20,000 nt of DNA from an uncultured virus (IMG/VR IMGVR_UViG_3300009873_000021) (taxonomy: Duplodnaviria > Heunggongvirae > Uroviricota > Caudoviricetes). The stretch covers positions 45,362 to 65,361 of IMG/VR virus record IMGVR_UViG_3300009873_000021. One strand, written 5' to 3'. Position 1 is the first letter of the stretch. Each line of letters begins with the position of its first letter. Below are positions 1 through 20,000 of the stretch, one piece after another. The notes under the pieces are model-generated. The model was not told the DNA's origin and searched no databases. It saw nothing but the letters and a program-made list of their open reading frames with translations. A program made the translations under genes and the position numbers.

Positions 1-251
1 CCGACGGATTCGGCCCAGGCGCGCTGCCCGGCCTTGATCTGGATGGGCGAGGTGATCAGATACCTCGCACGCGCCCGCGGAAAGTACACGCCGGACGCCC
101 ATGCGGCGCTCGACACCGGCACGCCGCTGGCGCTGTCGTACTCGTCGAACGCCGCCTGGATCTTCGTGGTGTCGTCGGCGCTGTCGTTGCCTTTGGCGCC
201 GTAACGGTCCATCACGTTGAAGAAGCGGTTGGGTGTGACGATGCTGGCCAT
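1..251 (-). CDS. Pectate_lyase_3-like beta-helix protein (tailspike/depolymerase-like), N-terminal part, runs off the window
   Basis: Not in the ORF track; translated by hand from ATG at 251: MASIVTPNRFFNVMDRYGAKGNDSADDTTKIQAAFD...GVYFPRARARYLITSPIQI. This fits the NVxDYGAxGDGxxDDTxAIQxA...VYFP..Y.I N-terminal signature. Starts 7 nt after the stop of the upstream gene. Confidence 0.75.
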   Translation of the reverse strand, partial: MASIVTPNRFFNVMDRYGAKGNDSADDTTKIQAAFDEYDSASGVPVSSAAWASGVYFPRARARYLITSPIQIKAGQRAWAESV

Positions 252-258
252 GAGTGTG

Positions 259-645
259 TCAGGTCCGTCGGGGTCGATTCGTCCGCATCACGCCGTCGAG
301 CTGGAGCTCCCGCACAACCGTGACCCGGGCGAGCCCCCCGCTTGTTGAGTCCACGCTGTTGACGGTCCAGATCTGGGCCCCGGCCCCGTCGTCGATCGAG
401 AACCGCCCGTCGCGCTGGGGACTGCTCACACCGCCCTCGCCGGCGACGACGCTCACCTGCACGCTGCGCGTCAGCGTGCGCACGCGACCGCCGTCCTGCT
501 GGTCGATCTCCTCGCGGATCGGACCAGCCACGATCCGCGCAGCGGCGAACGTGTCGCTGCCGGGCGGCGCGTACGACTGGTCCGATCCGAACTGCGCCTG
601 CAGCGCGGACCGCGCCCCCGCCATCAGTGCGGTGAAGCGGGACAT
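259..645 (-). CDS. Head-tail joining/head closure protein (gpFII-like)
   Basis: 128 aa, directly downstream of the capsid gene. N-terminal helix ending in FG followed by a beta-rich body. Call rests mostly on synteny. Confidence 0.55.
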   Translation of the reverse strand: MSRFTALMAGARSALQAQFGSDQSYAPPGSDTFAAARIVAGPIREEIDQQDGGRVRTLTRSVQVSVVAGEGGVSSPQRDGRFSIDDGAGAQIWTVNSVDSTSGGLARVTVVRELQLDGVMRTNRPRRT

Positions 646-676
646 GGGGTCGTGTGATCACGCCAGCGCGCGATCA

Positions 677-1633
677 CTACAGGGCGCCGGTGATCAGTTC
701 CCAGCATTCGGGATACATGACCAGCTCATCCGTCTCCATGCGACAGCGGATGATGTCGGCGCGCTTGGTTTCGTCGCGGTAGCTCTCGAAGCTGGCGCCG
801 ATGTCCGAGCCGTCCGCCGACCAGTGGAACGTGCGTCCGGCGCACGGCGTCTGCACGTCGTTGTCACGCGCGACGTAACCCACGCCGACGATCGTCTTGG
901 GCCAGCAGCTCGCCAGGGTCAGGCCGCCTTCGGCGGCGCTGTTCTTCAATCCGCCGGAGATAATGACCTGCTCGACCTTGAACACCTGGGCCAGAGCATT
1001 GGCGGTCACGTTCTTGGGATCGTCGAACCCGGCGAACTTCAGCCTGTCGATGACCTGCGCGGTCTCGATCGCCGCCAGGAACGTCTCGTAGTCCATCACC
1101 ACCGTGTTGGGGGTGATGCCCGAGGCCAGGCGCACGGCCTTGACGCGTGTGAGCACGTCGGTGACCGGCACCGCGCTGGCGGCGGTGCTCCAGAGGACCG
1201 ACGCGGCGGCGTCAACGAACGTCGCGGTGGCCGACAGCGCGGCGCAAACGCGGATCTCGTGGTTCTGCACCACGAAGTTGCGCGCCCGCTTGGCCGCCAC
1301 CACCTCGGCGTCGAAGTAGCGCCGGTAAATGCGCGTGTTGCGGTCGTCCACGGGCTCTTCCCAGCCGTGCTCCTCGGTGGCGTACGAGAAGTCGCTGAAG
1401 GTGAAGTTCCCGCGGCGATATCCGCCGCCCGAGGCGCGGCTGGTGTCCTGAACCTGCAGGAGCTGCTCGATGGGGATCTTGCCGATGTTGGCCGACTGCT
1501 CGGCCACCTCGATGACCGGCATGAGCTGGAGCCCGACGAAGCCGGCCTGATTGGCCATTTCGTCAAACTCGATCAGGCTGGCGCCGAGGTCGGGACGGCC
1601 AACCGCTGCGGACGGTGCTGGTGATGTAGGCAT
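677..1633 (-). CDS. Major capsid protein (HK97 fold, lambda gpE-like)
   Basis: 318 aa, follows the protease and cement genes. GGAG Shine-Dalgarno (SD) upstream. Pattern typical of gpE-like capsids (LMPVIEV, RASGGGYRR, GITPNTVVM, FESYRDE). Confidence 0.85.
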   Translation of the reverse strand: MPTSPAPSAAVGRPDLGASLIEFDEMANQAGFVGLQLMPVIEVAEQSANIGKIPIEQLLQVQDTSRASGGGYRRGNFTFSDFSYATEEHGWEEPVDDRNTRIYRRYFDAEVVAAKRARNFVVQNHEIRVCAALSATATFVDAAASVLWSTAASAVPVTDVLTRVKAVRLASGITPNTVVMDYETFLAAIETAQVIDRLKFAGFDDPKNVTANALAQVFKVEQVIISGGLKNSAAEGGLTLASCWPKTIVGVGYVARDNDVQTPCAGRTFHWSADGSDIGASFESYRDETKRADIIRCRMETDELVMYPECWELITGAL

Positions 1634-1648
1634 TGCGAATCTCCGTTG

Positions 1649-1700
1649 GCGCGCGGACCGGGTGCAGGTTCACGTTGAACCGCGTGCCCGGACCGCGCGC
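1649..1700. promoter_or_regulatory. Long imperfect hairpin in the capsid gene leader
   Basis: gcgcgcgg/ccgcgcgc, ccggg/cccgg and ggttca/tgaacc arms nested around a 3-nt loop. Confidence 0.6.
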
Positions 1701-1719
1701 AAGTGTGTGTGAAAGGGAG

Positions 1720-1741
1720 CTCACGGGCGAACGCCCGCGAG
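1720..1741 (-). terminator. 9-bp stem-loop after the cement gene (weak terminator or stabiliser)
   Basis: Minus-strand ctcgcgggc-gttc-gcccgtgag followed by ctccctttc; poor U-tract. Confidence 0.4.
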
Positions 1742-1743
1742 GA

Positions 1744-2121
1744 TTACGGCACGACGGTCCCGCCGTCTGGATCAGTGGCGACTTCGATCAGCTCGCCGTC
1801 GGCCGCCGACGCGGTCAGGGCGATGCCCTCGCGGTAGGCGGTCGAGGCCGAGGCCCCGACCTTGCCGGCCGCGGCGGTGTACACCTGCGCGCCGACGGCG
1901 ATGGCGGCATTGGCCACCATCTTGCGCGTTCCGGGCGCGTTGCGCAGTCGCACGCTGCGGATGTCGCCGCTGGCGAAGGACGCCTCGTTGAGGGTCCCCA
2001 GCTCGCGGTCGGTGATGCCCGCCGTGGCGAGCACGCCGCTGCTGAGGATCACGCGCAGGTGCTGCGCGATGGCGCCGCCCGCGGTGAAAGTGCTGTCGCC
2101 GGATTCGTTGTAACCAGGCAT
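1744..2121 (-). CDS. Capsid cement/decoration protein (DUF2190-like)
   Basis: 125 aa from ATG 2121 with GGAG SD. Ala/Gly-rich with AAIAVGAQVY..AAGKV and GIALTASAADGELIEV motifs. Lies between protease and capsid genes. Confidence 0.8.
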   Translation of the reverse strand: MPGYNESGDSTFTAGGAIAQHLRVILSSGVLATAGITDRELGTLNEASFASGDIRSVRLRNAPGTRKMVANAAIAVGAQVYTAAAGKVGASASTAYREGIALTASAADGELIEVATDPDGGTVVP

Positions 2122-2155
2122 GAGTTGCTCCGTGGAAAAAGTGGTTTCGTGAAAG

Positions 2156-2177
2156 CCCGCGGACACTCATCCGCGGG
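2156..2177 (-). terminator. Perfect 8-bp stem-loop downstream of the protease gene
   Basis: cccgcgga-cactca-tccgcggg; followed on the minus strand by ctttc and then a T5 run. Confidence 0.4.
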
Positions 2178-2189
2178 AACGGTCGCGCT

Positions 2190-2753
2190 TCAGCGACGAA
2201 CCGCCATGCGATCCTGAATGCGGTCGCGCACGCGATTCGTGCGCGCCTCGTTCTGCTCCAGCACGAAGCGCTCGCGCAGCGAGTCGTCCTCGGCCAGGAT
2301 CCTGCGGGTCGCTTCGGCGTGCGACAGCGCCGGTCGCGATTCGACCAGTGCCGCCGCGCGCTGCTCCAGCTCCGCGTGAGCATCCGCGTCGGTCGCGCCG
2401 CTGCGCGGCTTCTCGGTCGCGCTCGACTCAATCGCCGGAACGCCCGGTCGCTTGGCGTCGGGCGCCGGTCGTGCCGCACGGTCAGCCGTGATCACCGCGA
2501 AGGCGGCGTGCGCTTCGGGCATGGTCCAGCCGTTCTTGGCCGACTGCAGGATGAACTTGTCCTCGCCGGCGAACGCCTGCTCGAGCTCGCCGATCGTCGC
2601 CGCCTTCTCGGCCGGCTGGGCCGCCGCGGGCTTCGGTTCCGCCGCGGTCGCGATCGCCGGCACGGGGACCGTGGTCGTGCCGGTGGTGATCCCCACCGCG
2701 CTGGGGCCGGCCTGCTGCGTTGCGGCGGCCGGTGCCGTGTTGGACTGAGACAT
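2190..2753 (-). CDS. Nested in-frame scaffolding protein (Nu3-like)
   Basis: In-frame ATG at 2753 preceded by AGAAGGAG-ACGCA, a strong SD. 187 aa, Ala/Pro-rich then helical. Mirrors the lambda C/Nu3 arrangement. Confidence 0.65.
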   Translation of the reverse strand: MSQSNTAPAAATQQAGPSAVGITTGTTTVPVPAIATAAEPKPAAAQPAEKAATIGELEQAFAGEDKFILQSAKNGWTMPEAHAAFAVITADRAARPAPDAKRPGVPAIESSATEKPRSGATDADAHAELEQRAAALVESRPALSHAEATRRILAEDDSLRERFVLEQNEARTNRVRDRIQDRMAVRR

Positions 2754-3866
2754 TGCGTCTCCTTCTGGCCCCGCAACAGGGGCCGATTGGGTTGAAGCTG
2801 CCTCGCCGTCGGAACACCCGCCGGCGCCTGTGATTGGTTCGGTTGACATGCCGGCGTCGAGCCTGGCCGGCTGAGCATTCGGCCCGGCGACTCCCGCTTC
2901 CTTGCGCACGCGGGCGAACAGCTGATCCAGCGATTCCACGCGGTCGATCAGGCCCAGGCTCCTGGCCGTCGCCGCCACGTGCGCGTTGCCGTCGGCCCAG
3001 TCCTCGACCTTCTTTCGCGAAACGCCGCGGCCGGATTCGACGCGCGACACGAACAGCTCGTTCAGGTCATCGATCTGCGTCTGCCAGGCCTCCAGTTGCT
3101 GCTCGGTCACCTTCGTGCCCGGCTCGCCGGCGGACTTGTACGGCGAGACCTTCTTCTTCTCGCCCACCCGGCCGACGATGGCGTGCACGGTGATGCCGGC
3201 GTCCTGGAACATCTTGCTCGAGTCCCACACCACGCCGTAGCTGCCGATCGACCCGACGATCGCATTCACGTTGGCGCTGATCGAGCGGCACTGGCTGGCC
3301 AGCAGATACGCCGCCGACGCGCCAAGGTCGGCGATGTACGCATAAGTCGGTTTCGCCTTCGCCAGCGCGGCCACGTCATCGGCCAGGTCGTACGCGCCGG
3401 CGATCGTGCCGCCGGGCGAGCTGATCGACAGGATCGCGCTCCGCACCTGCGGATCATCCTTCATCTTCCGGCAGGTGTTCCGCAGCATCACCGTGGACGT
3501 CGATTCGTCGAAGCTGCTGGCATGCTTCATCAGCGTGCCTTCCACGCTGACGATCGCCACGCCGTCGACGATGGCGTATCGGTATCCGTTGCGCACCGGC
3601 TGCTCGACGATCTCGGCCTTGGGATCGATCGCCTGCGGCAGCGCCCGGGCAATGCCGGGATGCTGAATGTCGGTGAACTGGTCGCGCTGCCGCGCCGACC
3701 GCATGTGCCCCTGCACGTCCATGGCGCGGGCGACGGCGTGCAGGCTGAACAGGTTTTCCGCCCGGATCGCCCAGGTTCCGAAATACTGGTCCAGGTACGG
3801 CACGCCGACGGCACGGAGGACCGATTCACTCAGCCCTGCGGGGTCGGTTGGAGGAATTTCGCTCAT
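2190..3866 (-). CDS. Prohead protease, peptidase S49 (lambda gpC-like), with C-terminal scaffold region
   Basis: Motifs ISSPGG, GASAAYLLAS, VGSIG and YKS. Start placed at MSEIPP (3866) because the longer ORF extends into octamer repeats and the opposite-strand gene. 558 aa. Confidence 0.9.
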   Translation of the reverse strand: MSEIPPTDPAGLSESVLRAVGVPYLDQYFGTWAIRAENLFSLHAVARAMDVQGHMRSARQRDQFTDIQHPGIARALPQAIDPKAEIVEQPVRNGYRYAIVDGVAIVSVEGTLMKHASSFDESTSTVMLRNTCRKMKDDPQVRSAILSISSPGGTIAGAYDLADDVAALAKAKPTYAYIADLGASAAYLLASQCRSISANVNAIVGSIGSYGVVWDSSKMFQDAGITVHAIVGRVGEKKKVSPYKSAGEPGTKVTEQQLEAWQTQIDDLNELFVSRVESGRGVSRKKVEDWADGNAHVAATARSLGLIDRVESLDQLFARVRKEAGVAGPNAQPARLDAGMSTEPITGAGGCSDGEAASTQSAPVAGPEGDAMSQSNTAPAAATQQAGPSAVGITTGTTTVPVPAIATAAEPKPAAAQPAEKAATIGELEQAFAGEDKFILQSAKNGWTMPEAHAAFAVITADRAARPAPDAKRPGVPAIESSATEKPRSGATDADAHAELEQRAAALVESRPALSHAEATRRILAEDDSLRERFVLEQNEARTNRVRDRIQDRMAVRR

Positions 3867-3910
3867 TTTTGTAATGCCCTTTCGCCCGCAGCTCGTGGTT
3901 AAATGGAGGG

Positions 3911-4579
3911 ATGCAAAAGAGACACAGAGACGGAGAGACGGACAGACGCAGTGCGCCGCGATCGCGGAGGCTTCTCTTTCACTTCGTCTCTTTGTTTCTT
4001 TGTCTCTTCGTCTCTTTCCTGCTGCTCGGCCTCGCTGCCGCACCCCGCGAATCACTCCACTTCACGCCGAACACAGCGACCGTCCCGGCGCTGCACGACC
4101 GGATCGCGCAGGCGCGAAAGTCGATCGACGTCGCAACCTATGCACTGAACGATTCGGCGCTGGCGAAGCTGCTGGCTCAGAAGGCGTTTGATGGCGTGAC
4201 CGTGCGGCTGATCGTCGATCGCCAGCCGCTGGGCTCGAAGTCGCCGAAAAGCTCCGCGCCGCAGCTTCACGACGCCGGTGCGACGGTGAAGCTCTTCGGC
4301 ATGTCCAGCGGCAGCGGCGGCAAGCTGCGCAACTGCAACTTCATCGTCATTGACGGCGCGTCAGAGGGCGGCAGTGTCATCGTCGCCGGCGGCCCGCTGG
4401 TGCGGTTCGAGCTGGAATCGGGCATCGGCACGATCATCGTGCTGGACGATCCAGCCGCCGTGCGGGATGCGCAGGCGGCATTCGAGGAGCTGCTCGACCG
4501 AAGTGCCCGCTTCGTCCCCCCCTACGATCAGCGCGACAGCCAGGGCAAGCCCAAACCGAAGCCCAAACCGGGGTTCTGA
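3911..4579 (+). CDS. PLD/Nuc-fold protein with a degenerate HKD motif and a probable signal peptide or membrane anchor
   Basis: ARKSIDVATYALND...GVTVRLIVD is typical of PLD_2/Nuc-like domains. The HxKxxxxD position reads NCNFIVID. Basic then hydrophobic N-terminus ending LAAA. Start codon uncertain. Confidence 0.7.
   Translation: MQKRHRDGETDRRSAPRSRRLLFHFVSLFLCLFVSFLLLGLAAAPRESLHFTPNTATVPALHDRIAQARKSIDVATYALNDSALAKLLAQKAFDGVTVRLIVDRQPLGSKSPKSSAPQLHDAGATVKLFGMSSGSGGKLRNCNFIVIDGASEGGSVIVAGGPLVRFELESGIGTIIVLDDPAAVRDAQAAFEELLDRSARFVPPYDQRDSQGKPKPKPKPGF
3918..4015. repeat. Two inverted arrays of 8-nt tandem repeats
   Basis: agagacac agagacgg agagacgg acagacgc (3918-3949) and tcgtctct ttgtttct ttgtctct tcgtctct (3984-4015). 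Confidence 0.8.
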
Positions 4580-4646
4580 AGCCCTCTTCCGGACGCCAAA
4601 CCCCCAGATTCACACCCGGGTGTATAAACCCGGCGGGCGGTTATAG

Positions 4647-4675
4647 TTGGCAAAGTACGTGACGTGACGTACTAT
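4647..4675 (+). promoter_or_regulatory. Sigma70-type promoter with an overlapping operator-like palindrome; probably a leaderless transcript
   Basis: TTGGCA (4647-4652), 17 nt, TACTAT (4670-4675), with ATG at 4682 and no SD. AGTACGT-gacgtg-ACGTACT inverted repeat at 4654-4673. Confidence 0.7.
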
Positions 4676-4681
4676 ATTTGC

Positions 4682-5527
4682 ATGAACGCCAACGAACTCA
4701 CCTTCGGAGTGGAAATCGAGTGCTACGTCCCGGTCAACAGCTTTCCCATCGGCGCGTATCACCGGGGCGTCCAGATCGCGGCCCTGCCGCCCGGCTGGAA
4801 TGCCCAGCATGACGGAAGCCTGTACACCCGCCGTCGCGGCTTTGAGGCCGTTGAAATCGTCAGCCCGATCCTCACCGGCGCGGACGGAATGCGGCAGGTC
4901 AAGGCCGCCGTGCAGTACCTCAAGTCACTGGGCGCGACGGTCAATGCGCGCTGCGGCTTTCACGTTCACATTGGCGTCGGCCAGAACCGCAAGATGATCG
5001 CCACGCTCACTTCTCTGGCGTCCAATTTCCAGTCGGCGCTGTATGCGATCACCGGCAGCCACAATCGCGAGCGCGGCAGCTACTGCCAGCCGATCCGCGA
5101 TTCGTTCCGAAACATCGGCCTGAACACCGGCGAGCTGCGCGGCAACGCGACGGATCGCTTCCACCTGCTCAACCTGTCAAATCTGATCACCGGCTCGAAG
5201 CGCACGGTTGAATTCCGAGTGTTCGCCGGAACGGTCAACTGGATCAAGGCCGCAGGCTACATCACGGTGTGCCTCGCCATGGCGGAGAAGGCCAGCAAGC
5301 TGAAGCGCCTCCCGGTGTGGAATGGCGTCACTCCCGTGGATTCCAGCACGCTGCACCGCAAGGGCGTCGGGCTGACTCAGCTGACTCGGCTGTTCTACAG
5401 CCTCGGCTGGACCAAGGGCGACCGCCAGCCGATCTTCGGCCTGCTCGCAGCGGACGATCTTCCCAGCATCGACGAATACAAGCGCGTCTTCCGCAGGCTC
5501 GCGCGGAAGTACGACGCGGGGGCATAG
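4682..5527 (+). CDS. Putative amidoligase (Amidoligase_2, glutamine-synthetase/GCS-fold COOH-NH2 ligase)
   Basis: Motifs TFGVEIE, HDGSL, EIVSPIL, CGFHVHIG, RFHLLNL and TVEFR, all apparently intact. Confidence 0.9.
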   Translation: MNANELTFGVEIECYVPVNSFPIGAYHRGVQIAALPPGWNAQHDGSLYTRRRGFEAVEIVSPILTGADGMRQVKAAVQYLKSLGATVNARCGFHVHIGVGQNRKMIATLTSLASNFQSALYAITGSHNRERGSYCQPIRDSFRNIGLNTGELRGNATDRFHLLNLSNLITGSKRTVEFRVFAGTVNWIKAAGYITVCLAMAEKASKLKRLPVWNGVTPVDSSTLHRKGVGLTQLTRLFYSLGWTKGDRQPIFGLLAADDLPSIDEYKRVFRRLARKYDAGA

Positions 5528-5575
5528 TGCCCCCGCGCAAGGGGGATTGGTTCACTCTTTCACGGAGATTCGATC

Positions 5576-6019
5576 ATGCCTTACCAGCCAAACTATCCCG
5601 AAACGGTCGCGGAGATTCTGGACGACCGGATGACGTTCAAGCCCGCGGCGCTTCGCGCGGTGCGGGAGCTGGCGCGGTCCAAGCCGTGGCAGGGAACGCA
5701 GCGCGAGCGACTGCTCAAGCTGCGCCTGTGCCTGCCGAAGCTGGCGGACGCCTACGACATTCCCTGCCCCAACCTCGCCCGCGGCGCGATCGATTGCTTC
5801 GTCCCGGCTTTCAATTCGATCTACCTGCGGCGCAGTCACCTGAGCGTCGTGAGCTTCCTGCACGAATTCTCCCACGCGCGCGGATTCGACGAACGCAAGG
5901 CGGTGCGCTGGAGCGTGAATCTGTTTCGACGCTGCTTCCCCCGGAGCTACGCAAGCTGCCGGCACGAGCGGCACATGCTGATCAATGATGCGCGACGCAG
6001 CGCAGAACGGAGCGAGTAA
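5576..6019 (+). CDS. Small zincin-like metalloprotein (HEXXH)
   Basis: 147 aa. SFLHEFSHARGFDE gives HEXXH plus a nearby Glu, preceded by two short strands (CFVP, SIYL). GGAG SD. Confidence 0.65.
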   Translation: MPYQPNYPETVAEILDDRMTFKPAALRAVRELARSKPWQGTQRERLLKLRLCLPKLADAYDIPCPNLARGAIDCFVPAFNSIYLRRSHLSVVSFLHEFSHARGFDERKAVRWSVNLFRRCFPRSYASCRHERHMLINDARRSAERSE

Positions 6020-6021
6020 CC

Positions 6022-6750
6022 ATGTGTGCGATCATCGGTTTCATTTCACGACGCAATCGACCGGCCAATCTCGGACTGATCAAGGCAATGGTCGAAGCGA
6101 ACATCGCTCGCGGTCCGCACGCCTTCGGCTTCGCGTGGGTTGACGGTGCCGGAACCCTGCGGTGCTACAAGCAGACCGGCAGGCTGACGGATCATCTGGC
6201 GCTGCTGGCGCTTGTGCGCGATGCCCGCACGATGATCGCACACGTGCGCTGGGCCACGCATGGCGACCCGCGCGAGAACGCCAACAATCATCCGCACCCG
6301 TGCGACGGTGGCTGGATGGTTCACAACGGCGTCGTCGAGAATTACGAGCACCTTGTGCGCCGCCATCGGCTGTGGCTGACGAGCGAGTGCGACAGCGAGT
6401 CGATCGCGCTGCTGATCGAAGATGCCCGCGTCGGCACCCGGCTGGGCAAGGTCGCCAGCGCGGTCCGGCGAACCGAGGGGCGGCTCGCGATGCTGGGCTT
6501 GTGGCGTCAGTCGCTGGTCGCAGTGCGCCGCGGCAATCCGCTCTCGCAGATGACGCGCGATGAAGGGCTGTATCTGGCGACACTGCCGACCGCATCTTCT
6601 GAATGGAAGCCGATGCCCGACGGCCGCGCTTCGATCTGGTGCCCGGCTCGGCGCGGGCTGCGGTCGATTATCATCCCCGTGCCGACCGAAGAGCGGGCCG
6701 CTGCCCGCGCGTGCGGTGGCGAACAGTTGTCACTCTACCGGGGAGGCTGA
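6022..6750 (+). CDS. Class II (Ntn) glutamine amidotransferase
   Basis: N-terminal MCAIIG (Cys nucleophile), RGPHAFG, HVRWATHG, NHPH, HNGVV and DSE. Confidence 0.9.
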   Translation: MCAIIGFISRRNRPANLGLIKAMVEANIARGPHAFGFAWVDGAGTLRCYKQTGRLTDHLALLALVRDARTMIAHVRWATHGDPRENANNHPHPCDGGWMVHNGVVENYEHLVRRHRLWLTSECDSESIALLIEDARVGTRLGKVASAVRRTEGRLAMLGLWRQSLVAVRRGNPLSQMTRDEGLYLATLPTASSEWKPMPDGRASIWCPARRGLRSIIIPVPTEERAAARACGGEQLSLYRGG

Positions 6751-6753
6751 GCC

Positions 6754-7011
6754 ATGCTGGATTATGCAAAGATCAAACGCCTGCGCGAGCAGCTCACGCT
6801 CACCCAGGGCGAAGCGGCCGCGAGGGCTGGATTCAAAGGCGAGAACGGCAAGGCGCGGTGGAGCGACATCGAGAATGGGCGCCACCCGGATCCGCACCTG
6901 TCCACGCTGCTGGTCCTTGCCGAGGTGCTCGGCGTCACGATCGATGAGCTGCTGGCCCGACCGGCTCAGAAACGCAAGGGATCGTCCGGAGCGCTGGGGT
7001 CGAAGGGTTGA
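6754..7011 (+). CDS. XRE-family helix-turn-helix regulator
   Basis: IKRLREQLTLTQGEAA...WSDIENG...PHLSTLLVLAEVLGVTIDELL; GGAGG SD. Confidence 0.9.
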   Translation: MLDYAKIKRLREQLTLTQGEAAARAGFKGENGKARWSDIENGRHPDPHLSTLLVLAEVLGVTIDELLARPAQKRKGSSGALGSKG

Positions 7012-7211
7012 CCGTTCGCGCCCAGCGCGAACGTCAGGGCCATGGTCTCTTTTTCGCCAAACACCACGCGTTCGACCAGGCATTCGTCGCACTGGAATAC
7101 CGGGAATGATTTCTGTCCGTCGTCGTCGCCGACCGTCAGCTCGCCCGACTGTTCAAGCGTGCGATTGCATTTGGGACAGGGGAATGTCCTATTCGCAGGA
7201 GGCACCGCCAT
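6966..7211 (-). CDS. Small putative zinc-ribbon protein
   Basis: 81 aa from ATG 7211 with CPKC...CDEC. Protein-like composition; fills the gap between the HTH and ASCH genes; overlaps the HTH 3' end by 46 nt. Confidence 0.5.
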   Translation of the reverse strand: MAVPPANRTFPCPKCNRTLEQSGELTVGDDDGQKSFPVFQCDECLVERVVFGEKETMALTFALGANGQPFDPSAPDDPLRF

Positions 7212-7587
7212 GAAGGCATTGTCTATCAGACAACCGTGGACGTCCATGATCGCCAGCGGGCGAAAGACCATTGAGACCCGCGTGTGGAAAACAGACTACC
7301 GTGGCGACCTGCTCATCTGCGCGTCGGCACGCCCAAAGATCGACGATTTGCCCACGGGGGTCGCGGTGTGCGTCGCGCGACTCGTCGACATTCGGCCAAT
7401 GACCGTAGAAGACGAGTCCGCTGCTTGCTGCGCCGTCTACCCGCGCGCCTGCTCCTGGGTGCTGGAAGACATTCGACCGATCGAACCGTTTCCGGTGCGC
7501 GGGCAGCTCGGCCCCTTCGAAGTCGAGATCCTGCAGCCGCTCCGCTTCCTCGCCCTCGCGCCGGAGCCAAGCGGGCTGTTTCGCTGA
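7210..7587 (+). CDS. ASCH domain protein
   Basis: MKALSIRQPW...GRKTIETRVWKTDYRGDLLICAS...PVRGQLG; AGGAGG SD before ATG 7210. Confidence 0.9.
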   Translation: MKALSIRQPWTSMIASGRKTIETRVWKTDYRGDLLICASARPKIDDLPTGVAVCVARLVDIRPMTVEDESAACCAVYPRACSWVLEDIRPIEPFPVRGQLGPFEVEILQPLRFLALAPEPSGLFR

Positions 7588-7647
7588 AGCGCCGGGGTCG
7601 GTGTCGTCCGCCCTCTCCGGTCTGGTGGGACCAGCGTGTCGCTCGTG

Positions 7648-8271
7648 TCACTTCCGGCGCGATTCTGCCTTCGGGTACGCCTTCGCGTCTTTCGCGATCA
7701 ACGCACGAATCTCGCCATCGAGCGGATAGACGTACCGGTGCTTACCCGGGACCTTCACCGCGCGACATTCAGAGATCTTCGGGCATCGGTCCATGTGGCC
7801 CCGGTGCTTCTTCAAGCCGGTCGCACTGACTGCCCTTGAGTGATACTCCGTGCCGTCGGCCGCGATGTACTTCACATCAGTGCGCGTGAGGCCCGTGTAG
7901 AGCCAGTTCATCGCCTGATACACAGTGCCAACGTGGCCCGCGGCCGGATCCGAGTGACTGACGATCGCTCGCAGGCCCGGGCAGTGCTTGTGCAGCAGCT
8001 TGATCGCGATCGCGACGATCCTGCTGGTGGCGACCGCGTGCTCGCCCAGGGCGAGCCTGGCCATTTCGCAAACCTCGTAGCAGCTCAAGCCCCACCGGCC
8101 ACCCAGGTCCGCACCGCCTCCCATGCCGAAGATCACAACGCCGCAGAATCTTCCTGCCTCCCACACGCCAACGCGCACGAGCTTCCCGCGTGGCATCTCG
8201 CGACGGTAGTACCATCGCTCGACTGCGTGCTTCGCAGCATCGTGCGAGCAGAAGCCCAGCTGCAGCTCACT
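7648..8271 (-). CDS. Mom-like (GNAT-fold) DNA adenine modification protein; start unresolved
   Basis: GVVIFG, EMARLAL, SRIVAIAIKLL and SHSDPAAGHVGTVYQAMNWLYTG match the Mu Mom-like pattern (D...H.G..YQA.NW.Y.G). Homology appears to begin near 8271, but in-frame ATGs occur only at 8412 and 8196. Confidence 0.8.
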   Translation of the reverse strand, partial: SELQLGFCSHDAAKHAVERWYYRREMPRGKLVRVGVWEAGRFCGVVIFGMGGGADLGGRWGLSCYEVCEMARLALGEHAVATSRIVAIAIKLLHKHCPGLRAIVSHSDPAAGHVGTVYQAMNWLYTGLTRTDVKYIAADGTEYHSRAVSATGLKKHRGHMDRCPKISECRAVKVPGKHRYVYPLDGEIRALIAKDAKAYPKAESRRK

Positions 8272-8929
8272 TGCCGCGCGGGTCGAACCGGTGGCCGCAC
8301 TCCGGGCAGGTGACGGGCTTGGGCTCGTCGAGCCGCGCCTGTGTGTCGGCGCCGACCGGTTCGAACGTCTGTTCCTCGTGGCCTGCCTCGTCGAGTTCTT
8401 CCGCTTCGCCATCGCTTTCGTCGTCGCCGGTTGGCTCGTTGAGCTCGGCGTCGAGTTCCGCGGCCAGCCTTTCGATTTCCTTCTCGAAGCCCAGGTCGGC
8501 CAGGACGCCGTGATCAAAGTCATCGGTGTCGGCGAGCTCCTGCAGCTGGCGGTCCAGCTCCGCGTCCAGCCAGCCGGCGCGCTCGCCCGTGCGGTTGTGC
8601 GCCAGCGCGAAGGCCTTGAGCTTCACCGGCGACAGGTCCGACGGGACGGCGGCGAGATACTCCCACTCCAGCCCGTGCTCGGCGCTGGTCGCGGCCTCGA
8701 AGCGGCCGTTGCCGACCTTGATCGTGCGCGTGCGCGGCTCGTACTGGATCAGCTCCTGCTGGCCGAACCGGCGGAGTGACGCGGCGGTGGACTTGATGTC
8801 GAAATCCGTGTGCGCCCGCGCGTTGCGCGAGTCCCGCTTGAGCGTGCGGGCCTCGACCGCGAAGCAGCGCAGATGCGGCGCGATGTGCGCCAGCAGCTTC
8901 GCGGGGACCTTCTTTGGCTTGGCGGGCAC
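8267..8929 (-). CDS. Phage ParB/Srx-like N-terminal domain protein with an acidic linker and C-terminal CPECG knuckle
   Basis: RNARAH, SLRRFGQ, VGNGRFEAA, ALAHNRTGE and TCPECGHRF; GTG start. Confidence 0.8.
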   Translation of the reverse strand: MPAKPKKVPAKLLAHIAPHLRCFAVEARTLKRDSRNARAHTDFDIKSTAASLRRFGQQELIQYEPRTRTIKVGNGRFEAATSAEHGLEWEYLAAVPSDLSPVKLKAFALAHNRTGERAGWLDAELDRQLQELADTDDFDHGVLADLGFEKEIERLAAELDAELNEPTGDDESDGEAEELDEAGHEEQTFEPVGADTQARLDEPKPVTCPECGHRFDPRGK

Positions 8930-8934
8930 GCTGG

Positions 8935-9111
8935 CTAGATCCGGGTCAGTATCTGCGTGAGGCTGGCGCGATCATCCACCACCTGCGGGTGCTCGCGCAG
9001 CAGGCTCTCGATGGACTGCGGATCGCTGAGCGCCTCCGCGTTCTCGACCACGCCATGTTCCGAGTTTGCGGGGAGGCTCGGCGGGTCGGGCTCTGGGGTT
9101 GAAGTCATCAT
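8935..9111 (-). CDS. Small hypothetical protein
   Basis: 58 aa from ATG 9111 with GAGGAG SD; fills the gap in the minus-strand operon. Confidence 0.45.
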   Translation of the reverse strand: MMTSTPEPDPPSLPANSEHGVVENAEALSDPQSIESLLREHPQVVDDRASLTQILTRI

Positions 9112-9132
9112 TTCCGTGCTCCTCATCACGGT

Positions 9133-10692
9133 TCATGCCAAAAGCAGCAGTTCTTCATCTTCGCGGCGGGCTCGCTCCAGCTCCAGATCGAACTGCGTGA
9201 GCGTGCGACGGTCAAAGTCGAACGCGCGGGCGTGCAGCTGTGCCATGCCGACGAGCGCCGCCGTCGCCAGTGACTTGTGATCGATCCGGCCGACGATGCT
9301 CAATCGCAGGCGAAGATCCGCGTGCACGGCGCGCACTGACGCGGCAGAGCCGTCGATGCCGCCGATGGCGCTGATCCTGCCGACGACGACGGCATAGCCG
9401 TCGCTCCTGCCGGCGATGGAGCGAATCCGTCGCGGGCGCTTGGCTGGCTTTTTCGGTGCTTCGTCGCGCGGTTGCCGGCGCGAGCGGAGCTTTCGCCCAG
9501 CCCGTCCCCATCCGCCGCCGCCGTGTGTCGCCGGTGGTGGCGGAACAAACAGACCCAGCGCGCCGGTGCACGTGGATGCGCCGCTGGCACATCCGCCGAT
9601 CGGCGTCGGTGGCGCCGAGCCGTCGTGGATAGCGCCGTGAACCGCGGCCGTGCCCGCGACCGACCCGGCCAGGGCGCCGTCAGAGGCGAGCGAAGCGTTT
9701 GCGGCCGAGCCGGCGCGCGATTGGCCGAGCAGCGCGCCGTCACCGTGAATTGACCAGATCGCCGACGAGACGCCGGCGGATGATCCGGCCAGTGCGCCGC
9801 GCAAGCCGAGCGAAGCGACCGTCGCGGCTGTGCCGGCGGATTTCGCCGCCAGGGCGCCGTTGGCCCGGATCGTCGCAGCGGCCGTGCCGGCTGCCGCGAC
9901 CGTCGCGAGCATCGCGCCGTCGACGAGTGAACTGAGAGTGCCGTTTGCGCCAGCGCTGCCGACGGCGTTGCCGGCAAGCGCGCCCTTTGCCCGGATCGTG
10001 CCGACGGCGCTGGCCGAACCGGCCGATGCGCCCGTCTGGACGCCGCGGCCGCGGGCCGTCGCGATCGCGCTGGCTGTGCCGGCCGGCGAAGCGACTGCCC
10101 CGGCCCGGCCGAAGACTGTGCCCCGGCTGTCGGATGATCCCGCGACGACGCCCGACGCGGGAAGCCGGCCGTGGATCGTGGCGATCGCGCTGGCGGTGCC
10201 GACGGATGAAGCGAGCTGGACGCCACCGCCACGGGCCGCTGCGATCGCGCTGGCGGTGCCGACGGGCGAAGCGCTCGCCCCGGCCCGGCCGAAGACTGTG
10301 CCCCGGCTGTCGGATGATCCCGCGACGACGCCCGACGCGGGAAGCCGGCCGCGGATCGTGGCCAGTGCCGTCGCACACCCCGACGCGGGCCCGGCAAGGC
10401 TTCCCTTGGCGAGCAGCGCACCGTTGACGCCGGCGCCGCCGGCCGCCGACGCGGTGATCGCGCTGGTGCCCGATGGCGGAGCAAGCAGTGCCTGCGGCAG
10501 TCGCGGGCGCGCCCGGGCTGGCGGCTTGCGCCGCTTCCAGGTCTGAAGTCGGACCAGCGCAACCGGCGGTCGGTTGCGCAGCGTGCCGACGGCGGACGCG
10601 GATGCGCCGCACACGCCGGTGATCGCGCTGGTTGATCCCCCGGCCTGTTGCTGCGCCGCGCCGGGGAGTAACGGTTGAAAGTGCCAGGCCAT
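9133..10692 (-). CDS. Ala/Gly/Ser-rich repeat virion-like protein (fibre or solenoid candidate)
   Basis: 519 aa with about 20-residue periodicity, two Arg/Pro-rich linkers and an acidic-hydrophobic C-terminus (RARREDEELLLLA). Confidence 0.65.
   Translation of the reverse strand: MAWHFQPLLPGAAQQQAGGSTSAITGVCGASASAVGTLRNRPPVALVRLQTWKRRKPPARARPRLPQALLAPPSGTSAITASAAGGAGVNGALLAKGSLAGPASGCATALATIRGRLPASGVVAGSSDSRGTVFGRAGASASPVGTASAIAAARGGGVQLASSVGTASAIATIHGRLPASGVVAGSSDSRGTVFGRAGAVASPAGTASAIATARGRGVQTGASAGSASAVGTIRAKGALAGNAVGSAGANGTLSSLVDGAMLATVAAAGTAAATIRANGALAAKSAGTAATVASLGLRGALAGSSAGVSSAIWSIHGDGALLGQSRAGSAANASLASDGALAGSVAGTAAVHGAIHDGSAPPTPIGGCASGASTCTGALGLFVPPPPATHGGGGWGRAGRKLRSRRQPRDEAPKKPAKRPRRIRSIAGRSDGYAVVVGRISAIGGIDGSAASVRAVHADLRLRLSIVGRIDHKSLATAALVGMAQLHARAFDFDRRTLTQFDLELERARREDEELLLLA
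10003..10362. repeat. Intragenic 180-nt tandem duplication
   Basis: 10097-10171 is identical to 10277-10351 (75 nt); flanks are similar at the same 180-nt offset. Outer limits approximate. Confidence 0.9.
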
Positions 10693-10716
10693 GCCACCCT
10701 CTTATGAGGTGGCGAG

Positions 10717-11061
10717 TCACGCCACTTTTCTGATCGACCACGTCACCGTGATCGTGCCCGCGATCGCGTCCAGCGTCACATCCCAGCCGTGCAGCAGGAT
10801 CAGGCTGGGGCTCACCCAGATCGGCGGCGACTGCGGTCCGACCAGGTTGGATTGATAGACGACGCGCTGCGTGTCGCCGGCCTGCACTTTTTCGTAGACG
10901 CGGATCTGCAGCTCATCGCCCGAGACCATGTCCGATACGTCCAGAAAGACCTGGAACACGCCGTCGGATGTTTCCACGTCCGGGCCGGCCGTGTCGGTCG
11001 TGAGCGAGTGCTCGGTCGTGCCGACGGCTTCGCTGCCGGCGAAGGCTTCACTGATGGCCAT
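10717..11061 (-). CDS. Hypothetical beta-rich virion-like protein
   Basis: 114 aa with alternating strand patterns (VFQVFLDV, LQIRVYE, ITVTWSI); tightly packed in the operon. Confidence 0.65.
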   Translation of the reverse strand: MAISEAFAGSEAVGTTEHSLTTDTAGPDVETSDGVFQVFLDVSDMVSGDELQIRVYEKVQAGDTQRVVYQSNLVGPQSPPIWVSPSLILLHGWDVTLDAIAGTITVTWSIRKVA

Positions 11062-11067
11062 GCTGTT

Positions 11068-11910
11068 TCACCCCAGCCCGTAGGCGACGCACACCGGCGT
11101 GGTCTGCGCCGCGGCGGTGCCGACAGCGCGCATGTACACGTTCTCGCCGGCCTTGACGTGCTGCACCGGCAGGCGACTGCCGATCGCGGACTTGCCGCAC
11201 TGCTCGGAGTTGTTTGCCACGTAGAGGATGTTCTCGGCGCACAGCTTCTTGTTGGTGGCATCGCCCGCCGCGACGTCCAGCAGCTCGCACTCATCCGCCA
11301 GCGTGGTGTCGTTGAAGGCGATGCCGCCCTGCCACCACCACAGGTCGTTGGCGGTCGTTCCCAGCGAAGCGGTGTACGAGCCCATCGCCGCGTTGCCGGG
11401 TGTGATCGAGGTTCCGGTGGTCGTGCCGGTGACGGCGCCGAAGGTTTCGATTTTCGTGCCGCAGCGAACCAGCTCCGGGCGCGTGGGCTTGCCGAACACA
11501 CGGATGAACACGCGCAGCGCCGAGGTGCTGGCGGTCAGGCTCTGATTGGCCGATCCGATCGCGGTGCCGGCGGCCAGGTAGACCGGAAAGTAGTACCACC
11601 AGCCCCCCATGACCAGCGAGGCGCTGTTGACCAGCAGGTTGTTGATCAGCACCGACCAGCTCGTGCCGCCGGCAGGGTCGATCAGGATGTCCACGAGGTT
11701 TCGCCGCACCGTGGCCGCGGTGTTTCCGCCGGAGAAGCCGATGGCCATGCCGTAGCAGTCCTCGGCGATGGCCGAGAGGATGGCGGTGTTCGCGCCCTTG
11801 GTGTTGGCGTTGGCGTGCCCGGGGCTGTTGGTGCCGATGCCGGCGTCCGAGTAGGTCGCGCCGAAGTTGTCCGCCGACCATCCGAAGTCGGTCCCGGGCG
11901 TGAACAGCAT
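11068..11910 (-). CDS. Hypothetical virion-like protein with two tandem beta-sandwich-like repeats
   Basis: 280 aa whose halves align by eye (NTKGANT..LVDI..NNLL..FPVYLAAG versus AAMGSYT..LLDV..ENIL..LPVQHVKAG). Confidence 0.65.
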   Translation of the reverse strand: MLFTPGTDFGWSADNFGATYSDAGIGTNSPGHANANTKGANTAILSAIAEDCYGMAIGFSGGNTAATVRRNLVDILIDPAGGTSWSVLINNLLVNSASLVMGGWWYYFPVYLAAGTAIGSANQSLTASTSALRVFIRVFGKPTRPELVRCGTKIETFGAVTGTTTGTSITPGNAAMGSYTASLGTTANDLWWWQGGIAFNDTTLADECELLDVAAGDATNKKLCAENILYVANNSEQCGKSAIGSRLPVQHVKAGENVYMRAVGTAAAQTTPVCVAYGLG

Positions 11911-11912
11911 GC

Positions 11913-12371
11913 TCAGCCGATCTCGCGGAAGGTGATGGTGACGATGGCGTCGAAGGCGGTCGGCGTCGAAAGCATGCGCAGCCCCCAGCTGGCGGCGCCG
12001 GCGATGATCGGCCGCTCCTCGGGGACCGGCGTGAAAAAGTAACCGCCCAGCGTGCTGAAGCCCTGATAACCGACCAGCGTGTTGGCGGTGTACGTCGGCT
12101 CGCTGGCGGTGATGTTGCCCACCACCGTGCTCGCCGCCGCCTGATCGCCCAGCTCGTGCTTGGAGGGCGTGAGCGTCGTGCCCGTGGGCGTGCCCAGCGA
12201 GCTGATCGCCTGCCAGGTGGCCTCGAGCTGCTCGTTGGTTTCGTTGCTGGCGTTGGTGATGCTCGTCGAGAGGATCTCCACGGGCTTGTTTGACGGCGCG
12301 GTGATGTACGCCAGCGTTCTGGCCGCGGCCAGGGCGCTGATCTTGATCTGGGCTGTATAGACTCCGCGCAC
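11913..12371 (-). CDS. Hypothetical beta-rich virion-like protein
   Basis: 152 aa, GTG start with GGGAG SD, Thr/Ser-rich; 2 nt from the next gene. Confidence 0.65.
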   Translation of the reverse strand: MRGVYTAQIKISALAAARTLAYITAPSNKPVEILSTSITNASNETNEQLEATWQAISSLGTPTGTTLTPSKHELGDQAAASTVVGNITASEPTYTANTLVGYQGFSTLGGYFFTPVPEERPIIAGAASWGLRMLSTPTAFDAIVTITFREIG

Positions 12372-12386
12372 GATTAGCTCCCGTTG

Positions 12387-13106
12387 TCAGGCGACGCGCA
12401 GCCGCCTTGAGCGAAAGTAGGACACGAACGCCGGCCCCGCCAGTGCGACCATGGAGGATCGCCGCCAGGAGCGCCGCGCCCGCCAGGGGATCGGCGGCCC
12501 GTCGACGGTGGCGGGCGTGCCGTTCACCGTCCAGGTGTGGCCGTTGCCGGAAAAATCCGTCTCGTCATCGGCTATCGAGAACATCGGATAGAACGCGTAC
12601 AACCCGGCCAGCCGGATCGGCACGTACGATCGCATCTCATTGGCGACTTCCGCGGCCGTCAGCGCCACCCCGTCCCAGATCTTCACCGCCGCCATGTCCA
12701 CGCTCGGCGTCCAGCCGCCGGCAAAATCGTTGCCGCCGACGTAGAGCCGCGTGTTCGTGACGGTGGAGCTGTCGGTGAAGTTGACGTCCAGAACGGCATC
12801 GAGATACCCGCTGTAGTCGTTGCCCGATTTCACCAGCGCCGCGTGATACCACTGGTCCAGCGTCGTGGCACTGCCGGTGTCCGAGACGGACTGATTTTCC
12901 AGATACATCGCATAGGACGCGCCGTTGAGCGCCAGCGCGATCCATTCGGTGTCTCCCGCGCCGTTGTTGCGGTAGATCAGCGGAAGAAAGTGGGTGCCAT
13001 AATCCGACGTCCTTCGAAACCACAGCGCGACCGTAAACGTCGAAATCGACGGAAGCGAACTCGTGCGGAGGTAGTAGTCCGCCGTGTTGTCGATCCCGAT
13101 GCCCAT
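12387..13106 (-). CDS. LamG/concanavalin A-like lectin domain protein
   Basis: FTVALWFR, QWYHAALV, LYVGG, AAVKIWDGVALTAAEV and DFSGNG motifs; Arg-rich C-terminal tail; GGAGG SD. Confidence 0.85.
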   Translation of the reverse strand: MGIGIDNTADYYLRTSSLPSISTFTVALWFRRTSDYGTHFLPLIYRNNGAGDTEWIALALNGASYAMYLENQSVSDTGSATTLDQWYHAALVKSGNDYSGYLDAVLDVNFTDSSTVTNTRLYVGGNDFAGGWTPSVDMAAVKIWDGVALTAAEVANEMRSYVPIRLAGLYAFYPMFSIADDETDFSGNGHTWTVNGTPATVDGPPIPWRARRSWRRSSMVALAGPAFVSYFRSRRLRVA

Positions 13107-13118
13107 CAAGCCTCCCCA

Positions 13119-13625
13119 TCAGGTCTCTTTGCCGGCCAGTGCCCACAGCTCGGCGTCGCCGGTCATGGTGTCGCCGGCGTCGTCAGTTTTTCGTCGCACG
13201 CGAACGATCGCCAGCTCGCCGTCGGCCCAGCTGTCCATGTCGGTCCCGTCGGTGAAGGTAATGGTGGGATAGCTCAGCTCGCCGGAGGCCGACGCGCACG
13301 TGTCCTGCACGCCGTTGAAGTCGTAGGTCTGGCTCGTGTCGATGTCCTCGGCGTCGTCGGCCATCCGGCGGATGCCAATCTCCCAGCGGATGTCGTTGGC
13401 CGTCGCCGACGCCGCCGACCAGGGGAGCGTGAAGGTCAGCCCGCCGCCGCCGTACCCGCGCAGCAGGCAGAGAAAATCCACGTACTCGATGGTCGATGCG
13501 TCGAATGCCCAGAGCAGCACGCCCTCCGCGGGCGTGCTCCCGCCGGCGCGCTTGGTCAGCGCGGCAAAGGTCGCCCCCGGGGGCAGGACTTCGAGGACTT
13601 CGACGACAGGCGAGCCGCTGGCCAT
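13119..13625 (-). CDS. Hypothetical acidic beta-rich virion-like protein
   Basis: 168 aa, tightly packed in the operon, jelly-roll-like strand pattern. Confidence 0.65.
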   Translation of the reverse strand: MASGSPVVEVLEVLPPGATFAALTKRAGGSTPAEGVLLWAFDASTIEYVDFLCLLRGYGGGGLTFTLPWSAASATANDIRWEIGIRRMADDAEDIDTSQTYDFNGVQDTCASASGELSYPTITFTDGTDMDSWADGELAIVRVRRKTDDAGDTMTGDAELWALAGKET

Positions 13626-13629
13626 TCGC

Positions 13630-13887
13630 TTAGACTCCGGCGAGGTATCGTTTCTGAATCACGTACTGCAGCAGCAGCGCCTTCTGCGGCGTGGTAAGCG
13701 CCGACCGCGCCGGCTGGGGGATGGCGCTGTTGATCGCCGCGGCGTTGTCGGAAAGGAACTGATCCAGCGCGTCGGCGGCTGCCCGCAGCTCGGCCTTGCT
13801 CAGCCCCAGCGGATCCCGCGCGGCGCTGCGGTCGCGCATGAAATCGGCCCACAGTTGGGCACGGTCGGTGTCCGAAAGCACGGCCAT
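13630..13887 (-). CDS. Small alpha-helical hypothetical protein
   Basis: 85 aa with 4-nt gaps to both neighbours; GAGGA SD inside the upstream gene. Confidence 0.7.
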   Translation of the reverse strand: MAVLSDTDRAQLWADFMRDRSAARDPLGLSKAELRAAADALDQFLSDNAAAINSAIPQPARSALTTPQKALLLQYVIQKRYLAGV

Positions 13888-13891
13888 GCGG

Positions 13892-14569
13892 TCAATCCTC
13901 GGTGATGTCCAGTGCCCCGGGGGCGAACTCCGGCGTGATGTTGGCGCTGACCGCCAGTGTCATAGCCTTGTAGGCCACGCCGTCGCCGACGGCGGTGATG
14001 TCCAGCGTGCCGCCGCCCTGCGTGGTCGAGATCGTGATCACATCCGTCGCCGAGGTCTTGACCCAGTACAGCGTGCCCTCGGTGATGCCGGTGGGCAGCG
14101 AGCTGCCGAACGCCGGATAGAACGCCACGCGGTCATCCACGATCAGCGTGTGGCCGGGGATGGTGATGTTGTCGTTGGTGGCGGCGGTGAACGGACCCTG
14201 CACCGATGCGCCCAGGTTGCCGCTGTAGAGGATCTTGCCGGCGCCGCTGGCGGACGTGCCGACAGCGAAGTGCGTGAGGGTCTCGCTGCCGGCGGTGCAC
14301 TGACCGAAGGTGATGGCCGCGGCGTTTTCGACGGCGTTGGCGGTGACCGTCCAGCCGCCCGAGGTGCGCGCCACCGCCACGCGCGCGTAGCCCGTGTAGG
14401 CCGCCTCGCTGGTGGTCTGGCTGCCCCCCTCGCCCGGGTCGGCGGTGTGCAGGCTGACGTACAGATTGGTCAGCGGGCTGGTGCCGGCGTTGTCCGCGAT
14501 GTTCGCGATCGCGGTCGCCTGGAAGATAAGCTTGAGCCAATCGTTCTCGAAAGCATTGGATTTGGACAT
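13892..14569 (-). CDS. Phage virion structural protein (family often labelled tail fibre protein) with an inserted domain
   Basis: LYVSLHTADPGEGG, YTGYARVAV, NAAAITF, THFAVG and PEFAPGALDITED, a pattern recalled from small phage structural proteins. Confidence 0.7.
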   Translation of the reverse strand: MSKSNAFENDWLKLIFQATAIANIADNAGTSPLTNLYVSLHTADPGEGGSQTTSEAAYTGYARVAVARTSGGWTVTANAVENAAAITFGQCTAGSETLTHFAVGTSASGAGKILYSGNLGASVQGPFTAATNDNITIPGHTLIVDDRVAFYPAFGSSLPTGITEGTLYWVKTSATDVITISTTQGGGTLDITAVGDGVAYKAMTLAVSANITPEFAPGALDITED

Positions 14570-14610
14570 TGGTCGCCTACTTTTCTCAAACGTGTTACGC
14601 TATCGGGAAA

Positions 14611-15219
14611 ATGGGAAGACAAGCTGATCTCGCCCCGCTGCCGAAGCATCACGCCCTTGTTGATCGACCGCCGCGGTTCATGCGCAAGTACGGGCACAAG
14701 GGACCCTGCGCAAAGGTCGTCTGTTCGGTCTGTGGTCGCGCCAGGTGGTATGCCTACCGCACTCTACGGACGTGGATGGCTTCCAGGACGAAATTCACAG
14801 GCATCTGCCGGAAGTGCTGGCTGAGACTGCCCAAGTCTCGGACGTTTCGCACCACTCGAAATCCGACCGGGCGACGAATAGACCTAAACGGTTATGTGTG
14901 CCTGCAGAAGAACGCGGTCTCCGACGATGATCTGTCGCGGTTTGATCAGATGCGAGGACGGGGCGGTTTCGTCTTGGAGCATCGCTGGGTGATGGCTAAG
15001 CACCTCGGCCGCATTCTCACGCGAGAAGAGCTTGTGGATCACATGAACGGCATCAAGACGGATAACCGGATCGTCAACCTGCGAATCTACGTTCGTGGAA
15101 AGCAACAGCCAGGGAGTTGCCCCGGGCACGGCACGTACTACCACGAATGGCAGATGGCGCTGCGGCGGGTTCGCGAACTCGAATCACGCCTCAAGACGAA
15201 GCGTCGCTCGGTCGACTAG
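14611..15219 (+). CDS. Free-standing HNH endonuclease (HNH_3 type) with an N-terminal CxxC pair
   Basis: EHRWVMAKHLGR...VDHMNGIKTDNRIVNL plus CSVC...CRKC. Antisense to the operon and visibly more AT-rich. Extended -10-like TGTTACGCT at 14593-14601. Confidence 0.88.
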   Translation: MGRQADLAPLPKHHALVDRPPRFMRKYGHKGPCAKVVCSVCGRARWYAYRTLRTWMASRTKFTGICRKCWLRLPKSRTFRTTRNPTGRRIDLNGYVCLQKNAVSDDDLSRFDQMRGRGGFVLEHRWVMAKHLGRILTREELVDHMNGIKTDNRIVNLRIYVRGKQQPGSCPGHGTYYHEWQMALRRVRELESRLKTKRRSVD

Positions 15220-15228
15220 AACGGTTCC

Positions 15229-17073
15229 CTATTCCTCTTCCTCGCGGATCTCGCTGATCAGGCCCTTGGCGTCACGGCGGATTACCTTCCTGCGTTTGCG
15301 CGGCTCCGGCACGTGCACTTCGACGGTCGGCGCCAACTGCGGCGGCAGCGGTGGCAGCTTCAGTTCGATCTGCTGGAGCGCCGGGGAATGGCCGTTGCCG
15401 TTGATCCTGCCGCCGCGGCCGTTGCCATTGGCCTTGGCGCCGGAGCCTGGCGGTCCGGTGTCGTCGTCATCGTCCTCGCCGCCGACCTTGTTGACCTGCT
15501 CGACGAAATCCATCACCTGGGCGCCCTTGGGCACGGCACGGTTGGCGATGTCGCGCCAGTGCACGTCCACGCCGGTTTCCGCCTTCACGTCCTGCGCTGC
15601 GCGGATGGAATCGACGACGATCTTCTTGTTAAAGGCGATCGAGCGGGCGATGACCTCGTCGCCGTCCAGCCCGTTCTCGCCGGCGAGCGAGTAGCCGTCC
15701 TGCTGAAACGTCTCGGTGCGCATCACTCCCGCGGCGGCATCCTTCACCGGCTCCTGGTATGGCCAGCGCGGCTTCTGCCAGCGATGACGGAACAGGTTGA
15801 TCTTCGATCCCGGTCGCGACGCGCGCGCCAGAGCGCGAAGGCGCTGCGCCTCGCTGTCGCCCTGGCTCATGCGCCAGCGCAGTCGCCAGGTCACCACGTG
15901 ACGGTGAAAGCGCGACTCAATCCGGTTCTGGTTCACGATCCAGCCGAGCTTGGCCTGGTCGAGTGCGCCGCGGTAGGCGCTGTAGCTGCCGGAGTCGTTG
16001 GCGTCCATGAGGCCGACGTTCAGCGGCACGCCGAGGTTGACGCTGATGATCTGCAGCGCCAGCTTCAGGTGCGCCAGCGTCTCGGCGCTGGGGACGTTCG
16101 GGCTGTGCGTGACGAGCTTCTTGCCGGCCGGCGGGGTGAGGATCTGGCCCGGGGACACGCCCATTTCGAGCATGGTCTGCCCGTCCTGGAGCTGCACCGC
16201 GGTTTCGGAGCCCGTGCTTGGGGCTGCCCCCGGCGGTGCGTCCTTGTCCGATTCCCAGCTCCCGACGAAGCACGCGGCGGCCTGCTCCTTGACCAGCAGC
16301 GCGAAGTCGATGTCCTCATACATGCCCGCTTTGTCGAAGCAGGGGTGCAGCGCCGTGACACCCCTGGTCATGGTGAACCGGAAGGGTGAGTACCAGTGCC
16401 AGACCAGCGGGAATTCGCGACCCAGCCGCTCGTCGGTCTCGTACGCCGGGACCTCGTGAAAGTCCTCGAAGCGGTTGTACTTGCGGTCAACGCCGGGCGT
16501 TTCCTTGCTGAAGTAGTAGCGAACGCGACGACGGAACTCGTCCAGCTCGATTCCCTGGACGATGTTGCGCTTGGTCCGGTTGCGCGGCGTGCCGCAGCGG
16601 TAGGCCTCGAAGGCCTGCAAGCGCCCGTCCTCGGTGCCGACGATGAAGCAGTCGCCGGAAACCAGCTCGCGGATGAAACCGATGGACTGGAAATCCGCGA
16701 AGGTGAACTGACCGGCGACATCACAGGCGTCAGCGTCTTGCGCCCACTCGTTGAACTCCGCCAGCAGATCGGCGTCGAGCTTGTCATCACCCGTATCCGG
16801 CTCGTAGCCGAATCCTGTGCGGATGGTGTTGATCCGCGCCCGGTCGATGAGCATCTTGATGGTGGCGTCATCGCGGAACATGGCCTCCGCGTATTCGCGC
16901 ATCCTGACGAAGCGCGCCTCGGGCCAGCTGTGCCAGTCGCCGTCGGCGCCGACGAGCCCGACGCCGGGGCGCGTCTTGCGAAAGCGCGAATCGCCCATCC
17001 CGGCGTACTGCTGCGACCACTCCTGTCGCAGCTGGTGCATCCGGCGCATCGTGTTGCGCGGATCGGTAATCAT
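15229..17073 (-). CDS. Portal protein, lambda family
   Basis: 614 aa after terminase and the gpW-position gene; QGIELDEFRR..RYYF, TRGVT, SYSAYRGAL and PRWPYQEPVKD motifs. Confidence 0.92.
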   Translation of the reverse strand: MITDPRNTMRRMHQLRQEWSQQYAGMGDSRFRKTRPGVGLVGADGDWHSWPEARFVRMREYAEAMFRDDATIKMLIDRARINTIRTGFGYEPDTGDDKLDADLLAEFNEWAQDADACDVAGQFTFADFQSIGFIRELVSGDCFIVGTEDGRLQAFEAYRCGTPRNRTKRNIVQGIELDEFRRRVRYYFSKETPGVDRKYNRFEDFHEVPAYETDERLGREFPLVWHWYSPFRFTMTRGVTALHPCFDKAGMYEDIDFALLVKEQAAACFVGSWESDKDAPPGAAPSTGSETAVQLQDGQTMLEMGVSPGQILTPPAGKKLVTHSPNVPSAETLAHLKLALQIISVNLGVPLNVGLMDANDSGSYSAYRGALDQAKLGWIVNQNRIESRFHRHVVTWRLRWRMSQGDSEAQRLRALARASRPGSKINLFRHRWQKPRWPYQEPVKDAAAGVMRTETFQQDGYSLAGENGLDGDEVIARSIAFNKKIVVDSIRAAQDVKAETGVDVHWRDIANRAVPKGAQVMDFVEQVNKVGGEDDDDDTGPPGSGAKANGNGRGGRINGNGHSPALQQIELKLPPLPPQLAPTVEVHVPEPRKRRKVIRRDAKGLISEIREEEE

Positions 17074-17083
17074 CGGTGATCGA

Positions 17084-17419
17084 TCAGCCGCCGAATTCGT
17101 TGAAGTTCAGTCGCGTGGTGCGCCGGTTGGTCACGCTGGCGCTGACGCCCGAGCCCGATGGATCGTCCACCCCGCCGCCGGCCGGGTCGTTCGCCTCGAG
17201 CCAGTCGCGGGCGGCGCGCAGCTCGTCGCGGATGCCGTCGGCGTTGAGCTCGGTGTCCTCCTCGCGCGTGCCGATGCGCCGCGGGTTTCGCCGCAGGATG
17301 ATCACGCAGGCGGTGATGAACGCCTTGCATTTGGTGACCGAGGCGTCCTCCTGGTAGCTGGCGTTGTCGTCGTACGCCGCCCAGACCTGCGCGTCGGTGG
17401 ATGCCGATGAGAGGGGCAT
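17084..17419 (-). CDS. Head completion/adaptor protein (gpW position)
   Basis: 111 aa between terminase and portal with a helix-hairpin-helix-like layout. Synteny-based call. Confidence 0.5.
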   Translation of the reverse strand: MPLSSASTDAQVWAAYDDNASYQEDASVTKCKAFITACVIILRRNPRRIGTREEDTELNADGIRDELRAARDWLEANDPAGGGVDDPSGSGVSASVTNRRTTRLNFNEFGG

Positions 17420-17821
17420 TTACAGCGCCCCCTTGACCTGGTCGAGCAGCCAGCCGTAAACATCGCCCTGCTCGCGAATGGCCACGTCGCGCGCCATCAG
17501 CGCCGTGAAGAGACGGGATTGCAGTTCCGCCTGCGCGGCGGTGAGCCGCGGCGAGGGAGCCAACTGCTGATACCCGCGCGTCTCGGTGGCGCGCACAAGC
17601 GGCAGCACCTCGTCGATCGTGATCCCCCGTGCCGGCATGGATGACGCGGGCTGCGTGGCATCCGCCGGCTGCGTGGCATCCGCCGGCTGCGTGGCATCCG
17701 CCGGCTGAACCGCCGTGGTCTCGACCGTTGACGGATCGGGCTCGAACGCCGTGGCTGGCAGGTCTGCAGATTCGACGACCGCGTCGTCGGTGCGTGTTTT
17801 GCGGGGCTTTTTCGTCATCAT
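17420..17821 (-). CDS. Hypothetical protein with a QPADAT repeat and helical C-terminal domain
   Basis: ATG 17821 overlaps the terminase stop (ATGA) and has a GGAG SD; 133 aa; its stop abuts the next ATG. Confidence 0.75.
   Translation of the reverse strand: MMTKKPRKTRTDDAVVESADLPATAFEPDPSTVETTAVQPADATQPADATQPADATQPASSMPARGITIDEVLPLVRATETRGYQQLAPSPRLTAAQAELQSRLFTALMARDVAIREQGDVYGWLLDQVKGAL
17649..17707. repeat. Perfect 18-nt tandem repeat, 3.3 copies
   Basis: ggctgcgtggcatccgcc three times plus ggctg. Confidence 0.95.
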
Positions 17822-19800
17822 CGTCTCCGTTGGGTAGCAAAAAATGGTCGACCGTCCGGGGTGCGGAGGCCGCCGGGTGTCGCCGGCTGCCGGAGCTGCG
17901 AGAGCTGCGCCTGCTCCTGCTGTCGCGTGGGCAGGTTGCGGAAAATGCGCATGTCGGCCATGCAGTACAGGCCGACGAGACAATCGAGGTAATGGTTGTC
18001 GCGCCCGTCGACTTTGAGCGACCAGACCCATTTGCCCCTGGCTCCGCGTCTCCGCGGCTTCTGGAACTGGTAGTGCTCAGCCGTGATCTGCTCGAGGAAC
18101 GCCTGCGACGTTTCTCGATGAAAGTGGATCGTGCCCGGGCCATCGCCGGGGCGCTTATAGGTGCCGTAGAGCTTTTCCTTGAAAAAGCTGGTGTTCACGT
18201 GCGCCAGTCGCACGCCGTGCGGGTTCCTGCGGCCGCTCGGATGGTATTCCACCTGGCTCAGGTTCCACTTCTCGCCCTTGACCAGCGTCTGCTGGCCTTT
18301 GGTCAGGACGATCTGGTGTGGTCGCGCCAGCCAGCGGTCGTAGCACTCGGCAGTGCGGTGCCCGTCGCCGGTGTCATAGCCGAGCGCTTCGCAGGTGAGC
18401 GATTGCGCTGGATCGTCGGCGTAGGGGAACTTCGACTCGAAGGCGAGCTTCTCGATCTCGTCGAACTTTTCGACCGACCCCGCGCGCACGATCCAGCATT
18501 CTTCACCCGGCCCGAACGCCGCGAACACGTACCACAGCCAGTGCCATTGCACGTCGGCGTAGCACAGCAGCCGCACGGCGCGATCGGGGATCACGTCCGG
18601 TGGCCCGCCGAGCTGGACCTTGGTCGTCAGCTCGTGCGAGTCGACGCTTTGGACCTGTTCCTTCCACGGCAGCGCACGCCAGTGCGTGAAGAAGACGCGA
18701 TACGCCGGCGGATCGTTGCGCGTGGCGAAGAACTTGGCCAGGAACGCGCTGAACGTCCGCCAGGGGCTGACCGCGGCGTCGGCCCAGTAGCCGCGCTGAC
18801 GTGTCTGCGGCGCCGGCCCCTCGATCTTCGGCCGCCAGCGATCCGTCGTCGGCGTGCGGAAATGCGAGCGCTCGATGAGTTCTTTGCTGGCGACGTCGAG
18901 CCGCTGGAGGATCTTCTGCGAATCCGGCACCCAGACGCCGCGCTGCGTCATCCACAGCTTGCGGTCGTCCGCGTGAAGCGCGCCGCACGATTCGCACCCG
19001 TATCGGGCGAGGTTCGCGATCTCGATGCGCTCGGGGTCGCGCTCATCGGCGGCTTCGGGGATGAGCTTGATCTGCTCGAACCGCAGCACCTGGTAATGGC
19101 CGCAGGCCGGGCATGGCGAGTGATACCGCCGCTGATCCGAGCTGAGCCAGGCTTTCCATCCGGCGCCCTCGGTCGTCGTGGGCGTGGTGACGCCGACCTG
19201 CTTGCCGCGGTAGCCGTAGGTTGTCAGGCGCTCTTTGAGCAGCGTCCAGATGTCCCCCAGGCGCGAGGCCATCGCCTCTTCGGCGCAGTTATCGACTTCA
19301 TCAAATAGGTTCAGGCCGCTTGTGCGACGGAGAAAATTCTCCTCGACCGTGGCGGCGGCGGACATCACCGTCATGGTGAGCAGCACCAGCGCGTTCTCGG
19401 TGGCCCAGTTACCGCCCGGGATCTGGCGCTGCAGCCGCGGCGAGGCCTGCACCATGCGCTTGAGTCGTCCCTCGAACTCCTCCTTCACGTCCGGCCTGCG
19501 CGGCAGGACGTAGATCGTCGGCATCGGCCGCTGATCGATCGAGTAGCTGAGGTGATTGTTGATCAGCTCGCTGCCGGAGCAGCGGCTAGCCTTCACGTAG
19601 ACGATCGTCTGCACCGTCGGATCGAGCAGTGCGTCCGTCGGTTCGACCATGTACGGAATGCGGTCGAACGAGAAGGGGCCGGGCTCGGCCGCGTCACGTT
19701 CGTGCAGAATGCGGTACTTCTCCACCCACTGCGACACCAGGAGCTGCTCCGGCGGAGCCAGGAGGTCCCGCACCGCCGCGGGCAGCTCGACGTGGGTCAT
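17818..19800 (-). CDS. terL: Terminase large subunit, lambda gpA family
   Basis: EPGPF..DRIPYMVEP, Walker A-like KASRCSGSE, Walker B LFDEVD, TTPT, SDQRRYHSPCPACG, ADVQ, YDTG and DNHYLDC. Confidence 0.95.
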   Translation of the reverse strand: MTHVELPAAVRDLLAPPEQLLVSQWVEKYRILHERDAAEPGPFSFDRIPYMVEPTDALLDPTVQTIVYVKASRCSGSELINNHLSYSIDQRPMPTIYVLPRRPDVKEEFEGRLKRMVQASPRLQRQIPGGNWATENALVLLTMTVMSAAATVEENFLRRTSGLNLFDEVDNCAEEAMASRLGDIWTLLKERLTTYGYRGKQVGVTTPTTTEGAGWKAWLSSDQRRYHSPCPACGHYQVLRFEQIKLIPEAADERDPERIEIANLARYGCESCGALHADDRKLWMTQRGVWVPDSQKILQRLDVASKELIERSHFRTPTTDRWRPKIEGPAPQTRQRGYWADAAVSPWRTFSAFLAKFFATRNDPPAYRVFFTHWRALPWKEQVQSVDSHELTTKVQLGGPPDVIPDRAVRLLCYADVQWHWLWYVFAAFGPGEECWIVRAGSVEKFDEIEKLAFESKFPYADDPAQSLTCEALGYDTGDGHRTAECYDRWLARPHQIVLTKGQQTLVKGEKWNLSQVEYHPSGRRNPHGVRLAHVNTSFFKEKLYGTYKRPGDGPGTIHFHRETSQAFLEQITAEHYQFQKPRRRGARGKWVWSLKVDGRDNHYLDCLVGLYCMADMRIFRNLPTRQQEQAQLSQLRQPATPGGLRTPDGRPFFATQRRR

Positions 19801-20000
19801 TGCGGGTTGGTGGGACGTCCGCTGGCCTTCGGCTTCGATCGGTTGGCGATGGATTGTTCGATGCGTTCGACTTCAAGCACCCGCTGCGAGTGCAGCCGCT
19901 GGCGGATGGAGTGCACGTAGTCCTGCAGTTCCTTCTCGACCTGGCTGGGATCCCGACCGGCGATCCGCAGCGGCAGCGCCTTGATCATTTCATCCAGCGC
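19797..20000 (-). CDS. terS: Terminase small subunit, C-terminal part (Nu1-like)
   Basis: Frame is open to the window edge (ALDEMIKALPLRIAG...); helical; stop overlaps the terL start (ATGA). Confidence 0.65.
   Translation of the reverse strand, partial: ALDEMIKALPLRIAGRDPSQVEKELQDYVHSIRQRLHSQRVLEVERIEQSIANRSKPKASGRPTNPQ

Follow-up and report, generated by a model that had tools for sequence, protein, structure and literature searches.

A phage ligase–amidotransferase cassette with an antisense Zn-ribbon gene, a candidate module for reversible gamma-glutamylation

Phage cassettes of amidoligase, class II glutamine amidotransferase (GATase) and GGCT were reportedly described by Iyer et al. in 2009. 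They are found in phiEco32, LUZ24-like and RIO-1-like phages (PMC5498523, PMC11318856; table in PMC3890496), with GATase and cyclotransferase co-occurring in the LUZ24-like phages of that table, and both partners of the ligase were already classed as degradation genes in a section of PMC5498523. Amidoligase (PHROG 2443) and GGCT (PHROG 2520) pairs are tabulated for Clostridial prophages (PMC11318856). For the chemistry, the part of PMC9103826 on ergothioneine synthesis describes a GCS-like ligase, EgtA, with a class II GATase, EgtC, that removes the glutamyl group; for the layout, an excerpt of PMC11087260 describes Tha-1/Ith-1 of S. aureus phage 80alpha, an antisense inhibitor gene within a prophage operon. 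Genes of the Amidoligase_2 family occur widely in phages and integrative elements. Our literature search gave hypotheses only: the ligase and GATase pairing was known, and neither an experimental test of it nor a substrate for the phiEco32, LUZ24 or RIO-1 amidoligase cassettes was found.

The locus analysed here lies in a window of 20,000 nt from an uncultured virus of the Caudoviricetes (IMG/VR record IMGVR_UViG_3300009873_000021, positions 45,362 to 65,361). The host is likely a member of the Planctomycetota and the phage is likely temperate; an integrase-like gene was present in the part of the genome that was scanned. Features are listed in Table 1.

Table 1. Predicted features of the cassette, numbered from the first letter of the window.
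Feature	Position	Strand	Remark
sigma70-like promoter	4647..4675	+	TTGGCA-17-TACTAT, conserved in relatives
7-bp inverted repeat, candidate XRE operator	4654..4673	.	p 0.04 in shuffles
Amidoligase_2, 281 aa, pI 9.9 (basic)	4682..5527	+	GS/GCS-fold COOH-NH2 ligase
HExxH...E protein, 147 aa	5576..6019	+	predicted minigluzincin-like fold, unnamed family
stand-alone class II glutamine amidotransferase / Ntn hydrolase (Cys2)	6022..6750	+	HMM matches, motifs
XRE HTH, likely autorepressor, lineage-restricted	6754..7011	+	HMM match, locus counts
acidic CxxC-CxxC Zn-ribbon protein, 81 aa, pI 4.3	6966..7211	-	conserved in module
hairpin spanning XRE stop, stable, without U tract	6991..7028	.	z -3.0
ASCH-domain gene, usual distal member of module	7210..7587	+	Pfam, locus counts
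candidate leaderless promoter, Zn-ribbon gene	7218..7246	-	inside ASCH

An earlier, sequence-only reading had described four intact genes for ligase, HExxH protein, GATase and XRE protein, separated by gaps of 48, 2 and 3 nt and antisense to the late head operon. All four open reading frames were recovered as described, with S49 protease, portal and terminase on the - strand and the catalytic motifs in place (ligase ExE/HxH/ExR, GATase Cys2, HEFSH plus E106 in the HExxH protein). The description as a self-contained four-gene unit did not hold: judged by gene content across loci, the conserved unit is ligase and GATase, which form its core, joined by ASCH and by a Zn-ribbon gene on the antisense strand; the zincin-like HExxH protein and the XRE protein are optional. 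The whole is an accessory module with its own predicted promoter, inverted within the head genes; direction was readable in 12 close loci, and in 6 of them the cassette ran the same way as the late genes. PADLOC returned no match for ligase, zincin, GATase, Zn ribbon or ASCH.

The ligase matched Pfam Amidoligase_2 (PF12224; E 2e-21, 77.5 bits against a cut-off of 22) and PHROG 2443, and keeps the family-conserved residues E11-x-E13, D44-x-S46, E58, H94-x-H96, R129, N164 and E177-x-R179. Translation was taken to start at ATG 4682, where relatives open with MNANE; GTG 4664, which lies inside the promoter, was rejected. The structure model (pLDDT 92.5) matched the GS/GCS superfamily only, with YbdK at the top (Z 14.8, rmsd 3.9, 231 aligned), followed by glutamate-cysteine ligase (13.6), GS (12.8), Dop (12.2), GmaS (11.7) and PafA (10.7), Z falling to 4.8 after lengsin. 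Enzymes of this superfamily activate the gamma-carboxyl of glutamate, and the predicted fold, taken with the exchange of GATase and cyclotransferase partners given below, points to gamma-glutamylation. Relatives of ligase and zincin in viral contigs were retrieved from alignments, as scans with either single protein gave no matches.

The GATase matched Pfam GATase_6 (E 4.7e-10, 40 bits against 27). The family assignments of the sequence-only reading were supported. Invariant in 42 aligned rows were Cys2, R30-G31, H74-x-R76-x-x-T79-x-G81, H101-N102-G103 and D124. Scores against EgtC (TIGR03442, 46 bits) and GlmS (TIGR01135, 85.5 bits) lay below the respective equivalog cut-offs of 218.65 and 418.05. 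Of the two, the GlmS glutaminase domain (E 1e-14) was the closer match, EgtC reaching 2e-5 (3.8e-12 in a separate profile search). The proposed coupling of ligase and GATase was borne out in 44 of 45 non-redundant GATase-anchored loci, a count that, like the other linkage counts, comes from loci sharing ancestry. Among 56 Amidoligase_2 loci, 37 had a GATase only, 11 a GGACT/AIG2 cyclotransferase only, 8 neither and none both. Strict exclusivity of the two partners was nevertheless rejected, both being present in 4 of 80 GATase-anchored loci; since they also co-occur in LUZ24-like phages, they are not simply redundant. One close cassette (L235) carries a cyclotransferase (Pfam GGACT, 7e-22), which ties this ligase group to gamma-glutamyl chemistry. 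With EgtA/EgtC as a precedent, the GATase is likely the eraser that removes a glutamyl tag. If it were instead a true ammonia donor, the ligase would amidate a bound carboxylate, for instance turning Glu into Gln on a protein, a peptide or a precursor of the cell wall. The proximity to the GlmS N-terminal domain, the near-constant adjacency to a ligase and the loci in which a cyclotransferase adjoins the GATase favour such a role, which we consider unlikely all the same: in the next ligase group 3 of 15 ligases have no GATase within 5 kb, and the cyclotransferase-only cassettes require a gamma-glutamyl-amine product. Ligases without a GATase head arrays of small genes (L166, L183, L188, L202).

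Two further readings concern the target. Modification of the cell envelope, through a peptidoglycan precursor, for superinfection exclusion has been put forward for the phiEco32 and RIO-1 cassettes in passages of PMC5498523 and PMC11318856, and a likely temperate phage with its own promoter on the cassette would suit it. We regard it as improbable here: the literature search found no test of the hypothesis; the second ligase and the ATP-grasp enzyme of those cassettes do not stand beside this ligase (no second COOH-NH2 ligase, ATP-grasp or GGCT was found in the flanking ORFs scanned, the rest of the genome being scanned in part); and the ligases are uniformly basic, with a pI above 9 in 97% of 119, a value also reached by 48% of 42 rough ORFs from the GC-rich genome of this phage. 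That same basic character would fit a role in DNA modification, with ligase and GATase acting on a nucleobase or a nucleotide, as would the neighbours of the cassette (Mom, ParB, ABC-GNAT, Dam, ASCH and, once, an amino-acid:DNA transferase) and the amidoligase and amidotransferase genes that accompany thymidine hypermodification genes in a part of PMC8989533. Against this the cassette has its own promoter and is antisense to Mom and ParB here and in many loci, and the interval between the terminase/portal genes and the methylase genes may be a mere insertion hot spot; we hold a role in DNA modification to be quite improbable.

The HExxH protein carries the motif HEFSH (H96, E97, H100) and E106, and could be assigned to no family in Pfam, PHROG, NCBIfam or PADLOC. 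Among 80 family members searched against Pfam, neither Peptidase_M78 nor SprT was matched, the best scores being DUF6782 (E 0.0026, in 5) and MPTase-PolyVal (E 0.096, in 1). The top-ranked structural neighbours of its model were zincins, with selecase best (Z 5.8, rmsd 3.2, 92 aligned) and all Z below 8; Foldseek against the PDB gave nothing at E ≤ 0.001. Relatives were absent from annotated phages and from sequences of solved structures, the ESM Atlas returned only unnamed clusters at a score of 0.9 or more, and a search for a longer or fused form found none, which is weak evidence. The family comprises 1281 clusters at 50% identity, with HExxH kept in 126 of 148 representatives and in 92 of the 95 near-relatives found with the window protein. 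Of 55 informative zincin loci, 33 have it next to a ligase, and it accompanies at least four divergent ligase groups (the close group, GGCT elements, Verrucomicrobiota L101/L122/L123, and L094); together with the retention in near-relatives, this implies that catalytic activity is of importance for some of its members.

These associations, the intact motif in the window and the predicted zincin-type fold speak for the write/erase model of the sequence-only reading, in which the HExxH protein removes or matures the mark. That model is now very unlikely, and the zincin is unlikely to be the eraser, since in the 45 GATase-anchored loci it is absent from 25 and has lost HExxH in 10, leaving 10 intact. 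In the ligase-anchored loci L124–L146, only 7 copies are intact, with 9 degenerate, 1 frameshifted, 5 absent and 1 at a contig end, and neither the nearest ligase relative (L124) nor the prophage L206 has the gene. Nor was it borne out that it takes the place of a cyclotransferase, as had been supposed, for it adjoins one in 14 of the 55 loci; it also occurs without a ligase, beside integrases or in large phages. The proposed four-gene co-occurrence stood for zincin and ligase in part, and failed for the set as a whole, the XRE gene being present in only 3 of the 45 loci; the order is not fixed either, with ligase–zincin–GATase and ligase–GATase–zincin both found. Intact, motif-less and absent states were interspersed on the ligase and zincin trees, which are quick trees with many open forks and were used for this point only. 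dN/dS was 0.38 in a motif-less pair (L144/L146) and 0.26 and 0.38 in two intact pairs. From these comparisons the zincin is likely an optional helper whose conserved role, as a binding or adaptor protein, does not need catalysis.

With the -10 hexamer of the promoter ending 6 nt ahead of ATG 4682, the ligase mRNA probably has no leader. Taken alone, the single match is within chance (0.5 expected locally, 0.85 genome-wide), and a claim to uniqueness in the genome was dropped on the latter figure. The promoter claimed earlier is carried by its conservation: of 26 close relatives, 18 had TTG-N16..18-TAnnnT in the 170 nt that precede the ligase, against 1.4 expected, and over all 71 loci such a site preceded the ligase in 22, against 2.9. 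The spacer and -10 are covered by the repeat AGTACGT-N6-ACGTACT, and the XRE-bearing locus L124 has a near-identical one; an operator-like GTA at the same spacer offset was found in 6/6 XRE loci and 0/14 others. With the match of the XRE protein to Pfam HTH_31/HTH_3, autoregulation through this candidate operator is probable, in agreement with the repressor role assigned earlier, and expression of the cassette in the lysogen is plausible, given the integrase-like gene. That the zincin acts as an IrrE/CapP-like DNA-activated protease which cleaves the XRE protein and derepresses the cassette can be given almost no credence, even with SPRTN, Wss1, CapP and PprI among its structural neighbours (Z 5.4–4.5), its basic character and a weak match of the XRE protein to capH in the PADLOC search (E 4e-5), for half of the six XRE loci have no zincin (L124, L142, L206), most zincin loci have no XRE gene, and Peptidase_M78 was not matched by any of the 80 members. 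A hairpin after the ligase stop (z < -2) was found in 15 of 28 close loci and is not a feature of this window (z -0.4).

The Zn-ribbon gene, the ASCH gene and the operator-like repeat over the promoter were not listed in the sequence-only reading. The Zn-ribbon gene converges on the cassette and overlaps the XRE gene by 46 nt, and its start codon is overlapped by that of ASCH. Its candidate promoter has a -10 GACAAT 6 nt before ATG 7211 and a weak -35 TGGACG 17 nt further; a -10-like hexamer 4–9 nt before the start was seen in 13 of 27 relatives, the window included, against 1.2 expected. Of 22 close loci, 21 had the gene. It was antisense to the ligase throughout, irrespective of the direction of the late genes, and 12/12 Zn-ribbon-anchored loci, 10 of them on contigs already found, had ligase and GATase on the opposite strand. 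The family holds 357 proteins; in a sample of 401 genomes it was found only in one (G002), and an ESM Atlas search gave nothing informative. A LysW/Pup-like carrier was ruled out, there being no conserved C-terminal Glu. As far as the layout goes, a nested antisense gene with its own predicted promoter fits a non-contiguous operon.

Tentatively, we prefer the reading that the GS/GCS-fold ligase gamma-glutamylates an intracellular target and the GATase hydrolyses the mark, with the zincin as optional helper, in a conflict between genetic elements. The ligase would use ATP to join the gamma-carboxyl of glutamate to an amine on the target, most likely a protein; removal of the glutamate would then fall to the class II GATase, acting as a hydrolase. 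Transcription of the cassette, early or during lysogeny, would depend on the sigma70 RNA polymerase of the host; the XRE protein would act at the inverted repeat as repressor of the promoter from which it is itself expressed. The cassette would be turned off by transcription running towards it from the Zn-ribbon gene and, in this phage, also from the late head operon. The acidic Zn-ribbon protein may bind the basic ligase, either inhibiting it or serving as its substrate. The purpose, the weakest step, would be host takeover, counter-defence or exclusion. A more specific version is doubtful: reversible gamma-glutamylation that disables a host or rival protein picked by a zincin or pseudo-zincin adaptor, with an Ntn hydrolase or GGACT as eraser and a Zn-ribbon inhibitor switched by the non-contiguous operon. 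Every likely part (promoter, operator, writer, eraser and possible inhibitor) is held within about 3 kb, and natural variants with the zincin present, absent or motif-less make the substrate question of Amidoligase_2 directly testable. Two unnamed protein families, zincin-like and Zn ribbon, are defined here.

With the phiEco32, LUZ24 and RIO-1 cassettes this one shares an Amidoligase_2 with a class II GATase and, sometimes, a GGACT; it differs in being minimal, with a single ligase and no adjoining ATP-grasp, in its place among the head genes of Planctomycetota-type phages, and in the unnamed zincin or pseudo-zincin, the convergent Zn ribbon, ASCH and the optional XRE. Klebsiella CfmP, an ATP-grasp enzyme, was set aside as a comparison. 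The Clostridial prophage pairs have the ligase PHROG in common with it and are likewise small accessory modules in prophages, whereas the partner is a GATase here and a GGCT there; zincin and Zn ribbon are not reported in the table of PMC11318856. EgtA/EgtC, in which a GCS-like ligase is likewise paired with an enzyme of class II GATase fold, offers an analogy of working only: EgtB, EgtD and EgtE are missing here and the GATase falls well short of the EgtC cut-off. Minigluzincins (selecase, SPRTN, Wss1) and IrrE/CapP/ArdC, the top fold neighbours of the HExxH protein (Z 5.8–4.2), are also small and basic with HExxH and a downstream Glu; the present family differs from them in giving no HMM match, in extra N-terminal helices and a WSxNLFRRCFP motif, and in the frequent loss of the metal motif. 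Tha-1/Ith-1, to which no homology is expected, resembles the Zn-ribbon arrangement, seen here at the level of sequence: in each case a small gene, with a promoter of its own (a predicted one here), runs antisense inside an accessory operon of a temperate phage.

The four ORFs described in the sequence-only reading were all found as claimed, with their intergenic gaps and catalytic motifs. GATase-anchored viral loci (n = 80; 45 non-redundant with sufficient flank) bore out the ligase–GATase pairing, the ligase being present in 44/45. The promoter claimed for the cassette gained support from relatives: the window match, taken singly, was no better than chance, and a comparable site lay upstream of 18/26 close ligases (1.4 expected) and of the ligase in 22/71 loci overall (2.9 expected), with controls at 4/71 (reverse strand), 0/71 (within gene) and 2/67 (far upstream). 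A leaderless ligase mRNA would fit, because the ATG at 4682 lies 6 nt downstream of the −10 hexamer and no Shine–Dalgarno sequence precedes it. Autoregulation by the XRE protein is likely, since a 7-bp inverted repeat spans promoter spacer and −10, 6/6 XRE-bearing loci and 0/14 others carried a GTA whose offset from the −35 is 8 (4 of these 14 end early downstream, leaving XRE status there unsure), and XRE loci occupy three places in the ligase tree.

Coordinates of the cassette, its surroundings and related loci (window positions, unless a relative locus, L, or the genome of the window's record, G000, is named)
Feature	Coordinates	Strand	Remarks
PLD-like protein	3911–4579	+	PLDc_2, E 2e-8; N-terminal hydrophobic segment; degenerate HKD motif (RNCNFIVID); just upstream of cassette, likewise antisense to head genes; no BLAST relative in 123 zincin loci
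Candidate ligase promoter	4647–4675	+	
Inverted repeat	4654–4673		
Ligase (Amidoligase_2)	4682–5527	+	
Zincin (HExxH)	5576–6019	+	
GATase (class II)	6022–6750	+	
XRE	6754–7011	+	
Zn ribbon	6966–7211	−	81 aa, acidic; overlaps XRE end
Shared CATG	7209–7212		start codons of Zn ribbon (−) and ASCH (+); no intergenic room for divergent promoters
ASCH	7210–7587	+	
Mom-family DNA modification gene, ParB-like gene	7648–8929	−	adjoin module; slot in relatives often ABC-ATPase/GNAT fusion
HNH-like motif (by eye)	14569–15219	−	ORF between portal and virion genes
Sigma-70 family factor, peptide deformylase	G000:C1:6833–8563 (= L299 833–2563)		phage-encoded
Integrative elements	L035/L038 4484–9864; also L022, L066, L116		Planctomycetota; GGCT-ligase-zincin-GGCT, then RuvB-like ATPase, MerR/AlpA-like HTH, tyrosine recombinase
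Tandem zincin paralogues	L089/L090 5410–6411		large phage; adjoin RNase H and helicase genes; without ligase
Zincin without motif	L127 5861–6301		opposite strand, convergent with ligase
Ligase-GGCT-zincin	L093 4056–12363		~5 kb from amino acid:DNA transferase and inositol-phosphate synthase
Small-gene arrays	L166, L183, L202 5000–9800		led by ligase; repeated motif (…GCATGGCTCATGTGTG…) before each gene; antisense, between terminase and ParB-methylase genes

The ligase structure model (pLDDT 92.5) matched YbdK, glutamate-cysteine ligase, GS, GmaS, Dop and PafA (Z 14.8–10.3), enzymes by which the γ-carboxyl of free or terminal glutamate is activated. Where 2 kb or more of sequence followed the ligase (n = 56, a partly zincin-anchored set), loci carried a GATase only (37), a cyclotransferase only (11), neither (8) or both (0), using a profile that overlooked the L093 cyclotransferase detected by Pfam; in a later scan both occurred together in 4/80 GATase-anchored loci. 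GGACT/AIG2 cyclotransferases cleave γ-glutamyl amines. Together with the ligase fold matches, the usual alternation of GATase and cyclotransferase and the precedent of EgtC, this points to a γ-Glu-NH-R product, with the GATase as the likelier eraser. EgtC is a class II GATase fold able to remove glutamyl after a GCS-like ligase (PMC9103826). The window GATase is nearer to GlmS than to EgtC, which speaks against the proposed product and eraser.

The Zn-ribbon gene was absent from the sequence-only reading. Among 22 close loci, GATase was present in 22, Zn ribbon in 21, zincin in 19, ASCH in 14 and XRE in 4, and the Zn ribbon occurred in 26/45 GATase-anchored loci. All 12 Zn-ribbon-anchored loci (10 of these contigs already in other sets) carried ligase and GATase on the opposite strand, and the gene was antisense to the ligase both where late genes run with the cassette (6) and against it (6). 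By its substitution pattern (dN/dS 0.14–0.53 in 6/7 pairs, one saturated; 357 relatives) it evolves as protein-coding. A −10-like hexamer lay 4–9 nt ahead of its start in 13/27 cases vs 1.2 expected, and ASCH follows head to head. By gene order, the layout resembles a non-contiguous operon; in that of phage 80alpha, a nested antisense gene of this kind codes for an inhibitor of the operon's enzyme (PMC11087260). From this layout and the opposite charge (median pI 9.7 for ligases, 4.6 for Zn ribbons), one might guess that the Zn ribbon inhibits the ligase.

In GATase-anchored loci the zincin tracked the Zn ribbon (19/26 loci with vs 1/19 without), which may reflect shared ancestry. It had 94 near relatives and 1281 clusters at 50% identity, and matched no family of Pfam, PHROG, NCBIfam and PADLOC. 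Its model (pLDDT 93) probably has a zincin-type fold, being best matched by selecase, SPRTN, jannalysin, abylysin, Wss1, CapP, PprI and ArdC, every Z below 6. Zincin-anchored loci (123 plus the window; 103 non-redundant, 55 with at least 2 kb upstream) had a ligase within 2.6 kb in 33 cases (accompanied by GATase in 13, by cyclotransferase in 14 and by neither in 6) and none in 22, among which L094 holds a divergent ligase and L102 and L107 one at greater distance. Three settings were found: phage cassettes of the window type; integrative elements ordered GGCT-ligase-zincin-GGCT-RuvB-like-HTH-integrase; and loci without ligase, adjoining integrases or within large phages. Loci collected by other genes, a sample not biased towards the zincin, show it to be optional: it appeared in 17/80 ligase-anchored loci, every one among the top 23, with HExxH kept in 7, lost in 9 and frameshifted in 1. 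It was absent from 25/45 GATase-anchored loci, with HExxH kept in 10 and missing in 10 (one of these the frameshifted contig). HExxH was missing in 22/148 representatives. Zincins without the motif keep their full length and show purifying selection (dN/dS 0.38 in the closest pair; 0.27–0.69 in three distant, partly saturated pairs). An eraser that every cassette requires is at odds with these findings, and a binding role would fit.

The virus record spans 65,361 nt, the window being its final 20 kb, with terminase, lambda-type portal and S49 protease on the − strand. Outside the window nine ORFs were scanned; they included an integrase-like gene (Pfam E 1e-5, slightly below cut-off), and others encode a sigma factor and a peptide deformylase. 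The host probably belongs to Planctomycetota, judging from relatives, because 16/20 genome records with zincin relatives are placed there by their titles and a prophage in a Tepidisphaeraceae MAG (terminase, portal, ParB, Zn ribbon, antisense XRE-GATase-ligase, S49, capsid) nearly equals the window in gene order; the zincin is absent from this prophage.

The cassette is real and conserved, and the known phage system to which it belongs is of putative function. A reversible γ-glutamylation is the preferred, though tentative, reading, to which we give somewhat less than even weight: the ligase would add γ-glutamyl and the GATase remove it, with the zincin or pseudozincin as optional helper, the XRE protein regulating its own cassette and the antisense Zn ribbon acting as switch. 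Published accounts of phage ligase systems, in their accessible parts, hold annotations and hypotheses only: peptidoglycan modification or superinfection exclusion as hypothesis (PMC5498523, PMC11318856), annotation as a nitrogen-metabolism AMG for a phage of Planctomycetes (PMC10945688), presence alongside genes of DNA hypermodification (PMC8989533), a LUZ24-like phage gene table (PMC3890496) and general background (PMC2938197). No substrate test and no zincin or Zn-ribbon partner was found in these accessible texts. Compared with the phage ligase–GATase system known from these texts, what appears new here is a variant with zincin and Zn-ribbon partners.
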